From assembly GCA_049518555.1 (NCBI GenBank), contig JBEKRR010000013.1:5189-69188 (forward strand): DNA of 64,000 bases, written 5' to 3'. How positions within the stretch are numbered: the stretch's first letter is position 1; every line of letters starts with the position of its first letter. A model generated the notes under the pieces. That model did not search any database. It was given only the letters and a program-made list of their open reading frames with translations, and had not been told where the DNA came from. Origin of the DNA: Acidobacteriaceae bacterium. Lineage in GTDB: Bacteria; Acidobacteriota; Terriglobia; Terriglobales; Acidobacteriaceae. Below, piece after piece: positions 1 through 64,000 of the stretch. The position numbers and the translations under genes were made by a program.

Positions 1-313
1 GGGTGAGGCCGAGGTCGTAGAGCACCTGGGGGTTGTTGGGGGTCTGGGTGTTGAGGCCGTTGAGGATTTTGAAGGCGGCGGCGAAGTCGCTGGCGGCCAG
101 CGCGTCGTTGGCCTGCTGGATGAGCGCGGCTTCGGGCGCGGGTTCGCTGTCGGGGTGGGAGAAGTCCTGTGCGGCGAGCGCGGGTGCGGCGAGCAGAGCG
201 GCGAGAAGGAGTACGGTCGAGCGGCGAACCCACGCGTCGCGGCGAACCCACGCATCGCGATAGAACTGCGATACATGGGGCACCCGATTTCTGTATGCAA
301 AGCTGGAAGCCAT
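1..313 (-). CDS. Exported TPR-repeat protein, N-terminal part (runs off the window edge)
   Basis: Not in the ORF track; manual translation gives signal-like STVLLLAALLAAPALAAQD, then ALIQQANDALAASDFAAAFKILNGLNTQTPNNPQVLYDLGL (TPR-like). Start is ATG 313 (5 bp after the nadK stop) or GTG 283. Confidence 0.65.
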   Translation of the reverse strand, partial: MASSFAYRNRVPHVSQFYRDAWVRRDAWVRRSTVLLLAALLAAPALAAQDFSHPDSEPAPEAALIQQANDALAASDFAAAFKILNGLNTQTPNNPQVLYDLGLT

Positions 314-318
314 GCGCT

Positions 319-1236
319 TTACCGCTCGCCCCACTTCAGCTTGGAGCGCAGGACGTTGAAGAGGCCGTTGGGCTGCAGGCGGAGCAGGCGCACGCTGAAG
401 TCGCTGCGGCGGCAGTGTACTTGGTCGCCGACGTGCATGGGCACGGCCTCCTGGCCATCCACCGTGAGATAGGTCTGATTGGGCACGCCGACCACGCGCA
501 CGCTGATGGCCGCCTCGCCCGGCACCACGATGGGCCGGATGGTCAACAGGTGAGGGCAGATCGGCGTCACCAGCATGGCGTTGACCGTAGGCATGACGAT
601 GGGCCCGTGGGCGGAGAGGTTGTAGGCCGTGGAGCCGGTGGGAGTGGAGAGGATGACGCCATCGGCGCGGAAGGTGGCCACCGGCTGCCGGTCGATCTCG
701 ACGGCGAAGTCGGCCATGCGCGCGATGGTCCCCTTGGCGACCACGACATCGTTCAGCGCGTCCCACTGGCGCGCCGGCTTGCCGCCGCAGAAGAGCTCGG
801 CGTGGATCATGCTGCGCACCTCGATGGCGGCCGTGCCGTCGCACCATGCCTGCAATGTGGTGTAGAGATCGCTGAGCGGGACTTCGGTAAGAAAGCCCAG
901 CGCGCCCAGGTTCACGCTGAGCAGCGGAGTGTTGGTGTGGGCGAAGGCGCGCGCCGCGGCCAGCAGCGTTCCATCGCCGCCGAGGACGACGACCAGGTCC
1001 GGCTTGCGCTGGGGCATCTGCTCGCGCTCGACGCTGTCACAATCCGATTGCGGCGCGCCCGCCTGCTGTGCGCTTGCTCCCACAGACGCGCTCTGTGCGC
1101 CTTCGCGCAGATACGCCGCGCTCTCGCGGTCCAGAACGCAGCTCCATCCACGCTCGCCGAGCCATGCGCGCAGCTCGGGCAGGATCGTTTCCAGCTCATG
1201 CTTCTGCGGCTTGGAGATAATTCCAGCTAAAGGCAT
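319..1236 (-). CDS. nadK: NAD(+) kinase
   Basis: GGDGT, VNLGALGFL, LNDVVV, DGVILSTPTGSTAYNLSAHGP motifs; start trimmed to MPLAGIISKP; next to tlyA as in many bacteria. Confidence 0.96.
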   Translation of the reverse strand: MPLAGIISKPQKHELETILPELRAWLGERGWSCVLDRESAAYLREGAQSASVGASAQQAGAPQSDCDSVEREQMPQRKPDLVVVLGGDGTLLAAARAFAHTNTPLLSVNLGALGFLTEVPLSDLYTTLQAWCDGTAAIEVRSMIHAELFCGGKPARQWDALNDVVVAKGTIARMADFAVEIDRQPVATFRADGVILSTPTGSTAYNLSAHGPIVMPTVNAMLVTPICPHLLTIRPIVVPGEAAISVRVVGVPNQTYLTVDGQEAVPMHVGDQVHCRRSDFSVRLLRLQPNGLFNVLRSKLKWGER

Positions 1237-1427
1237 CTCGTCAACCAGTGTACCGCTCGCGGCGGGCTTCCCCGCAAAACCACTTCTTAACACCGATCTA
1301 CACCGATTGAACCGATTAAAGATAATACTTTAACCGAGTAAAGACAAAAACAGCCAGGGTGGAATTCAACAAACGGTTCGCCTTTCTCAGTCCTTGGTCT
1401 TATCGGTTTGGTCCGTGTGAATCGGTG

Positions 1428-2252
1428 TTAGGCCTTTGCTTCACCGAAGCGGGCGTGCAGCAGGTACTCCCAGTTCCCTTCCATGCCGTGGATGGGCGAG
1501 TCAATCACCTCGATCTCGGTTCCTCCCAGTTCCGCAACGCACTGCTTGACGCGCTCGATGGCAATCTCGCGCGCGGCCTGTTCGCGCACGATCCCTCCCT
1601 TGCCCACATGCTCGCGGCCGGCCTCGAACTGCGGCTTGATGAGGACCACCGCCTCGCCGCGCCAGGCCTCACCCGCGCGAACCAGCGCGCGCAAAACAGC
1701 CGGCAGCACCAGCGTCGCCGAGATGAACGAGACGTCCATCGCAAGAAAGGAGATCGCCGGGGCAGCTCCACCAAGGCTCGCCGCGCTCTTCCCTGTTCCC
1801 TGTTCCCTCTTCCCTGTTCCCTGCTCCACCAACTCCCCGGCTGCGAGCAGCCGCGCGTTGCATCGCTCGCGCAGAGTGACGCGCGGGTCCACGCGCAGCT
1901 TGTGGGCGATCTGACCGTAGCCTGTATCGACCGCTAGGACCGAAGCCGCGCCGTGCTGCAACATGCAGTCGGTGAAGCCGCCGGTGGAGGCGCCGACATC
2001 GACGCACGCTCGCCCGTCGAGCGCAATCCGCCAATGCTCGAGCGCGCGCTCCAGCTTCAGCCCGCCGCGGCCCACATAGCGCAGGTCGTCGCCCAGCAGG
2101 CGCAGCGGCGCGGCCTCGTCGATCGGGGTCCCGGGCTTCTCCACGCGCTGTTCGGAGACAAGAACGCGCCCGGCCAGCACCAGCGCGGTGGCGCGCTCGC
2201 GCGATGCAGCCAGTCCCCGCTCCACCAGCGCCTTGTCCAGTCTGATCTTCAT
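1428..2252 (-). CDS. tlyA: TlyA-family rRNA (cytidine-2'-O)-methyltransferase
   Basis: S4 domain KIRLDKALVERGLAASRERA; YVGRGGLKL, DVGASTGGFTD, DVSFIS, LIKPQFEAG, GNWEYL. Confidence 0.95.
   Translation of the reverse strand: MKIRLDKALVERGLAASRERATALVLAGRVLVSEQRVEKPGTPIDEAAPLRLLGDDLRYVGRGGLKLERALEHWRIALDGRACVDVGASTGGFTDCMLQHGAASVLAVDTGYGQIAHKLRVDPRVTLRERCNARLLAAGELVEQGTGKREQGTGKSAASLGGAAPAISFLAMDVSFISATLVLPAVLRALVRAGEAWRGEAVVLIKPQFEAGREHVGKGGIVREQAAREIAIERVKQCVAELGGTEIEVIDSPIHGMEGNWEYLLHARFGEAKA
1789..1823. repeat. Heptamer tandem repeat (TTCCCTG)x5 inside tlyA
   Basis: ttccctg ttccctg ttccctc ttccctg ttccctg; encodes QGTGKREQGTGK. Confidence 0.9.
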
Positions 2253-2350
2253 CCGCCTCTACGAGAGTACAGCGCATCGCGCAGAGTCCAGGATAAAGTA
2301 AACTGGTCGCTGCCGGTCCGGCCGGGCCAGACCATCCGTGGGTGGGTTCA

Positions 2351-2917
2351 ATGGAGATACAAACCGGAATCTTCGACACAGCATTGCCCCCCATTGCGGA
2401 CGACGCGTTCCTGCTGTCGCTGGTGCAGGCGGGCGACGGGCAGGCCGTGGCCACGCTCTTCGACCGCTACTCCCGGATCGTCTACTCCGTGGCACTGCGC
2501 GTTCTGAGCGACCCGGCCTCGGCCGAAGACGTGCTGCAGGAGGTCTTCCTGCAACTGTGGCGCACTCCAGCTAGCTTCACGGCGGACGGGGGAAGCCTGG
2601 GCGGATGGCTCGCGGTGCTGGCGCGCAACCGCTCCATCGCCGCGCTGCGCCGCAGACGCCCCCTCGAGCTGATTGACGCGATCGCCCTCGCCGCGCCCAG
2701 CGATCTCGCCAGCGAGGCTGGGCGCAACCGTCTCGCCGAGCGCGCCCGCACTCTGCTGCAAAAGCTCCCCTCCGCGCAGCGCAAGGCCCTTGAGATGGCC
2801 TTCTTTGACGGCCTCACCCACCGCGAGATCGCGGAGATGACCGGCGAGCCGGTGGCTGCGGTCAGTAGCAGCCTGCGCAACGCGCTGCTGGCCCTGAGAG
2901 AGGCGTTTCAGCCATGA
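2351..2917 (+). CDS. ECF (sigma-70 family) RNA polymerase sigma factor, SigK-like
   Basis: Region 2 AEDVLQEVFLQLWR / WLAVLARNRSI; region 4 LPSAQRKALEMAFFDGLTHREIAE; 4-bp overlap with the anti-sigma gene. Confidence 0.9.
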   Translation: MEIQTGIFDTALPPIADDAFLLSLVQAGDGQAVATLFDRYSRIVYSVALRVLSDPASAEDVLQEVFLQLWRTPASFTADGGSLGGWLAVLARNRSIAALRRRRPLELIDAIALAAPSDLASEAGRNRLAERARTLLQKLPSAQRKALEMAFFDGLTHREIAEMTGEPVAAVSSSLRNALLALREAFQP

Positions 2918-3774
2918 GCGCCAGCGCGCCTAACCCGCGGCCCGGCATGCGCCACGCCGGCCCCGAAGAGACCGTCCTCTACGCGCTGCAGTTCCTCACC
3001 GGAGAGCAGGCCGCCGACCTGACGCATCACTTCGAGCACTGCGCCGAGTGCCTGCGCGAACTCGCACTGGTCAAGGGCGATCTGGCGGCGTGCGCCTTCA
3101 GCGCCGAGCTGCACTCGCCCCCGGCGCTGGCCCGCCAGCGCCTGAGGACGCAGGTCGCCCGCGAGAACCGCTTGGCCGCCCAGCCCGCGCTCGCGGCCTT
3201 CGGACGCAACGGGTCCATTCTCGCTCCGCCCGAAGACGAGCAGCCGAAGCGCAGCCGCGCGCTCACCCTGCTGGGGTGGCTTGGCTGGATTCTGGCCGTG
3301 GGTCTGGCGGTTGCGGGGGCAAAGTTCTATCAGCAGGAGGCGGCCCAGAGCGCGTAACTCGGCGCGCAGTCCAGCGAACTGGCCCGCCTCAACGCCGACG
3401 CCGCCCGCGCCCATCAGCTTCTGGACGCGCTCGCCGACCCTGACGCCGCGCGCATCACGCTGACCGCCAAGCCGCCGGCCAAAGCCCAGCCGCTGGGCCG
3501 CGTCACCTACAACCGCGCCAACGGCAGCCTCATCTTCCTGGCCGACGACCTCGACCCGCTGCTGGCGGGCAAGGTCTATGAGTTGTGGCTCATCCCGGCC
3601 GACGGACGCAACCCCATACCCGCCGCGGTCTTCCACCCGGACAACCACGGCAACGCCAGCGTCATCCTGCCCGGCCTGCCCACGGGCGTCCCGGCGCGGG
3701 ACTTCGCCGTCACGGTGGAAGACGAGGGCGGCGCGCAGACCCCCACCCTGCCCTACGTCCTGGCCGGAAGCTAG
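2914..3774 (+). pseudogene. rskA: RskA-type zinc anti-sigma factor interrupted by an in-frame TAA at 3355-3357
   Basis: ZAS motif HFEHCAEC, TM helix, then TAA; the same frame stays open for 138 more codons (YELWLIPADGRNPIPAAVF...FAVTVEDEGGAQTPT = RskA C-terminal domain) to TAG 3772-3774. Confidence 0.85.
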
Positions 3775-4040
3775 GGGCATCTTCCCGGCAGGCGCTCCGC
3801 GGAGACTGTGTGGCCTCCTCTCAATGAAGACCGCGCAGCACGCTCTTTGCGGAACCACATTTCCCGTGAAAATGACATGGATGTGAAACTTCGCAAGGCG
3901 GTCCGTTCGTCTTCCCATTACGCATTCCACGGTCCCCGGTCCTTTCCGTGTTGCCGGAAGACCGGCGCTCCGGCGATCGTTCTCAAGTTTCAATCACCAT
4001 CGGCCCATCCTCCACAACTATTGTTCTGAAAGGTTGCGCA

Positions 4041-6467
4041 ATGACGAAAGCAAGGCTCCTCTTTGTATCTATGTTTCTTGCGCTGGCAGTTGTCCTGACA
4101 TCCGGTGCATCGGCGCAGCAGCCGGCCGCCCACGTACTGCCGAAGATCGCCAAAGTCACGGTCAATGACCCGGTGACCCTCACCGACAACGGCGACAGTT
4201 GGACGCTCGCCAACGGCATCGTCAAGATGACCATCCTGAAGAGGAACGGAAACATCTCGTCGTTGATCTACCACGGTATTGAGACGCAGACCCATGGCGA
4301 GTACTGGGAACAGGTGCCATCCGGCACCGTCACCGCAAGGGTGACCATCGACCCGGCAGCCAACGGCGGCGAGCGCGCCGAGGTCTCGGTTAAAGGCGTC
4401 AATCCCGGCAATCCCAACGCCCCCAGCCCCCTCGGCGGACCGCCTGGCGGCGGCGTGCCCGCGGCGCAGGAGCCTCGCTTTCCCGCAACAGCGCCAGTAG
4501 CAACGGGCGCCGGCGGTCCCGGCGGCGCAGCACGTCCCGGCGGAGGAGGCTACGCACGCGGTCCCGGCGGTCCCGGCGGCCTGGCCGTAGGCCCACGTGG
4601 CCCAGGCGGCCCACCGTCAGGCCCTCGCGGCGGCGGCATGGACATCGAGACGCGCTACACCATGGAGCGCGGCGTCAGCGGCTTCTACACCTACGCCGAG
4701 TACACCCACAAGGCCTCGTATCCGCCTGCGGGCGAGGGCGAGAGCCGCTTCATCCTGGAGTCGATGAACCCAACCTTCAACTGGCTCTCCGTCGACCGGG
4801 ACCGCAACCAACTGATGACCTCCGATGCGGACCTGCGCAAGGGCGTCGTCATCCACGCCAAGGAGCAGAGGATCCTGCTGAGCGGCGTCTACGCCAACTC
4901 CGTCGAGCACAAGTACAGCTACAACGCCGTCATGTACCGGCTTCAAGCCTGGGGATGGTCCAGCACAACGGACCACATCGGCGTCTACTTCATCAACCCG
5001 TCGAATGAGTACATCGGCGGCGGCTCGGAGAAGCTCGACCTGATCGACCACATGAGCGGAACCCTGCTCGACTACTGGACCAGCGGCCACTACGCCGGAG
5101 GCGCCATCAATCACATCCCCACCGGCCAGGACTGGAAGCACGTCGTCGGGCCGATCTTCGTCTACTTCAACTCGCTGGCCAATCCCAAAGACCCTTCCAA
5201 GGCCGAGATGGACAAGCTGGCCGCCACCTCCGGCAGCGGCATGCCCGCCGTTCCGCAGGTGTGGCGTGACAACCAGCTCGCGCTGTGGAACGACGCCGTT
5301 GAGAAGTCCAAAGCCGTCAAAGCCGCCTGGCCCTACGCCTGGGTCGAGGGCGTGGATTACCCGCACAAGGACGGGCGCGCCACCGTCACCGGACAGCTCG
5401 TCCTCGACGATCCCCAGGCGGCTAAGAAGACGCTCCCGCATCTGACCGTCGGCCTGGCCCACGCGGACTATCAGGGTACTGGATTCGGCTATCAACTGCG
5501 CGCAGGCAACGGCTCCACCGTCACCTGGCCGCACGATGGCAACCACTACCAGTTCTGGACCGACGGCTCCGACGACGGCCGCTTCACCATCCGCAACGTC
5601 CGCCCCGGCAAGTACACGCTGCACGCCTTCGCCGACGGCGTCCTCGGCGAGTACGCCAAGGCCAACATCACGGTTGAAGCAGGCAAGAAGATCGATCTGG
5701 GCAAGCTCGACTGGCAGCCCGTCCGCTACGGCAGGCAGATCTGGGAGATCGGCTATCCCGATCGCACCGGCGACAAGTTCTTCAAGGGCGACGGCGCCAA
5801 TTACTGGCTCTGGGGCTGGGGTCTGCGCTACGGCGACCTCTTCCCCAACGACATCACCTACACCATCGGCAAGAGCGACTACCGCAAGGACTGGTTCTTC
5901 GAGGAGGTCCCCCACTCCACCACCGACGCCTGGAAGAACCCCGCCGCCAAGGACCCCCTGAACCAGCGCTTCGGCTGGGTCAACAACCCAACCGGCACCC
6001 AGGACATGTGGCGGGAGTGGGGCCAGGGCCGGGCCACAACCTGGACCGTCAAGTTCACCATGCCCAAAGCCTCGAAGGGCTCGGCTGTCCTGCGCATCGC
6101 GCTGGCTGGGGCTGACGGCGGCAATGGCACAACGCCCAGCGCTCCCGGCAGCCTGCAGATCGGCGTCAATGGGCAGGAGGTTGGCACGATCCATCCGGTC
6201 GCCACCAACGCCCTGCGCTACAACACCGATAAGGGCGTCTGGTACCAGTATGTCCAGAAGTTCGACGCCGCTCTGCTGAAGGCGGGCGAGAACTCCATGA
6301 CGTTCACGGTGCCAGCAGGAGATGTCACGACCGGCGTGGTCTGGGACTACCTCCGCCTCGAGCTGAACGACGGCAGCAAGGCCTATCCCACTCCGCCCGA
6401 CAATCAAAGGCCGGACTATCCAGCCCTGCCCGAGAGCGGTAGGCCGGACGCGCCGCCCGCTCTGTAA
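4041..6467 (+). CDS. Secreted polysaccharide lyase family 4 (rhamnogalacturonan lyase)
   Basis: Signal peptide; VEHKYSY and YWTSGHYAG catalytic-region motifs; GRFTIRNVRPGKYTLHA FnIII-like domain; QIWEIGYPDR; C-terminal GVVWDYLRLE. Confidence 0.85.
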   Translation: MTKARLLFVSMFLALAVVLTSGASAQQPAAHVLPKIAKVTVNDPVTLTDNGDSWTLANGIVKMTILKRNGNISSLIYHGIETQTHGEYWEQVPSGTVTARVTIDPAANGGERAEVSVKGVNPGNPNAPSPLGGPPGGGVPAAQEPRFPATAPVATGAGGPGGAARPGGGGYARGPGGPGGLAVGPRGPGGPPSGPRGGGMDIETRYTMERGVSGFYTYAEYTHKASYPPAGEGESRFILESMNPTFNWLSVDRDRNQLMTSDADLRKGVVIHAKEQRILLSGVYANSVEHKYSYNAVMYRLQAWGWSSTTDHIGVYFINPSNEYIGGGSEKLDLIDHMSGTLLDYWTSGHYAGGAINHIPTGQDWKHVVGPIFVYFNSLANPKDPSKAEMDKLAATSGSGMPAVPQVWRDNQLALWNDAVEKSKAVKAAWPYAWVEGVDYPHKDGRATVTGQLVLDDPQAAKKTLPHLTVGLAHADYQGTGFGYQLRAGNGSTVTWPHDGNHYQFWTDGSDDGRFTIRNVRPGKYTLHAFADGVLGEYAKANITVEAGKKIDLGKLDWQPVRYGRQIWEIGYPDRTGDKFFKGDGANYWLWGWGLRYGDLFPNDITYTIGKSDYRKDWFFEEVPHSTTDAWKNPAAKDPLNQRFGWVNNPTGTQDMWREWGQGRATTWTVKFTMPKASKGSAVLRIALAGADGGNGTTPSAPGSLQIGVNGQEVGTIHPVATNALRYNTDKGVWYQYVQKFDAALLKAGENSMTFTVPAGDVTTGVVWDYLRLELNDGSKAYPTPPDNQRPDYPALPESGRPDAPPAL

Positions 6468-6491
6468 TCGCTTGGCCGCACAAACGCATTT

Positions 6492-6522
6492 GCCCCGCAT
6501 CTCAACATCTGAGATGCGGGGC
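6492..6522. terminator. 13-bp-stem hairpin between convergent PL4 and mnmE (terminator, possibly REP-derived)
   Basis: gccccgcatctca-acatc-tgagatgcggggc followed by ttctgcttt. Confidence 0.75.
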
Positions 6523-6529
6523 TTCTGCT

Positions 6530-8005
6530 TTATTTCCCGATGCAAAAGCGTGAGAAGATGAGGCGCAGCACGTCCTCGCTGGTAGTCGCTCCGGTCAGCG
6601 TGTCCAGGCCGCGCAGCGACTCGTAGAGGTCCAGCAGCAGCATCTCATGGGGAATCGCCGCGTCCACGGCGAGGCGCGCCGCCGCCAGCCCGCCGAGCGC
6701 CTGCTCCACCGCCTGATGCTGGCGCAGGTTGGTCAGCATTGCCGCCTCACGCAGGCCTCCCTCGCCACCCGCAACCGCTGCGACGATCGCTGCCCGCAGC
6801 TCCTCAATTCCCTCGCCCGTCAGCGCCGAGGTCCGCACCAGATTCTCTGTTCCCTGTTCCTTGTTCTCTATTCCCTGTTCCCTGTTCCCTGTTCCCTTGT
6901 CTTCCACCAAATCGCTCTTGTTCCACGCCACCAGCACGCTGCTCCCACCCGATGCGCCCAGCTCGATGACCGCGCGGTCCTCCCGCGAGATGCCAACCGT
7001 CGCGTCGACGACCAGCAGCACCACGTCGGCCTCGGCCATCGCCTCCCTCGTGCGGGCGACGCCCATCCGCTCCGCCTCGTCCGCGCCCTCGCGCAGCCCG
7101 GCGGTGTCGATCAGCTCCACCGGAATGCCGCCCATGGAGACGCGCTCGGTCACAGTGTCGCGGGTAGTCCCCGGCGCCGCGGTCACAATCGCCCGCTCGC
7201 GCTCCACGAGCCGGTTGAAGAGGCTCGACTTGCCCGCGTTGGGCCGCCCCACGATGGCCAGCCGAAATCCCTCGCGTACCACGCGCCCGTAGGCGAAGCT
7301 CCGCTCCAGCTCCACCAGCGGCGCGCGCACCTCGGCGATCTTCTCGGCGATCCGCTCCGCCGCCATCACATCGATGTCGTCCTCAGCGAAGTCAATGCCC
7401 GCCTCCATCGCGGCGATCAGCCCCACCAGCTCCGCCTTCACCGGCGCAACCACCCGCGCCAGCGACCCGCCCATCTGCCGCGCAGCCACGCGCGCCTGCT
7501 GCAGCGTCGATGAGCCGATCAGATCGTTGACCGCCTCGGCCTGGGTCAGGTCGATCCGCCCGGCCAGAAACGCGCGCTGGGTAAACTCCCCCGGCTCGGC
7601 CAGCCGCGCGCCACGCGCGCAGCACTGCTGCACCAGAACCTCCAGCAGCACCGGCGAGCCGTGCGCCGCAATCTCTACCACATCCTCGCCGGTATACGAA
7701 TTCGGCGCGGCAAACAGCGTCACCACCGCCTCATCCAGCACGCGAGGCTCCGTGTCCTGCTCCGCCTCTCCCGCGCTCGTTCCATTGTTTGTCATCCCGG
7801 AGGGATCTGCTGTTGTCTTCGCACCGCCGGAGAGATCCAGCACCTCGCCGAAACGCGCTTGCCCCGCGGCAAGCGGATGGCGCAGGCGCACCAGCGGCGC
7901 AGCGATCTCTCGCGCGCGCGGGCCCGACAGCCGCACCACGCCGATCCCGCCGCGTCCCGCCGGCGTCGAGACCGCCACAATCGTCTCCTGCTCCATCTCG
8001 CCCAT
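6530..8005 (-). CDS. mnmE: tRNA uridine-5-carboxymethylaminomethyl(34) synthesis GTPase MnmE
   Basis: TIVAVSTPAGRGGIGVVRLSG, SYTGEDVVEI, GRPNAGKSSL, GTTRD, DTAG, NKSD, C-terminal FSRFCIGK; start 8005 or 7996. Confidence 0.97.
   Translation of the reverse strand: MGEMEQETIVAVSTPAGRGGIGVVRLSGPRAREIAAPLVRLRHPLAAGQARFGEVLDLSGGAKTTADPSGMTNNGTSAGEAEQDTEPRVLDEAVVTLFAAPNSYTGEDVVEIAAHGSPVLLEVLVQQCCARGARLAEPGEFTQRAFLAGRIDLTQAEAVNDLIGSSTLQQARVAARQMGGSLARVVAPVKAELVGLIAAMEAGIDFAEDDIDVMAAERIAEKIAEVRAPLVELERSFAYGRVVREGFRLAIVGRPNAGKSSLFNRLVERERAIVTAAPGTTRDTVTERVSMGGIPVELIDTAGLREGADEAERMGVARTREAMAEADVVLLVVDATVGISREDRAVIELGASGGSSVLVAWNKSDLVEDKGTGNREQGIENKEQGTENLVRTSALTGEGIEELRAAIVAAVAGGEGGLREAAMLTNLRQHQAVEQALGGLAAARLAVDAAIPHEMLLLDLYESLRGLDTLTGATTSEDVLRLIFSRFCIGK
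6843..6898. repeat. Heptamer tandem repeat (TTCCCTG-like)x8 inside mnmE
   Basis: ttctctg ttccctg ttccttg ttctcta ttccctg ttccctg ttccctg ttccctt; encodes KGTGNREQGIENKEQGTEN. Confidence 0.9.
7785..7816. repeat. REP-like palindromic element inside mnmE
   Basis: ttgtttgtcATCCC-gga-GGGATctgctgttgt; lies within a ~25-aa insertion (TTADPSGMTN). Confidence 0.55.
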
Positions 8006-8034
8006 CACACTAGGATAGTCGCCCGGTGCGCAGT

Positions 8035-9219
<1,185 letters not shown>

Positions 9220-9303
9220 GGGCTCTTTCTACAGGTTCGTTGCGTTAAAAATGTAAAGCCTAATACAAGATTCTGGACCATCTTCCGCATCACAAACAAT
9301 ACA

Positions 9304-10356
9304 TCAATCGAGGTAGTGCTTTTCGGGCAGGGCGCGCAGGCGTTCGGCCGCGGTCTCCGGCGTAAGGTCGCGCTGCGGGCTGCCATACATCTCGAAGCCA
9401 ACCATGAATTTGCGAATCTGGGCCGAGCGCAGCAGCGGAGGGTAAAAATGCGCGTGGAAGTGCATGGAATCGTGCGCCTTGCCGTCCGTGGGCCGCTGGT
9501 GGAAGCCCAGGCTGTAGGGAAAGCTGGTCTGAAAGAGATTGTCGTAGCGCGTGGTCACGGCCTTCAGAATCGCCGCGAGGCTGGTGCGCTCTGCCGCCGT
9601 AAAGTCGGTGAGGCTGCCCATGTGGCGGCGCGGCAGCACCAGCGTCTCAAAGGGCCATGTGGCCCAGTAGGGAACGACCGCGACAAACAGATCGTTCTCG
9701 GCCACCATGCGCTCCGCCTGCGCCAGCTCGGTCGCCACATAGTCGCAGAGCAGGCAGCGGTGGTGCTCCGCAATGTAGTCCTGCTGCGCTTCCAGCTCGC
9801 GCATCGGCTCGTCCGGGACGTGCTCTGTGGCCCAGATCTGGCAGTGGGGGTGGGGATTGCTGGCGCCCATCATGGCGCCGCGGTTCTCGAAGATCTGCAC
9901 GTGGTTGATATACGGCAGATCGCCAAGCGCGGCCGTCTCGCCGGCCCACGCATCCACCACGGCTGCAATCTCGGCGACAGTCATGCGCGCCAGCGTCAGC
10001 GAGTGGTTGGGATGGAAGCAGAGTACGCGGCAACGCCCGCGCTCCGGCTGGGCCACCAGCAGCGGAGAGGCGTTCGGCTGCGCCTCCGGCTGAAGGTCGC
10101 TGAGCAGCGCGGGAAAGTCGTTGTCGAAGGCGAAGACGCCCGTGTATGCGGGATTGCGCGCGCCGCCGGAGCGCGCATTGCCCGGGCACAGATAACACGC
10201 CGGATCGTACGCCAGCCCCGTGCCGGCGGCCGACTTGCTCGTCTCGCCCTGCCACGGCCGCTCGGTGCGCTGCGGCGACACCAGAATCCACTGGCGCAGA
10301 AGCGGATTGTAGCGGCGGTGCGGAACGAGATCGAGTGGACGGGGCGAGGCGGGCAA
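9304..10356 (-). CDS. galT: Galactose-1-phosphate uridylyltransferase
   Basis: HRRYNPL, CYLCPGN, FENRGAMMGASNPHPHCQIW, RKFMVGFE; TTG start with SD AAGAGG. Confidence 0.96.
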   Translation of the reverse strand: MPASPRPLDLVPHRRYNPLLRQWILVSPQRTERPWQGETSKSAAGTGLAYDPACYLCPGNARSGGARNPAYTGVFAFDNDFPALLSDLQPEAQPNASPLLVAQPERGRCRVLCFHPNHSLTLARMTVAEIAAVVDAWAGETAALGDLPYINHVQIFENRGAMMGASNPHPHCQIWATEHVPDEPMRELEAQQDYIAEHHRCLLCDYVATELAQAERMVAENDLFVAVVPYWATWPFETLVLPRRHMGSLTDFTAAERTSLAAILKAVTTRYDNLFQTSFPYSLGFHQRPTDGKAHDSMHFHAHFYPPLLRSAQIRKFMVGFEMYGSPQRDLTPETAAERLRALPEKHYLD

Positions 10357-10422
10357 AGTGGTTCCTCTTAGGAGAAAACTGCAACGCATTACAGTGTAAG
10401 CGAGAATCGGCGCGGAATCCCA

Positions 10423-10534
10423 TTTTGCTTAAGGGCACGGGTTCACAGGCTGCGGCATCGCCCCGTTTTGCTTTAGGGCACGGGTTTACCCATGCCGTGT
10501 GTGTTGCGCTTCGATGCGGCTTTAGCCGCTGAGG
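10423..10534. repeat. Cluster of REP-like elements (direct repeat plus hairpins)
   Basis: ttttgcttaagggcacgggttcac (10423) and ttttgctttagggcacgggtttac (10466); hairpins ggcacgggt-tt-acccatgcc and gcggc-ttta-gccgc. Confidence 0.65.
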
Positions 10535-11577
10535 TCAGAGTTTGAGGTCGAGACAGGTTCGACGGCACCGCTCTCGGTTGCAATCTTCTTCAGGCTGACG
10601 TGTTCGATCCGCGCAAAGATGAGGCCGGTGGGAATGATGCAGAGGAACGTGACGACCAGCAGCAACGCTCCGCACGCGGTTGCGGCCTCAATCGGCGCGC
10701 CATAGAACTCATGCATCGCGGCCGCGGTGACGGCGATCTGCGTGAACCAGCCGATGACGGGCAGTTGCAGCAGCGAGCCGCCAAGGCTGGCGCCCATCAG
10801 CAGCATGGTGCGCGAGAACGAAATCGTCGCCAGCTCCGGCGTATCGACGAAGGCGTGCAGCGTCTCGACGTACGCGCAGCCGATCATTCCCCACATGGCC
10901 AGCGAGATCAACGAGACGGCCACAAAGTCCTGCGCCGACGAGATCGCGTCCAGCCCCTCGCGGAAGCCGCGAATCTTCTGCGCCACGCTCTCGCCGATGG
11001 GCTTGGAGAGCCAGCCCAGCGTCGCTCCGGCGACCCGCGCCACCGCGCCCCCGGCCACGCGGATGAGGACGACGAAGACGGCGATCAACGCGGTAAGACC
11101 GAGCGAGAGCAGCCCAGTGTGGACGAAGATCTCGTGGTGCGGCTGGTCGCGAGCAAACAGCAGCGCGCCGGAGAAGATCAGCGCCGCCGCGCCTAGGTCG
11201 AACATGCGCTCGATGGTGTACACCGCAACCTGCGAGCTGATGGACAACTGCACCCGCCGCGCTACCAGCGCCGGCCGGATCACATCCGCCAGCCTCCCGA
11301 AGAGCGCGACCGCGGTAAACCCTATGAACTGCGGCCCCACCAGCACAAACGGCGATACCTTCTTCGTCGAGCTCAGAAAGACCGACCAGCGAGCCGAGCG
11401 CAGCCAGAAGGTGGCATAGATCAGCGCGGTGCCCGCCGCGATATGCACCCAGCTTACATGGCGCAACTGCATCCAGAAGATCGCCCAGTCGAAGTGGATC
11501 CGGCCGCGGTTAAAGAAGACGGCCAGCGCCAGCACAATCAGAATTGCAGGCCAGACCATCCCCTTGCGACTCTTCAT
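10522..11577 (-). CDS. Lysylphosphatidylglycerol-synthase TM region / UPF0104 flippase-like membrane protein
   Basis: Multi-TM; LRSARW, GRLADVIRP, YTIERMFD pattern. Confidence 0.8.
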   Translation of the reverse strand: MKSRKGMVWPAILIVLALAVFFNRGRIHFDWAIFWMQLRHVSWVHIAAGTALIYATFWLRSARWSVFLSSTKKVSPFVLVGPQFIGFTAVALFGRLADVIRPALVARRVQLSISSQVAVYTIERMFDLGAAALIFSGALLFARDQPHHEIFVHTGLLSLGLTALIAVFVVLIRVAGGAVARVAGATLGWLSKPIGESVAQKIRGFREGLDAISSAQDFVAVSLISLAMWGMIGCAYVETLHAFVDTPELATISFSRTMLLMGASLGGSLLQLPVIGWFTQIAVTAAAMHEFYGAPIEAATACGALLLVVTFLCIIPTGLIFARIEHVSLKKIATESGAVEPVSTSNSDLSG

Positions 11578-11605
11578 CGGTCTGCTCTCCAGTGCGTCAT
11601 TCGGG

Positions 11606-12439
11606 CTACTTCGCGGCCGCCATCAGGCTCGCGTGGGCCGCCTGCGCGGCGCGCTTGCGGCGGTTGAACTCGCGGATCACGCGGGCAACATACGCGCGTG
11701 TCTCGGAGTAGGGCGGAATTCCGCGGTAGCGGTCCACCGCCGCCGGCCCCGCGTTGTATGCCGCAACCGCAAGCGCGATGTCGTCGTGGTAGCGGGTCAG
11801 CAGAGCGTCCAGATAGGCCGTTCCGCCACCGATGTTCTCCTCCGGCGCAAACGAGTTGCGCACGCCCAGATCCGACGCGGTCCCCGGCATCAGTTGCATC
11901 AGGCCCTCGGCCCCGGCGCGCGAAACGGCGCGAGCGTTGCCGTTGCTCTCAGCCTCGACCACGCTGGCCAGCAGGTCGGCGTCGATGTTGTGCTGCGCCC
12001 CGGCCCGCGCCAGCATCTCGCCCATCTCGGTGGGCGTCAGCGGAGACGTGGCTGGCGTCAGTGGAGAAGGGCCTTTCCGCGCGGGTTCCAGCAAGACCAG
12101 AGGCAGAGCAAGTGGCGCGGCGGCTGTAGTTGGTGGCGCGGGAGGATCGGGAATCTGCTCCACCCGCAACACGGAGCTGGCCGCAACCTCGATGTAGTTC
12201 GCGTCCTGGACCGCTCCCTGACCGGCAGCACTGTCGCGAACAGTCGGCAATAGATAAATCCGCACCCGGTCGCCCACTGCCTCGCGCCGCGCGCAGTCCA
12301 GCTCGAAGCCATTGCGCAGCGTAATGTGTTCCGCCCCATAAGCACGCAGCCACGGCCCGGCGACGACAGCCAGCAGTGTCAGCGTCAGGGCCAGGCCGAA
12401 GCGGATTGATCCGCCGCAAATTATTAAGCTCCGTCTCAT
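11606..12439 (-). CDS. Lytic transglycosylase (SLT domain)
   Basis: VVEAESNGNARAVSRAGAEGLMQLMPGTA, ENIGGGTAYL, AVAAYNAGP, PPYSETRAYV; N-terminal signal/TM; start 12439 or 12457. Confidence 0.9.
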   Translation of the reverse strand: MRRSLIICGGSIRFGLALTLTLLAVVAGPWLRAYGAEHITLRNGFELDCARREAVGDRVRIYLLPTVRDSAAGQGAVQDANYIEVAASSVLRVEQIPDPPAPPTTAAAPLALPLVLLEPARKGPSPLTPATSPLTPTEMGEMLARAGAQHNIDADLLASVVEAESNGNARAVSRAGAEGLMQLMPGTASDLGVRNSFAPEENIGGGTAYLDALLTRYHDDIALAVAAYNAGPAAVDRYRGIPPYSETRAYVARVIREFNRRKRAAQAAHASLMAAAK

Positions 12440-12630
12440 CACTGGTTCAGAGTCCATCCTACGACGGCGGAGTGCCGCATGGATAGGTTTCCGCACAGGT
12501 TGATCGGAAGGCCACGGCTTCAGAGCCAGTCCTGCGCGAAGTCGAATGGATGCCGCAAAGCGATACTTTTTTGACTGTGCTCCCTTGATTGCGAAGCAAT
12601 CAAGGGAGCGCGAGAAAGGCCCACGCCCCG

Positions 12631-13839
12631 TCATTCGGGAAGCGTGACGCGAGTGTTCTTCATAACCTTTAGACGCTGCAGGACCTTGCGCGTAAGCCCG
12701 GTGAGCGGAAGGCTGGCCAGGCGCGTGGTGCGCGTCCAGTGGAGATCGTGGGCGACCGCGGGAATGGCGCCGCGCAGCACATGGGCTGCGGCCCCGCTGC
12801 GCTTGCCAGTGCTGGCGCGGCTGCCGGCGCTGACGGGCACGGCGCGGCGCGCGCTGAAGACCTGCACGTAGTAGTTCGTATTCGTGATGGCGTGGCGGAT
12901 CCGCAACGCTGGCTCCAGCCCCTCCACCGCCTCCAGCGGCAGCGGCGGCAGCTCGTACATCGCGGGCATCACACTGGCGTCCGCGGGCCGGCGTTCCAGC
13001 AGGACCTCGGTGGCCGGGCCGCGCTTGCGCAGGTCCAGCAGGCAGGCGACGGGCTGGCTGCGCTGCGGCGCGCGCGCGGGCGCCAGATGCTCTCCGCGTG
13101 TGCAGCACAGCTCGCGCACAGGGCACTCGCTGCAGCGCGGCGCGCGCGGCAGGCAGACCGTTGCACCCAGCTCCATCATCGCCTGATTGTGGTCTCCCGC
13201 AGGGTTGTCGGAGTGCGACGGGCCCGCGCCGCCGCCGGATTGCCCACCCCGCCGCAATGCCGTCCCGCGCCCCTGCGGCAGCAGGGCCTGGGCCTGGGCG
13301 CGCACGAACCCCCGCGCGGCGGCGGTGTTCTCGCTGGCGCGGCCCGTGAGCCGCAGAACCACCCGCTCCACGTTGCCATCCACCACCGCAACGCCCTCCC
13401 CAAACGCAATGCTTGCGATCGCCGCCGCCGTGTACTCGCCGATCCCAGGCAGCGTGCGCAGCTCCGCCGCCGTCGCCGGCAGCCGTCCCTTGCGCTCGCC
13501 CACGATGAACTGCGCCGCCTTGTGCAACAGCCGCGCGCGGTTGTAGTAGCCCAGCCCCGACCACGCCACCAGCACCTCCAGTTCGCTGGCCAGCGCCAGC
13601 GAGACCAGCGTGGGAAAGCGCCGCATAAACCCGTTGTAGGTTTCCACCACCGCAGCCACCCGCGTCTGCTGCAGCATGATCTCCGCGACCCAGATGCGGT
13701 ACGGGACGCACGTCTCGCGCCAGGGCAGCGCGCGCGCGTTCTCGCGGTACCAGGCCATCAGCCGGCGGCGAAATACAGCGGGGTTGATCTCGCATCGAGC
13801 GCCGCCCGCAACCTCGTCGCCGCTCCCGGAACGCTTCAT
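12631..13839 (-). CDS. mutY: A/G-specific adenine glycosylase MutY
   Basis: LPWR, AEIMLQQT, WSGLGYYNRAR, LPGIGEYTA, VDGNVERV, CLPRAPRCSECPVRELC Fe-S loop. Confidence 0.93.
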   Translation of the reverse strand: MKRSGSGDEVAGGARCEINPAVFRRRLMAWYRENARALPWRETCVPYRIWVAEIMLQQTRVAAVVETYNGFMRRFPTLVSLALASELEVLVAWSGLGYYNRARLLHKAAQFIVGERKGRLPATAAELRTLPGIGEYTAAAIASIAFGEGVAVVDGNVERVVLRLTGRASENTAAARGFVRAQAQALLPQGRGTALRRGGQSGGGAGPSHSDNPAGDHNQAMMELGATVCLPRAPRCSECPVRELCCTRGEHLAPARAPQRSQPVACLLDLRKRGPATEVLLERRPADASVMPAMYELPPLPLEAVEGLEPALRIRHAITNTNYYVQVFSARRAVPVSAGSRASTGKRSGAAAHVLRGAIPAVAHDLHWTRTTRLASLPLTGLTRKVLQRLKVMKNTRVTLPE

Positions 13840-13941
13840 CGTTTCAGTCTATTCCGCGGCCCCCGCCCGCTCTATGGTTTATTGCGGCCGCGCCTGAGAA
13901 TCGCTATCCAACAGCGGCCCTCGCGCCTTACACTGTTGCGC

Positions 13942-15345
13942 ATGATCAAGAACCAGCCCCGCCGCGATTTCCTCAAGCAGACCGCGCTCGCCGCCGCCTC
14001 TGCCGCGCTTCCCATCTCCCCGTTCGCCTCATTCGCCCAGTCGCAGCAGGCTCCCGCGCCAGCCGCCGGCCAGCGCCCCGCCGCAACAGCCGTCCCGCCA
14101 TCTCCCTCCGCGCCCCGTCCCCGCTTCCCCACCGCGAACCCCGCATGGGCCGCTACCTGGGACGCCGCGCTCGCCGTTCTCGCCGGCAACGTCCGCTCCA
14201 TGCCGCGCTACGACCATCCCGTCCTGGTCGAGGGCAGCACCTACGCAGGCATCTGGCTGGAGTGCGCCCCGCTGGAGGGCCTAGTCTACGGTACGCTACA
14301 GAAGTTCGTCGCCACGCCGCCCGGCGCGCCCACGCCACTCGCCACAGCCCGCGCCAACCACATGGCCTTCTTCGCGCAGCAGAAGCCCGACGGCCAGCTC
14401 CCCGCCTCCATCAAGCTCGCCGATAAGGTCGGCACTGACGCCGGCTACGGCCAGATTCAGATGGTCGTCCCCATCGCCGCAACCGCCTGGGAGCTGGCCC
14501 AACAGACCCACGACGACGAGCTTCTGACCACCGCATACGCCTCATGCGCGCGCTGGGACGCGTGGCTGCGTCAGTACCGCGACACGCGCAAGACCGGCCT
14601 CGTCGAGGGATTCTGCACCTACGACACCGGCATGGACAACAGCCCGCGCTGGAAGGGCATCCCCAACCGCTGCCCCGACTCCGACGCGCGCAAATGCCCG
14701 CCCGATCCCACCATGCCGCGCCTCTGCCCGGACCTCTCCGCCACGGTCTATGGCGGACGAATCGCCCTTGCCGCAATGGCCCGCGCCCTCGGCAAATCCA
14801 GCGAAGAATCCCGCTGGCTCGCCGACGCCGAGCAGATCCGCCAGCTCATCCTCAGCAAGCTTTACTCGCCCGAGGACGCCGCCTTCTACGACCTCGACGC
14901 GCAGAACAACTTCGTGCGCATCCGCTCCGTCGTCACCATCCGCGTCCTCGGCGAACACGTCCTCGACCCCCACAAAGACCGGGCCATCTTCGACGCCGTC
15001 TGGACCAAACAGGTCCACAACCCCGCCGCCTTCTGGGCGCCCTATCCCTTCCCCTCCTCAGCCCTCAACGAGCCCACCTTCGTCCGTCCCATCCCGCGCA
15101 ATAGCTGGGGCGGGGCCAGCCAGGCCCTCACCGCCCTCCGCGCCCCGCGCTGGATGCCCCACTACGGCAAGCAGGCCGAGCTCACCCACCTCATGCAGCA
15201 GTGGTGCGCCGCCATCATGCGCCACACCGAGTTCCGCCAGCAGATCGACCCCCTGACCGGCGACTTCACCCAGCCCGACCCCGGCGGCTACTCGCCCGCC
15301 GCCCTCACCTTCCTCGACTTCGCCCGCCGCCTCAGCCACGCATAG
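13942..15345 (+). CDS. Tat-exported (alpha/alpha)6 glycoside hydrolase, MGH1/GH63-like
   Basis: Twin-arginine signal PRRDFLKQTALAA; DTGMDNSPRW motif; SWGGASQ. Confidence 0.7.
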   Translation: MIKNQPRRDFLKQTALAAASAALPISPFASFAQSQQAPAPAAGQRPAATAVPPSPSAPRPRFPTANPAWAATWDAALAVLAGNVRSMPRYDHPVLVEGSTYAGIWLECAPLEGLVYGTLQKFVATPPGAPTPLATARANHMAFFAQQKPDGQLPASIKLADKVGTDAGYGQIQMVVPIAATAWELAQQTHDDELLTTAYASCARWDAWLRQYRDTRKTGLVEGFCTYDTGMDNSPRWKGIPNRCPDSDARKCPPDPTMPRLCPDLSATVYGGRIALAAMARALGKSSEESRWLADAEQIRQLILSKLYSPEDAAFYDLDAQNNFVRIRSVVTIRVLGEHVLDPHKDRAIFDAVWTKQVHNPAAFWAPYPFPSSALNEPTFVRPIPRNSWGGASQALTALRAPRWMPHYGKQAELTHLMQQWCAAIMRHTEFRQQIDPLTGDFTQPDPGGYSPAALTFLDFARRLSHA

Positions 15346-15535
15346 TAACCCACAATGTTCCATGACCCCTTCAGGGGATGGTATTCACGCTCAGGCACGC
15401 CGATACTCTTGTACGGTCAGCGCATTCCTGAATTGACACAGTTCGACAGATTGGCTACGCGCCGCTTCGGACGAGAGCATCTGATGAGTGATAGGCGCAT
15501 TGTTTGCTCCGTCCCTGTACCTTAGAAAGGACTTC

Positions 15536-16462
15536 ATGAACTTCCGCTCTCTTGCGATCCTCTCCGTCCTCGCCCTTTCGCCCATCGCCATCTCCGCCCA
15601 GGCCACAGCTCTCTCGGCCCAGGCGCCAGCCGCCTCGCCCGCCCTCTACGCGGAGACGGCAGCACCCGTCTCGTTCTCCAGCTCCATCGCCGCCGACGCC
15701 CTTGTTGCTCCTGCCGCCGGCGCGCAATCCTCCTCCGCCCCCAAGGCGTCCAAGCAAAGCTCGCTCCCCTTCTCAGGCCTGGCCATCGGCGTCAAGGTCG
15801 GCCTGGCCGGCATCGGCTTCGACGTAGCCACGCCCCTGATTCATCAGTGGATCAACCTGCGCGGAGGGGCCTCGTTCATCTCCTACACGCCCAGCACCAT
15901 CACCACGGACAACCTCAACATTAACGGGACCATCAAGTTCCAGAACGCCGCCGCCATGGTCGATGTCTTCCCCTTCCACGGCCGAATTCGCCTCAGCGGC
16001 GGTGCAACCATCTATAACAACACCGGACTTACCGCCTCGCTCGCCGTCCCTGCCGGACAGAGCATCTCCTTCGGAGGCACCACCTACTATAGTGAGCCCT
16101 TAAATGCCAACAACCCCTTCGGCCCCATCACCGGCTCCGGAGTCTTCACCTTCGGCGGCAACAAGGTCGCCCCGCGCGTCACCATCGGCACCGGCAACAT
16201 GCTCCCCAAGAAGGGCCACTTCACCTTCGAGTCCGAGATCGGCTTCCAGTACTTCTCCGCGCCCACCGTGACCTTAAATAACTTCTCCGGCACCGCCTGC
16301 CTGAACTACACCGCACCCTCCACCTACACCAACTGCGGTTCCAGTTCCAGTGTCATCACCGGGCCCAGCATCACCAGTGAGGAGACCAAGCTGAATAACG
16401 ACCTCTACGACCTGCGCTTCTTCCCCATCCTCTCCTTCGGTCTCAGCTACAAGATTCACTAA
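15536..16462 (+). CDS. Outer-membrane beta-barrel protein, function unknown
   Basis: SD AGAAAGGA; signal peptide; alternating amphipathic strands; ends PILSFGLSYKIH. Confidence 0.65.
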   Translation: MNFRSLAILSVLALSPIAISAQATALSAQAPAASPALYAETAAPVSFSSSIAADALVAPAAGAQSSSAPKASKQSSLPFSGLAIGVKVGLAGIGFDVATPLIHQWINLRGGASFISYTPSTITTDNLNINGTIKFQNAAAMVDVFPFHGRIRLSGGATIYNNTGLTASLAVPAGQSISFGGTTYYSEPLNANNPFGPITGSGVFTFGGNKVAPRVTIGTGNMLPKKGHFTFESEIGFQYFSAPTVTLNNFSGTACLNYTAPSTYTNCGSSSSVITGPSITSEETKLNNDLYDLRFFPILSFGLSYKIH

Positions 16463-16506
16463 TGAGTCGCTGAGCAAGTAGGCGAGTCGAAGGAAACACG
16501 AATAGT

Positions 16507-18723
16507 ATGGGGAGAAGCGCTGTGTCTTCTCCTATAAAAAAGACGCGTGGGTTGCATAAGCCGGCCGGGCCTCGCAACGATGAGGCCGAGGACGAGCGGG
16601 ACCTCGCGGCCGCGCGCAAGCTCCCCAGCCTCCACGACTTCTTCTCGCCCTCGGGGCTGCTCTCGTGCTCCGGCCTCGAGTTCGAGCATCGCAAGGGCCA
16701 GTACGAGATGGCGCGCGCCATCGAAAAGGCCTTCGCCGACAAGCGCCATCTGATCGTGGAGGCGGGCACCGGAACCGGCAAGACGCTCGCCTATCTGCTG
16801 CCCGCGCTGCGCCTGGCCCGCGACCGCCAGCAGCGCGTCATCATCTCCACCGGAACGAAAAATCTACAGGAGCAGCTCTTCTTCAAGGACGTTCCCTTCC
16901 TGGAATCGGTCCTCGGCCCGCTCAAGGTCTGCACCATGAAGGGCCGCGGCAACTACCTGTGCAGGCACAAGCTCTACGCGCTGCGCGATTCGCCGCTGCT
17001 CAACGGGCCCGACGAGATCGGCCAGTTCCACGCCATCGCCGCCTGGGAGAAGACCACCGCCAGCGGTGACCGCGCGGAGATCGATGCGCTGCCGGAGAAC
17101 TCCGCGCTGTGGCCCAGGCTGGACGCGCGCGGCGAGGCCTGCCTCGGCCAAACCTGCCCCGACTGGGAGAACTGCTTCATCACCGCCATGCGCCGCAAGG
17201 CGCTGGAGTCCGAGATCGTCATCGTCAATCACCACCTCTTCTTCGCCGACATGGCGATCAAGCTGCAGGCCGGCGCGGCGCCCGACGCAGGCGTGCTTCC
17301 CGCTGCGGGCGCGGTCATCTTCGACGAGGCGCACGAGCTGGAGGACGTCGCGAGCAACTTCTTCGGCATAAGCCTCAGCACGCAGCGCTTCGACGAGCTG
17401 GCCCGCGATGTGGAGACCATGCTGCGCGCCAGGCAGGCCTGCACCCCCGCCATCGAGGGCGCAACCGCAACCCTGCGCGAGCGCGCCCGCCTCTTCTTCG
17501 CCGCGCTTCCGTACGATCCATCGAGGCTGGCCGCAGACTCCACCGCGAACTCCATCGCCGCACTCGACACGCCCGCCAACATCAGTCCCTACGCCGGCCT
17601 CGGCCGCATGCCCTTCGACCAGCGCGCCGAGTTCCTGGAAGAGCGCGGCGACGCCTACACCGGAGCGCTCAACGCGCTCGCCCTCCTGGAGGGCGAGCTC
17701 GACCGCCTGAAGAACGTCGACGAGGCCCCAGGCCTGCGCAAGCGCACCGCCGACATCGCCACGCATCTCAAGTTCCTGCTCGAATCGCATGACCCCAACA
17801 CCGTCTTCTGGATCGAGCGCCGCGCCGCCGGCGGAGTCCGCGCGCTTGCGCAAAAGGGGGCGCGCGGCGTCGGCCACATGAGCCATCACACCCACCTCCA
17901 GGCCACGCCCATCGACGTCTCCCAGCTCCTTGCCGCCACGCTCTTCGAGGCCTACAACTCGGTCGTGCTCACCTCCGCCACGCTCACCGTGGCCTCGGGA
18001 ACCGACGAGTCAGGCAGCCCCGTCTCCGGCTTCGAACACATCTCCCGGCGGCTCGGCCTCACCCTGGCGCGCGAGCTGGTCGTCCCCTCGCACTTCGACT
18101 ATCCGCGCCAGGCGCTGCTCTATCTGCCGCCGGGAATGCCCGACCCGCGCGAGCCCGAGTACTTCCCGCAGGCCGCCGAACGCACCCGCCGCGTGCTGGA
18201 GATCACCCACGGCCGCGCCTTCTGCCTCTTCACCAGCCACGCCCAGATGCGCGCCATGCACCAGCGCCTCTCGGCCGAACTGCCCTACACGCTGCTGCTG
18301 CAGGGCACCGCACCGCGCACTGTTCTTCTGGAGCAGTTCCGCGACACGCCCGGCGCCATCCTCTTCGGCACCTCCAGCTTCTGGCAGGGCGTGGACGTGC
18401 AGGGCGAGCAGCTCAGTTGCGTCATCATCGACAAGCTGCCTTTCGCCGTCCCCTCCGACCCCATCGTCAAGGCCCGCATGGACGCTATCGCCGCCGGCGG
18501 CGGCAACGCCTTCTTCGACTACCAGGTGCCCAGCGCGGTCATCACGCTCAAACAAGGCTTCGGCCGCCTCATCCGCTCGCTCAAGGACCGCGGCGTGCTG
18601 ATGCTGCTCGACCCCCGCATACAGCGCCAGCGCTACGGACGCATTTTCCTCGACTCGCTGCCCCCCTACCGCCAAACCCAATCCATCGAAGACGTCGAAG
18701 CCTTCTTCGCGACGGACGCGTGA
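16507..18723 (+). CDS. dinG: ATP-dependent DNA helicase, DinG/YoaA family (Fe-S)
   Basis: EAGTGTGKT, KGRGNYLC, C..CP...C, VNHHLFF, DEAHE, SATL, SFWQGVDV, QGFGRLIRS. Confidence 0.92.
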   Translation: MGRSAVSSPIKKTRGLHKPAGPRNDEAEDERDLAAARKLPSLHDFFSPSGLLSCSGLEFEHRKGQYEMARAIEKAFADKRHLIVEAGTGTGKTLAYLLPALRLARDRQQRVIISTGTKNLQEQLFFKDVPFLESVLGPLKVCTMKGRGNYLCRHKLYALRDSPLLNGPDEIGQFHAIAAWEKTTASGDRAEIDALPENSALWPRLDARGEACLGQTCPDWENCFITAMRRKALESEIVIVNHHLFFADMAIKLQAGAAPDAGVLPAAGAVIFDEAHELEDVASNFFGISLSTQRFDELARDVETMLRARQACTPAIEGATATLRERARLFFAALPYDPSRLAADSTANSIAALDTPANISPYAGLGRMPFDQRAEFLEERGDAYTGALNALALLEGELDRLKNVDEAPGLRKRTADIATHLKFLLESHDPNTVFWIERRAAGGVRALAQKGARGVGHMSHHTHLQATPIDVSQLLAATLFEAYNSVVLTSATLTVASGTDESGSPVSGFEHISRRLGLTLARELVVPSHFDYPRQALLYLPPGMPDPREPEYFPQAAERTRRVLEITHGRAFCLFTSHAQMRAMHQRLSAELPYTLLLQGTAPRTVLLEQFRDTPGAILFGTSSFWQGVDVQGEQLSCVIIDKLPFAVPSDPIVKARMDAIAAGGGNAFFDYQVPSAVITLKQGFGRLIRSLKDRGVLMLLDPRIQRQRYGRIFLDSLPPYRQTQSIEDVEAFFATDA

Positions 18724-18792
18724 GAGCCCCCCTCCCCGTTCGCAGGAGCAGTCCATTTCGTACTTGCGCGAGAGACACGCTGCATACAAAAA

Positions 18793-18836
18793 GAACGGGC
18801 CGGACAAGACCCCGAAGGATCTTGCCCGGCCCGTTC
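18793..18836 (-). terminator. Intrinsic terminator of the giant surface-protein gene
   Basis: gaacgggccgg...ccggcccgttc stem with an A-run on its left (U-tract on the minus strand). Confidence 0.75.
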
Positions 18837-18847
18837 ATCAGCACTTC

Positions 18848-21800
18848 CTAGTTGATGGTGATCGGAACCACGAACGAGCGCGTCACCGTAGGTTGTGTGG
18901 GGACGGAGGATACATACGTGTACGAGGCGTTGACGGTTACAGTTTGCGGGCCGGTGGGAATCGGGGTGTAGAAGTCCACCGAGTTGCCGCCGCATCCGCT
19001 CATTCCAACGCTCACTGCAGCGATGGCAATCAGCATCCACAACGCCTTGCTCAGTCTGCGCCGGCGACGCACGCAGAAGGCAAGGACGCCAAACGGCAGG
19101 AACGCCAACACGGTCCTGGTAGCGGTGGTGCGAAGTTGGGCCGTTGTATTGAAGCCGAGCGACAGCGTTGGCGGGGTCGAGACGCTGAAAACGAATGGCA
19201 CCGTCGAGGTGGTCGTCGCGCACGCGGGCGCCACACATGGCACTGCGATGCTTGTCGCCGGTGACACCTGACCGCTGGCATTCACGGCGAACTGCTCAAC
19301 TGTACAGAACACCCAGGTCGGGTGCTGGGTCGTACAGGTCAGGCCGATCGAGCCGGCAAATGACAGAACTCCGTTAATCGTGATAATCGTCGACTGCGGA
19401 TTGGCGGTGTTCTGGTTCGGCGCCGCGGGCAGACCGTTACCGTTCGGGACGTTGCCCGGAATGACGCTGATCGGGCCCGTTGTGGAGGTTAAGGTGAAGT
19501 CCGGATTGTCGACAATCAGTGCGAACGGAATCGGATTCGTCGTCGGGCAAGATGGGGATGTGGTTGCCAGTTGCCCAGCCACCGAGCAGGCGAAGTCGCC
19601 CTTGCCGTCCCCGTTGGAGCCAGCATCGCCGCTATAGACGAAGCTCAGGTAGTGGGTCCCGGTCGTGGTTGCCTCCGTGGCGGGCAGAGTGAAGCTGCCT
19701 GCCCCAGCGGATAACGTCACCACCGTGTTGCAGGGAATGGAGGCAGTGCTGGTTTGTCCTGTCGCACATGGAGGAATTAGAACGGTTTGCACGCCGTAAG
19801 TAGCTGTTGTCGGCCAAGTGATAGCGCCATTTATGACTTGGAAGGTCCCTGACGTTGGGGTTGGGACGAAGACAGCCGATGTGATTGGGACAAAGTAATC
19901 GTAAACAGAGACCGTACCCGAAGGCGTTCCCTTGCCCGCCGTGACCAGGGAGCTGAGCGTGATCGCGTAGGTGGCAGAGGCCAACCCAGCCGTCGTATTG
20001 GCGACAGAGGTCTTGGCTGCCGTGATGGCGATGCCCGCAGGCGCCGGAGTGACCAAATCCAAGCCGTTGTTGTACGTTATCGCATAGTTGTTCGTGGGCT
20101 TACCACTAATGGTTGGAACCACCGGGAATGGGTTCACCGCTCCTGTGGGGTTCACATCCAGAACCGATGAGTCAAGCGGCGCAGGAGGAACGGGCACCGG
20201 CAACGTCGTGAACGTCGCGCTCAACTTCTTGAGGTCGCTGCCCACGGCCCCGGTGATCACCATATCCGTGGCATAGTTTAAGGACGCAGCTCCGTAGACC
20301 GTCGTGTACTCATTTGCAGGACTGGCTCCTGGGACAACAAAAGAAACGGTCAGAGGGGCCTGGTTTTCAATCACGTTAGCTTGACCAGTGGTCACAGTCG
20401 GGAAGCCATAGCTACAGGCGCTGGCACCGGTAAAGACAACCTGAATCGGATAGCTGCCGGTAGCTGTGAATTGACCGGCGCCGCTGGTGCAGGTCGCCCC
20501 GGCCACCGTAACACCGCCCGCAGTCACAGTGCAGGCGGGGGTAGGAACCGTTCCCCCATAGGTATAGGTGAGCTGGAGGAGCGTGGACGTCACCGTCACC
20601 ACAGTTGCTACCGGAGTGGTTTTGAGTATGATCGGAGTTGCGGTCGTTGTGCTGTTGTTCGTGTCGCCGTTGTAGGTTACGTTGACGGTGTACCACAGGC
20701 CCGCAGTGAGCGCGGGGAAGGTAGTGGTCGTCGCTACGCCACCGACCAGGCTGACCGTCTGCGAGCCGGGCGCTCCGCAGGAGATTCCGCCAACAGTGGG
20801 AGCTATGGTCCAGGAGAAGGTGACCGTACCGGTGGGCGTGGAGCCTCCCGTGGTGAACGGTGCTACGGTCGCGGTAATGGCCTCGCCGCCAACAGCAGTG
20901 CTGTAGTTCGTCGTCGTTCCAGTAATTAACGTACCGTTCGAGGGGGCCAGGGTGATGAGGACCTCCGGGTTCGCACCATTCGCCTGCAAGGAGATCGTCT
21001 GAGTCGAGTTCACCGTGCTCACGGAGACAGTCGCAGCGTTCGCGACGGTGGTCGTTGGAGTGAACGTCGGCGAGATGGTGCAAGTGGTTCCCACCGGAAT
21101 CGGACTGGTGCATGTAGTTGTTGCGCTGAATGCGGCATTGGCAGGGGTAGGCGTCCCCAGGAAGGTCGAGGGCAGAACGACAGGCTGGTTGCCGATGTTC
21201 GAGACGGTCAACTTGCCAGTGCAGGGTGAGTCGCTTCCGAGAACCGGGCAACCCGCCGGCGTACCGGCCACACCTGAAGTTCCCATGGACTCCGGCACGG
21301 TCCCAAACGGAACAATCGGGTTCTGCCGGTTCATTTGCAGGACTTGCTTGTTCCCCGAGTCCGCGACATACAGGTTTCCGTTCGCGTCCAGAGCAAGACC
21401 TGCCGGAGCATTCAGCCCAGCAAAGCTGAGCGGGAAAGGTTTGCTGGTGCTCACAGCGGGAGCCTCCCAGACCGCGTTGCCTGTGCTGTCCGAGACATAG
21501 ACGTTCCCGGCCGCGTCCACCGCAACCCCGTTCGGAGTGTTGATGTTCGTGCCGCCAAACAGCGGAAGCGATGTAAGTACCGACAGCGCAGAGGTGCTGC
21601 CGCCGCCCGGCGTGGTCGTCGTCGGCTGCAGGTCGCCGCCGCCCGGCGGTATGCGAACGATCTCACCGGCCGGATTCCCCGTGTCGGCAACGAAGATGTA
21701 TCCAGGCCAGATTTGTCCGGACGAACCGATCACCGGACCGATCGCAACCGCGACCGGAGTCGTGAATGTGGGCGCGCCAGGATACTGGAAGAGTTGAGTT

Positions 21801-24800
21801 GCGCCGCCCAGCTTGGTGTCGGAGGGAATCTCCACAATCACGGAATTGCCAGTGTCGGCAACGTAGACGTTACCCCACTGATCGACGGCAAGGCCCTGAG
21901 GGTTCTTGAACTTGTATTGCGGAGGGGCCGTGGTGGGCGTTACGGAGGCCCCAGGTTCATTCAGAATCGAAGTAGAGTTATTTGCTTTCCCAGTCAAATC
22001 ATATGAGGTATAGGTGCAGTTTGCAGCCTGTGAGCCCGGGGTATCGCAGGTTGCGCCCGGAATCCAGAGGTAATTGCCAAGCTGGTTCGCCGTGCCGGTG
22101 ACCGGGTTGTACTTGAGGATCCGGCTGTTGCCGGTGTCGGCGATGTAGACATTGCCAGCCGCATCGACCGCAACGCCCATCGGGTTGCTCAAGGTTGAAC
22201 TGGCGGTTGTCGTCTGGCCGTAGAGCGTACTCGATACCGTGATGCTGGGACCAATGACGGTCTGCGTGCCGCCGACAGGAGCGGACTCAACCACGATCCG
22301 GTTGTTGGTCGCGTCGGCGATGTAGACGGTGCCCCTTGAGGTCATCGCTATGGACGAGATGGTGCCCAGACCATTGGCCGCAGAAGTCGCAACTGCTTGT
22401 TGCTGGCCGCCATCGATCGCCAACTGTCCGCCCGTGCCAGTACCGGTGAGCTGGAAGTCGTAGACGGACCCGTTCGCGGTGGTTGCCACCAACTGGCCAG
22501 TCCTCAGCCCCGGCTGCGTCGGATTGAAGGTCACATAGACCAGACAGTCCCAACTGTTGTCGGGCGATGAGAGCCCCAGTTGCGTGCATGTTGGAGATCC
22601 GGTGCTTCCAAACACCGGGTACATCGCAAAGTTGGTTGTCTGCGGGTTATATCCAAAAGCCCCATTCGTCTGCCACAGCGAGCCCAGGGGATATTCCGGG
22701 TCGGTCGTGTCGATCGAGAAGTCCCCGGAACCTGTAACTGTGAATGCATTCGTCGTGTACCCGAGGGAGGGGCCGTCCGGAATCGATGACGAAATGAACC
22801 CTGTCGAGGACTGTGTCCCGCCCCCGGTGAAGGGAGGGTTCGAGACATCAAAGTGCACCTGGATCGGCTGGGTCTCCGACACCATTCTCCAAACGGGTAC
22901 GCCGGTCGCCACCGGAGTCACGTTAGGTACGTTCCCAGTATTCGACGCAATCAGCGAGATGTAGTACGCATGCGGGGTACCAGTGCAGGTCACCCCGGTC
23001 GGGCAGGGCAACGTATAGCTCACTATATTGTTCAGCCCGTAGGTGGTCGTCGCGGACCACGCACCCGCCGTCGCCGGCACCACCGGGGTTGCTGGGAATT
23101 GAATGCCCAACGACAGCTCGCGGATAAGATTGTTATAGTTGTTCCCGAAATACAGGTTCCCCAGACCGTCGTTATCGGTAAAGTAATTGCCGTTGGTGGT
23201 ACCTTTGTAAGAGGTAGCCGCGGCGACCATCCCTGGGCAGCCATCTCCCGGAGGATCATAGCTTTGCGGGCCCCAGGTCCAGGGATGGCCCGCCGTGCCA
23301 TAGATGCAGTCCCATGGGTTCGAAGAGGGCGATGAAGTGGGCGAAACGCCCAAAGAGGCCGGCTGATTGTAGTTGCTGGTGTTATTGAACGTACCGTCCG
23401 CGTTCAAGTTCGTAACGTTGTTGAGGCCAGTGACCGATGACGAGGCTCTCACCGTCCCAGCCCAGTTCGAAATTAGAAGGATTCCATCCGCGGTGTACTG
23501 GTCGACTCGACTGATCTCCTGAAAGTGGGCGTCGAAGGCGTAGAGGTTGCCAAAGCTGTCGGGCTTGACCGAAACCGGCCGAATGAGAAACTCGTTGCTG
23601 GTCGTGACAATTATATTCAGGAATCCCGAAGGCAGAGCGCTGTTGAGCGACGGGTTGCTTATCTCGACGTATATGTTGCCATAGGTGAGCGGCAACTCAT
23701 TCGGCGTCTTTGCGTCGGAGCTGGGGACCGGGTAAGCAGTCTCGGTCGCGCTATAGACAGACGATAGCGTCGGCACCTCCACGGTCAGCAGGCTGGTCAG
23801 CGGAGCGCCGCCGGCGTACCCCACATTTTCGTAGTATCCGGGAACGGCGATGCTGCCCCCAGTCCCGTTGAGTTGATACACATTGCCGTACGCGTCGGCT
23901 CCGCCGTACACATACTGGCTGTTGAAGACAATACCGTTCGCCGGACCATTGATGCCGGTGCCGACCGCAGCGGTGACGGTGGCTGCGCAGGGGGTGGTCA
24001 GTAGCGCGTTGCAGTTGGTGATCGACCGCATGTACCCAGGCTGTACCGTGTACTGGAAGAAGGTCTGGGGGGTCGCCTGGGTGTTGATCACCCGCACCGT
24101 TGTGTTTCCAACATCAGAGATATAGATATTTCCCGCGCTGTCCAGCGTAATCTGGGTGGGAGCGCTCAGGGTGGCGCCCACGGTGGCGCCCGTGATGGCG
24201 GTGTTCTCGAATGCCGGCGCGTTGTCGATGACGACGCCGCCGTTGGATTTCGAGCCCGTGCAAGTGCCCAGGTTGATCTCTCCCGCGATGTGGTACAAGT
24301 ATCCCACCGTTACCTGGCCGTTGGGGGATGCCGCCACCGCGGCCGGGTTCACCAGCGCGATGAAGTTCGCAACCTGCGTGCCGCCGCGGTAGACCACGGA
24401 GACGGTCGAGCTGGTGTTATCGGCGAAGTACACGTTGCCATACGCGTCCACGGCAACGCCTTCGATGCCGCCTCCGATCTTGGCTGTAGACGCTAGAACG
24501 CCGTCCGCGCAGCCGAGGTTCGCTGTGCAGGTCCATGAATTGACCGTGCTGCCCACCGCTTTGCAGCTGCTGGGAGTCACCACTCCCGCGACGATGTCAA
24601 TGAGTCCCGTCGAGTAGTTGACCTCGCGGACGAGGTCGTTGGCTTTGTCGGCGATGTAGATGTCGCCCACCGAGTCGACCGCAAACCCATACGGCCCGTT
24701 CAGCGTTGCACCCGGCACCAGAACCCCCGCACTGTTGATGTACGGGACCGCAGGTCCGCCATCCGCGGCGCTTGTAGTGCTGGGGCTGGAACCGAAGCCG

Positions 24801-24994
24801 CCAACGATGGCGGGGGTGGCTCCGAAAGACCACTGCGGAGTGCCGGCGACCGTGTAGGCCGTATACGGAACCAGCACCGGCGTGTTGCCTGTGTTCGCGG
24901 CAACTGCCGCTCCCACTGCGGCCACGAGGAAGAGCACGGCCACTGTCAGTTGGAGGAGAGTTCGCGTCGAGACGATGTGTTTGCGGAAGAGCAT
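18848..24994 (-). CDS. 2048-aa cell-surface protein: NHL-like beta-propellers, Ig-like (choice-of-anchor D/Big) and MBG-like domains
   Basis: Signal peptide; repeated P.G.AVD..GNVY.AD.GN; TPTGTVTF and V.Y.GD.N Ig motifs; C-terminal TM-RRRRR-TM-GCGG tail. Confidence 0.85.
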   Translation of the reverse strand: MLFRKHIVSTRTLLQLTVAVLFLVAAVGAAVAANTGNTPVLVPYTAYTVAGTPQWSFGATPAIVGGFGSSPSTTSAADGGPAVPYINSAGVLVPGATLNGPYGFAVDSVGDIYIADKANDLVREVNYSTGLIDIVAGVVTPSSCKAVGSTVNSWTCTANLGCADGVLASTAKIGGGIEGVAVDAYGNVYFADNTSSTVSVVYRGGTQVANFIALVNPAAVAASPNGQVTVGYLYHIAGEINLGTCTGSKSNGGVVIDNAPAFENTAITGATVGATLSAPTQITLDSAGNIYISDVGNTTVRVINTQATPQTFFQYTVQPGYMRSITNCNALLTTPCAATVTAAVGTGINGPANGIVFNSQYVYGGADAYGNVYQLNGTGGSIAVPGYYENVGYAGGAPLTSLLTVEVPTLSSVYSATETAYPVPSSDAKTPNELPLTYGNIYVEISNPSLNSALPSGFLNIIVTTSNEFLIRPVSVKPDSFGNLYAFDAHFQEISRVDQYTADGILLISNWAGTVRASSSVTGLNNVTNLNADGTFNNTSNYNQPASLGVSPTSSPSSNPWDCIYGTAGHPWTWGPQSYDPPGDGCPGMVAAATSYKGTTNGNYFTDNDGLGNLYFGNNYNNLIRELSLGIQFPATPVVPATAGAWSATTTYGLNNIVSYTLPCPTGVTCTGTPHAYYISLIASNTGNVPNVTPVATGVPVWRMVSETQPIQVHFDVSNPPFTGGGTQSSTGFISSSIPDGPSLGYTTNAFTVTGSGDFSIDTTDPEYPLGSLWQTNGAFGYNPQTTNFAMYPVFGSTGSPTCTQLGLSSPDNSWDCLVYVTFNPTQPGLRTGQLVATTANGSVYDFQLTGTGTGGQLAIDGGQQQAVATSAANGLGTISSIAMTSRGTVYIADATNNRIVVESAPVGGTQTVIGPSITVSSTLYGQTTTASSTLSNPMGVAVDAAGNVYIADTGNSRILKYNPVTGTANQLGNYLWIPGATCDTPGSQAANCTYTSYDLTGKANNSTSILNEPGASVTPTTAPPQYKFKNPQGLAVDQWGNVYVADTGNSVIVEIPSDTKLGGATQLFQYPGAPTFTTPVAVAIGPVIGSSGQIWPGYIFVADTGNPAGEIVRIPPGGGDLQPTTTTPGGGSTSALSVLTSLPLFGGTNINTPNGVAVDAAGNVYVSDSTGNAVWEAPAVSTSKPFPLSFAGLNAPAGLALDANGNLYVADSGNKQVLQMNRQNPIVPFGTVPESMGTSGVAGTPAGCPVLGSDSPCTGKLTVSNIGNQPVVLPSTFLGTPTPANAAFSATTTCTSPIPVGTTCTISPTFTPTTTVANAATVSVSTVNSTQTISLQANGANPEVLITLAPSNGTLITGTTTNYSTAVGGEAITATVAPFTTGGSTPTGTVTFSWTIAPTVGGISCGAPGSQTVSLVGGVATTTTFPALTAGLWYTVNVTYNGDTNNSTTTATPIILKTTPVATVVTVTSTLLQLTYTYGGTVPTPACTVTAGGVTVAGATCTSGAGQFTATGSYPIQVVFTGASACSYGFPTVTTGQANVIENQAPLTVSFVVPGASPANEYTTVYGAASLNYATDMVITGAVGSDLKKLSATFTTLPVPVPPAPLDSSVLDVNPTGAVNPFPVVPTISGKPTNNYAITYNNGLDLVTPAPAGIAITAAKTSVANTTAGLASATYAITLSSLVTAGKGTPSGTVSVYDYFVPITSAVFVPTPTSGTFQVINGAITWPTTATYGVQTVLIPPCATGQTSTASIPCNTVVTLSAGAGSFTLPATEATTTGTHYLSFVYSGDAGSNGDGKGDFACSVAGQLATTSPSCPTTNPIPFALIVDNPDFTLTSTTGPISVIPGNVPNGNGLPAAPNQNTANPQSTIITINGVLSFAGSIGLTCTTQHPTWVFCTVEQFAVNASGQVSPATSIAVPCVAPACATTTSTVPFVFSVSTPPTLSLGFNTTAQLRTTATRTVLAFLPFGVLAFCVRRRRRLSKALWMLIAIAAVSVGMSGCGGNSVDFYTPIPTGPQTVTVNASYTYVSSVPTQPTVTRSFVVPITIN

Positions 24995-25090
24995 CGGGGT
25001 CACCTGATCCTTGATAAGTGCATTTGCAATCCGGCAGGCTGAGCAACAATGCTCCCAACCACCGGCAAATTTCCTGGCTGATTTCCCAAG

Positions 25091-25103
25091 GGAAACGGTT
25101 TCC
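25091..25103. promoter_or_regulatory. LacI-like operator palindrome upstream of the surface protein
   Basis: GGAAAC-G-GTTTCC, ~100 bp upstream of ATG 24994. Confidence 0.35.
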
Positions 25104-25849
25104 AAAATAAGCGGCATACTACGCGTTCGCTGAAGTCACTTGCAAGAGAAATCTTCAAACGCGCTTGCCTCACGGAGAGAAGGGTCTAATTGCCACCGTT
25201 TCCCCCAGACTCGCCGGCTGCGGCAGCCGGTCTTTTCGTCGCCGCCAACGCGGTCCCCGGCGTGCCCGCCTCAGTATTATTATATTGTCAATGGCGGTCT
25301 GGTCCACGGGAAGCGGTTGCGAAGCGTCCAGCCAGAGAACACCGGCCGCGCCGGTGGTTGGGGCCGGCTGAAGACCGGGATGGACATCGGACGGCAGCGG
25401 TGGCGGAACGCGTTCCGCCCGCGCAGCGGCCGCAGCACCCGCAATCGGAGCGAACGCAGCGAAGATCGTCCTGCGGGGCCGCATGGCCCCATTCCGGGTG
25501 GAGCGGCCCGCCGCTCGGACACGCCCGTCCGGTTTGCCTGCCTGCGCAACATCGCGGTGCCGATTGCTTAGGATTCCGCTCTCCAGATTCCCCCCCTGTC
25601 CGGTTCCTGTGTCGCAATGGCCGCCAGACATTCGGGAACAAACCGATTGGGCTTTTGCCCACCTGTCGATGAAAACACAGAAAACACAAAATCGGTGTTG
25701 AATTGGGGCAAAAACAAAGTAGCATGTTGGGTGAAGCTTTGAAAACTTAAATCTTCCGGGCAGTCCTCCGCCCGGCTCCCAGCCGGGCGCCGCCCCGAAC
25801 GGGGCCACTCGACCGACTCGTACCGTTTCAACGGGATAACATTTTCTTA

Positions 25850-25879
25850 TTGACAATCGCGCCTGTAAACAAATACTTT
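25850..25879 (+). promoter_or_regulatory. Putative sigma70 promoter of the TonB receptor
   Basis: TTGACA-N18-TACTTT. Confidence 0.5.
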
Positions 25880-26012
25880 TTTCGCGTTCCGGCTCATCGG
25901 TATTTTCAGTTTTCTAGTCACCGGCGCAAGGTTTTTTGGGGGATGCTTCAACCGGAAACAACCGGAATCCAAGCCCAACGCCTTCCAGCGCAAAATCAGA
26001 TGGAGCAAAACT

Positions 26013-29000
26013 ATGTATCGCAACACGACAGTTGGGTCTTTGCCGCTCGGGCTTTCACGCCGTCTTCTCGCACAGTGCTTCGCCACCCTGTTCGCCTGCC
26101 TGACGGTTGTCTGCGGGCTAGCGCTCGCCGGCGGCTTGCCGCTCCAGGCGCAGAGTACCAGCGGCGGCGGCATCCAGGGGACCATCACCGATCCCAGCGG
26201 CGCTGCGGTTGCCAACGCGCAGGTCACCGCCACAAATACCGATACCGGGGTTGCGACCACTCACACAACCAGCGGCACGGGGACCTATTCCATCCAGCCG
26301 TTGCCGGTCGGCACGTACAACGTCGAGGTCGTCGCCAAGGGCTTCCAGAGGCTGCTGCAGGAGAACATCGAGGTTGACAACTCCTCGGTGGTCGGCCTGC
26401 CTCTGAAGCTCACCGTCGGCGGGGAGAACACCACCATCACCGTCACGGACGCCCCGGCGTACCTGAACACCACCGACGCCGTGCTCGGCGGAACGATCGA
26501 GAACCAGCTCTATTCTTCGCTGCCGCTCTCGATGAATGGCGGCCCGCGCGATCCCACCGCCTTCCAGTATCTGATGCCGGGCGTGCAGGAGAACCCGGGC
26601 AACAATACGAACCAGGGAACGACCGCCGGCAGCTCGGGCATCTACGGAGGCAGCGGCCAGACCAACCTGAATGCGAACTACGTTGAAGGCGTGCCCGTAT
26701 CCAACATCAACTCACAGGGCAGCGGCACTGCCGTCGCTAATGCGGTGTCGGTCGATGCGGTCAACCAGTTCTCCGTGCAGACCAGCGGCGCGTCCACATC
26801 GTTCGGCGGCGCCGGAGTCACCAACTACACCATCAACTCCGGCGGAAACCAGTTCCACGGCACCGTCTTCGACTTCGTCCGCAACACCATGTTCGACACC
26901 TGGGGCTACTTCTCGAAGGTGCCCTCGGCCACCGGTTATGCGATAAAGCCGGGCGAGCACCAGAACTCCTACGGCGGCTCGATCGGCGGGCCCATTATCA
27001 AGGACAAGCTCTTCTTCTTCGGCAGCTACGAAGGCTACCACTACACCAAGATCAGCAATACGCCGCAGTACATCACCGTCCCCACCATGCTAAATCGCGT
27101 GGGCAACTTCACCGATAAACTGGGCACCATCTCCCAGAGTATCTCGGACCCCACAGCCGCCTCGAACGGCTCGCGTCCCGCCTTCCAGGGAGCGCTGAAC
27201 GGCATTCCGACCCTGAACGTCATCCCTCCATGGGAGATCTCCAACATCTCGCTGGCGCTGCAAGCCGCGCTTCCGCCCCCCACCAATAACGCGACCTTCA
27301 GCAACTATCTTGCCTCTCTTCCGCTTTCGAACCAGGACTACACCGTCGATGTCAAGATCGACTACACGCTGAATTCGCGCAATAAGTTCTCGCTCACCAG
27401 CCTGGGCGGTCTTGTTGGCTACGCCGGCGCGCCCGACTACACCGGAAGCAGTGCGTACAACCAGCTCCCCATTCCCTATGCGGCCGGCCAGTATACCAAT
27501 CAGAAGACGGCTACCGGAATCATCCGGTACACCTTCATTGCCTCGCAGTCCCTGATCAATTCGCTCAGCTACGGATACACCCGCAACTGGGGCGAAGGGT
27601 TCTCCCTGACCAAGGGCACGGCCAATACCGCGACCAAGGCCGGCATCAACAACCTGCCCCCGGGCAACGCCGCGGACAACATGCCCTCCGTCGGCTTCAA
27701 CACGGACAGCGGCCCCACGGCCCCCGCCAACTGGAACTCCAACTCAAACACTGGCCCCGTAGCGCAGAATACCTACTCCATCATCGACAACCTGACCTGG
27801 ATCAAAGGCCGCCATAACATCACCTTCGGCGCCCAGGTGCAGTGGCTGGAGAACAACGGCGGAAGCTACGGAGGCTACAGCCAGAGCCTCGGTCTCACCT
27901 ACCATGCCTACGATACGGCAGGCCCCGGAAACGGCGACACATACGCCAGCTTCCTGGTCGGCGCCGTCTATGGCGACTCCGTCCATACGCAAACGATCCA
28001 GGACGTCGGGGCACGATACAGGCCGATGTCGCCCTATGTTCAGGACAACTGGCAGATCAGCCCCAAGCTCACCCTGAACCTCGGCATTCGCTACGATTAT
28101 CTCCAGCCCTACCACGAAGTCCAAGACCGCATCGCGTTCCTCAACCCCACAATGATCAATCCCATCGTGGGCGTCCCCGGAGTGCTGGAGTATGCCGGCT
28201 TCCCCAATATCAACAACTTCACGGCAGAAACGACAGCGCCCTTTTTAACTGCTGCTCAAGAATTGGCCATGTACGCGCCCTACATCTGCCACTGCACCAC
28301 CCCGGTCCATCCCTATAACAACAACTGGGAGCCGCGCCTGGGCTTTGCCTACGCCTACACCCCGTCTACGGTCTTCAGCGGCGCCTTCAGCCTCTCGCTC
28401 ACCCACTCCGGCGGCGTAGGCGGCGGAACGGGAGCGCTCAACGCCACGGGCAACAACTCTGAGTTCAGCGCCGCCAGCGGCCCCAGCCAGAGCGGAAGCA
28501 CCGGGAACCCGGCTTTCTTCCTGAATCCAAACTACTTCGCCGCGTCGGCTTCGCCACCAGCCATTGTAATTCCCCCCACACAGGGCACACAGGGCACGCC
28601 GCCCCTGGGTCAGGTCCTCGGACCTCCGGTTCCATGCGTCGCGGCAGGCACATGCAGCGCCTTTTCCAACATTCCGTCGTGGACTGCGCCCGGAGTCAAT
28701 GTCAATCCACTGGCAACGACCGGCAGCTACGACTATACGTCCTACAACGCAGACCACCTGAACGATATAGGCTGCTCCACCTCGGGCACCTACTGCAACG
28801 CCCAGGGCGTCAACTATGCCGACCCCTACTATGGCGGCCGCGGTCCACAATATATCAGCTATAACCTATCGGTCCAGAAGATGATCAACAAGAAGGCCGT
28901 TCTAACCGTCGCCTACTCCGGCTCAGAGACCCACTTCCTGCCGGGAGGCTCCGGGCGCGGTTACGCGTTCAATACCTTCTCCCCGGACTATAGCGAGCAG

Positions 29001-30092
29001 TTTTCGGGCGCGCTCACAGGCTCAAACTTGGTGGGCGGCGTTACACTTCCCTTCCCCCGCTTCGCCGGTCCGAGCGCTACCTTTGCCCAGGCCCTGAGGC
29101 CCTTCCCCCAGTTCTCGAGTTGCAGTACTTCGAACATGGCCAAATCGGGCAACCAATGCGGTAACGACCTCTGGGGACAGACTGGAAACTCAAACTACAA
29201 CTCGCTTCAGGTGACCCTGGTCCAGCGCCCGTGGCACAACCTCCAAGGTATGATGAATTACACTCGCGCCAAGGAGATCGACAACACCGGCTATCACAGG
29301 TCCGAGTTCCCGGTGGGTCCGCAGGATGGAAACTTCGTTCAAAGCATGTCTGCCAACCGTGTCGACCGCAGCCTGGGAACTTCCAACCAGACCAACGGGT
29401 TCAACCTGACTTGGAGCTATGCCTTCCCCATCGGCCGCGGCCAGGCCTTCTTCGCCACCAACCGCATCGCCGGTCTCATCGGCGGAGGCTGGGAGTTCTC
29501 GGGTATCTACAGGTATCGCGATGGCACTCCGCTACAGATCACAATGGGCACCAACTGCATGGTCAACGCAGTCGGCGGCCAGGGGGTCTGCATGCCCGAC
29601 TACACTCCCGGCTTCAACAAGAGGCAGGCGCGCGTCAATGGCAGATGGGGCCGCGGTCCGGGGTCCAATGCCACCAACTTCAACACCATCAACTACCTCA
29701 ACACGAACGCCTTCGAAAGTCCCGATTCTTCTCCGACTGACCCGTCCTACAGCACCGGTACAACGACGGAACCCTGGACTACCTTCAAGATCGGCAACAT
29801 CGCAAGTACCGCTCCGGATGGAATCAAGGGACCGGGATGGTGGGACATCGACTTGGGCCTCCGACGCACCTTCAACGTTCGCGAGACCGCCACGCTCCAC
29901 CTCACCTTCCAGATCGAGGCAGACGTGAGCAACGCCACCAACTCCACCTTCTTCAACGTCGGCAGCCTCAGCCTATCGGCAAACAGTGCCTCTCCCTCTA
30001 CCAATTGGTCCAGCACCTTCGGCCAGGTCAACGGCCAGAACCAGCAGATTGCTCCGCGCGACTGGCAGTTCGCAGGCCGCTTCCGGTTCTAA
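26013..30092 (+). CDS. TonB-dependent outer-membrane receptor, Oar-like with carboxypeptidase-regulatory-like N-domain
   Basis: GTITDPSGAAVANAQVT, SGGNQFHG, DNWQISPKLTLNLGIRYD, WEPRLGFAY, terminal QFAGRFRF. Confidence 0.93.
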   Translation: MYRNTTVGSLPLGLSRRLLAQCFATLFACLTVVCGLALAGGLPLQAQSTSGGGIQGTITDPSGAAVANAQVTATNTDTGVATTHTTSGTGTYSIQPLPVGTYNVEVVAKGFQRLLQENIEVDNSSVVGLPLKLTVGGENTTITVTDAPAYLNTTDAVLGGTIENQLYSSLPLSMNGGPRDPTAFQYLMPGVQENPGNNTNQGTTAGSSGIYGGSGQTNLNANYVEGVPVSNINSQGSGTAVANAVSVDAVNQFSVQTSGASTSFGGAGVTNYTINSGGNQFHGTVFDFVRNTMFDTWGYFSKVPSATGYAIKPGEHQNSYGGSIGGPIIKDKLFFFGSYEGYHYTKISNTPQYITVPTMLNRVGNFTDKLGTISQSISDPTAASNGSRPAFQGALNGIPTLNVIPPWEISNISLALQAALPPPTNNATFSNYLASLPLSNQDYTVDVKIDYTLNSRNKFSLTSLGGLVGYAGAPDYTGSSAYNQLPIPYAAGQYTNQKTATGIIRYTFIASQSLINSLSYGYTRNWGEGFSLTKGTANTATKAGINNLPPGNAADNMPSVGFNTDSGPTAPANWNSNSNTGPVAQNTYSIIDNLTWIKGRHNITFGAQVQWLENNGGSYGGYSQSLGLTYHAYDTAGPGNGDTYASFLVGAVYGDSVHTQTIQDVGARYRPMSPYVQDNWQISPKLTLNLGIRYDYLQPYHEVQDRIAFLNPTMINPIVGVPGVLEYAGFPNINNFTAETTAPFLTAAQELAMYAPYICHCTTPVHPYNNNWEPRLGFAYAYTPSTVFSGAFSLSLTHSGGVGGGTGALNATGNNSEFSAASGPSQSGSTGNPAFFLNPNYFAASASPPAIVIPPTQGTQGTPPLGQVLGPPVPCVAAGTCSAFSNIPSWTAPGVNVNPLATTGSYDYTSYNADHLNDIGCSTSGTYCNAQGVNYADPYYGGRGPQYISYNLSVQKMINKKAVLTVAYSGSETHFLPGGSGRGYAFNTFSPDYSEQFSGALTGSNLVGGVTLPFPRFAGPSATFAQALRPFPQFSSCSTSNMAKSGNQCGNDLWGQTGNSNYNSLQVTLVQRPWHNLQGMMNYTRAKEIDNTGYHRSEFPVGPQDGNFVQSMSANRVDRSLGTSNQTNGFNLTWSYAFPIGRGQAFFATNRIAGLIGGGWEFSGIYRYRDGTPLQITMGTNCMVNAVGGQGVCMPDYTPGFNKRQARVNGRWGRGPGSNATNFNTINYLNTNAFESPDSSPTDPSYSTGTTTEPWTTFKIGNIASTAPDGIKGPGWWDIDLGLRRTFNVRETATLHLTFQIEADVSNATNSTFFNVGSLSLSANSASPSTNWSSTFGQVNGQNQQIAPRDWQFAGRFRF

Positions 30093-30108
30093 CCTCCAAC
30101 CGATCAAG

Positions 30109-30149
30109 AATGGCGGCCGGCAGACAATCTGCTGGCCGCCATTTTCTTT
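30109..30149 (+). terminator. Intrinsic terminator after the TonB receptor
   Basis: aatggcggcc...ggccgccatt followed by ttcttt. Confidence 0.8.
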
Positions 30150-30229
30150 GCACGCCATTCTCTCTTCTCCTGTTCCTGCTGTAGAAAAGCCGCAAGAGTT
30201 TTTGAACTCGTACGGCCCAAGGCGAACAG

Positions 30230-30925
30230 TTACTTCGGCAGACGGACGACCCGTATATCCCGCGCAACCTCGCGGGAGAGATTGAAGACCTTCGAGGAGC
30301 GTCCGGTCCGCACCGAATAGCCCTCCGATGACGCGCTTTTCCTGACCCGCAGCCGCGCCCCCGGAGTGATCCCGCAGGCCTCGATCGACCTCAGGCTGTG
30401 CGCGTCCCGGTCGGAGATGCTGTCGATCACAAACGTCCCGTCCTCGACGACGTCCGCCAGCAGAATGGACTCCCGCGCCGGCATCTTCCCCCCCATGGTC
30501 GGGATCGAGTGTCCGTGAGGATCGATCCTGGGGTGTCCCAGCTTGGCCGCGATCCGCTGTTCGAAGCGCTCCGAGATGAAGTGCTCCAGCCGCTCCGCCT
30601 CCTCATGCAGCTCTTCGATCGGGTAATCGAGCACCTGGTACAGAAACGTCTCGATCAGCCGATGATGGCGCACCACCTCCAGCGCGCGGCGTTTTCCCGC
30701 GGACGATAGCTGCACCCCGCCGTGCCGCTCATACTCCACCAGCGGCTCCGGCGAAAGCGCCAGCTTCTGCAGCATGTTCGTCACCGATGCAGGCGCCACC
30801 GACAGCCGGCCGGCCAGCGCCTTAATGGTCACGCGGCACTCCTCCGGCCCCCCCAGAGACAGAATGGCCTTCAGGTAGTTGTCCACCGATTCGGTGTTGC
30901 CCTTCGCCCGCCGACGCGCCGCCAT
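30230..30925 (-). CDS. mntR: DtxR/MntR-family metal-dependent repressor with FeoA-like C-domain
   Basis: ESVDNYLKAI, VAPASVTNMLQKL, VRHHRLIETFL, HEEAERLEH, DPHGHSIP; alternative start 30961. Confidence 0.92.
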   Translation of the reverse strand: MAARRRAKGNTESVDNYLKAILSLGGPEECRVTIKALAGRLSVAPASVTNMLQKLALSPEPLVEYERHGGVQLSSAGKRRALEVVRHHRLIETFLYQVLDYPIEELHEEAERLEHFISERFEQRIAAKLGHPRIDPHGHSIPTMGGKMPARESILLADVVEDGTFVIDSISDRDAHSLRSIEACGITPGARLRVRKSASSEGYSVRTGRSSKVFNLSREVARDIRVVRLPK

Positions 30926-30970
30926 GCGTTGGTCTCTGCCTCCAACTCCAGTTTGACTCATTTCCTATAG

Positions 30971-31000
30971 TTAGGTATACCTAATTCGTAGGCGGGCCTA
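30971..31000. promoter_or_regulatory. Tandem DtxR/MntR-type operator palindromes
   Basis: Perfect TTAGGTATACCTAA (30971-30984) and TAGGC-gg-GCCTA (30989-31000) between divergent mntR and mntH. Confidence 0.8.
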
Positions 31001-31058
31001 ATTATTGTGATGCGCCCCCCCCCAGTCCCGCTTCCCCGGCGCCCTGCACAGGAGATGA

Positions 31059-32522
31059 ATGCCCGATCGTTCGCCAATGCAAATGGAACCTGCGGCCTCC
31101 GGGAGGCCGGAACCGCTCGCGGGCTCTGCTGGCGAAGGTCCGGCGGTTGCCGATGCACTCCCTGCCCGGCGCGGCTTCTTCTCCAACCTGAGCCGCACCG
31201 AGATGTGGACCTACTTCGGCCCGGCCTTCGTCGCCTCGGTTGCGTACATCGACCCGGGCAACTTCGCCACCAACATCCTGGGCGGCACGCAGTTCGGCTA
31301 CCGCCTGCTCTGGGTGTTGCTGTGGTCGAACGTCATGGCGATGCTGATCCAGTATCTCTCGGCGAAGCTGGGCATCGTCACCGGCCTCACCCTGCCGCAG
31401 AACTGCCGCAAGCACTTCTCCCGGCCCACGACTCTCGCCCTGTGGATAGCCGCCGAGATCGCCGCCGTGGCCACCGACCTCGCTGAATTCCTGGGCGCGG
31501 CCCTTGGCCTCGATCTCCTCTTCGGCCCGCTGCTTATCATCCACGGCTTCAGTCCCAAGGAAACGATGCTCATCGCCGCGCTTGTCTCCACCGTGCTGGT
31601 CTTCGCCTTCCTCGCGCTGGACCTTGCGGGCTTCCGCTGGCTGGAGCGCGGCATCATGGGCTTCGTCGCCATTATCGGCGTCTCCTACGCCTTCGAGATC
31701 TTCCTCGTCCATCCCGACTGGAAGCTGGCGGCACTCTACACCCTGCTGCCCACACTCGACCACTCCTCCGCGCAGAACTTCCACGACAGCATCTACGCCG
31801 CCGTTGCCATGCTGGGTGCAACCGTGATGCCGCACGTCGTCTATCTGCACTCCGCGCTGGTGCAGCCGCGCCTGAAGGAACTCACCGGCTCCGCGCTGCC
31901 TGCCGCTGCAACGCTGGAAAACCTGAAGGCGCGCAACCAGCCGACCCAGCTTCCGCGCCGCGCCATCCTCAGCCGCTTCCTGCGCTACGAGCTGATCGAC
32001 GTCTTCGTCGCCATGAACGGGGCATGGCTCATCAACTCCGCCATGGTCCTGATGGCCGCCGTGGCCTTCGTTCACACCAGCAACTTTCAGCCCACTATCG
32101 AGGAGGCCTACCACACCCTCGGCCCGCTCTTTGGACGCGCCGCCGCGGTCGTCTTCGCCGTGGCGCTGCTCTGCTCCGGCCTGTCGTCATCGACGGTCGG
32201 CGTCATGGCCGGCCAGGTCATCATCGAAGGCTTCCTCGACATCAAGTTCCCCATCTTCCTGCGCCGCGCCATCACCGTCATTCCCGCCGTCGTCATCATC
32301 GCCACCGGCCTCGACCCGCTGCGTATTCTCGTACTCTCGCAGGTTGTGCTCAGCTTCGCGCTGCCCTTCGCGCTCATCCCGCTGCTTCTGCTCACCAGCC
32401 GCACCGCGGTCATGCAGAGCTTCGCCAGCGCGCGCCGCACGCGCATCGCCGGCTGGCTCACCGTCACTGTCATCCTCACCCTGAACGCCATCCTGCTCGG
32501 CCAGCTCGCTCTCGGGTTGTAG
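31059..32522 (+). CDS. mntH: Nramp-family divalent metal (Mn2+) transporter
   Basis: YIDPGNFAT, ATDLAEFLG, GATVMPHVVYLHS, GVMAGQVIIEGF. Confidence 0.95.
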   Translation: MPDRSPMQMEPAASGRPEPLAGSAGEGPAVADALPARRGFFSNLSRTEMWTYFGPAFVASVAYIDPGNFATNILGGTQFGYRLLWVLLWSNVMAMLIQYLSAKLGIVTGLTLPQNCRKHFSRPTTLALWIAAEIAAVATDLAEFLGAALGLDLLFGPLLIIHGFSPKETMLIAALVSTVLVFAFLALDLAGFRWLERGIMGFVAIIGVSYAFEIFLVHPDWKLAALYTLLPTLDHSSAQNFHDSIYAAVAMLGATVMPHVVYLHSALVQPRLKELTGSALPAAATLENLKARNQPTQLPRRAILSRFLRYELIDVFVAMNGAWLINSAMVLMAAVAFVHTSNFQPTIEEAYHTLGPLFGRAAAVVFAVALLCSGLSSSTVGVMAGQVIIEGFLDIKFPIFLRRAITVIPAVVIIATGLDPLRILVLSQVVLSFALPFALIPLLLLTSRTAVMQSFASARRTRIAGWLTVTVILTLNAILLGQLALGL

Positions 32523-32555
32523 CCAAGCGCTGCGCTCCTCCTCACGCGCAAAGAA

Positions 32556-32606
32556 AAGCACGGCAGGACGAGCCTAATTTGCCCGACCTGCCGTGCTGCC
32601 GTGCTT
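32556..32606 (-). terminator. Hairpin terminator between convergent mntH and the YXWGXW gene
   Basis: gcacggcagg...cctgccgtgc with aagaaaa on the left. Confidence 0.6.
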
Positions 32607-32612
32607 CATCGA

Positions 32613-34334
32613 CTAACGAGGCTTCTGCTCGTCCTTCGGCTGCGAACGCGCCGCTGGGGCAGGTCGCGCCTGGGACTGAGGCTGCGGCTGTGCCTGCCTC
32701 ACCTGGGGCTGAGGCTGCGCCTGCCGCTGCTGAGGTTGAGGCTGAGCAGGTCGCGCTTGTGGCTGAGGCTGGGCCTGCCTGGTTTGTGGTTGAGGCTGTG
32801 CCTGCCTGATTTGGGGCTGAGGTGCAGCCTGTTGCGGCTGAGTCTGCCTCATCTGCGATTGGGGCGGAGCCTGCCTCGTCTGCGGTTGTGGCTGCGCCTG
32901 CCTGATTTGGGGCTGAGGTGCAGCCTGCTGCGGCTGAGCCTCCCTCATCTGCGGTTGTGCCTGCCTCACCTGCGATTGGGGCGCAGCCTGCCTCGTCTGC
33001 GGTTGTGGCTGCGCCTGCTGCGGTTGGGCCTGCCGCAGTTGCGACTGCGGCTCGTCACGATTCTGCTGGACGGGCCCAGGCCGCGACTCGGGAGTTGCCG
33101 GAGAGTTTCGCATCTGCTGTCCCGCCTGAGGCTGAGGACGCGCTCCTTGCGCCGGCGCCTGCACTGGCCCCGGCCTCGCGTTGCCGCGAACCCCAGGTTG
33201 TGCCGCCGGCGCGGCGACTCGAGGCACTGCCGCAGGCAGCACTCGGTCCTTGGCGATCGGGCGAGCTGCCACAGCCGCGGCGGGCCGCCCCTTGTTCTGG
33301 GTGAAGAGCTGCTGCCGGTTCCCGGCCGCTTCATGCTGCGCCTGCACCTGTGTCGCCATCGGCGGAATGCGCTTCTCCTGCAGCACGCGGACCTCCGCCG
33401 GCAAGGGGCGTGCCACAATTCCGCCGCGCCCGCCGTTGAAGCTCACCTGGTTGCTGATCCGCCCGGTGATCACCACATTGTTTATCCTCACGGGGTGAAC
33501 GTACACATTGCGAATCACGTTCACATTCACGCGTGTGATCGTCGTGTTGTAGAAGAAGTGGCCACCGTTCCAGTAGCCGCCGTAGTATCCATGCCCGACG
33601 TATCCGTACCCATAGTCCACGCCGCCATAGAACCCGATGTGCAGTCCCCAGTATCCATGGTGGAAGCGGTAGAACCCGCCGAAGAAGCCCCAGTACCCCG
33701 GAGTCCACAGCGCGCCCTCATACGGCGCCTCCACCCAGTAACCCGGGACCCAGTAGTATCCCTCCGGCCCCCAAGCCCAGTAGCCCGGCGTCCACAGATA
33801 GTCGGGATACGGCGCGGGTGGCTGGTCGTACTCCGGCAGCGGTGGAGGCGGTGTGCTGGCCTGCGCATCGGTCAGATCGTTGGCGTAGTCGTCGGCCGCC
33901 TGCTGATCGCTGAGTTGGCCGTTGTCCGCGGCGCCGTTGTCATAGCTCTGCTGGCCTGAATCCGGCGCCTGACGCACAATCGGAGCGGGCGGCTGCTGCG
34001 AATAGTCCTCGCCCTGCTGCTGGTTCTGGTTCTGCGCGCTCTCACCCAGCGCCTGCGCCGGCTGCGCAGCATCTGCCTGCGCCATATTCGCATCCGCCGG
34101 GTCGCCTGCGTTCTGGTCGACCGCGCTCTGCGAGCCTGCCGCCTGCGCCGACTTATGGCAGCCCGGAATGCTGAGTACCAACGCAATCCCCAGGCCGGCG
34201 CCAAGAAGGCCCCGCCCAATCCGGGCCAATCCAACCCTCCGCCGTCCGCGCTCCGCCGGTCCTGTCCGCACCTCGCCTGCCTTCGCCTCTTCGATCACGT
34301 CGTCCTCCGTTCGCGCCCTGCTGCTCTGGTTCAT
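32613..34334 (-). CDS. YXWGXW (WxxGxW)-repeat putative lipoprotein with Q/P-rich tail
   Basis: Lipobox-like LVLSIPGC; YLWTPGYWAWGPEGYYWVPGYW...LWTPGYWGF...HGYWG; C-terminal RQAQPQ repeats. Confidence 0.8.
   Translation of the reverse strand: MNQSSRARTEDDVIEEAKAGEVRTGPAERGRRRVGLARIGRGLLGAGLGIALVLSIPGCHKSAQAAGSQSAVDQNAGDPADANMAQADAAQPAQALGESAQNQNQQQGEDYSQQPPAPIVRQAPDSGQQSYDNGAADNGQLSDQQAADDYANDLTDAQASTPPPPLPEYDQPPAPYPDYLWTPGYWAWGPEGYYWVPGYWVEAPYEGALWTPGYWGFFGGFYRFHHGYWGLHIGFYGGVDYGYGYVGHGYYGGYWNGGHFFYNTTITRVNVNVIRNVYVHPVRINNVVITGRISNQVSFNGGRGGIVARPLPAEVRVLQEKRIPPMATQVQAQHEAAGNRQQLFTQNKGRPAAAVAARPIAKDRVLPAAVPRVAAPAAQPGVRGNARPGPVQAPAQGARPQPQAGQQMRNSPATPESRPGPVQQNRDEPQSQLRQAQPQQAQPQPQTRQAAPQSQVRQAQPQMREAQPQQAAPQPQIRQAQPQPQTRQAPPQSQMRQTQPQQAAPQPQIRQAQPQPQTRQAQPQPQARPAQPQPQQRQAQPQPQVRQAQPQPQSQARPAPAARSQPKDEQKPR
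32660..33050 (-). repeat. Coding tandem repeats (Q/P-rich), including a ~96-bp duplication
   Basis: gcctgcctgatttggggctgaggtgcagcctg at 32800 and 32896; many RQAQPQPQ units. Confidence 0.85.
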
Positions 34335-34459
34335 TGTCTTCTCCGTTTCTGTCCTCAATCGGTTTCCGCGGCCTTCGTCACTCTGTCGAATGGCCGCGAG
34401 TTCCCTGCTTAGGTATGATGCAATCCGTCGTGCAAGATCATCCCGCCCGGTCAATCAAT

Positions 34460-35614
34460 CTACGGCGCGGGATACTCAACCGTCTCGCCGGTGCGCCCGT
34501 TGGTCACCGCGATGCTGCCGTCCATCCTGCCCGTCAGCTTCAGGGTGTTCCCCGCATCCGGTCCCGGCAGGTTGGCGATGCGCGACTCCGTGACGTTGTG
34601 CCTGGCATCGCTTCCCTCGGCTGTGTGCAACTGCCACAGGTCTTTCAGTCTGGATGAACCCTCGATCGTCTCGAAGGTTGCGGGCGAGCCGCCCTTGCGC
34701 GGGCCGTTGTCCTCGATTGCCACCCGCGGCGCAATCGCATCCACCAGCGCCGGGCTGCCGCTGTTGGTCAGCCCGTGGTGCGAGACGATGTATACATCCA
34801 CCTTGCCCAGCTTGTCCACCGGACACATCAGCCCCCGCTCCTTGTTCCACGTCAGGTCGCCCAGGTCGAGTATCCGCAGCTTGCCAAACGTAATCGCCAA
34901 CCCCAGCGAGCGGTCGTTTTCGGTGTTCTCCGCCTCCTTCAGCGGAGAGGCCGCGCAGAACGGATTCTGCTCGCCGGTAGCTGCCAGAGGCGTCTTCAGT
35001 GGCTGCGCAATTACCTCGCCGTCTCCGCTCACCACCTCCACCTTCATCGCCTTTACCGGCAGCACATCGCCCGGCTTCACCGTCAGATGCTCCGCGCGGC
35101 CCTCCGCCAGCACCTTCTGGTACGCCTCGTATCCCGCAATCGTCGACGCGCCGCCCTGCACACCCGCGCCCTCGCGGTTCACGCCATGGTCGATGAACCG
35201 CCCCACCGGGACCATCCCCACCAGTTGCGGCAGGCCGCCCACATGGTCGGAGTGGTAGTGCGTCACCACTAGGTTGTCGATCTTCGTCACCCCGGCCAGC
35301 TTGCACACCGCCGCAATCCGCGAGGCGTCCCGGGGCGCCGCCGGGTTTCTGGAATCCGGCGATCCCGTATCCACCAGCAGGCTCTCGCCACCCGGCATGA
35401 CGAACAGCGTAGACTGCCCGCCCTCCACATCCACAAAGTAAACCTGCAGCTCGCCCCGCCCGCTCCGCGCCCCACTGTTTTGACCCCGGTGCTCGCCTGT
35501 GCTCTGCGCCCCGCTGGTCGGGCCCCTGTGCTCTCCCGTGCCCTGCGCCCGCGCACCCACACCCAGCGCCAGCAACGCCGCCAACCCCACGCTCCACATC
35601 TTCCCAATGCGCAT
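34460..35614 (-). CDS. Secreted metallo-beta-lactamase-fold hydrolase (ComEC C-terminal-like)
   Basis: Signal peptide; FVDVEGGQST, LLVDTG, THYHSDHVGG, ENDRS, LGDLT, VSHHG; SD GAGGGA. Confidence 0.8.
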   Translation of the reverse strand: MRIGKMWSVGLAALLALGVGARAQGTGEHRGPTSGAQSTGEHRGQNSGARSGRGELQVYFVDVEGGQSTLFVMPGGESLLVDTGSPDSRNPAAPRDASRIAAVCKLAGVTKIDNLVVTHYHSDHVGGLPQLVGMVPVGRFIDHGVNREGAGVQGGASTIAGYEAYQKVLAEGRAEHLTVKPGDVLPVKAMKVEVVSGDGEVIAQPLKTPLAATGEQNPFCAASPLKEAENTENDRSLGLAITFGKLRILDLGDLTWNKERGLMCPVDKLGKVDVYIVSHHGLTNSGSPALVDAIAPRVAIEDNGPRKGGSPATFETIEGSSRLKDLWQLHTAEGSDARHNVTESRIANLPGPDAGNTLKLTGRMDGSIAVTNGRTGETVEYPAP

Positions 35615-35774
35615 AATTCCCTCGTTTTTTTTCAAGATCGCCGCCCAGGATCGCTCAGTTCGGCCAGCTTCTTCAATTGCTCCAGATTGTCGCCGCAATA
35701 GATGACCCCGTGTCCAGCAACGAGGAAGGCATAGCCATGGTTATGCACCAGCATACAATGGCAGGGACATATTT

Positions 35775-36566
35775 GTGAGCACCGCAGAAGCGGGAGAGCG
35801 TATGCAACCTACCATTCGGACGATCAAGCGACTTTGCGCCCTTTCGGATAATCGATGTGCCTTTGGAGGTTGCTCAACTCCCCTGGTGGACGATGAATCT
35901 GGAACCGTCACTGGCGTGATCTGCCACATCAAAGCGCAGCGGAAAGGCGGGCCGCGCTATGATCCAACTCAGTCGGAAACGGATCGGCAGGACTTTTCAA
36001 ACCTAATTATGTTATGCGCCACGCACCACAAAGTGGTAGACGCGGACGTAAAGCGGTTCACGGTCGAGTATTTACAGGAGATGAAGGAAAGACACAACTT
36101 AACCGGACGTAAGGAAGTCGAACCCATAGATGCTACGCGGGCTCAACTCCTCCTTCAGAACTACACGATCAGCGTACTGGGTCCGCTAACAGTCGGTACA
36201 ATTCACGCAGAAAATGTCACGATTAGCGGGAAACGGAACACGCGCCCCAAGATCGAACCACCACCGGATGTCATCGCAGGCAGTTCGGCGCACCGTCGCT
36301 ACGCACATCACTTGATTCAGCGGTACCAGTACTTTGCCAGCCGACAACCCGGGCGCATCTTTGGTCACGGGGCTGTATACAAGGCGATCGAGAGAAAATT
36401 TCGAGCAACTTGGGAATGGGTACCCCTCTCCCAGTTCGCAGAGTTCTCAGCTTTTATCCAAGAGAAAATCGACAGAACCCAACTCGGAAGAATCAATCGA
36501 AGCAAAGGTTTTAAGAACTACTCCTCATTTGAGCAGGAAGACAATAAGATTAAAGGCAAGTCTTGA
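35775..36566 (+). CDS. HNH-endonuclease-domain protein with an unknown C-terminal domain
   Basis: NRCAFGGC...CHIKAQRKGGPRYD...NLIMLCATHHKVVD; visibly AT-richer than the flanks; alternative ATG 35802. Confidence 0.7.
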   Translation: MSTAEAGERMQPTIRTIKRLCALSDNRCAFGGCSTPLVDDESGTVTGVICHIKAQRKGGPRYDPTQSETDRQDFSNLIMLCATHHKVVDADVKRFTVEYLQEMKERHNLTGRKEVEPIDATRAQLLLQNYTISVLGPLTVGTIHAENVTISGKRNTRPKIEPPPDVIAGSSAHRRYAHHLIQRYQYFASRQPGRIFGHGAVYKAIERKFRATWEWVPLSQFAEFSAFIQEKIDRTQLGRINRSKGFKNYSSFEQEDNKIKGKS

Positions 36567-36570
36567 ACAC

Positions 36571-36598
36571 CCGCAGCCCGCAGCTCATAGCTCATAGC
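36571..36598. repeat. Intergenic heptamer tandem array
   Basis: ccgcagc ccgcagc tcatagc tcatagc. Confidence 0.6.
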
Positions 36599-37035
36599 CG
36601 AATCAAAAAAATCCATCCACACACCCCTCAAAACCACAGCAATCTCGCATGTCAAGGCCCTCGACCCTCCAAAATCCCCCTAACCCACGCTCCACCAATC
36701 ACTTCCCTCCGCAAAATAGTTGGCATACTAGTTTCCCTCCAATCCGTATAATTGAAGCAGGGGGAAATCTATCGCACAGTGCATAGCCAGGTCAGCGCGC
36801 GGGATCAGGAAACCTCGCGGATCGCTTTCAACAACCCGATTGTTTTCTTATATTTGAACTGTAACTCGTCTTGAATGACGACTTTGCAGATATATTCCTG
36901 CATCTCGTTACATTTGGCTACTTTAGCGGGGAGGGGGGGAGGGGGAGGGAGAGAACAAATAACGTATAAAAAGCGAAATAACGGCGACTCCCGTTGCAAA
37001 CCAGCCAGAATCGGGGCAACGCAAACTCAGCCCAG

Positions 37036-37794
37036 CTACGCCAGCAGCACTTCGATGCCTTTGCCGCGCAGCAGTTCCACGTATTCGCCGTCGAGTTCGC
37101 TGTCGGAGACCACCGTATCGGCGTCCTCCAGCGGCCCCACCGGAATCATCGCGCCGCGGCCGAACTTGGTGTGGTCGGCGACGATGATCACCCGGCTGGC
37201 GATCTCGATCATCTTCTGCTCCGAGCCCACCACCAGCGTGTTGTTGTTGCTGAACCCGGCCTCGGTGACGCTGCCGATGCCCATGATAAGCACGTCGGCG
37301 CGGATCATGCCCAGCATCTGCTCGCACAGCGGCCCCAGCATGACGCGGAGGCGCGGGTCCAGATAGCCGCCGGTCAGCGTCAGTTCGATGTTGCGCCGCG
37401 CCTCCAGCGTCTCGGCGATGGGCAGCGAGTTGGTGACGATGTGCAGCGATTTTCCGGCAAGCTCTCCGGCGACAGCCGCAACGGTAGACCCGCCGTCCAG
37501 GATGACGGTCTGGCCGTCTTCAATCAGCCCGGCGGTAAGGCGCGCGATGCGGCCCTTCTCGTCGCTGAAGCGCCCGCTCTCCACGGTGAAGTCGAATGCG
37601 CCGTTGCCGGACGCGTGCACGGGAACCGCGCCGCCGTAAACTCGCCTGAGAACGCTCTCCGCCTCCAGCACGTCCAGGTCGCGGCGCACGCTGGACTCGG
37701 AGGCGTCGAGCTCGCGGCACAGGGTTTCCAGGTCGAGGAAGTCCTTGGCCTCGAACATCTGGCGGATTCTCAGTTGCCGTTCAGCAGCTTTCAT
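37036..37794 (-). CDS. DeoR/GlpR-family transcriptional regulator (last gene of the BMC operon)
   Basis: SESSVRRDLDVLE HTH, RRVYGGA, ILDGGSTV, IVTNSL, IIVADHTKFG. Confidence 0.93.
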   Translation of the reverse strand: MKAAERQLRIRQMFEAKDFLDLETLCRELDASESSVRRDLDVLEAESVLRRVYGGAVPVHASGNGAFDFTVESGRFSDEKGRIARLTAGLIEDGQTVILDGGSTVAAVAGELAGKSLHIVTNSLPIAETLEARRNIELTLTGGYLDPRLRVMLGPLCEQMLGMIRADVLIMGIGSVTEAGFSNNNTLVVGSEQKMIEIASRVIIVADHTKFGRGAMIPVGPLEDADTVVSDSELDGEYVELLRGKGIEVLLA

Positions 37795-37862
37795 CGTGCA
37801 GTGGCCGAGTGACGCGGGTTGCAGGAGGCATCCACATCTCTCAGCGTGCTCCCTTCACGGCT

Positions 37863-38963
37863 TTAGGATTCGCCCATGGCGCTCATCACCGCATCGGTGA
37901 CCATCTTCACCAGGCGGTCCATCTCCGGAGCGTCGGCAGTGATGCGGGTGGCGCCGTCTCTCTTGCATGGAAGCAGCGCAATGGAGTTGGGGGCTTCCAT
38001 GTCGGACAACTGGCACTCCTTCATCGCCGCAGGGTCGAAGCGCGAGTCCGGCAGACCGAGCTTCTTCTTGATGGCCAGCAGGTCGGTGGTTTGCCTCTCG
38101 GAGATCTGCGAGATGGGAACGCCCAGTTGCGACGCCAGGATCAGAGTATGGCAGTAGGTGTCCACCACTTCGGCGTACCACTCGGCGTGGGTGACGGTGT
38201 CTGCCCAGCAGATGATGCCGTGGTTGGAGAGCAGCACCGTATTGTGCTCGCGCACATAGGGAATCACGGTCTGCGCGAAGGCTGCCGTACCCGGCGTCTC
38301 GTAGGGCGAGATAGCGACCTTGCCGACGAAGACCTCGAACTCCGGGATGATCCCGTTGGGCGGGACGCGCCCGGTGATGGCGTACGCCGTCGCATGGGGC
38401 GGATGGCAGTGGACACAAGCCTTGGCCTCCGGCACAGCCTTGTAGATCTCCAGATGCAGAAATATCTCGCTGGTGCGCGGCTTGGTCCCGGCAATCTGAA
38501 CGCCGTCCAGATCCACCAGGCACATATCTTCCGGCGTCAGGTCCAGCTTGCTGAACAGGGTCGGCGTGCAGAGTACCTCGTTGGGCCCGATGCGATACGA
38601 GATGTTGCCGCCGTTGCCATCGACGTAGCCGCGGTTCCACAGCTTGCGGCCGACGGCGCAGATCTCCTTCTTGACCGCCTCGGCCTCCGGCGTGGAGAAG
38701 AGCCGCGGATTGGCGGGGCTGCGCGTCGCCTGCACGGGGCTGGCTGCGCTGCTCCGGCTGGTCGAAGCCGCAACCACAGCGCCCGGGCCCATTACAAGCT
38801 CAATCTCGTTTTGCCGCAGAAAGTCGCGGGCCGAAGGTGTGATGACGCAGCGCTCGCAGACCCGCACCTGGGTTGCCCCGGCGGCCTGCGCGCTCTGCGC
38901 ATCGCGCATTGCCAGAACATTCTGTCCGGTAAGTTCAATCGTTTTCACTTCGCCCTTCCTCAC
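37863..38963 (-). CDS. Class II aldolase (fuculose/rhamnulose-1-P-aldolase-like), BMC cargo with N- and C-terminal extensions
   Basis: GNGGNIS, RTSEIFLH, VHCHPPHATA, LSNHG; C-terminal EMDRLVKMVTDAVMSAM encapsulation-peptide-like helix. Confidence 0.88.
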   Translation of the reverse strand: MRKGEVKTIELTGQNVLAMRDAQSAQAAGATQVRVCERCVITPSARDFLRQNEIELVMGPGAVVAASTSRSSAASPVQATRSPANPRLFSTPEAEAVKKEICAVGRKLWNRGYVDGNGGNISYRIGPNEVLCTPTLFSKLDLTPEDMCLVDLDGVQIAGTKPRTSEIFLHLEIYKAVPEAKACVHCHPPHATAYAITGRVPPNGIIPEFEVFVGKVAISPYETPGTAAFAQTVIPYVREHNTVLLSNHGIICWADTVTHAEWYAEVVDTYCHTLILASQLGVPISQISERQTTDLLAIKKKLGLPDSRFDPAAMKECQLSDMEAPNSIALLPCKRDGATRITADAPEMDRLVKMVTDAVMSAMGES

Positions 38964-38986
38964 TGCCGCACCTCAGATTCTTCTTC

Positions 38987-39277
38987 CTATGACTTCCCTG
39001 TTGTGATGGAGTCGACGATCAACGTGCAATACGCATCCACCGGAGCTCGATTCGGCCAGAAAGGGTTCGCGGCCTCGGTGCCCTCGGTAAACGCCACCAT
39101 CTGGCCCCTGGCAGCGCCCAGCGCATCCACGGCGACCAGAGACTTGCCTCCGCCCAGGCCGTTTTTCGCCCGCAGGTTGGCCATCGTCACCGGCTCCAGC
39201 ACCACCAGCGTCAGGCCGAGCAGCTCCGGAACGGCTGGCGTCAGCGTGACGTGTCCGCGAACGATGCCCAGTCTCAT
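38987..39277 (-). CDS. BMC vertex (pentamer) protein, EutN/CcmL family
   Basis: MRLGIVRGHV..., AVDALGAARGQMV, PVDAYCTLIVD. Confidence 0.88.
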   Translation of the reverse strand: MRLGIVRGHVTLTPAVPELLGLTLVVLEPVTMANLRAKNGLGGGKSLVAVDALGAARGQMVAFTEGTEAANPFWPNRAPVDAYCTLIVDSITTGKS

Positions 39278-39552
39278 GCGGCCCTCCCTGTGCCCTGCAC
39301 CGGGTCCACGATTCCCACCACCACCATGCGGCCCGGCGTTGTGTTGCCGTAGCGCTCGCGCGCGATGTCGCCGTCGGTGGAGACCAGGACGGTGGAACCG
39401 AATGCCGCGCCCAGCAGGTCGATCAGGACCAGCGGCTCCGCGCCGGCGCTGCCGTCGGCCTCCAGCCGCTGGGCCACCAGAAAACGGCAGCCCTCCAGCG
39501 TGGCGTGCTTGGCCGCCGGAACTACCGTGCCGTCGATGCGGGCCAGAAACAT
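39274..39552 (-). CDS. BMC vertex (pentamer) protein, EutN/CcmL family
   Basis: MFLARIDGTVV..K...L.G, IDLLGAAFGSTVLV, VVVGIVD; ATG 2 bp after the AldDH stop. Confidence 0.9.
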   Translation of the reverse strand: MFLARIDGTVVPAAKHATLEGCRFLVAQRLEADGSAGAEPLVLIDLLGAAFGSTVLVSTDGDIARERYGNTTPGRMVVVGIVDPVQGTGRAA

Positions 39553-39554
39553 GG

Positions 39555-41024
39555 CTAGACGATCCTCAGTGCGCCACCGATGGTGAGCTGGCGCTCGCGG
39601 GTGAATGTCAGCGGCGTGGTGATGCCCTCGCCGGTCGGTGTCGCAATGCTGTGGCTCAGGTATCCCGGCCCGCCAAAGCCCAGCGACGCCAGCGACGAGG
39701 CGTTGCTGACGAAGATCGTCGTGTTCATGGCGCGCGCCATGCGCGTCACTGCGTCCACATCCTTCGAGTGAATCACTGCCGTGTGCCGGTAGCCGTGCTC
39801 CGCCTTCACCGCAGCCTTGATGCCCGCGTCCACGCACGACACGCGAACGATTGGGATGAACGGCATCATCTGCTCCTCGACGACGAAGGCATGGTCCTCG
39901 TTTGTCTCGCCGAAGAGGATCTGCGTGCTGGCCGGAACGGTCACCCCGGCCGCCGCTGCAAGCACTGCGACGTCCTTGCCGACCAGTTCCTTCTTCACAT
40001 GCGCGCGCGCGCATCCTTTGCCGTCGCCCTCGAAGGTGAAGGCGGCCTGCGTCAGCCGTTCGATTGCGGCCTTGTTCAACTCGAAGCCGCCCGCGCGGCG
40101 CATCGCATCCATGAACGCCGAGGCGATCGACGCGACCACGAAGACCTCTTTCTCGCCGATGCAGAGCAGGTTGTTGTCGAAGGCCCCGCCCTCGATGATG
40201 CACCGCGCGGCCAGGTCGAGGTCGGCGTTCTGGTCCACCACCACCGGCGGATTGCCCGGCCCGGCCGCAATCACGCGCTTGCCGAACTTGCTCGCCGCCT
40301 GCACCACCATCGGCCCGCCAGTGACGCACAACAGCGCGACCTTGGGATGCTGAAAGATCTCCCCAGCCGCTTCAATGCTGGGTTCCAGAATGGTGGTGAG
40401 CACGTTGGCCACGCCGCACTCGCTCTCGATCTCGCGGTTGAAGAGCTGCAACGCGAACTGCGAGACGCGCTTGCCCGACGGGTGCGGCGCAAAGATCGCC
40501 GTGTTGCCCGCGGCCAGAATGTTGATCGCGTTGGCGGCCATCGTCGGCACCGCGTGGGTGACGGGAAGCACCATGCCGATGACGCCCCAGGGTGCGTGTT
40601 CGATCAAAAGCAACCCGGACGAATCGCTGCGCGCCTCGCTGTGCATCGCCTCCACGCCCAGCACGTAGCGCATGTTTTTCAGCTTCTGAATCTTGTGGTC
40701 CAGCCGGCCCACCTTGGTCTCTTCCAGCTCCATCTTGCCCAGCTCTTCCGAGCGGTCGATGCAGATCCGCCGCACGATGGAGATCATGCGCCCGCGCTCT
40801 TCCAGGCTCATCTCCTCGACCTTCTTCTGTGCCACCTGCGCCGCGTTGACCGCCTCGTCCACGGTGAGGAAGACGCCGTCGTGCGCGTCCGCGCTGCTGG
40901 CATGTCTAGCGGATGCCGGCGCGCTGGCTGGCAACGGCACCGGCTGCGCCTGCTGCATCTGGGCGCGGAGCCGTGCCACAACCTCCCGCGCAATCTCCGC
41001 GATCACCTGTTCCTGGTTCGTCAT
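39555..41024 (-). CDS. CoA-acylating aldehyde dehydrogenase (PduP/EutE-like) with N-terminal encapsulation peptide
   Basis: APWGVIGMVLPVTH, VTGGPMVV, AAGPGNPPVVVD, FDNNLLCIGEKE, EEQMMP, EHGYRHTA, ATPTGEG; N-terminal EQVIAEIAREVVARL. Confidence 0.93.
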   Translation of the reverse strand: MTNQEQVIAEIAREVVARLRAQMQQAQPVPLPASAPASARHASSADAHDGVFLTVDEAVNAAQVAQKKVEEMSLEERGRMISIVRRICIDRSEELGKMELEETKVGRLDHKIQKLKNMRYVLGVEAMHSEARSDSSGLLLIEHAPWGVIGMVLPVTHAVPTMAANAINILAAGNTAIFAPHPSGKRVSQFALQLFNREIESECGVANVLTTILEPSIEAAGEIFQHPKVALLCVTGGPMVVQAASKFGKRVIAAGPGNPPVVVDQNADLDLAARCIIEGGAFDNNLLCIGEKEVFVVASIASAFMDAMRRAGGFELNKAAIERLTQAAFTFEGDGKGCARAHVKKELVGKDVAVLAAAAGVTVPASTQILFGETNEDHAFVVEEQMMPFIPIVRVSCVDAGIKAAVKAEHGYRHTAVIHSKDVDAVTRMARAMNTTIFVSNASSLASLGFGGPGYLSHSIATPTGEGITTPLTFTRERQLTIGGALRIV

Positions 41025-41044
41025 ACTTTCTCCAAGCCCATCAT

Positions 41045-41344
41045 TTACGGCTTCTCCAATATCTTGCCGTCGACCTCGACCGTATCCACGATGCCGACAA
41101 GCACCGCATCCACCGGCGCATCCTTGGTCGCCGGCGTCAGCCGCGCCGAGCTTCCCTGCGTAAACAACACGCACTCGCCGATTCCCGCGCCAACACTGTC
41201 AACCGCCACCACGGAGCTGCCGGAGATCTCCAGCCGGCCCTCCCGGTGGTTGATGTACGGCTGGACCAGCAGCAGCTTCATCCCACGGAACTTCTCGTTC
41301 TTCTGCGTGGAGACGACATTGCCGATTACTTTTGCGATAAACAT
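41045..41344 (-). CDS. BMC vertex (pentamer) protein, EutN/CcmL family
   Basis: MFIAKVIGNVVSTQK, VAVDSVGAGIGE, PVDAVLVGIVD. Confidence 0.95.
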   Translation of the reverse strand: MFIAKVIGNVVSTQKNEKFRGMKLLLVQPYINHREGRLEISGSSVVAVDSVGAGIGECVLFTQGSSARLTPATKDAPVDAVLVGIVDTVEVDGKILEKP

Positions 41345-41400
41345 GTCCGCTCACCTCATTGCGCCACGCAGGATTGTGCCCTGCGCGGCGTTCGCATCAG

Positions 41401-41673
41401 CTATTTCGGCAATACGGACCCCAGGCTGCTGTGCGGCCGCGCGATCACATGCACGCTCATCACCTCGCCGGCTTCCTTGGCGGCTGCCGCTCCCGCATCC
41501 ACCGCCGCGCGCACGCTGCCTACATCGCCTTGAACGAAGACCGAGCACAACCCGCTGCCAACCTTGTTCCATCCGACGAACTCGACGCTTGCCGCCTTCA
41601 GCATCGCGTCGGTGGCCTGCACCAGGGCTACCAGGCCCTTCGTCTCAATCATTCCAATCGCTTCATTGGCCAT
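41401..41673 (-). CDS. BMC hexamer shell protein (BMC-H)
   Basis: [41 protein letters not shown]. Confidence 0.96.
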
Positions 41674-41729
41674 TTCGTTTCTCCCAATCTTCCTAGTTCT
41701 GTAATTATCAGTGGCTCGTGTCCAATCCC

Positions 41730-41764
41730 TCGAACCTCGAACCTTGTACTTAGAACCTTGGTTC
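41730..41764. repeat. Degenerate intergenic heptamer array
   Basis: tcgaacc tcgaacc ttgtact tagaacc ttggttc. Confidence 0.5.
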
Positions 41765-41767
41765 GAC

Positions 41768-42037
41768 TTACTTCAGAAAGCTGTCGACCAGCGCATCGTG
41801 CGGACGCGCGATCACATGCGAGGCCACCAGTTCGCCGACTGCCTTGGCTGCGGCCGCTCCGGCATCCACGGCCGCGCGCACGCTGCCTACGTCTCCGCGC
41901 ACGATCGCGGTCACAAATCCTCCGCCAATCTGCACGGTCTTCACCAGCTCCACACTGGCAGCCTTCACCATCGCATCGCTTGCCTCGACCAGTCCGACGA
42001 GGCCCTTTGTTTCGATCAATCCAATTGCTTCACTCAT
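41768..42037 (-). CDS. BMC hexamer shell protein (BMC-H)
   Basis: [42 protein letters not shown]. Confidence 0.96.
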
Positions 42038-42078
42038 CTTGTCTCCTCTGCCCGCTGGGGCAATCTCTTCCGGTGGCT

Positions 42079-42125
42079 GGGTGCCCCATCCTTGTGGCGT
42101 ATTTGTCTTTGCCGCAAGGGTGGGA
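42079..42125. repeat. REP-like palindrome between BMC-H genes
   Basis: GGGTGCCC head; 14-bp stem cccatccttgtggc (42085-98) / gccgcaagggtggg (42111-24). Confidence 0.7.
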
Positions 42126-42133
42126 TGGCTCAG

Positions 42134-42427
42134 CTATTTCTTGATTGCGGCCTTCTTCTCCGCTTGCACGAAGGAGGGCAGCTCGTCGTGGGGGCGCGAG
42201 ATCACCTGAACGCTGACCACCTCGCCGATCCGCGATGCGGCTTCCGCGCCGGCATCGGTTGAGGCCTTCACCGCGGCCACGTCGCCTTCAACAAAGGCAG
42301 TGACCAGTCCCGACCCCACCGACTGCCAGCCGGTAAAGGTCACGTTTGCGGATTTCAGCATCGCGTCAGTCGCCTCGAACAGCGCGACCAAGCCCTTCGT
42401 TTCTATCATTCCAAGCGCTTGTTTCAT
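42134..42427 (-). CDS. BMC hexamer shell protein (BMC-H)
   Basis: ALGMIETKG, DAMLKSA, SVGSG, EGDVAAVKA, VISRPH. Confidence 0.96.
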   Translation of the reverse strand: MKQALGMIETKGLVALFEATDAMLKSANVTFTGWQSVGSGLVTAFVEGDVAAVKASTDAGAEAASRIGEVVSVQVISRPHDELPSFVQAEKKAAIKK

Positions 42428-42480
42428 CGAGTCCTCTCTTCTTCCTTCCGAATTGCTAAAACCCTTGATTCCCTGAAACC

Positions 42481-43185
42481 TTACTTCAGCAGTTCAATGT
42501 CCTTGGTCAGATGCAGGCCGCACGCATTGGCCTCGTCGGTGTCCATGTGGACGTTGAGCCGTGAGGTTGGGTCGATGCGGACGTGAACGTTGTTGAAGGT
42601 CGTGCTGGCCGCTCCGCCCACGCGCAGCTTCATCAGGTCGCCCTGCTTGACACCGAAGTAGGCTGCCTCGCCCGGGTTCATGTGCACGTGGATGGCCGCG
42701 CGAATGATGCCTTCCTTCAGTTCGATGTTGCCCTTCGGCCCCATGATGATCGCGCCCGGCGTTCCCGCGATGTTGCCGGAGAGACGCACCGGGATATCGT
42801 CGAAGCCCAGGCTGATGGCGTCGGTGAACGCCAGCTCCACCTGCGACTGCTTGCGCATCGGCCCCAGGATGCGCAGGTTGGAGATCAGGCGGCTGCGCGG
42901 TCCAATGATCGTCACCTTCTCGTTGGCGGCGAAGTTGCCCGCCTGGTACAGCTCCTTGTAGACCGTCAGCTCCGTGCCCGGCCCGAACAGAACGTCCATG
43001 TCCGCGCGGCAGATGTGCATGTGCCGCGCCGAGGCCAGCACGGTCAGCAACGGAGCTTCGCCGACTGCGCGGCCCGCGCCATCGCGGCCAAGATACTCCA
43101 ATGCGACTTGACGAACGATCTGCTCCACCACCGACCGGTCGATCGTTTGAGACGGTTTCGTTAGTGCTGCGCTTCCACTTGCCAT
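42481..43185 (-). CDS. pduL: PduL-family phosphotransacylase with N-terminal encapsulation peptide
   Basis: SARHMH, RILGPMR.QSQVE, PVRLSG, IRAAIHVHM, VHMDTDEANA; N-terminal RSVVEQIVRQVALEYL. Confidence 0.93.
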   Translation of the reverse strand: MASGSAALTKPSQTIDRSVVEQIVRQVALEYLGRDGAGRAVGEAPLLTVLASARHMHICRADMDVLFGPGTELTVYKELYQAGNFAANEKVTIIGPRSRLISNLRILGPMRKQSQVELAFTDAISLGFDDIPVRLSGNIAGTPGAIIMGPKGNIELKEGIIRAAIHVHMNPGEAAYFGVKQGDLMKLRVGGAASTTFNNVHVRIDPTSRLNVHMDTDEANACGLHLTKDIELLK

Positions 43186-43213
43186 AGTCTGACCTGACTC
43201 ACCACGCTCGGGT

Positions 43214-44398
43214 TCATCTCGCTGCTTCGATTGATTTCCCTATACCTTCCCGCTTCACTGCGCCCCGTTCGACAACGCTCACGGTGTCGCGCGCAACCAC
43301 ACTCTCTTCATCCGCCGGAACGATCAGCACCGTGACGGCGGAGGTCTTGCTGGAGATCACCTGCGCGGTGCGCGCCGCGCGGTTCACCGCCTCGTCGATC
43401 TCGATCTCGAAGGAGGCCAGGTTCCGGCACACCGCGGCGCGAGTCTCCCAACTGTTCTCGCCGATGCCGCCGGAGAAGCTGATCACGTCCACCCCGTCCA
43501 GCTCCAGCATGAACGCCCCAAGATAGTGGCGGATGGCGCGCACATACACATCCAGCGCAAGCCGCGCGCGGTGGCTGCCCGCCGCAGCCGCCTCTTCCAT
43601 GTCGCGCATGTCGCCGCTGGTGCCGCTGATCCCCGCCAGGCCGGACTGGCTGCCCAGAATGCGCGCCATCTCGTCCGGGCCAAAGTCCAGCTTCTTCATC
43701 ATGTACAGCACGGCGAAGGCGTCGATGTCGCCCACGCGATTGTTCTGCGGCAGGCCGGACTGCGGCGATGTGCCGAAGCTGGTGTCGATGGCCACCCCGT
43801 CGCGGAAGGCCGCAATGCTGGAGCTTCCTCCCAGATGGCAGGAGATGTGGCGCAGGTTGGGCTTATTGAACTGCTTGCGCACATTCTCGCTGGCCGCGCG
43901 ATGGCTCGCTCCGTGGAAGCCATAGCGGCGTATGCCGAACTCCGTGCGCCACTCGTACGGCACCGCGTAGGCGGTGGCAGCCTCGTCCAGCGATGCGTAG
44001 GGAATGGTCTCGAAGACCGCGACCAGAGGCACGCCGGGCAGTGCGTCGCGAAAGGCCTTCATGGCGGCGATATACGGAGGATTGTGCGCGGGCGCGAAGA
44101 AGGAGAAGGCGTCCATCGCCGCCAGCAGCTCGTCGTTCACCAGGCACGGGCCGGAGAGCGGGCCGGCATGAACCGCCTTGAATCCCACCGCTTCAATCTC
44201 CGACAGGCTCTTCAGCGCCTTGCCGGGGCCCACCACATCGGCAATGCACTTGCGGATCGCGGAGGGGTAGTCGGGACAATCGCCGCCGGGCTGCCCAATC
44301 CGTTCCACCCGTCCATTGGCCAACACCGTCTCCTCCGGCATCTTCAGCACGCGGTACTTGAAGGACGTGCTGCCGATATTGGGGATCAGACATATCAT
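43214..44398 (-). CDS. ackA: Acetate/propionate-family kinase (BMC-associated)
   Basis: NIGSTSFKY, APAHNPP, RRYGFHGASH, CHLGG, RVGDID, GGIGEN, ADEE. Confidence 0.9.
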   Translation of the reverse strand: MICLIPNIGSTSFKYRVLKMPEETVLANGRVERIGQPGGDCPDYPSAIRKCIADVVGPGKALKSLSEIEAVGFKAVHAGPLSGPCLVNDELLAAMDAFSFFAPAHNPPYIAAMKAFRDALPGVPLVAVFETIPYASLDEAATAYAVPYEWRTEFGIRRYGFHGASHRAASENVRKQFNKPNLRHISCHLGGSSSIAAFRDGVAIDTSFGTSPQSGLPQNNRVGDIDAFAVLYMMKKLDFGPDEMARILGSQSGLAGISGTSGDMRDMEEAAAAGSHRARLALDVYVRAIRHYLGAFMLELDGVDVISFSGGIGENSWETRAAVCRNLASFEIEIDEAVNRAARTAQVISSKTSAVTVLIVPADEESVVARDTVSVVERGAVKREGIGKSIEAAR

Positions 44399-44562
44399 CG
44401 TGACGAACGATTCAGTTTGGCGAACTGCATTGCAGCGCAGCGGAATGCATTCCGTAGTGACAAACTACATATTGCACCAGTTGTTACTACGGACTAAGTT
44501 AACGATGAACTACTAACTGATAAGTCCGCCAAACTACCAATTCTGACGGACTATGAACGTTC

Positions 44563-44607
44563 TTGACTGCATAAAAACCATATCGTATATTGACTGTCAG
44601 AGTCAAT
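44563..44607. promoter_or_regulatory. Overlapping divergent sigma70 promoters and operator palindrome of the BMC locus
   Basis: Plus strand: TTGACT(44563)-N17-TATATT(44586). Minus strand: TTGACT(44606)-N18-TATGGT(44582). Palindrome ATTGACT-N5-AGTCAAT at 44589-44607. Confidence 0.6.
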
Positions 44608-44640
44608 CAGAATCGTGAACGACTTTGAGGATTTCGCCCG

Positions 44641-45993
44641 ATGGCACCAGAGGCAGGTGGAGCGCTAATGGCTGCGGCCAAAGGTAGATCGCAACCGATG
44701 ACCCCAGCTCGCGTGGGCGAGCTGGGCATTGTGGGCGCAGGTGGCGGGGGATTTCCCACGGCGGTGAAGCTGGGGACGCGCGTGCCGCTGGTGATCGCCA
44801 ATGCGGCTGAGTGCGAGCCGCTGCTGCACAAGGACAAGGAGCTGCTGCACCACCTCTCCGAGCCGTTCCTGCGCGGCATGATCGCGGCCATGGAGATGGT
44901 GGGCGCGCCGCAGGGCGTCATCGGCATCAAGGAGAAGTACCACGACATCATCGCCGCGATGGAGCAGCAGACGCCCAAAAACATCCGCGTCGCGCTGCTG
45001 CCGGACGCCTACCCGGCGGGCGACGAGTTCATCCTGGTCCACATCGTCACCGGCCGCGTCATCCCTCCCGGCGGGCTGCCCAAGGACGTGGACGCAATGG
45101 TGGCCAACATCGAGACCCTGATGAACATTGGGCTGGACCAGCCGGTGACCGAGAAGTATCTCACCGTCGCCGGCGCGGTGCGCAACCCCATCACGTTGCG
45201 CGTGCCCATCGGCATCACCATCGGCGAGGTGATCGAAGCCGCGGGCGGAGCAACGGTCGGCGACTTCAGCGTGCTGCTGGGCGGCGTGATGATGGCGCGT
45301 CCCGCCGCTGGTCTAGACGTTCCTGTCACCAAGACGACCGGCGGCATTGTCGTTCTACCCTCCTCGCACAAGCTGATCGAACGCCACGCCGCCAAGTGGC
45401 CGGTGATTGCGCGCGTCGGCCGCTCGGCCTGCGACCAGTGCCGCTTCTGCACGGAGTTTTGCCCGCGCTATTTGCTGGGCCATCCCATCCAGCCGCACCG
45501 CGCCATGCAGTCGCTGGGCTTCAGCCCCAGCCCGGCGGAGATCGTCGCCGGCACGCTCTACTGTTGCGAGTGCAACCTGTGCAGCCTGTACGCCTGCCCG
45601 GAGGACCTCGACCCCAAGAACGTCTGCGTGCAGTCCAAGCCCGCGGCGCGCGCCAACGGGCTCTTCTTCACCGGAACGCCGGAGTCGGTGACGCCGCATC
45701 CCATGGCGGACTACCGCCGCGTGCCCATGTCGCGCCTGATCTCGCGGCTGGGGCTCTCCGAGTTCCACAACGTCGGCCCGCTGACCGAACACAGCTTCTC
45801 GCCCAGCCGCGTCACTCTGCCGTTGAAGCAGCACGCGGGCGCGCCTGCGGTTGCGGTGGTCAAGACGGGACAAAAGGTGAACGTGGGCGACCTGCTGGCC
45901 GCACCCGAGGAGGGCAAGCTGGGAGCGCGCATCCACGCCAGCATTCGCGGCGTGGCGCGGCTCACGCACGACTCGGTGGTGATCGATGCATAG
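44641..45993 (+). CDS. pduS: PduS/RnfC-like Fe-S flavoprotein (NADH-binding, SLBB, 2x[4Fe-4S])
   Basis: GIVGAGGGGFPT, NAAECEPLL, YPAGDE, CDQCRFCTEFCPRYLLGH, CCECNLCSLYACP, C-terminal LKQHAGAP barrel (PduS domain order); alternative ATG 44668. Confidence 0.88.
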   Translation: MAPEAGGALMAAAKGRSQPMTPARVGELGIVGAGGGGFPTAVKLGTRVPLVIANAAECEPLLHKDKELLHHLSEPFLRGMIAAMEMVGAPQGVIGIKEKYHDIIAAMEQQTPKNIRVALLPDAYPAGDEFILVHIVTGRVIPPGGLPKDVDAMVANIETLMNIGLDQPVTEKYLTVAGAVRNPITLRVPIGITIGEVIEAAGGATVGDFSVLLGGVMMARPAAGLDVPVTKTTGGIVVLPSSHKLIERHAAKWPVIARVGRSACDQCRFCTEFCPRYLLGHPIQPHRAMQSLGFSPSPAEIVAGTLYCCECNLCSLYACPEDLDPKNVCVQSKPAARANGLFFTGTPESVTPHPMADYRRVPMSRLISRLGLSEFHNVGPLTEHSFSPSRVTLPLKQHAGAPAVAVVKTGQKVNVGDLLAAPEEGKLGARIHASIRGVARLTHDSVVIDA

Positions 45994-46046
45994 CTCGAAT
46001 CGGACTGGCTTGACGCGTAAGACGAAGCTCGGAAGGAGCCAACCTC

Positions 46047-46607
46047 GTGGCTGATATTCAATCGATCGGACTCATCGAACTCTCCAGCGTTGCCACCGGC
46101 TATCAGGTTGAGGACGTGATGTTGAAGGCCGCCAAGGTCCAGGTCCTGATGGCGCGCAGCATCTGCTCCGGCAAGTTTCTGATCGCCATCGCCGGCGACG
46201 TGGCATCAGTGACCACCGCAGTAGAGGCGGGAGGCGCTGCCGCTGGCGCTTCGCTCATCGAGCGGCGTCAGATCGCCCGCGTCCACCCCTCCGTGCTTCA
46301 TGCCATCTCGCAATCCGTGGAGATCAACCCCTCGCAATTGCGCTCCATCGGCGTCATCGAGACATTTTCCGCGTCGAGCATCATCGACGCAGCGGACGCG
46401 GCCGTCAAGTCCGCCAACGTCACCCTGCTACGCGTCCATCTGGCAATGGCCCTGGGCGGCAAGGGCTTTATGCTGATGGCGGGCGATGTATCCAGCGTGC
46501 AGGCCGCCGTCGAAGCCGGATCGAAGGCCGCCGCCGAAGAAGGAATGCTCGTCTCCCGCGGAGTGATTCCCGCGCCCTCCGAGGAGCTCTTCCGCGATTA
46601 CATCTGA
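46047..46607 (+). CDS. pduT: Tandem-domain shell protein (BMC-T), PduT-like with pore Cys
   Basis: SIGLIELSSVATG, MLKAA, RSICSGKF (PduT ICPGK), second domain SIGVIETFS...LGGKG. Confidence 0.9.
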   Translation: MADIQSIGLIELSSVATGYQVEDVMLKAAKVQVLMARSICSGKFLIAIAGDVASVTTAVEAGGAAAGASLIERRQIARVHPSVLHAISQSVEINPSQLRSIGVIETFSASSIIDAADAAVKSANVTLLRVHLAMALGGKGFMLMAGDVSSVQAAVEAGSKAAAEEGMLVSRGVIPAPSEELFRDYI

Positions 46608-46663
46608 GCCTCGTTGCTGAAGCCGGACCATGCGCGTCCGCGCGGACCTCGAATGGGGCCAGC

Positions 46664-46706
46664 AGTGATATATGTCACATCCAGCGCCTCTCTCTCCATC
46701 TACATT
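46664..46706 (+). promoter_or_regulatory. CRP/FNR-family (or Rex-like) box with -10 in class II geometry, upstream of pntAA
   Basis: AGTGA-tatatg-TCACA (46664-79); TACATT at 46701-06 places the box centre at about -41.5. Confidence 0.55.
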
Positions 46707-46917
46707 AAGTGTCAACATCCGTTTTTTCAGGCAATAACGCCGCGTTGGGGCAGCTTCCGGCGACAACTCAGTTCGGGCAGCGTAGTAGGATAGAAGGAAC
46801 AGGAGCTTCAATCTTGCAACCGGCTGCAAGCTCACGCCGGAACTGTGCAAACCATCTGTAACCGGCCCCCGATGGCCGGTTGGACCGTGCGAGCCTGACC
46901 GGCTTGGAGGAAATGTC

Positions 46918-48078
46918 TTGCGCCTTGCTATTGTGAAGGAAGCAGCCGTTGGAGAGACCCGTGTTGCGCTGCTTCCCGACGCCGTAAAGAAGCTGATCGC
47001 CAATGGCCTTGAGGTTGCGGTGGAAGCCGGCGCGGGAGTGAAGTCGGGGATTCTCGACGAGGCGTACGCGCAGGCCGGAGCGACGCTGGCGACCGATCGC
47101 GCCGCGCTTCTCGCCTCCGCCGACATCCTGCCCGTGGTCAACGCGCCCCCGGCCGAGGACCAGCGCAAGATCAAGCCCGGCTGCGTTGTGATCGGCTTTC
47201 TGCGTCCGCTGGACAACCCCTCCGCGCTGCTTCCGGCCATCGAGACTGGGGTCACGCTGTTCTCTGTCGAGCTGGTGCCGCGCATCACGCGCGCGCAGGC
47301 CATGGACGCGCTGTCGTCAATGGCCACCGTCGCCGGCTACAAGGCGGTGATTCTGGCCGCCGACACGCTGCCGCGACTCTTCCCCATGCTGATGACCGCG
47401 GCGGGGACCATTGCGCCGGCGCGGGTCTTTGTGATCGGAGCAGGAGTTGCGGGCCTGCAGGCGATCGCCACCGCGCGCCGCCTGGGCGCCGTGGTGGAGG
47501 CGTACGACGTACGCGCCGCCGCGGGCGAGCAGGTGCGGTCGCTGGGCGCGAAGTTCCTGGATGTGGACCTGGGCGGACTTGCCACCGAAGACAAGGGAGG
47601 CTACGCCAAGGAGCTGAGCGAAGAGGCGCTCGACCGTGGCCGCGACCTGATCGCCAAGACCGCCAAGACCGCCGACGTCATCATCACCACCGCGCAGGTT
47701 CCCGGCCGGCCCGCTCCGCTGCTGTTGCGCCGCGATGCGGTGGAGAACATGCGTCCCGGCACGGTGCTGGTGGACCTGGCAGCCGCTGGCGGCGGAAACT
47801 GCGAGCTGACCAAGCCGGGCGAGACCCAGGTGCACAACGGAGTGACTCTGCTTGCCCCGCTCAATCTGCCGGCCGCCGTTCCCGGCCACGCCAGCCAGCT
47901 CTACTCGCGCAACATCTCCAACTTCCTCGCCCTCATCGTCAAGGACGGCGCGCTCCACCTCAACATGGAGGACGAGATTCTCAGCGGCTCCTGCGTGGCC
48001 CATCAGGCCAAGGTCGTCAATCCGCGCGTGGCTTCGGCACTGGAAGCCGCGGCGGGCAGTCAAACAGTTTCGCAATAA
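46918..48078 (+). CDS. pntAA: NAD(P) transhydrogenase subunit alpha part 1 (dI)
   Basis: KE...GETRVAL.P, PRITRAQAMDALSS, GAGVAGLQAIATA, GGYAKE; TTG start with SD GGAGG. Confidence 0.95.
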   Translation: MRLAIVKEAAVGETRVALLPDAVKKLIANGLEVAVEAGAGVKSGILDEAYAQAGATLATDRAALLASADILPVVNAPPAEDQRKIKPGCVVIGFLRPLDNPSALLPAIETGVTLFSVELVPRITRAQAMDALSSMATVAGYKAVILAADTLPRLFPMLMTAAGTIAPARVFVIGAGVAGLQAIATARRLGAVVEAYDVRAAAGEQVRSLGAKFLDVDLGGLATEDKGGYAKELSEEALDRGRDLIAKTAKTADVIITTAQVPGRPAPLLLRRDAVENMRPGTVLVDLAAAGGGNCELTKPGETQVHNGVTLLAPLNLPAAVPGHASQLYSRNISNFLALIVKDGALHLNMEDEILSGSCVAHQAKVVNPRVASALEAAAGSQTVSQ

Positions 48079-48091
48079 ACCCGAGAGGCCT

Positions 48092-48418
48092 ATGAATCCT
48101 GCTGTTCTGATCGCTTCGGTCTACGTCTTCGCTCTCGCCGCCTTCCTGGGCTACCAGGTCATCAGCCGCGTGCCGCCCCTGCTGCATACGCCGCTGATGT
48201 CGGCGACCAATGCCATCAGCGGCATCTCGCTGATCGGCTCGCTGGTTCTGGCCGGGGCCACTCACTCGCCAGTTGCGCACATTCTGGGCTTTATCGCCGT
48301 CACCGCATCCACCATCAACGTGGTCGGCGGATTCGGCATCACCGACCGCATGCTGAAGATGTTCGGCAAGCGCAAGGACGAGGGGAAGAAGGCGCCTGCC
48401 GCGGGGGCGTCCCAATGA
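48092..48418 (+). CDS. pntAB: NAD(P) transhydrogenase subunit alpha part 2
   Basis: VPPLLHTPLMSATNAISG, INVVGGFGITDRMLKMF. Confidence 0.95.
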   Translation: MNPAVLIASVYVFALAAFLGYQVISRVPPLLHTPLMSATNAISGISLIGSLVLAGATHSPVAHILGFIAVTASTINVVGGFGITDRMLKMFGKRKDEGKKAPAAGASQ

Positions 48419-49794
48419 GCCTCACTTCCTACTTCATGGAAGCGACTTACCTGGTCGCCTCCATCCTCTTCGTACTCGCCTTGAAGGGCATGTCTCATCC
48501 GGAGACGGCGCGGCGCGGAATGTTCATGGCCGAGGGCGGAATGTTCATGGCCATCGTCGGCACGCTGATTGGCGCGCACATCGTCACCTGGGAATGGATC
48601 CTCGTGGGGCTCACCATCGGCTCCATCATCGGCATATGGATGGCGCTCTTCGTTCCCATGACCTCGATGCCGCAGCGGACCGCGCTATCCCACGCCTTTG
48701 GCGCCTTGGCGGCTGCGCTGGTCGGCGTCGGCGAGTTCATCATCCGCGGCTCGGAGATGACCGTCGTCACGCGCGGCGCACTGGGATTTGAAGTCATGCT
48801 GGGCGCGCTCACCACCACCGGCTCGCTCATCGCGGCGGGCAAGCTGCACGGCACCATCCCTGGCAAACCCATCCAGTTCCGCGGCCAGAACGCCATCAAC
48901 CTGGTCATCTTTCTCATCATGACGGGCAGCTTCGTCTACTTCTGGATGCACCCCTCCGTCATCGCGGCCTTCTACACCATGCTGGGCGTGGCGTTCGTCT
49001 TCGGCGTCATGCTGGTCATCCCCATCGGCTCGGCAGACATGCCCGTCGTCATGTCGCTGTTGAACAGCTACGCCGGCCTGGCCGCAGCCGCCACCGGCTT
49101 CGTGCTAGGCAACAACGTCCTGATCATCGCCGGCACGCTGGACGGCTTCTCCGGCTTCATCCTGTCGGTGCTGATGTGCAAGGCGATGAACCGGTCCATC
49201 ACCAACGTGCTCTTCGGCGGCTTCGGCGCGGTTATCGCCACGGCCTCAACCAACGTCGGCGGAGTGATGCGCGAGATTACGCTGGACGACGCGGCCATGC
49301 AGCTTGCCTTTGCCAACCGCGTCATCTTCGTCCCCGGCTACGGCCTTGCCACCGCCCAGGCGCAGCACGCCGTGCGCGAGCTGGGCGAGTTGCTGGAGTC
49401 GCGCGGCGTCACCGTCAAGTACGCCATCCATCCCGTCGCCGGACGCATGCCCGGACACATGAACGTGCTTCTGGCCGAGGCCAACGTCCCCTACTCGCAG
49501 CTCTACGAGATGGAGCAGATCAACCCCGAATTCCCCTCCACCGATGTGGCCGTCGTGATCGGCGCCAACGACGTCGTCAATCCCGACGCGCGCGACAATC
49601 CCAACTCGCTCATCGCCGGTATGCCCATTCTGGAAGTGGACCGCGCCAAGAGCGTCATCGTGCTCAAACGCGGCCAGGGGCGCGGCTTCTCCGGGCTGGA
49701 GAACCCGCTCTTCTTCAAGTCCAACACCAACATGCTCTACGGCGACGCCAAGAGCACCCTCAGCCACCTCGCCCAGGCCGTGCAGCACGTCTGA
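48415..49794 (+). CDS. pntB: NAD(P) transhydrogenase subunit beta
   Basis: TSMPQ..ALSHAFG, IGSADMPVV.SLLNSYAG, PGYGLA.AQAQ, HPVAGRMPGHMNVLLAEA, GANDVVNP. Confidence 0.97.
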   Translation: MSLTSYFMEATYLVASILFVLALKGMSHPETARRGMFMAEGGMFMAIVGTLIGAHIVTWEWILVGLTIGSIIGIWMALFVPMTSMPQRTALSHAFGALAAALVGVGEFIIRGSEMTVVTRGALGFEVMLGALTTTGSLIAAGKLHGTIPGKPIQFRGQNAINLVIFLIMTGSFVYFWMHPSVIAAFYTMLGVAFVFGVMLVIPIGSADMPVVMSLLNSYAGLAAAATGFVLGNNVLIIAGTLDGFSGFILSVLMCKAMNRSITNVLFGGFGAVIATASTNVGGVMREITLDDAAMQLAFANRVIFVPGYGLATAQAQHAVRELGELLESRGVTVKYAIHPVAGRMPGHMNVLLAEANVPYSQLYEMEQINPEFPSTDVAVVIGANDVVNPDARDNPNSLIAGMPILEVDRAKSVIVLKRGQGRGFSGLENPLFFKSNTNMLYGDAKSTLSHLAQAVQHV

Positions 49795-49900
49795 TCGGCG
49801 CCTATTCTGAAGGAATGCAGCCGGGTGGCGCGTTCTTCTTGAGTTAAAGACAATACTGCGTTTCACTGATTGCGTCTTCCGTGTTGCGCGGAAGACGTTT

Positions 49901-51328
49901 TCAGTTTTGCGCTGAGATTTGCCGGGCGGGCAGGGTCACCGTAACCTCGGTACCCGTTCCCACCGCGCTCTCGATGTGGATGGTCCCGCCGGAGCGTTCG
50001 ACGATGGCCTTGCAGATCGACAGTCCAAGCCCTGCTCCGCCGCTGGCCCGGCTGCGCGAGTGGTCGGCGCGGAAGAAGCGCTCAAACACGTGCGGCAGCG
50101 CGGATGCGGGGATGCCATCGCCCCGGTCGGCGACTCGCAGTTGGGTAACTCCATCCAGCGCCTGCACCACCACAGAGACGCGCCCGTTCGCCGCGCTGTG
50201 CTGCAAGGCGTTCACGATCAGGTTCGAGCAGAGCAGCTCTGCGTCTCCGGCCGGCATGGCGACGGTGCGCGCCTCTGCCGCGCTGACCTCCAGCACGACC
50301 TGCTTCAGCTCGGCGAGCGGGCGCAGCCGTTCCGCAACCTCGCGCACCACCGGCTGCAAGTCGCAGGACTCGCTCTGCTCCACCGCGGCCTCTTCCAGCC
50401 GCGCCAGCGTAAGCATTCGGCTCACCAGCTCTTCCATGCGCTCGGAGTCGAGCTGCAGGCCCTCCAGTCCGGCCTCGTACTGCTCCGCCGTTCGCGGCGC
50501 CATGGACAGCAGTTGCAGGCTGGACTTCAGCACGGCGATGGAAGTCTTCAACTCGTGCGCGGCGTCTCCGGTCAGCCGGCGCTGGCGCTCGAATGCCAGC
50601 CGCAGTCCCCTCAGCAGCTCCTCCATGGAGAGTGCGATGGGCGCAAGCTCCGTGGTGCGAAGCACAGCAGCCGGCGGCACAAACTCCCAGGAGCGCGTCG
50701 AGACGCGGCCTGCGATGGCGGCAAGCTCCTGCAGCGGCGAAAGACGGCGGCGCAGGAACCAGACCAGCGCAAATCCGGTGACGGCCAACAATAGAGCGCT
50801 TGCAGCAATGTAAAACCACACCGCCTCCACCGCTCCATGCCACAGGTCGCGGGTGGGCGAGGCGTACAGCACCGTCACCGGGCGGCGATAGCCTCCGTTC
50901 TCTTCGCGGTCGATCACGCGCACGCCATCGAAGCGCAGCGCGCGGTAGTGCTCTCGTCCGGCCCTGAAGTTGAAGGTGCCTGGAGTGCGCGATGAACTTA
51001 GCTCCGCGAGAAGATTGGCGGACGAGCCGGGCGAATGGCCCAGCACGCGGCCGCTCGGGCTCAGCACCTCGTATACATCCTGCGCGGGCAGGACCAGCTC
51101 CGTGGGGTCGACGGTGACATTGTCCTCGGGGTCTTCGGCGTCCTGCACCGCTCCCATCAGCGAGTCCGCGCGGCCGCGCAGCATCACGTCGAAGGCGCGC
51201 CGCCGACCATGCATCTCGTGGCCGATGGCGACCGCCGAAAAGAGCGCGGCGCACAGCAGCTCCGCCAGCAGAACTCCGCCGATCAGTTGACGGCTGAGAG
51301 AATGCGTCCTGATTGCCGCGGCGCTCAT
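49901..51328 (-). CDS. Sensor histidine kinase (QseC/PmrB-like, HAMP)
   Basis: Two TMs; DAAHELKTSIA H-box; NLIVNALQH, DRGDGI, FERFFRAD, GAGLGLSI. Confidence 0.93.
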   Translation of the reverse strand: MSAAAIRTHSLSRQLIGGVLLAELLCAALFSAVAIGHEMHGRRRAFDVMLRGRADSLMGAVQDAEDPEDNVTVDPTELVLPAQDVYEVLSPSGRVLGHSPGSSANLLAELSSSRTPGTFNFRAGREHYRALRFDGVRVIDREENGGYRRPVTVLYASPTRDLWHGAVEAVWFYIAASALLLAVTGFALVWFLRRRLSPLQELAAIAGRVSTRSWEFVPPAAVLRTTELAPIALSMEELLRGLRLAFERQRRLTGDAAHELKTSIAVLKSSLQLLSMAPRTAEQYEAGLEGLQLDSERMEELVSRMLTLARLEEAAVEQSESCDLQPVVREVAERLRPLAELKQVVLEVSAAEARTVAMPAGDAELLCSNLIVNALQHSAANGRVSVVVQALDGVTQLRVADRGDGIPASALPHVFERFFRADHSRSRASGGAGLGLSICKAIVERSGGTIHIESAVGTGTEVTVTLPARQISAQN

Positions 51329-52011
51329 CGTTGCTGCTCCGGCGCTTCCAGGCGATAGCCGCGCCCGCGCAGGGTGGCGATGGTGGTCTCTTCACCCACG
51401 GCGCGGAGTTTTTTGCGCAGGTTGGAGATGTGCGCCTCGATGACGTTGGAGTGGTGCTGCCAGTTGTAGTCGTACAGATGCTCCAGCAGCTCGCGCGCGG
51501 AGACGATGGCGCGCGGGCGGAAGATCAGATACTCCAGCAGGCGGTACTCGGTCGGCGACAGGTCGATCAGTTCGCCCGCGCAGCGCACCGTCTGCTCCAC
51601 GGTGTTCAGGCTGATTCGTCCCACGGTCAGCTCCGGCTGCGAGGCGCCCTTGCCGCGGCGGATCAGCGCCTTGGCTCGGGCCAGCAGTTCGCCGAGGTCG
51701 AATGGCTTGGTGAGGTAATCGTCGGCCCCGGCGTTCAGCAGTTCCACCACCTGCGCCGGCTGGTCGCGCGCGGTGAGGATGAGGATGGGGGTCATGTCCT
51801 TGCGGCGGCGGACCTGGCGCACGATGCTGAGTCCATCCAGGCCCGGCAGCATGAGGTCGAGCAGCAACAGGTCGTAGTGCTTGAACTCGGTGAGCGCGGC
51901 GCCGTCCGTGCCATCTTCGGCGCAGTCCACCGCGAAGCCGCAGCGCTCGCGCAGCGCTTCGGCGATGTTGTTGGCCAGCCGGACTTCGTCTTCAACAACC
52001 AGGACTCTCAT
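51325..52011 (-). CDS. OmpR/QseB-family response regulator
   Basis: VVEDE, LLLDLMLP, ILTAR, DYLTKPF, SNVIEAHISNLRKK, TLRGRGY. Confidence 0.95.
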   Translation of the reverse strand: MRVLVVEDEVRLANNIAEALRERCGFAVDCAEDGTDGAALTEFKHYDLLLLDLMLPGLDGLSIVRQVRRRKDMTPILILTARDQPAQVVELLNAGADDYLTKPFDLGELLARAKALIRRGKGASQPELTVGRISLNTVEQTVRCAGELIDLSPTEYRLLEYLIFRPRAIVSARELLEHLYDYNWQHHSNVIEAHISNLRKKLRAVGEETTIATLRGRGYRLEAPEQQR

Positions 52012-52040
52012 CAGGATTCAATCTACTCTTCCACTTCTGC

Positions 52041-52079
52041 CTTAATCTTTGCTTAAGCCCATGCTGGCACAGTTAGACT
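52041..52079 (+). promoter_or_regulatory. PmrA/QseB-type direct-repeat box with downstream -10
   Basis: CTTAAT-N5-CTTAAG (52041-57), then TAGACT 16 bp downstream, facing the tolC operon. Confidence 0.7.
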
Positions 52080-52198
52080 TGGAGCGACGGAAAGCACTGC
52101 TCGCGCCCGAACTAAACGCCCGCTTCCGCACGGGGCCACAGGGAGCAGCGGACGGCCAGTGCGCTCCTTGTTTTGCAGGAACGGTCCGATTACGCCTT

Positions 52199-53656
52199 AT
52201 GCCACTTCTTCACGCACCAATGACTCTTCGCCGCCCGCACAAGCGCCTGCTGCAACTCGCCTGCCTCGCGTCCCTGGCGACGGCAGCCTTTGCCCAGCAG
52301 CCAAGTGCGGCGGTCGATGCGCCACGGGCTGCGTTGGCTGTCCAACAGCAGGCTGCGCCACAGAGTGCGTCTGTTGCCGCGCAGCCGCCTGCCGCTGCCA
52401 TCACCCTGGACGATGCGATTGCGCGCGCGCGCGCCAACGAGCCAACCTTCGCGGCCGCAGTAGCGGCCAGCCGCAATGCGGCGCTCGATCAGTCCATCGC
52501 CCGCGCGGCGATGCTGCCCAACGCCGTCTATAACAATCAGTTCATCTACACCCAGGGCGGCGCGGGGCTCATCCCCGATCCGGCAAAGCTGAAGGACCCG
52601 CAGCAACGCAGCGCCTCGTTGCCCCGCTTCATCGCCAACAACGGCGTTCACGAATACCTCAGTCAGGCTTCGGTGACGGAGAACATCGGCCTGCAGCAGT
52701 TCAATGCCGCCAGCAAGGCATCGGCCTCGCTCTCCGTCGCCACGGCCGAACTTGAGGTCGCCCGCCGCGGCCTGGTCGCCAGCGTCGTCGGGCTCTTCTA
52801 CACAGCCTCCTCTGCCGGCCGCCGGATCGCGGTGGCCCAGCGCGCGGCCAACGAGGCGGCAAGCCTCACCACCCTCACCCAGCAGCGCGAGACGGCCCGC
52901 GAAGTCGCCCATGCCGACGTCGTCAAGGCGCAGCTTCAGCAGCAACAGCGCGACCGCGACCTGACGGATGCGCGCCTGGAGGCAGACCGCGCCCGGCTCG
53001 ACCTTGCCGTGCTGCTCTTTCCCGATCCGCGCACGCCGTACACACTGGCCGTGCCTGACGCGCCACCCCCGGTGCCCGCGCGCGCCGACGTGGAGGCGGC
53101 GCTGGCCAGGCACAATCCGGAACTGGCAAGCGCACTGGCCAGCGCGCATCTTGCCGACCTGAATGTCACCTCCGCCCGCCTGGGATACCTGCCCGATCTC
53201 TCCCTCAACTACTCCTATGGCATCGACGCCGCGCAGTTCGCGCGCTACAACCAGCTTGGCGACCGCAACCTCGGCTACTCCGCCAGCGCCACGCTGAACA
53301 TCCCGCTCTGGGACTGGTTTGCCACACGCGACCGCATTCGCCAGAGCGAGATCAACCGCGATGTGGCGCGTGCCGCGCTCACCAACACCCAGCGCAAGCT
53401 CATCGCCGACCTGGAAGAGGTCTACGCCGAAGCCGTGGCCGCGCACGACCAGCTCGAAAGCCTGGACCTTAGCGTAACCACCGCGGCGGAGAGCCTTCGC
53501 CTCACGCGGCTCAGTTACTCCGCCGGTGAAACGCCGATTCTCGAAGTCGTGGATGCGGAGAACTCGCTGACCACCGCCGAACTTGCCCGCGAGGACGGCA
53601 TCGTCCGCTACCAGACCGCTCTCGCGAACCTTCAGTTGCTGACAGGAACGATCTAA
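52199..53656 (+). CDS. TolC-family outer-membrane efflux protein
   Basis: ITLDDAIARA, YLPDLSL, LNIPLWDW, YSAGETPILEVVDA; start 52199 or 52220. Confidence 0.9.
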   Translation: MPLLHAPMTLRRPHKRLLQLACLASLATAAFAQQPSAAVDAPRAALAVQQQAAPQSASVAAQPPAAAITLDDAIARARANEPTFAAAVAASRNAALDQSIARAAMLPNAVYNNQFIYTQGGAGLIPDPAKLKDPQQRSASLPRFIANNGVHEYLSQASVTENIGLQQFNAASKASASLSVATAELEVARRGLVASVVGLFYTASSAGRRIAVAQRAANEAASLTTLTQQRETAREVAHADVVKAQLQQQQRDRDLTDARLEADRARLDLAVLLFPDPRTPYTLAVPDAPPPVPARADVEAALARHNPELASALASAHLADLNVTSARLGYLPDLSLNYSYGIDAAQFARYNQLGDRNLGYSASATLNIPLWDWFATRDRIRQSEINRDVARAALTNTQRKLIADLEEVYAEAVAAHDQLESLDLSVTTAAESLRLTRLSYSAGETPILEVVDAENSLTTAELAREDGIVRYQTALANLQLLTGTI

Positions 53657-54949
53657 ATGATTAATCCGCCAAGCCTTCTTCCACGCCTCGCATCGCGCGC
53701 GCTCCAGCGCCCGGCCCTCCTCCTCTGCGCATCGCTGTTGTTGCCTCTCGGCTGCAAGAAGGCCGAGGAGGCGCCCGCGCCCGTGGTCGCCGTTCAGGCC
53801 GCGCATCCGGTGCAGGGGAACATCCATGAGCAGATTGCAGCGGACGCCATCCTCTCGCCGCTGGCGCAGGCCGCCATCTCGCCCAAGGTCAGCGCGCCGG
53901 TGAAGAAGTTCTATGTGCAGCGCGGCTCGCAGGTCCACGAGGGCGAACTGCTGGCGACGCTGGAGAACAGCGATCTCTCCGCCGCGGCGCTGGACAATCA
54001 GGGCAGCTACACCGCCGCGCAGGCCACGTTCGATACGGCAACCAAGGCCACCGCGCCCGAAGACCTGACCAAGGCGCGGCTCGATCTGGCGCAGGCCAAG
54101 GCCAATCTCGACCTCGCCCAGTCCATCGTTACCGCGCGCAGCCAGCTCTTCACGCAGGGTGCGATTCCCGGGCGCGAGCTGGACACCGCCAAGGCGGCGC
54201 TGGTGGAATCGCAGGCCACATACGACATCGCCAAGGAGCATTTTGACTCGATGCAGAGCGTCAGCCACAAGGCCGCGCTGGAGAACGCGCAGGGGAATCT
54301 CGACTCCGCCAAAGGGAAGTATCTCGGCGCACAGGCCGAACTGAGCTACACCGAGATTCGCAGCCCCATCGCCGGCGTCGTCACCGACCGCCCGCTCTTT
54401 GCCGGCGAGACCGCGGCCGCCGGAACTCCGCTCATCACCGTCATGGACACCTCCGCGCTCATTGCCAAGCTGCACATCGCGCAGATGCAGGCCCAGCAGC
54501 TCGAGATCGGCGCTCCGGCCACGCTCACCGTCCCCGGCGTCGCCGGGCCCGTACCCGCCAAGGTTTCGCTCATCAGTCCCGCGCTCGATCCCGGCAGCAC
54601 AACCGTCGAGGTGTGGCTGCGCGTGGAGAACGCCAGGAGCGCGCTCAAGGCGGGAACGCCGGTCCACGCGTCCATCCAGGGCCGCACCATCTCCAACGCA
54701 CTCACCGTTCCCGCGGATGCCATCCAGAGCAGCCCGGACGGAAGCTCTAAGTTCGTCATGGTGATCGCGCCCGACTCCACCGCGCACAAGCACACCGTCA
54801 CGCTGGGAATCCAGAACGCGGACGCGGTGCAGATTCTCAGCGGCCTCACTCCAGCCGACATGGTGATCTCCACCGGCGCGTACGGACTCGACGAGAACAC
54901 CAGGGTCAAGATCGGCGCGGCCGAAGATTCCGGAAAGGACGCCGAGTGA
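53657..54949 (+). CDS. RND efflux periplasmic adaptor (MFP)
   Basis: Lipobox LPLGC; VQRGSQVHEGELL, IRSPIAGVV lipoyl halves, VPADAI. Confidence 0.92.
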   Translation: MINPPSLLPRLASRALQRPALLLCASLLLPLGCKKAEEAPAPVVAVQAAHPVQGNIHEQIAADAILSPLAQAAISPKVSAPVKKFYVQRGSQVHEGELLATLENSDLSAAALDNQGSYTAAQATFDTATKATAPEDLTKARLDLAQAKANLDLAQSIVTARSQLFTQGAIPGRELDTAKAALVESQATYDIAKEHFDSMQSVSHKAALENAQGNLDSAKGKYLGAQAELSYTEIRSPIAGVVTDRPLFAGETAAAGTPLITVMDTSALIAKLHIAQMQAQQLEIGAPATLTVPGVAGPVPAKVSLISPALDPGSTTVEVWLRVENARSALKAGTPVHASIQGRTISNALTVPADAIQSSPDGSSKFVMVIAPDSTAHKHTVTLGIQNADAVQILSGLTPADMVISTGAYGLDENTRVKIGAAEDSGKDAE

Positions 54950-57900
54950 GCCTGCGCGCGCCATCGTCATCTTCGGCCATGCCACAGGAGTCGTCGTTCT
55001 GGCTCTCGCGCACCTCGCGCACCATCTTCTTTCTGGTTGTTGTGCTCTCGCTGGCGGGCGTCTACGCGGCCTTCCAGGTTCCCACCGCGGTCTTCCCCGA
55101 CACCAACTTTCCCCGCGTCGTCATCGGCGTCGATAACGGCGTCATGCCGGTCGAGCAGATGCAGGTCACCATCACCAAACCCATCGAGGACGCGGTCAAC
55201 AGCGTGCCCGGCCTGCTCACCGTGCGCAGCACCACTAGCCGCGGCTCGGCCGAGGTGAGCCTCTTCTTCGACTGGAACGTGGACATGTTCCACACTCTGC
55301 AACTGGCCGATGCCGCCCTCTCCAAGGTCCGCCAGACGCTGCCTGCCACCGCCGTCATCACCACCAACCGGCTCACCTTCGCCACCTTCCCCATCCTCGG
55401 CTACGCGCTCACCGCGGACAACCGCGGGCCGGACACCATCTCCCCCACGCGCCTCTGGGAGATCGCCACCTACGACCTCAAGCCGCCGCTGAACCGCGTC
55501 GCCGGCGTTAGCACCGTCACCGTGCAGGGCGGTCAGGTTCCCGAGGTCCACATCGTTCCCGACCTCGCCCGCCTGCAGAACTCCGGCGTCACCCTCACCG
55601 ACCTCGTCAACGCCGTGCAGAACTCCAACATTATCGAATCGCCCGGCCTCTACCAGGCCAACCACGAGCTCATCCTCGCGCTGGTCGGGGCGCAGGCGCA
55701 CGACATCGCCCACCTCGCCTCGCTGGTCGTCAAGACCACCCCCAACGGCGCTCCCGTGCGCATCTCCGACGTGGCCGACGTACATCCAGGCACCGAGCCT
55801 GTCTACACCACCGTCACCGCCAACGGCGTCCCCTCCGTGCTGCTCCAGATCGCCCGCCAGCCCACCTCCAACACCGTCCAGGTTGCCAACGGAGTCGCCG
55901 CCGAGGTCGCGCAGCTCAGCCGCACCCTCCCCGCCGGCGTGCATCTCACCCCCTTCTACGACCAGTCCGAGCTGGTGCGCGAGTCCATCGCCAGCGTGCG
56001 CGACGCCATCTTCATCGGGCTTGTCCTCGCCTGCATGATTCTCTTCCTCTTCCTGCGCGACTGGTCCAGCTCGCTGGTTGCCGGCATGGTGATTCCTGTA
56101 ACCGTAGCAGTTACGATCCTCTTTCTCTGGGCCATCGGGCAGTCCTTCAACCTGATGACTCTCGGCGGTCTCGCCGCCGCCATCGGCCTGGTCATCGACG
56201 ACGCCATCGTCGTGGTGGAAAACATCGTCGTCCATCGCGACGCGGGCCAGTCGCGCACAACCGCCATTCGCATTGCATTGCATGAACTCGCCACTCCGCT
56301 GGTCTTCTCCACCATCACTCCCGTGGTTGTCTTTCTTCCGCTGATCGCCGTCACCGGAGTGACGGGCAGCTTCTTCCGCGCGCTCGCCGTCACCATGACT
56401 GCGGCGCTGCTCACCTCGCTCGCCCTCGCCGTCACCTTCACCCCCGCGCTCTCGCTCTCGCTGCTGAGCGTCCGCAAACCCGCCGGCGGCAAAGCCCGCC
56501 AGCCGCTCTTTCCATTCTTCTCCCACGGCAAGGCGGTCGACAGCCCCGCCGTGCTCGATGCCGAGCCTTCCGCCATTGCACCGCTCCCCGCCGACCCCTC
56601 TCGTGCAGCCGCGCACGCGGGACATGTGGACGGCCCCGTGATGCGGCGCGTCCTTAGCTTCCATGCGCGCGCCCTCACATGGGCGCTCACACGGCCCATC
56701 GCTCTCACCGCGCTCTGCATCGCGCTTGTCGCGGCCACCTGGTTTGCCTACAACGCGCTCGGCTCCGATCTGCTGCCCGAGATGGACGAGGGCGCCTTCA
56801 TCCTCGACTACCTCACCCCTGCAGGCACATCGCTCACAGAGACAAACCGCATCCTCCAGCACGTCGAACAGATCCTGCGCAGCACGCCCGAGGTCGAGAT
56901 CACCAGCCGCCGCACCGGCATGCAGATGGGCCTCGCCGCCGTCACCGAGGCCAACACCGGAGACTTCACCGTGCGCCTCAAACAGCACCGCGACCGCGAC
57001 ATCGAAGAGATCATGGAGGACGTCCGCGAGAGGATCAGGAAGTCCGAGCCGGCCCTCGACATCGAATTCACCCAGGTCCTGCAGGACATGATCGGCGACC
57101 TCTCCAACTCGCCCGAACCCATCCAGATCAAGCTCTTCTCCAGCGATGCCGCCCTGTTGAACCAGCTCGGCCCCAGGGTGGAGGACGCCATCAAGAAGAT
57201 TCCCGGCGTGGTCGACACGCAGAACGGCGTGGACAACACCATCTCCGGCCCGGCCACCAGCTTCCAGGTCGATCCCGTCCTCGCCGCCCGCCTCGGCTTC
57301 ACGCCCAGCGAGGTTGCCGACGATGCCACCGCAATCCTCGACGGCCTGCCCGCCAACCAGCCGATGATCGTCAACGGCCGCCCCTACACCATCCGCGTCC
57401 GCCTGCCTGAAGAGTCGCGCACCTCGCTCGACTCCATCCAGAACACGGTCTTCAACTCCGGCTCCGGCCACACCGCATCGCTCGGCTCGCTGGCGCAGGT
57501 GACCGAGCTGCCGCCGCAGAATGAGATCCTGCGCGAGAACCTGCAGCAGATGATCACGGTCAGCGGCCGTCTGGAAGGCTCAGACCTCGGGTCCGCCATG
57601 CAGCAGGTCCAGGCCACCGTCCAGAACCTCCACATCCCCTCCAGCGTGCGCGTCGAGTACGGAGGCACCTACCAGGAGCAGCAGAAGTCCTTCCGCGACC
57701 TGCTGCGCGTTCTGGTCCTCGCGCTGGCGCTGGTCTTCGGCGTGCTGCTGGCCGAGTTCCGCAACTTCTTCGCGCCCATCGCCATCCTCAGCAGCTCCGT
57801 GCTCTCCATCTCCGGCGTGGTCCTGGCGCTGCTGCTCACGCGCACCGACTTCAACGTCGCCAGCTTCATGGGGCTCATCATGGTCATCGGCATCGTCGCC

Positions 57901-58230
57901 AAGAACGGGATCCTCCTGCTCAATGCCGACGAGAAGTTCCGCGCCCAGGCTGAGATCGAGCTGCTCGACAACCCCGATGCCTTCGCCAACCGCGACCTGG
58001 CCCGCGAAGCCATGCTCCACGCCGCCCAGCGCCGTCTTCGCCCCATCGTAATGACCGCTATCGCGGCGGTCTGCGGAATGCTTCCCCTGGCCTTCGCCAT
58101 CGGCTCGGGCTCGCAGATGCTACAGCCTCTCGCTATTGCCGTCATCGGCGGCCTGCTGGTCTCCGTGGTCTTGTCGCTCATCGTCACCCCGGCCATCTAC
58201 TACCGCCTCACGCGCAGTCGCCACGCCTGA
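54946..58230 (+). CDS. RND efflux permease (AcrB/CusA superfamily)
   Basis: FPDTNFP, FNLMTLGGLAAAIGLVIDDAIVVVEN, GIVAKNGILL, RLRPIVMTA. Confidence 0.95.
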   Translation: MSLRAPSSSSAMPQESSFWLSRTSRTIFFLVVVLSLAGVYAAFQVPTAVFPDTNFPRVVIGVDNGVMPVEQMQVTITKPIEDAVNSVPGLLTVRSTTSRGSAEVSLFFDWNVDMFHTLQLADAALSKVRQTLPATAVITTNRLTFATFPILGYALTADNRGPDTISPTRLWEIATYDLKPPLNRVAGVSTVTVQGGQVPEVHIVPDLARLQNSGVTLTDLVNAVQNSNIIESPGLYQANHELILALVGAQAHDIAHLASLVVKTTPNGAPVRISDVADVHPGTEPVYTTVTANGVPSVLLQIARQPTSNTVQVANGVAAEVAQLSRTLPAGVHLTPFYDQSELVRESIASVRDAIFIGLVLACMILFLFLRDWSSSLVAGMVIPVTVAVTILFLWAIGQSFNLMTLGGLAAAIGLVIDDAIVVVENIVVHRDAGQSRTTAIRIALHELATPLVFSTITPVVVFLPLIAVTGVTGSFFRALAVTMTAALLTSLALAVTFTPALSLSLLSVRKPAGGKARQPLFPFFSHGKAVDSPAVLDAEPSAIAPLPADPSRAAAHAGHVDGPVMRRVLSFHARALTWALTRPIALTALCIALVAATWFAYNALGSDLLPEMDEGAFILDYLTPAGTSLTETNRILQHVEQILRSTPEVEITSRRTGMQMGLAAVTEANTGDFTVRLKQHRDRDIEEIMEDVRERIRKSEPALDIEFTQVLQDMIGDLSNSPEPIQIKLFSSDAALLNQLGPRVEDAIKKIPGVVDTQNGVDNTISGPATSFQVDPVLAARLGFTPSEVADDATAILDGLPANQPMIVNGRPYTIRVRLPEESRTSLDSIQNTVFNSGSGHTASLGSLAQVTELPPQNEILRENLQQMITVSGRLEGSDLGSAMQQVQATVQNLHIPSSVRVEYGGTYQEQQKSFRDLLRVLVLALALVFGVLLAEFRNFFAPIAILSSSVLSISGVVLALLLTRTDFNVASFMGLIMVIGIVAKNGILLLNADEKFRAQAEIELLDNPDAFANRDLAREAMLHAAQRRLRPIVMTAIAAVCGMLPLAFAIGSGSQMLQPLAIAVIGGLLVSVVLSLIVTPAIYYRLTRSRHA

Positions 58231-58432
58231 GGCAGCTGCACGCCATCCCGAGCCGCAAACCGTGCTGTCAAGCCCCTGGGTGCCGCGTCACAGAGCAATT
58301 AGTCCATCAAGTATCGCTGTATCAACAACTTATTTCCACGCGAACGAGTAAGACTCGTCGCCATAGAAGAGATGCGGAATCCAGTAAAATAAATAACCGC
58401 AGGGGAAGATCGACGCAACAGGGAGCCAGACT

Positions 58433-59383
58433 ATGGAGTTGAGACAGCTTGGCAATTCGGAGATGTGGCTCACGCCGATCGGCTTTGGCGCGTGGGCCAT
58501 TGGCGGCGGCAACTGGGCTTTCTCCTGGGGACCGCAGGACGACAACGCATCCATCGCGGCCATCCGCAAGGCCATCGACCTCGGCATCAACTGGATCGAC
58601 ACGGCGGCGATCTATGGGCTTGGCCACTCCGAGACGATCGTCGGGGAGGCGGTGAAGCAGTCGCCGGTCAAGCCATTCCTCTTCACCAAGAGCGGCATGG
58701 TGTGGGACGACAGGCGCGGGATCAAGCGCACCCTGCTCGAGATCCGCCGCGAAGTGGAAGACAGTCTGCGCCGGTTGCAGGTGGAGGCCATCGACCTCTA
58801 CCAGATCCACTGGCCGGTGGAGGATGCTGACATCGAAGAGGGCTGGACCGCGATGGCCGAGCTGAAGCACCAAGGCAAGGTGCACCACATCGGCGTGTCG
58901 AACTTCTCGGTCGAGCAGATGGAGCGCTGCATGAAGATCGCTCCCATCACATCGCTGCAGCCGCCCTACTCGCTGCTCAACCGCGCGGTGGAGGCGGAGG
59001 TTCTGCCCTTTTGCATGGACCACGGGATCGGCGTCATCAACTACTCGCCGCAGGCATCCGGCCTGCTGAGCGGCGCGATGACCAAAGAGCGGGTCGCCAA
59101 CCTGCCGGAGGACGACTTCCGGCGCAACGCAAAGCAGTTCCAGGAACCGCTGCTCAGCCGTAATCTGGCTCTCGCCGATCTGCTCCGGCAGATCGGAGCG
59201 CGCCGTGGCGTCTCGGCGGGCGTCGTAGCCATCGCCTGGACGCTGGCCAACCCTGCCATCACCGCGGCCATCGTGGGTGGGCGCAGCCCGCAGCAGGTGG
59301 AGGGGGTGTGGCCGGCTGTGACCTACCGTCTAACTCGCGAGGAAATGCAGGAGATTCAGTCATTTATGGACGCCAATCGCTGA
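58433..59383 (+). CDS. Aldo/keto reductase
   Basis: IGFGAWAIGG, IDTAAIYG, FTKSG, IDLYQIHWP, IGVSNF, QPPYSLL, YSPQASGLL. Confidence 0.93.
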   Translation: MELRQLGNSEMWLTPIGFGAWAIGGGNWAFSWGPQDDNASIAAIRKAIDLGINWIDTAAIYGLGHSETIVGEAVKQSPVKPFLFTKSGMVWDDRRGIKRTLLEIRREVEDSLRRLQVEAIDLYQIHWPVEDADIEEGWTAMAELKHQGKVHHIGVSNFSVEQMERCMKIAPITSLQPPYSLLNRAVEAEVLPFCMDHGIGVINYSPQASGLLSGAMTKERVANLPEDDFRRNAKQFQEPLLSRNLALADLLRQIGARRGVSAGVVAIAWTLANPAITAAIVGGRSPQQVEGVWPAVTYRLTREEMQEIQSFMDANR

Positions 59384-59591
59384 TCCACTGATGAGGCGGC
59401 GTGGGACTCAGGGGCAGAAATGGCGGGCCGCCCGGCCGTGTCAATTCCATTCTTGGTTACCTTTGCCTAAAAAAATGCAACTTATGTGTCATTGTGCCCA
59501 AATGGTGGGTGGCACAATGATCAAGTAGCATAAACTTTGGTAACCATACGGCTCGATGTGGGGCTATTATGGGTTCTCCAAAGGAGGAATC

Positions 59592-59918
59592 TTGACCGTT
59601 TGGCAGAAGCTTGGAGCGAGGGATGCCATCCGGACCGCTGTCCGCTTCCCTCTCAGGCTTGCGCTCCATTTGAAGACGGAGGATGGGATAGTCGAAGCTA
59701 CAACACGAGACATCTCCTCCAATGGCCTTCTGTTCACAACCACCTATCTGCCGAAGATAGGCAACCGCATAGAGTTCACCATGGATATGCCGTCGGAAGT
59801 CATGGGTTGGGCGAGCGATGTTTCCATCCACTGCACGGGACGAGTTGTGCGCCATCAACACATGGGACAGGAATCGATGGTGGCGGTTGTGATCGACGAA
59901 TACTCTCTCAGGGTCTAA
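59592..59918 (+). CDS. Stand-alone PilZ-domain protein
   Basis: RTAVR (RxxxR) and DISSNG (DxSxxG); TTG start with SD AAGGAGG. Confidence 0.85.
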   Translation: MTVWQKLGARDAIRTAVRFPLRLALHLKTEDGIVEATTRDISSNGLLFTTTYLPKIGNRIEFTMDMPSEVMGWASDVSIHCTGRVVRHQHMGQESMVAVVIDEYSLRV

Positions 59919-59922
59919 ATCA

Positions 59923-60753
59923 ATGATGACTTCACCTCTCAATTCGGAAAAGTCCAAGCCCATCGGCCACATGCAACCCGCCCCCAACGGCCATGTGCAG
60001 CCCACTCACAACGACCATGAACAGCCTGGCGCTGCACCGGGCATTCGCGTCATCCTCGCCGACTCGCAGGCAATCTACCGTGTCGGCATGAAGAAGGTAT
60101 TCGCGCTGGAAGACGACATCCGGGTGGTGGCGCAGGCCGAGACGCTGACCAATCTGTACGCCGCGCTGGAACGCCACCCGACCGATGTGGTGGTCCTGGA
60201 AGGCCAACTGATCGCCGGCACCATCGACGCCATCCCCGACCTGGTCAAGCGCTGCCCCGACGCCAAGCTGATCGTCCAGGTGGTGGAGTCCGATGAAGAC
60301 AATATCGTGGAGCTCTATCGCCGCGGCGTACGCGGCGTGGTGCCCCGCTCCATCTCCCCGGACCTGCTGATCAAATGCGTTCGCAAGATCGCCGACGGCG
60401 AGACCTGGATCGACAACCAGTCCATCAGTTGGGTGATTGAGGCCTATCGCTCGCAGGCCAGCTCGCTGACCAGCCCGCGTGTCCTGCCCAAGCTCACCAA
60501 GAAAGAGCTGGCCATCATCAGCTGCATCACGCGCGGCATGAGGAACAAGGAGATCGCCTACCAGATCGGCACCACCGAACAGGTGATCAAGAACTACCTG
60601 CGCAAGGTATACGACAAGCTGGGCGTCAGCGACCGCCTCGAACTCGCGCTCTACTGCCTGCACCACCAGTTGCTGAAGAGCTACGTGCAGGAGACGGAGG
60701 TCATCCCGTTGCCTCCGGTGGCCCAGGTGACGCCGCTGCGCGCAAAGATGTAG
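59923..60753 (+). CDS. NarL/LuxR-family regulator with atypical receiver
   Basis: LTKKELAII...GMRNKEIA...VIKNYLRKVYDKLGVSDRLEL HTH; degenerate receiver residues. Confidence 0.88.
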   Translation: MMTSPLNSEKSKPIGHMQPAPNGHVQPTHNDHEQPGAAPGIRVILADSQAIYRVGMKKVFALEDDIRVVAQAETLTNLYAALERHPTDVVVLEGQLIAGTIDAIPDLVKRCPDAKLIVQVVESDEDNIVELYRRGVRGVVPRSISPDLLIKCVRKIADGETWIDNQSISWVIEAYRSQASSLTSPRVLPKLTKKELAIISCITRGMRNKEIAYQIGTTEQVIKNYLRKVYDKLGVSDRLELALYCLHHQLLKSYVQETEVIPLPPVAQVTPLRAKM

Positions 60754-60785
60754 CCGGGCGGCAGATATTCAGTCCCACCACACAA

Positions 60786-60822
60786 AACCGTCACTCTGGC
60801 CGGGCCGGAATGACGGTTCTTT
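60786..60822. terminator. Bidirectional terminator
   Basis: aaccgtca...tgacggtt with A- and T-rich flanks between convergent genes. Confidence 0.7.
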
Positions 60823-60855
60823 GCGCATACCCTCCACTTTGTGAGGTAATCGCCG

Positions 60856-61434
60856 CTACTGCTTGTCGATCTCCACGTCGACGGTGAACTTCACCTCATC
60901 GCCGATCAGTGGCGGCGGAAACTTCGCCCCGAAGCCATAGTCGCTGCGCTTGATCGTTCCGCTGGCGGAGAAGCCGCTGATCGTCTTGCCCTGCATCGTC
61001 TGTGGCGGCGTCGGGCCGTCAAGATCCAGCGTCACGCTCTTCGTCACGCCGTCGATGGTCAGGTCGCCAATCAGCCGCAGCTTGCCGCCGGAGTTCGTCA
61101 GCGAGGTGGACTGGAACGTCATTACCGGGTACTTCGCAATGTTGAAGAAGGCGTCGGTCTTCAGGTGCGTGTCGCGCTGCGCTACTCCGGTCGAGACGGT
61201 GGTGGTGTCAATGGTCGCGGCCACCGAAGATTTGGTGATGTCTTTCTCGTTCAGCGTGACCGTGCCCTTCACGTTGCCGAACGCGCCGTGGACGTGGCTG
61301 ACGCCCATGTGAACAATCTCGAAGTTGACGCTGGAGTGCGCCGGGTCGATGGCCCAGGTGGACGTTTGGGCGTACGCATGGACCGAAAGCAAGGTTCCAG
61401 CCAGAGTGAGTGTGAGGATCAGTCTCTTCATCAT
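60856..61434 (-). CDS. YceI-family periplasmic protein
   Basis: Signal peptide; WAIDPAHSSVNF, RDTHLK..FF, GDLTIDGVTK, IKRSDYG. Confidence 0.92.
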   Translation of the reverse strand: MMKRLILTLTLAGTLLSVHAYAQTSTWAIDPAHSSVNFEIVHMGVSHVHGAFGNVKGTVTLNEKDITKSSVAATIDTTTVSTGVAQRDTHLKTDAFFNIAKYPVMTFQSTSLTNSGGKLRLIGDLTIDGVTKSVTLDLDGPTPPQTMQGKTISGFSASGTIKRSDYGFGAKFPPPLIGDEVKFTVDVEIDKQ

Positions 61435-61564
61435 CGGTATTTTCGTTCTTCTTTCTTCATTCAGACTCGCCGCAATCCGGAAGGCGGCGTACTGGTTGGA
61501 TGAGCTCCACGCCGCGCAGGATGCTGGCAAACTTGCAGTCATGGAAGAATGCTAGGATTCTGCG

Positions 61565-62875
61565 ATGCCATTTTTCAGTGAACTCCGTGCGCTTACCCGG
61601 GCCCAGCGCAACACGTTCTCTGCCTGCTTCCTGGGCTGGACGCTCGACGCCTTCGATTTTTTTCTGCTCACCTTCTGCCTGAAGGCGATCGCCGCCGACT
61701 TTCACGTCGGCGTCAAGCAGGTCGCCGAGGCCATCTTCTGGACGCTGGTCATGCGTCCCGTCGGCGCGTTGCTGTTCGGAGCAATGGCAGAACGATACGG
61801 CCGCCGTCCCACGCTGATGGTCAACGTCGTCTCCTTCTCCGTCTTTGAATTTGCCTCCGCCTTCGCGCCCACGCTGCACAGCTTTCTCATCTGCCGCGCG
61901 CTCTTCGGCATCGCCATGGGCGGCGAGTGGGGTGTCGGCGCCGCGCTCGCCCTGGAGACCCTCCCAGCCCGGGGGCGCGGCTTCTTCTCCGGCCTGCTGC
62001 AGGAAGGCTATGTCGTCGGCAGCCTGCTGGCCGCTGCGGTCTTTGGCCTGCTCTTCCCGCACCTGCACGGCGCCGGCATGATGACAAACTGGCGCGTGAT
62101 GTTCATGATCGGTGCGCTGCCCGCGTTGCTCGCCTTCTACCTGCGATTCAAGGTCAAAGAGTCGCCCACATGGATCGCCAGCCGCAATCGGCGGCGCCTG
62201 GCTGCGAAGGTTCGCACCGATATGGCGCGCATCAGGGCGATCTTCAAGATCTCCCTCGCTTATATACCAAGCTTTCTCTTTCTTGTCGTCCTGATGACCG
62301 CCTTCACCTCGTTCTCGCACGGCACGCAGGACCTCTACCCAACCTTCCTGCTCGACCGCGGCATCAGCGACAGCCACGTCGGCCTCATCGCCGCCATCGG
62401 CAACGTCGGCGCGTTTGTCGGCGGCATCTGCTGCGGGGCGCTCTCTGAAAAGCTCGGCCGCAGAAAGACCATCCTTCTGGCCGCGCTATTCGCCATTCCC
62501 ATGGTGCCACTGTGGGCCTGGTCGCACTCCATGGCAGCCCTGGCCGCGGGCGGGTTCCTGATGCAGTTCATGGTGCAGGGCGCGTGGGGAATCATCCCCG
62601 CGCACCTGAACGAGCTGGCGCCGGGGCCGGTGCGCGCTGTCTTTCCCGGCGTCGCCTACCAGCTCGGAAACCTGCTCTCGTCGCGCAATGCGGTCTTCCA
62701 GGCGGCCTACGCCACTCGCCACAACGGCGGCGCATTGAACGTCGCGCTCTCCGGGACGGTGGTCATCGTCGCCGTCATCGTCGCCGTAGTCACTGCGCTC
62801 GGTCCCGAGGCCAAAGGAAGCAATCTCGCCGGCGTGAGCAGAGACGCAGACCTGGCAGAAATTACGGCGCCGTGA
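61565..62875 (+). CDS. MFS transporter, SHS (Jen1/NanT-like) carboxylate:H+ symporter family
   Basis: FLGWTLDAFDFF, RPVGA, AERYGRR, GGEWG, QEGY, SHGTQDLYPTFL, QGAWG..P. Confidence 0.88.
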   Translation: MPFFSELRALTRAQRNTFSACFLGWTLDAFDFFLLTFCLKAIAADFHVGVKQVAEAIFWTLVMRPVGALLFGAMAERYGRRPTLMVNVVSFSVFEFASAFAPTLHSFLICRALFGIAMGGEWGVGAALALETLPARGRGFFSGLLQEGYVVGSLLAAAVFGLLFPHLHGAGMMTNWRVMFMIGALPALLAFYLRFKVKESPTWIASRNRRRLAAKVRTDMARIRAIFKISLAYIPSFLFLVVLMTAFTSFSHGTQDLYPTFLLDRGISDSHVGLIAAIGNVGAFVGGICCGALSEKLGRRKTILLAALFAIPMVPLWAWSHSMAALAAGGFLMQFMVQGAWGIIPAHLNELAPGPVRAVFPGVAYQLGNLLSSRNAVFQAAYATRHNGGALNVALSGTVVIVAVIVAVVTALGPEAKGSNLAGVSRDADLAEITAP

Positions 62876-63458
62876 TCGCGACGTAGCGGTCGGTCGTCTC
62901 CCAGCGCATGTGCAGCTCGGTCGATGTGGGTGTGGTGTTCTCGAAGCTGAGGCTCATCCCCTCCTGCGGCGCGGCCATCGGCTTGGCCAGCATGGGAATG
63001 CGGCCCAGGTCCATGCTCTGGTTGTACGTCAGGCCCCATTGCCCGGTCTGGTTGTTGATGATGAGCTGCCAGGCGTCCGCGCTGGGCAGCGTGTAGATGG
63101 TGTGCGTGCCCGCCGGAACCAGCAGCGTGCCGAACTTCAGCGGCACCGTGGTAATGAGGGTGGTCGCGGGGTTCGCGCCCGTCCGCCACACCTTGCCGTA
63201 GGGGACGAGCGCGCCCATGATCTTGCGTCCGCGCATCTGCGGCGAGTTGTATTTGATGGTGATGCTGCCCCCGGCGATGGTGACGTTGGCGGTTGCGGGC
63301 GGGCTGGGCATCGCGGCTGGCGGTTGCCCGCCGCCCATGGGTGCTCCGCCCATCTGTGCGATGAGCGCGGTTGAGGCGACAGCCAGCAGCGCGACCGAGG
63401 CGAGGGCGGCGAGCGGGCGGAAGGAGGGGATGCGCAGGTGCGATGAATGAACTCTCAT
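62862..63458 (-). CDS. DUF2911-family exported protein
   Basis: SPPATA, YNSPQMRGRKI.G.LVPYGKVWRTGANPAT, GQWG; 14-bp convergent overlap with the MFS gene. Confidence 0.85.
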   Translation of the reverse strand: MRVHSSHLRIPSFRPLAALASVALLAVASTALIAQMGGAPMGGGQPPAAMPSPPATANVTIAGGSITIKYNSPQMRGRKIMGALVPYGKVWRTGANPATTLITTVPLKFGTLLVPAGTHTIYTLPSADAWQLIINNQTGQWGLTYNQSMDLGRIPMLAKPMAAPQEGMSLSFENTTPTSTELHMRWETTDRYVAITAP

Positions 63459-63908
63459 GGTCTTCTCTCTCTTCGAGCGGTCGGATTTGGAGGCGGGGTG
63501 AGCGCCGAGCTTCCTTGGAAATGAGCCGTTCCTGCTTGGTGAGTGCTATTCCTGTTTTGCAAGCCTCATCGTGCTCGATGCTCGACTCCGCAGGGGTGGG
63601 CTGTCAAGCACGCAGATGCGATGCGGCCCGCGCGGCGAGATACCGCCGCATCGCTTTCCCGGCAGGGAAGCCGGCGACGGGAGACATCTGCTGACGCATC
63701 TTCCCACGGACGCGGTAACGCCATTCCCAGACCTCGCCGCCCCGTGCTCGTGTGGCCTTGCGAATCGACCCTCTCTGATATGATGATCCTGTGCGTCCCT
63801 CACCTTCCTGTCACGTTTCGTTTGCAGCGCGCCGTGACAATAGCCACCATCGCTCATGTGGGGATTGTGGGGACAGATTATTCTATAAATTATTGAAAAA
63901 TAAAGATT

Positions 63909-63983
63909 GCGGGAGTAACTCAGTGGTAGAGTCTCAGCCTTCCAAGCTGTTGGTCGCGGGTTCAATTCCCGTCTCCCGCTCCA
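63909..63983 (+). tRNA. tRNA-Gly (anticodon UCC)
   Basis: Full cloverleaf: GCGGGAG/CTCCCGC acceptor, U73, encoded CCA, anticodon TCC at 63941-43, T-loop TTCAATT. Confidence 0.96.
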
Positions 63984-64000
63984 GATTGTTGCAGGCGCTA

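Follow-up and report, generated by a model that had tools for sequence, protein, structure and literature searches.

Here, we report a gene cluster, complete and well conserved, for a protein-shelled organelle of a peat-soil acidobacterium, found in a stretch of 64,000 nucleotides of an Acidobacteriaceae genome that is referred to below as the window. Sequence comparisons suggest that the organelle probably serves fucose/rhamnose-type sugars, and the cluster is quite likely to specify a metabolosome of the PVM lineage for 6-deoxyhexose (L-fucose/L-rhamnose-type) catabolism with electron export by PduS/PduT. The locus type and the recycling of NAD+ without an alcohol dehydrogenase are both already published. 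A first-pass annotation of the same DNA had proposed a PVM-type, aldolase-driven metabolosome in an Acidobacterium-like host that would have to rebalance NAD(H) without a co-encoded alcohol or lactate dehydrogenase, and these propositions hold up, as laid out below. Its further suggestion of an undescribed subtype does not, since the orthologous locus of a related strain is already catalogued as PVM (main) and a described type, MIC4, has the same enzyme set, which amounts essentially to an exact match of content.

The cluster consists of an 11-gene minus-strand operon in the order AckA, PduL, three BMC-H, BMC-P, AldDH, two BMC-P, aldolase and DeoR, with PduS and PduT encoded divergently and followed by pntAA/AB/B (Table 1). 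This content and order, as listed in the first-pass annotation, was confirmed by Pfam and NCBIfam and by gene calls made independently on metagenome contigs of identical sequence. Every frame in the locus is intact and the catalytic residues are present. An open reading frame at 37855-38640 proved spurious, and the aldolase frame chosen in the first pass (Table 1) is the right one. Intergenic spacing across the locus is 0-100 bp, leaving no space for a hidden gene, and Pfam and the gene calls revealed no dehydrogenase besides AldDH in the locus or the window flanks. In the divergent region a putative plus-strand promoter, TTGACT-17-TATATT, spans 44563-44591 and a minus-strand site spans 44606-44577, both being consensus matches only.

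Table 1. Features of the microcompartment locus and its neighbourhood (positions in the window).
Feature	Position	Strand	Evidence
DeoR-family regulator	37036..37794	-	Pfam: HTH_DeoR + DeoRC sensor domain
Class II (metal-dependent) aldolase, 366 aa	37863..38963	-	PF00596, E=1.7e-46
BMC-P, third of triplet (PvmM position)	38987..39277	-	PF03319
BMC-P, second of triplet (PvmK position), 92 aa	39274..39552	-	PF03319; gene call
CoA-acylating AldDH, 489 aa	39555..41024	-	PF00171; NCBIfam PRK15398; gene call
BMC-P, first of triplet (PvmH orthologue)	41045..41344	-	PF03319, E=4.6e-30
BMC-H hexamer x3	41401-41673, 41768-42037, 42134-42427	-	PF00936 in each
PduL-type phosphotransacylase	42481..43185	-	PF06130, E=6e-66; NCBIfam PRK15070 above cut-off
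AckA, acetate/propionate-family kinase (PvmG equivalent)	43214..44398	-	PF00871, E=2.5e-90; TIGR00016 above cut-off
Divergent intergenic region	44399..44640	.	Promoter-like sites, both strands (consensus matches only)
PduS-like metabolosome NADH dehydrogenase (MNdh)	44641..45993	+	Pfam domains
PduT-like tandem-BMC-domain trimer (BMC-T^SE)	46047..46607	+	Two PF00936 domains
pntAA / pntAB / pntB, proton-translocating NAD(P) transhydrogenase	46918-48078 / 48092-48418 / 48415-49794	+	Pfam

Six marker genes are kept in one shared order in 58 of 80 related loci, most of the remaining 22 lying on contigs cut short, and a chance arrangement is thereby excluded. Among 43 full-length loci no additional conserved gene was found in the flanks. 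Closest to the window are Acidobacteriaceae/Granulicella MAGs, whose aldolases are up to 97% identical, in keeping with the host predicted in the first pass. The assignment to the PVM lineage draws on the Acidobacteriaceae strain SbA5 (L067 in our set), whose orthologous locus has an identical gene order (tags SBA5_100014, PduT, to SBA5_100021, pvmH) and is typed as PVM (main) in the Sutter 2021 catalogue (PMC8217296). The first BMC-P of the window shares 83% identity with the SbA5 protein, which is labelled pvmH (bestHMM true-pvmH) in the published tree and lies there basal to the Verrucomicrobia pvmH clade. The three BMC-P are mutually 33–39% identical (the third 33–34% to the other two) and, with the BMC-H, correspond to the PvmH/K/M triplet and hexamers of PVM loci, K and M being assigned by position and H by the SbA5 orthologue. 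The BMC-H trio is mutually 55–64% identical and carries the canonical interface motifs K-A/S-A-N/S and (A/S)RPH. The PVM core enzymes AldDh (PvmJ), PduL-type PTAC (PvmB) and acetate kinase (PvmG) are all present along with DeoR.

Encapsulation peptides (EPs) are located as described in the literature, N-terminally on AldDH and PTAC and C-terminally on the aldolase. The AldDH, whose true start is MTNQEQ, carries the N-terminal EP QEQVIAEIAREVVARLRAQ followed in the sequence by a Pro/Ala/Ser linker, and scores 565 bits against NCBIfam PRK15398 (cut-off 403). PduL has the N-terminal EP DRSVVEQIVRQVALEYL and matches PduL structure 5CUO, while AckA is without a terminal extension and is therefore presumably cytosolic. 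The aldolase, a PF00596 signature enzyme as in PVM, is composed of an N-terminal beta-alpha-beta-alpha-beta domain (residues ~8-58), a linker, the core (100-274), a linker of ~40 residues and an amphipathic helix (345-364), which in the AF2 secondary structure follows a low-confidence linker. PVM aldolases are recognized by a C-terminal encapsulation peptide beyond a linker of 23–81 residues (PMC4594438), and the modelled helix may be read as such a peptide. EP-like helices occur also on shell-less aldolase orthologues, and a terminal helix alone is therefore no proof of encapsulation. Residues E166, H185, H187 and H248 are invariant among 40 orthologues. The N-terminal domain is confined to genomes with shell genes and is in this sense BMC-specific; no second protein in the window's genome carries such a BMC-associated small domain. 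In 41 of the 58 complete loci the aldolase gene is followed directly by one for an orthologue of the DeoR regulator.

The PduS-like protein combines Nuo51 FMN/NADH, SLBB, 4Fe-4S dicluster and RnfC_N domains (PF01512, PF10531, PF13375). Its motifs GAGGGGFP and CDQCRFCTEFC are invariant among 34 orthologues, and a second cluster motif, CCECNLCSLYAC, could be read from the sequence. PduT, separated from PduS by 53 bp, has its pore cysteine in an ICSGK motif, of which C-S-G-K is invariant across 33 loci with Ser replacing the Pro of the published CP(G/S)K. Its best NCBIfam match, TIGR02526 eut_PduT, stays below the cut-off, and the published tree lists its SbA5 orthologue under type T_pdut. A four-domain PduS encoded beside a BMC-T^S is the architecture now renamed MNdh/BMC-T^SE, which regenerated NAD+ in vitro by exporting electrons through the shell (Sutter et al., PNAS 2024, PMC11626177), as demonstrated for the Clostridium botulinum pair only. 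In the survey of that study, 361 loci had the pair but no alcohol dehydrogenase, 20 occurrences in PVM loci among them. By analogy, the lack of an alcohol dehydrogenase at the present locus is a situation already accounted for by this published route, and the redox solution is not the unexplained matter that the first pass had taken it to be.

Recycling of NAD+ could instead fall to an unlinked dehydrogenase that piggy-backs into the shell and turns half of the lactaldehyde into 1,2-propanediol, with PduS/PduT as an accessory; the single Fe-ADH on contig C17, the L-LDH on contig C16 or another reductase could play this role. One Fe-ADH and one LDH gene are indeed present in the genome, entry of alcohol dehydrogenases without an EP by piggy-backing is accepted in the literature, 1,725 catalogued loci have both an alcohol dehydrogenase and a PduS/PduT system (PMC11626177), and two related loci with sufficient upstream sequence (L070 and L012) are without an adjacent PduS/PduT. 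However, no dehydrogenase in the 98%-complete genome has a targeting tail, the single Fe-ADH, LDH and MDH all being without terminal extensions, and the Fe-ADH lies on another contig beside a sigma-54-type regulator. The flanks of the 43 loci share no conserved dehydrogenase, whereas PduS/PduT is kept in 58 related loci with invariant cluster ligands. We thus regard an unlinked dehydrogenase as unlikely and electron export by PduS/PduT as the preferred reading.

The aldolase scores below every NCBIfam equivalog cut-off (best OtnC, 122 bits, and FucA, 94 bits), and the substrate therefore rests on orthologue context. Thirteen shell-less Acidobacteriaceae genomes encode an aldolase of 55–64% identity. 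Of the gene neighbourhoods examined there, that of L101 is complete, running from aldolase through kinase, isomerase and aldehyde dehydrogenase to permease, and those of L097 and L098 keep most of this order next to a divergent DeoR. Annotation of the L097 and L101 proteins gave a RhaB-like kinase (435 bits), an isomerase of the FucI superfamily, an aldehyde dehydrogenase scoring 798 bits against AldA lactaldehyde dehydrogenase (cut-off 500) and a permease scoring 379 bits against FucP (cut-off 280). The DeoR of the window is 47.6% identical to that of such shell-less fucose/rhamnose-type operons. This gene company supports lactaldehyde as the predicted intermediate. The window's own genome has kinase and isomerase on a 2.6-kb fragment (C147), an AldA-like gene on C28 and a FucP-like gene on C18.

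A different aldehyde would arise if the substrate were another ketose-1-phosphate, for example 5-deoxyribulose-1-P, giving acetaldehyde, or of tetronate type, or if a satellite DHDPS-type aldolase, acting on a 2-keto-3-deoxy sugar acid, were the principal source of aldehyde. The aldolase fold matches FucA and YgbL, the best fold and NCBIfam matches include OtnC/YgbL and a 5-deoxyribose-pathway aldolase, and RhaA was not found. Contig C9 carries an EP-tailed DHDPS-type aldolase beside a BMC-T, and in one relative this aldolase adjoins an FGGY kinase, an MFS transporter and an Iso_dh-family dehydrogenase. Yet the closest non-BMC aldolase and DeoR orthologues reside in the FucP/RhaB-like kinase/AldA operons, and none of the five further BMC-bearing genomes sampled within the family has the satellite, which therefore cannot be the core signature enzyme. 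On balance a different aldehyde appears quite unlikely, and lactaldehyde from a 6-deoxyhexose is the intermediate assumed below.

It is conceivable, though we hold it as no better than tentative, that two things apply jointly: that the Acidobacteriaceae loci form a coherent, undescribed sub-lineage of PVM wholly dependent on electron export, and that the shell of this genome is also fed by a horizontally acquired, EP-tailed DHDPS-type aldolase delivered with its own BMC-T. The marks of such a sub-lineage would be MNdh/BMC-T^SE in the main locus, the lack of PvmO and PvmL, a third BMC-H and an aldolase docking domain, and the joint case would make this a two-substrate organelle without an alcohol by-product.

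In the favoured PVM-lineage metabolosome the sugar would be taken up by a FucP-like permease and processed in the cytosol by a FucI-superfamily isomerase and a RhaB-like kinase, all encoded elsewhere in the genome. Inside a shell presumably built from three BMC-H, the PvmH/K/M-like BMC-P triplet and BMC-T, the encapsulated class II aldolase would split the ketose-1-phosphate into DHAP and L-lactaldehyde. The EP-tagged AldDH would then convert lactaldehyde, CoA and NAD+ to lactyl-CoA and NADH, the EP-tagged PduL would recycle CoA and make lactyl-phosphate, and AckA, probably outside the shell, would yield lactate and ATP. NADH would be re-oxidized by the PduS-like MNdh, attached to the PduT-like BMC-T^SE from the lumenal side, and not by an alcohol or lactate dehydrogenase, two electrons passing through the 4Fe-4S clusters of MNdh and the pore cluster to a cytosolic acceptor. 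DeoR may repress both divergent operons until sugar phosphate builds up, and pntAB would be a neighbour without a part in the process.

PntAB exchanges hydride between free NAD(H) and NADP(H). That it is a functional part which drains the exported reducing equivalents into NADPH, making a distinct redox-coupled subtype as was implicit in the first-pass annotation, is most unlikely: pntAA starts 310 bp past PduT on the same strand with no terminator detected in between and a strong one only after pntB (49872-49898), and pnt likewise adjoins the cluster in L001, L005, L008 and L009, but we know of no means by which PntAB could take electrons from an Fe-S pore, and the adjacency is confined to 5 of about 62 loci, all nearest relatives, with pnt on the opposite side in L003, about 4.6 kb beyond DeoR. 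This distribution has the look of an inherited neighbourhood and not of selection, and the adjacency is probably coincidental.

Compared with known systems, the locus has in common with the PVM of Planctopirus (Planctomyces) limnophila and the Verrucomicrobia (Erbilgin et al. 2014; Axen 2014, PMC4207490; PMC8217296) an aldolase with a C-terminal EP, an acylating AldDH, PduL, acetate kinase, DeoR and the BMC-P triplet, and its order P-AldDH-P-P-aldolase mirrors PvmH-J-K-(L)-M-N. It differs by the absence from the locus of the canonical PvmL flavoprotein and the Ldh/Mdh-like dehydrogenase PvmO, the presumed NAD+ recycler of PVM, by three BMC-H instead of two, by the extra N-terminal domain of the aldolase and by PduS/PduT in the main locus, which is a satellite in 18 of the 20 PVM occurrences (PMC11626177). 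The host, too, is one of the Acidobacteriaceae, whereas the catalogue text confines PVM to Planctomycetes and Verrucomicrobia. With the MNdh/BMC-T^SE module (PMC11626177) the locus shares the four-domain PduS, the adjoining pore-Cys BMC-T, AldDh and the lack of an alcohol dehydrogenase, and differs in the pore motif given above and in being known from sequence.

The ACI type of Acidobacteria subdivisions 4 and 6 and of Solibacter/Bryobacterales is of the same phylum and likewise combines a BMC-P triplet with a class II aldolase that bears a C-terminal EP, has PduS/PduT occasionally, and has a 'Ts_mud/T_pvm' BMC-T as satellite. Its main locus encodes a 2-hydroxyacid dehydrogenase and proteins of unknown function, with AldDh on a satellite, whereas the present locus has AldDh, PduL and AckA within the main operon and no PF00389/PF02826 hydroxyacid dehydrogenase. 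Compared on gene inventory, the enzymes are identical to those of MIC4 (and MUF3) in the 2021 catalogue, namely AldDh with an N-terminal EP, PTAC, PF00596 aldolase, PF00871 kinase, BMC-P triplet and PduS with a Cys-pore PduT in the operon, and the SbA5 PduT lies close to MIC4 and FRAG8 PduT entries in the published BMC-T tree file. The hosts of MIC4 are Actinobacteria, Bacteroidetes, Calditrichaeota, KSB1, Firmicutes and Ignavibacteriae and not Acidobacteria, and the HMM typing of the catalogue places the acidobacterial orthologue in PVM, not in MIC4.

The minus-strand operon in the window encodes a bacterial microcompartment (BMC) with shell hexamers (BMC-H), pentamers (BMC-P) and associated enzymes, and the gene inventory proposed in the first-pass annotation is borne out by Pfam and NCBIfam searches and by the genes called independently on metagenome contigs of identical sequence. 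The true start of the acylating aldehyde dehydrogenase (AldDH) is MTNQEQ, and a longer open reading frame reaching 41174 overlaps the neighbouring gene. The genes of the operon are packed so tightly that there is no room for an additional hidden gene. The 242-bp region separating AckA from the divergent PduS-like gene has promoter-like sites on both strands. On the far side of the operon, before a metallo-beta-lactamase-fold gene, lies an open reading frame (35775-36566) that was also called as a gene on the identical metagenome contigs and has a sub-threshold HNH_2 match (E=0.003) as its sole hit.

Features of the BMC locus, its satellite and related loci (window coordinates unless a locus or contig is named; minus-strand genes assigned by Pfam/NCBIfam and independent gene calls)
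Feature	Location	Strand	Remark
DeoR	37036-37794	minus	
Class II aldolase	37863-38963	minus	366 aa
BMC-specific aldolase N-domain	38790-38963		residues 1-58; invariant T-P-x-A-x-D-F-L motif
BMC-P	38987-39277	minus	
BMC-P	39274-39552	minus	
Acylating AldDH	39555-41024	minus	489 aa
BMC-P	41045-41344	minus	
BMC-H x3	41401-42427	minus	
PduL	42481-43185	minus	
AckA	43214-44398	minus	
PduS-like gene	44641-45993		across divergent region from minus-strand operon
PduT-like tandem-domain BMC-T	46047-46607		across divergent region, beside PduS-like gene
pntAA, pntAB, pntB	46918-49794		310-bp gap after PduT-like gene
Strong terminator	49872-49898		beyond pntB
Satellite BMC module, same genome, outside window	C9:19311-20929		DHDPS-family aldolase + BMC-T
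Upstream BMC-T start region	C9:20324-20372; L103:9026-9074; L105:9014-9062		
Aldolases with EP-like helix, no shell	L097:8234-9169; L098:8306-9235; L100:8584-9573; L101:8322-9281; L102:8132-9085		

The proposed survey of synteny across the Acidobacteriota showed the locus to be conserved. When one genome per species was scanned, 287 relatives of the aldolase came up, the best 80 of which are all Acidobacteriota, and AckA, PduL, AldDH, aldolase, PduS and PduT occur in the same arrangement in 58 of these 80 loci. The 22 loci without the complete six-gene set are mostly on contigs cut short; at L070 and L012, where the upstream sequence is long enough to judge, no PduS/PduT adjoin the operon. When all flanking reading frames of 43 full-length loci were clustered, no additional conserved gene, and especially no dehydrogenase, was found. 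In 13 Terracidiphilus-type loci a gene of ~214 aa starting MRIDNHDVLIVTDVQNDFCPGG lies directly downstream of DeoR (e.g. L022:12051-12680) and has, by eye only, the look of the isochorismatase/nicotinamidase family.

The nearest relatives of the window are metagenome-assembled Acidobacteriaceae/Granulicella genomes of peat and bog, where members of the family are major degraders of plant polymers. The full-length, BMC-type aldolase was found in only 6 of the 401 genomes of an even family sample, and no BMC domain occurs in any of 24 further genomes sampled from the genus to which the window belongs. This very patchy distribution suggests horizontal transfer or frequent loss. Organelles of the Planctomycetes/Verrucomicrobia metabolosome (PVM) type extend, patchily, beyond those phyla into Acidobacteriaceae of peat and bog. 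Among the closest relatives, four alone (L001, L005, L008, L009) have pntAA/AB adjoining the locus, and in another (L003) pnt is on the opposite side, beyond DeoR. This is the pattern of an inherited neighbourhood, with no indication of functional coupling, and for want of a conserved adjacency pntAB was rejected as a part of the BMC system.

All three putative cargo enzymes appear competent. In the aldolase, metal and acid-base residues of the FucA type (E166, H185, H187 and H248) are retained and are invariant in 40 orthologues, and its predicted core matches the structures of FucA and YgbL. AldDH scores above the NCBIfam cut-off for the EutE/PduP-like subfamily, and PduL matches a solved PduL structure, the R. 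palustris protein being the sole match in the PDB, so that no PVM reference came from this search. Amphipathic terminal helices are found on these enzymes at the positions where the literature puts encapsulation peptides (EPs): N-terminally on AldDH (QEQVIAEIAREVVARLRAQ) and PduL (DRSVVEQIVRQVALEYL), and C-terminally on the aldolase (residues 345-364, after a disordered linker). AckA has no terminal extension. A regular-expression scan of ~2,300 reading frames of the genome for EP-like termini, too crude to rule out hidden cargo, recovered PduL alone of the known cargo proteins.

The aldolase reached no cut-off among the NCBIfam equivalogs, and its substrate was therefore judged from genomic context. 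In 24 of the 401 Acidobacteriaceae genomes, plus one intermediate, a 55-64% identical aldolase lacks the first ~70-85 residues. Shell genes are present in the five genomes with full-length aldolase besides the one carrying the window, and in none of 13 tested with the short form. In the shell-less genomes examined, the aldolase heads a sugar operon, the full order in one of them (L101) being aldolase, kinase, isomerase, aldehyde dehydrogenase and permease; two others (L097 and L098) have most of this operon and a divergent DeoR 48% identical to that of the window. Annotation of the L097/L101 proteins gave a RhaB-like kinase, an isomerase of the FucI superfamily, a dehydrogenase that scores 798 bits as the lactaldehyde dehydrogenase AldA (against a cut-off of 500) and a permease that scores 379 bits as FucP (against 280). 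By these matches the operon is a 6-deoxyhexose pathway, and lactaldehyde would be the aldolase product. In the genome with the window, kinase and isomerase are retained on a contig fragment of 2.6 kb; there are also AldA-like and FucP-like genes, and no second aldolase except AraD. The context of the shell-less orthologues and these retained genes support the earlier fucose/rhamnose reading, despite the absence of RhaA (PF06134) from this genome and the lack of an equivalog for the aldolase. The single PF02952 match is on contig C91, in a FucI-superfamily protein whose specificity is uncertain and which is encoded beside an SSS transporter. The FucI-superfamily isomerase-like protein at C91:7554-9068 has an exact 16-residue tandem duplication near its C-terminus (PNMQALLRYICQNGFE twice).

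The shell-less orthologues tabulated above also have an N-terminal amphipathic helix (e.g. LDPSHIASIVRRAVLDCL) and a C-terminal linker with EP-like helix (e.g. EIDQLIHKLTADLLAFL), which may have been left behind by an organelle since lost or may serve self-association independently of a shell. BMC and shell-less aldolases separate with 99/100 support in a tree rooted with a distant AraD outgroup only and containing no verrucomicrobial PVM sequences, in which the branching order does not tell which group is ancestral.

Residues ~8-58 of the full-length aldolase are predicted with good confidence to form a beta-alpha-beta-alpha-beta domain, for which there was no PDB fold match at E<=1e-3 and no second copy in the genome. 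A word-indexed search returned close aldolases only, and an exhaustive profile search of 1.8 billion representatives found the domain, with a T-P-x-A-R-D motif, in two further kinds of protein. The first are RpiB-like proteins (SPU-type) with N-terminal EPs, one of which matches PF02502, the family to which the SPU signature enzyme belongs; the second are EP-bearing proteins of ~220 aa without Pfam match that have the domain at the C-terminus. Its presence in both marks the domain as a module that recurs in association with cargo and probably serves for docking.

A satellite module resides on another contig of the genome. Its DHDPS-family (class I) aldolase of 338 aa has the Schiff-base lysine motif GIKDSSG and ends in a conserved EP-like helix (DKLEQIVYKVVHEIKNRG), and a tandem-domain BMC-T (shell trimer) without pore cysteine follows directly 3'. 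The pair is present in all five genomic places examined, representing two distinct homologues; close homologues carry names from Bryobacteraceae and Sulfopaludibacter, and a sample of 100 other Acidobacteriaceae genomes yielded none. To judge from this occurrence, the pair looks like a portable add-on module. Gene calling placed the start of the BMC-T at an ATG that leaves out its first beta-strand. On the 5' side of this ATG, 15 in-frame codons encode BMC residues conserved at the protein level (ALAxxEIGGWSPA), and a conserved CTG overlaps the stop codon of the aldolase (CTGA), which together suggest a non-canonical, translationally coupled start.

The first-pass annotation had concluded that NAD(H) must be rebalanced differently. 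There is indeed no co-encoded alcohol or lactate dehydrogenase, but the matter is not unexplained. PduS/PduT, renamed MNdh/BMC-T^SE, oxidise NADH in vitro and pass electrons through the shell, and the pair is documented in 361 alcohol-dehydrogenase-less loci and occurs 20 times in PVM loci (Sutter et al., PNAS 2024, PMC11626177). The genome, 98% complete, holds one Fe-ADH (on another contig, adjoining a sigma-54-type regulator), one L-LDH and one MDH, none with an N- or C-terminal extension. An untagged dehydrogenase may still enter the shell by piggy-backing and recycle NAD+ there. The PduT pore cysteine lies in a C-S-G-K motif (published motif CP(G/S)K) and is invariant across relatives, as is the first PduS cluster motif. 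Given these invariant residues and dehydrogenases devoid of EPs, electron export is the best-supported route of NAD+ recycling here. With these loci, a large number of metabolosomes that naturally lack an alcohol dehydrogenase could serve to test the export model in vivo, provided that the locus is present in some cultured strain of Granulicella or Terracidiphilus.

The canonical PVM, as detailed in Axen 2014 (PMC4207490) and Sutter 2021 (PMC8217296), is defined by aldolase, AldDh (PvmJ), PTAC (PvmB), acetate kinase (PvmG) and DeoR, with a shell of two BMC-H (PvmD/E) and a BMC-P triplet (PvmH/K/M), a flavoprotein (PvmL) and the Ldh-like PvmO, the presumed NAD+ recycler. The suggestion that the locus may be an undescribed subtype is not upheld. 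The tree files of the 2021 catalogue include 'Ca. Sulfotelmatomonas gaucii' SbA5 (Acidobacteria), with SBA5_100014 (T_pdut BMC-T) and SBA5_100021 (pvmH, basal to the Verrucomicrobia pvmH clade) both typed PVM (main) (PMC8217296). The SbA5 contig (L067) has the gene order of the window, and the seven-gene spacing between these two exactly fits PduT, PduS, AckA, PduL, H, H, H, P, an essentially exact match in content to a described subtype. The NAD(H) puzzle, too, was already answered in the literature by the published mechanism (PMC11626177). The catalogued MIC4 type has an identical enzyme set (PMC8217296), and membership of the ACI type was rejected, its defining dehydrogenase and satellite AldDh both being missing here. 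No new principle is revealed; the locus is a real, complete and conserved further member of a catalogued type with a published cofactor-recycling module. What it adds to the literature is modest: how far and how patchily the type is spread among Acidobacteriaceae, a satellite module with its own aldolase, an additional domain on the aldolase of the operon and, in contrast to the canonical PVM, a main locus that includes MNdh and has consistently lost PvmL and PvmO.

Follow-up and report, generated by a model that had tools for sequence, protein, structure and literature searches.

A pair of adjacent genes encoding a PduS-type protein and a PduT-type shell protein lies divergent to a complete aldolase metabolosome operon in a peat-soil Acidobacterium, and probably constitutes the MNdh/BMC-T^SE cofactor-recycling module of that organelle, a PVM-type metabolosome with a class II aldolase that oxidises lactaldehyde. 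According to this reading, the acylating aldehyde dehydrogenase (AldDH) inside the shell would convert NAD+ to NADH, and the PduS-type protein, bound to the side of the PduT-type trimer that faces the lumen, would oxidise this NADH at its FMN. Electrons would pass through the two [4Fe-4S] clusters of the PduS-type protein and reach a third [4Fe-4S] cluster at the pore of the trimer, where three Cys40 residues would ligate it; from this pore cluster they would leave the shell to a cytosolic acceptor. The private NAD+ pool would be regenerated without an alcohol or lactate dehydrogenase, and therefore all of the aldehyde would be free to proceed through acyl-CoA and acyl-phosphate to ATP. The literature on homologues is the source for the oxidation of NADH, the formation of a complex and the transfer of electrons to the BMC-T cluster, which are ascribed to the pair by analogy, while we infer that the PduS-type protein lies in the lumen, that electrons flow outward in this host and that the pair is the sole recycling route.

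The window, that is the whole stretch of 64,000 nucleotides that was analysed, has a G+C content of ~65% and comes from an assembly of 3.14 Mb in 152 contigs that is 98% complete. Its relatives are peat and bog Acidobacteriaceae MAGs (Granulicella, Terracidiphilus) together with the cultured Telmatobacter bradus. For comparison, 80 related Acidobacteriaceae loci were gathered with PduS as the query. As such a retrieval is biased toward PduS carriers, a second sample of 151 genomes spread over the family was scanned for PduS and PduL.

The PduS-type and PduT-type proteins

An earlier, sequence-only reading of this DNA had recognised in the first gene of the pair (Table 1) the domain order of PduS with both of its Cys clusters, and this was confirmed by Pfam, by alignment to RnfC and by motif conservation in relatives. 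From its N-terminus the protein matches PF01512 (Complex1_51K, residues 26-163, E 1e-38), PF10531 (SLBB, residues 174-218), the 4Fe-4S dicluster family PF13534 (Fer4_17, residues 263-324) and PF13375 (RnfC_N, residues 386-438), the last of these corresponding to a C-terminal barrel. This is the domain order of MNdh proteins, and it is permuted with respect to RnfC. The match to RnfC (7ZC6_C, E 4e-44) falls into two stretches that reveal the circular permutation, residues 386-440 aligning with RnfC 28-81 and residues 25-320 with RnfC 127-415; identity across the core of FMN/NADH, SLBB and dicluster regions is ~36%, and the Cys and glycine-rich motifs line up with those of RnfC. The eight cysteines are arranged as two CxxCxxCxxx(x)CP motifs, CDQCRFCTEFCP and CCECNLCSLYACP, and are accompanied by the glycine-rich FMN/NADH motifs that also characterise MNdh. 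Both Cys motifs are found in all 80 relatives, the second with variants, and the cofactor motifs GAGGGGFP and NAAECEP are kept in 78 and 79 of the 80, respectively. The annotated Salmonella cobalamin reductase PduS shares 43-44% identity across 93% of the length. An AlphaFold2 prediction that used a 22-sequence alignment of close homologues only reached a mean pLDDT of 57.4. The start of the ORF, ATG 44641, has a GAGGA sequence ~10 nt upstream; the alignments of many homologues begin no earlier than residue 20-24, however, and ATG 44698 may thus be the real start.

The PduT-type gene starts 53 nt 3' of the PduS-type gene on the same strand. Its product matches Salmonella PduT (3N79, E 4e-47, 45.5% identity; 3PAC was also matched), and its pore residue Cys40, within the sequence ICSGK, lies opposite Cys38, the cluster ligand of PduT, in the alignment, which bears out the earlier statement that this BMC-T keeps the Cys of an ICxGK motif. 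A tandem PF00936 architecture, a length of about 185 aa and a Cys matching C38 of PduT are the features of BMC-T^SE proteins, and all three are present. ICSGK is retained in 78 of 79 related PduT-type proteins. The sequence departs from the CP(G/S)K motif of the 2024 survey discussed below in having C-S-G-K, with Ser in place of Pro, although the Cys, Gly and Lys are retained. With 132 bits, where the cut-off for TIGR02526 (eut_PduT) is 250, it falls short of equivalog level, and judged by sequence it is a divergent relative rather than the enteric equivalog. The PduS-type protein similarly scores 204 bits against a cut-off of 246 for the RnfC subfamily model of NCBIfam. Since both proteins lie under the nearest NCBIfam cut-offs, they are divergent members of their families.

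Table 1. Features of the metabolosome locus, with positions numbered along the window.
Feature	Position	Strand	Basis or remarks
DeoR-family regulator	37036..37794	-	PF00455, PF08220
Class II aldolase, signature enzyme	37863..38963	-	PF00596 at residues 100-274
BMC-P	38987..39277	-	PF03319
BMC-P	39274..39558	-	PF03319
Acylating aldehyde dehydrogenase (AldDH)	39555..41024	-	PF00171; NF011927, 565 bits, cut-off 403
BMC-P (EutN/CcmL) vertex protein 1	41045..41344	-	PF03319
BMC-H shell protein	41401..41673	-	PF00936
BMC-H shell protein	41768..42037	-	PF00936
BMC-H shell protein	42134..42427	-	PF00936
PduL phosphotransacylase	42481..43185	-	PF06130, E 6e-66; NF011652 above cut-off
Acetate kinase (AckA), first gene of the operon	43214..44398	-	PF00871, E 2.5e-90
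Divergent intergenic region	44399..44640		242 bp, AT-richer; promoter-like hexamers on both strands
PduS-type protein, predicted metabolosome NADH dehydrogenase (MNdh)	44641..45993	+	450 aa; Pfam, RnfC and Salmonella PduS matches
PduT-type tandem BMC-T, predicted BMC-T^SE	46047..46607	+	186 aa; two PF00936 domains, E 4e-42

The divergent operon and its coupling to the pair

The pair diverges from a complete operon on the minus strand (Table 1) whose content of class II aldolase, DeoR regulator, AckA, PduL, AldDH and a BMC-P triplet identifies it as PVM-type. The AldDH is the NADH producer of this operon. With every ORF accounted for it is also the only dehydrogenase there, and no alcohol, lactate or malate-like dehydrogenase is encoded in the operon; the earlier claim that the operon lacks a dehydrogenase for recycling holds, the sole Fe-ADH of the genome being located elsewhere. 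Terminal amphipathic helices, read by eye from the translations, are present on three of the enzymes. The AldDH begins with an encapsulation peptide, EQVIAEIAREVVARL, followed by an Ala/Pro/Ser linker, PduL has an encapsulation-peptide-like helix, VVEQIVRQVALEYL, at its N-terminus, and the class II aldolase has an N-terminal extension of ~95 aa as well as a C-terminal encapsulation-peptide-like helix. Beside the BMC locus, in a stretch of lower G+C content, there is also a 263-aa ORF (35775-36566) with no Pfam match.

The association of the pair with the operon is strict. As far as the contigs reach, all 80 loci have the operon on one strand, in the order DeoR-aldolase-P-P-AldDH-P-H-H-H-PduL-AckA, and PduS and PduT on the opposite strand. 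In the family-wide sample PduS was found in 4 of the 151 genomes and PduL in the same four, each within ~2 kb of PduS, while the other 147 have neither. A neighbouring gene for a pore-Cys BMC-T and co-occurrence with a BMC locus containing an acylating AldDH, both seen here, are likewise expected of an MNdh. The locus is patchily distributed, being present in so few of the sampled genomes and absent even from a genome of the same genus (G058), and this suggests a history of repeated loss or horizontal transfer.

There is no conserved gene 3' of PduT among the related loci. In the present window the pair is followed, 310 bp after PduT, by pntAA-pntAB-pntB (46918-49794), which encode a proton-translocating transhydrogenase. 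We considered these genes as part of the module and rejected them, since just 6 of 79 loci, each from a close relative, have them next to PduT; their adjacency to it is probably incidental.

The intergenic region contains promoter-like hexamers directed toward the pair (TTGACT-17-TATATT, 44563-44591) and toward the operon (TTGACT-18-TATGGT, 44606-44577, minus strand), and a perfect 7-bp inverted repeat, ATTGACT-GTCAG-AGTCAAT (~44590-44610, in the stretch 44585-44612), that overlaps both sites. The intact palindrome is limited to the nearest relatives (seven loci), while an 8-mer family around CAGAGTCAATC, corresponding to a half-site, occurs in up to 66 of the 80 loci. Because the palindrome is local and its conserved half falls on the -35-like hexamer of the promoter on the minus strand, there is no solid evidence for a common operator, and it was discarded as a candidate.

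The rest of the genome and alternative explanations

Across the whole genome, BMC-domain genes are confined to the main locus and a single satellite BMC-T on another contig (C9). Searches of the 3.14-Mb assembly gave no match to EutB (PF06751) or to a PFL-like glycyl-radical enzyme (PF02901), the positive control matching in each case. The large subunit of diol dehydratase (PF02286) also gave no match in the assembly, a weak negative as no control genome was matched either. The sequence-only reading had seen no B12-dependent or glycyl-radical enzyme at the locus, which holds, and had named a genome-wide search for B12-dependent BMC cargo as a check; with the reservation just given for PF02286, that search found none. 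It had also conceded that its interpretation would fall if the pair belonged to a separate Pdu or Eut BMC elsewhere in the genome. Because these searches, of which that for PF02286 had no working control, found no B12 or glycyl-radical cargo, and there is only one satellite BMC-T outside the main locus, the pair cannot serve such an organelle.

The satellite BMC-T, a tandem protein without a pore Cys, immediately follows a DHDPS-family (PF00701) gene; the two genes occupy contig C9:19311-20929 (positions 8612-10230 of locus L001), outside the window. The DHDPS-family protein is extended at its C-terminus by ~45 conserved residues, the last of which form an encapsulation-peptide-like helix (DK.EQVV..VM.EL.KRG). 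Its full-length homologues are numerous, and the C-terminal helix is conserved. One homologue at 77% identity again adjoins a BMC gene on its 3' side; this pair is located on a 570-kb contig (L086) and has genes for an FGGY kinase, an MFS protein and an Iso_dh protein as neighbours. The DHDPS-family protein may be a second, pyruvate-dependent, aldehyde-releasing cargo aldolase. The DHDPS/satellite BMC-T pair is absent from three other BMC-carrying genomes of the family. Elsewhere in the genome, a FucI-like isomerase (504 aa) adjoins an SSS transporter on contig C91 (7554-11317), and a RhaA-type rhamnose isomerase was not found in the genome.

Salmonella PduS was reportedly first described as a cobalamin (corrin) reductase, and given the identity of 43-44% to the protein annotated in this way, and the presence in the genome of three B12-binding-domain proteins of housekeeping type, the PduS-type protein could be imagined to reduce corrins for housekeeping B12 enzymes, with the PduT-type protein an unrelated shell tile. 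We consider this very unlikely. A housekeeping reductase would not track the BMC operon and a Cys-bearing BMC-T, whereas PduS is limited to those genomes of the family sample that have the operon (4 of 151) and is always paired with a BMC-T of this kind. The genome searches, of which that for PF02286 had no working control, found no B12-dependent BMC cargo, and published analysis sees little room for a corrin site (PMC11626177). The B12-binding proteins of the genome do make a side role in corrin reduction possible. Rather less improbable, but still unlikely, is that the main recycling of NAD+ takes place elsewhere, through an encapsulated dehydrogenase or through exchange of NAD(H) via a BMC-T pore, so that PduS and PduT would act as an auxiliary, condition-dependent valve. 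The genome does encode one Fe-ADH (contig C17, ~53500-54700) and another BMC-T that lacks a pore Cys, and in Pdu systems both routes coexist and knockouts are mild (PMC11626177). However, the Fe-ADH begins directly at its catalytic core, without a terminal or targeting extension, and is found beside a 1111-aa sigma-54 PAS regulator rather than near sugar or BMC genes, and the three BMC-carrying family genomes that lack the satellite BMC-T retain PduS and PduT. The Fe-ADH could nonetheless contribute.

Finally, published docking with AlphaFold puts MNdh on the outer, concave face of the shell in half of its solutions (PMC11626177), a placement in keeping with reversed electron flow that brings reducing power into the lumen, or with a redox sensor or gate on the shell. 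To this we attach almost no probability, as neither a luminal reductive step nor an Fe-S or radical enzyme is encoded at the locus, its sole luminal redox enzyme produces NADH, and other types of BMC, once purified, contain MNdh (PMC11626177). The MNdh/BMC-T^SE module thus remains our preferred reading. That luminal NADH is oxidised and electrons are exported across the shell in place of a dehydrogenase, as originally proposed from this sequence, is supported by analogy with homologues; the interpretation of the pair as an NAD+-recycling module appears correct but is not new, because the MNdh/BMC-T^SE model has already been published (PMC11626177).

Comparison with known systems

Electron export across a BMC shell was proposed in 2014 for GRM1 and SPU loci (PMC4207490). 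The MNdh/BMC-T^SE model itself (Sutter et al., PNAS 2024; PMC11626177) combines a survey and AlphaFold models with the purification of a complex, EPR signals that depend on NADH and activity assays, and only the C. botulinum pair is known to oxidise NADH with transfer to the BMC-T cluster and to form a stable complex. The survey finds 361 BMC loci with the pair and no alcohol dehydrogenase, gives PVM as one of the types in which the pair occurs, places 18 of 20 PVM occurrences in satellite loci and reports the CP(G/S)K cluster-binding motif as universal (PMC11626177). The pair described here therefore adds an example to a known electron-export model rather than a new mechanism, and what is new is the Acidobacteriaceae host, the position of the pair beside the main locus and the CSGK pore motif.

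The Acidobacteriaceae lineage provides a clean natural case for MNdh/BMC-T^SE, with the module strictly tied to an aldolase metabolosome that is free of alcohol dehydrogenase. We are more hesitant about a stronger version, in which the pair might be the only route of NAD+ recycling for the lactaldehyde-oxidising BMC of peat-soil Acidobacteriaceae, the reducing equivalents of deoxy-sugars would then exit the organelle as electrons and not as 1,2-propanediol, and CSGK might represent a lineage-specific tuning of the cluster; this is somewhat less likely than not. As there is a cultured carrier of the BMC locus with PduS and PduT, Telmatobacter bradus DSM 23630 (locus L072), the sufficiency of the module alone can be tested in vivo.

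Among better-known organelles, the Pdu system of Salmonella enterica has a PduS and a PduT with the same Cys ligands, at 43-44% and 45.5% identity, respectively, but differs in its diol dehydratase, its PduO and GH reactivation genes and its PduQ alcohol dehydrogenase, none of which is seen here. More generally, and unlike Pdu, Eut and GRM BMCs, the present system gave no matches to the signature enzymes diol dehydratase (searched for without a working control), ethanolamine ammonia-lyase and glycyl-radical enzyme. RnfC (PDB 7ZC6_C) and NuoF share with the PduS-type protein the core of FMN/NADH, SLBB and dicluster regions, with cofactor motifs that align; in contrast to RnfC, the RnfC_N barrel is located at the C-terminus, and no other rnf genes are nearby.

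The gene content matches the PVM metabolosome of Planctomycetes and Verrucomicrobia (Erbilgin 2014, via PMC4207490), which is described as a fucose/rhamnose type with class II aldolase, DeoR, acetate kinase, PduL, AldDH and three BMC-P, and with a lactate/malate-dehydrogenase-like gene for NAD+ regeneration. The operon studied here, which belongs to a different phylum, has three BMC-H and, compared with that description, no lactate/malate-dehydrogenase-like gene, the recycling role being taken, in our interpretation, by PduS and PduT. With the systems of the MNdh/BMC-T^SE survey it has in common the four-domain architecture with C-terminal RnfC_N, an adjoining BMC-T with a Cys at its pore, an acylating AldDH and a non-B12 BMC without alcohol dehydrogenase, and the mechanism that we propose is identical. 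The pair differs from those surveyed in its Acidobacteriaceae host and in bearing CSGK rather than CP(G/S)K at the pore, and, where 18 of the 20 PVM pairs in the survey are in satellite loci, this one adjoins the main locus, in divergent orientation.
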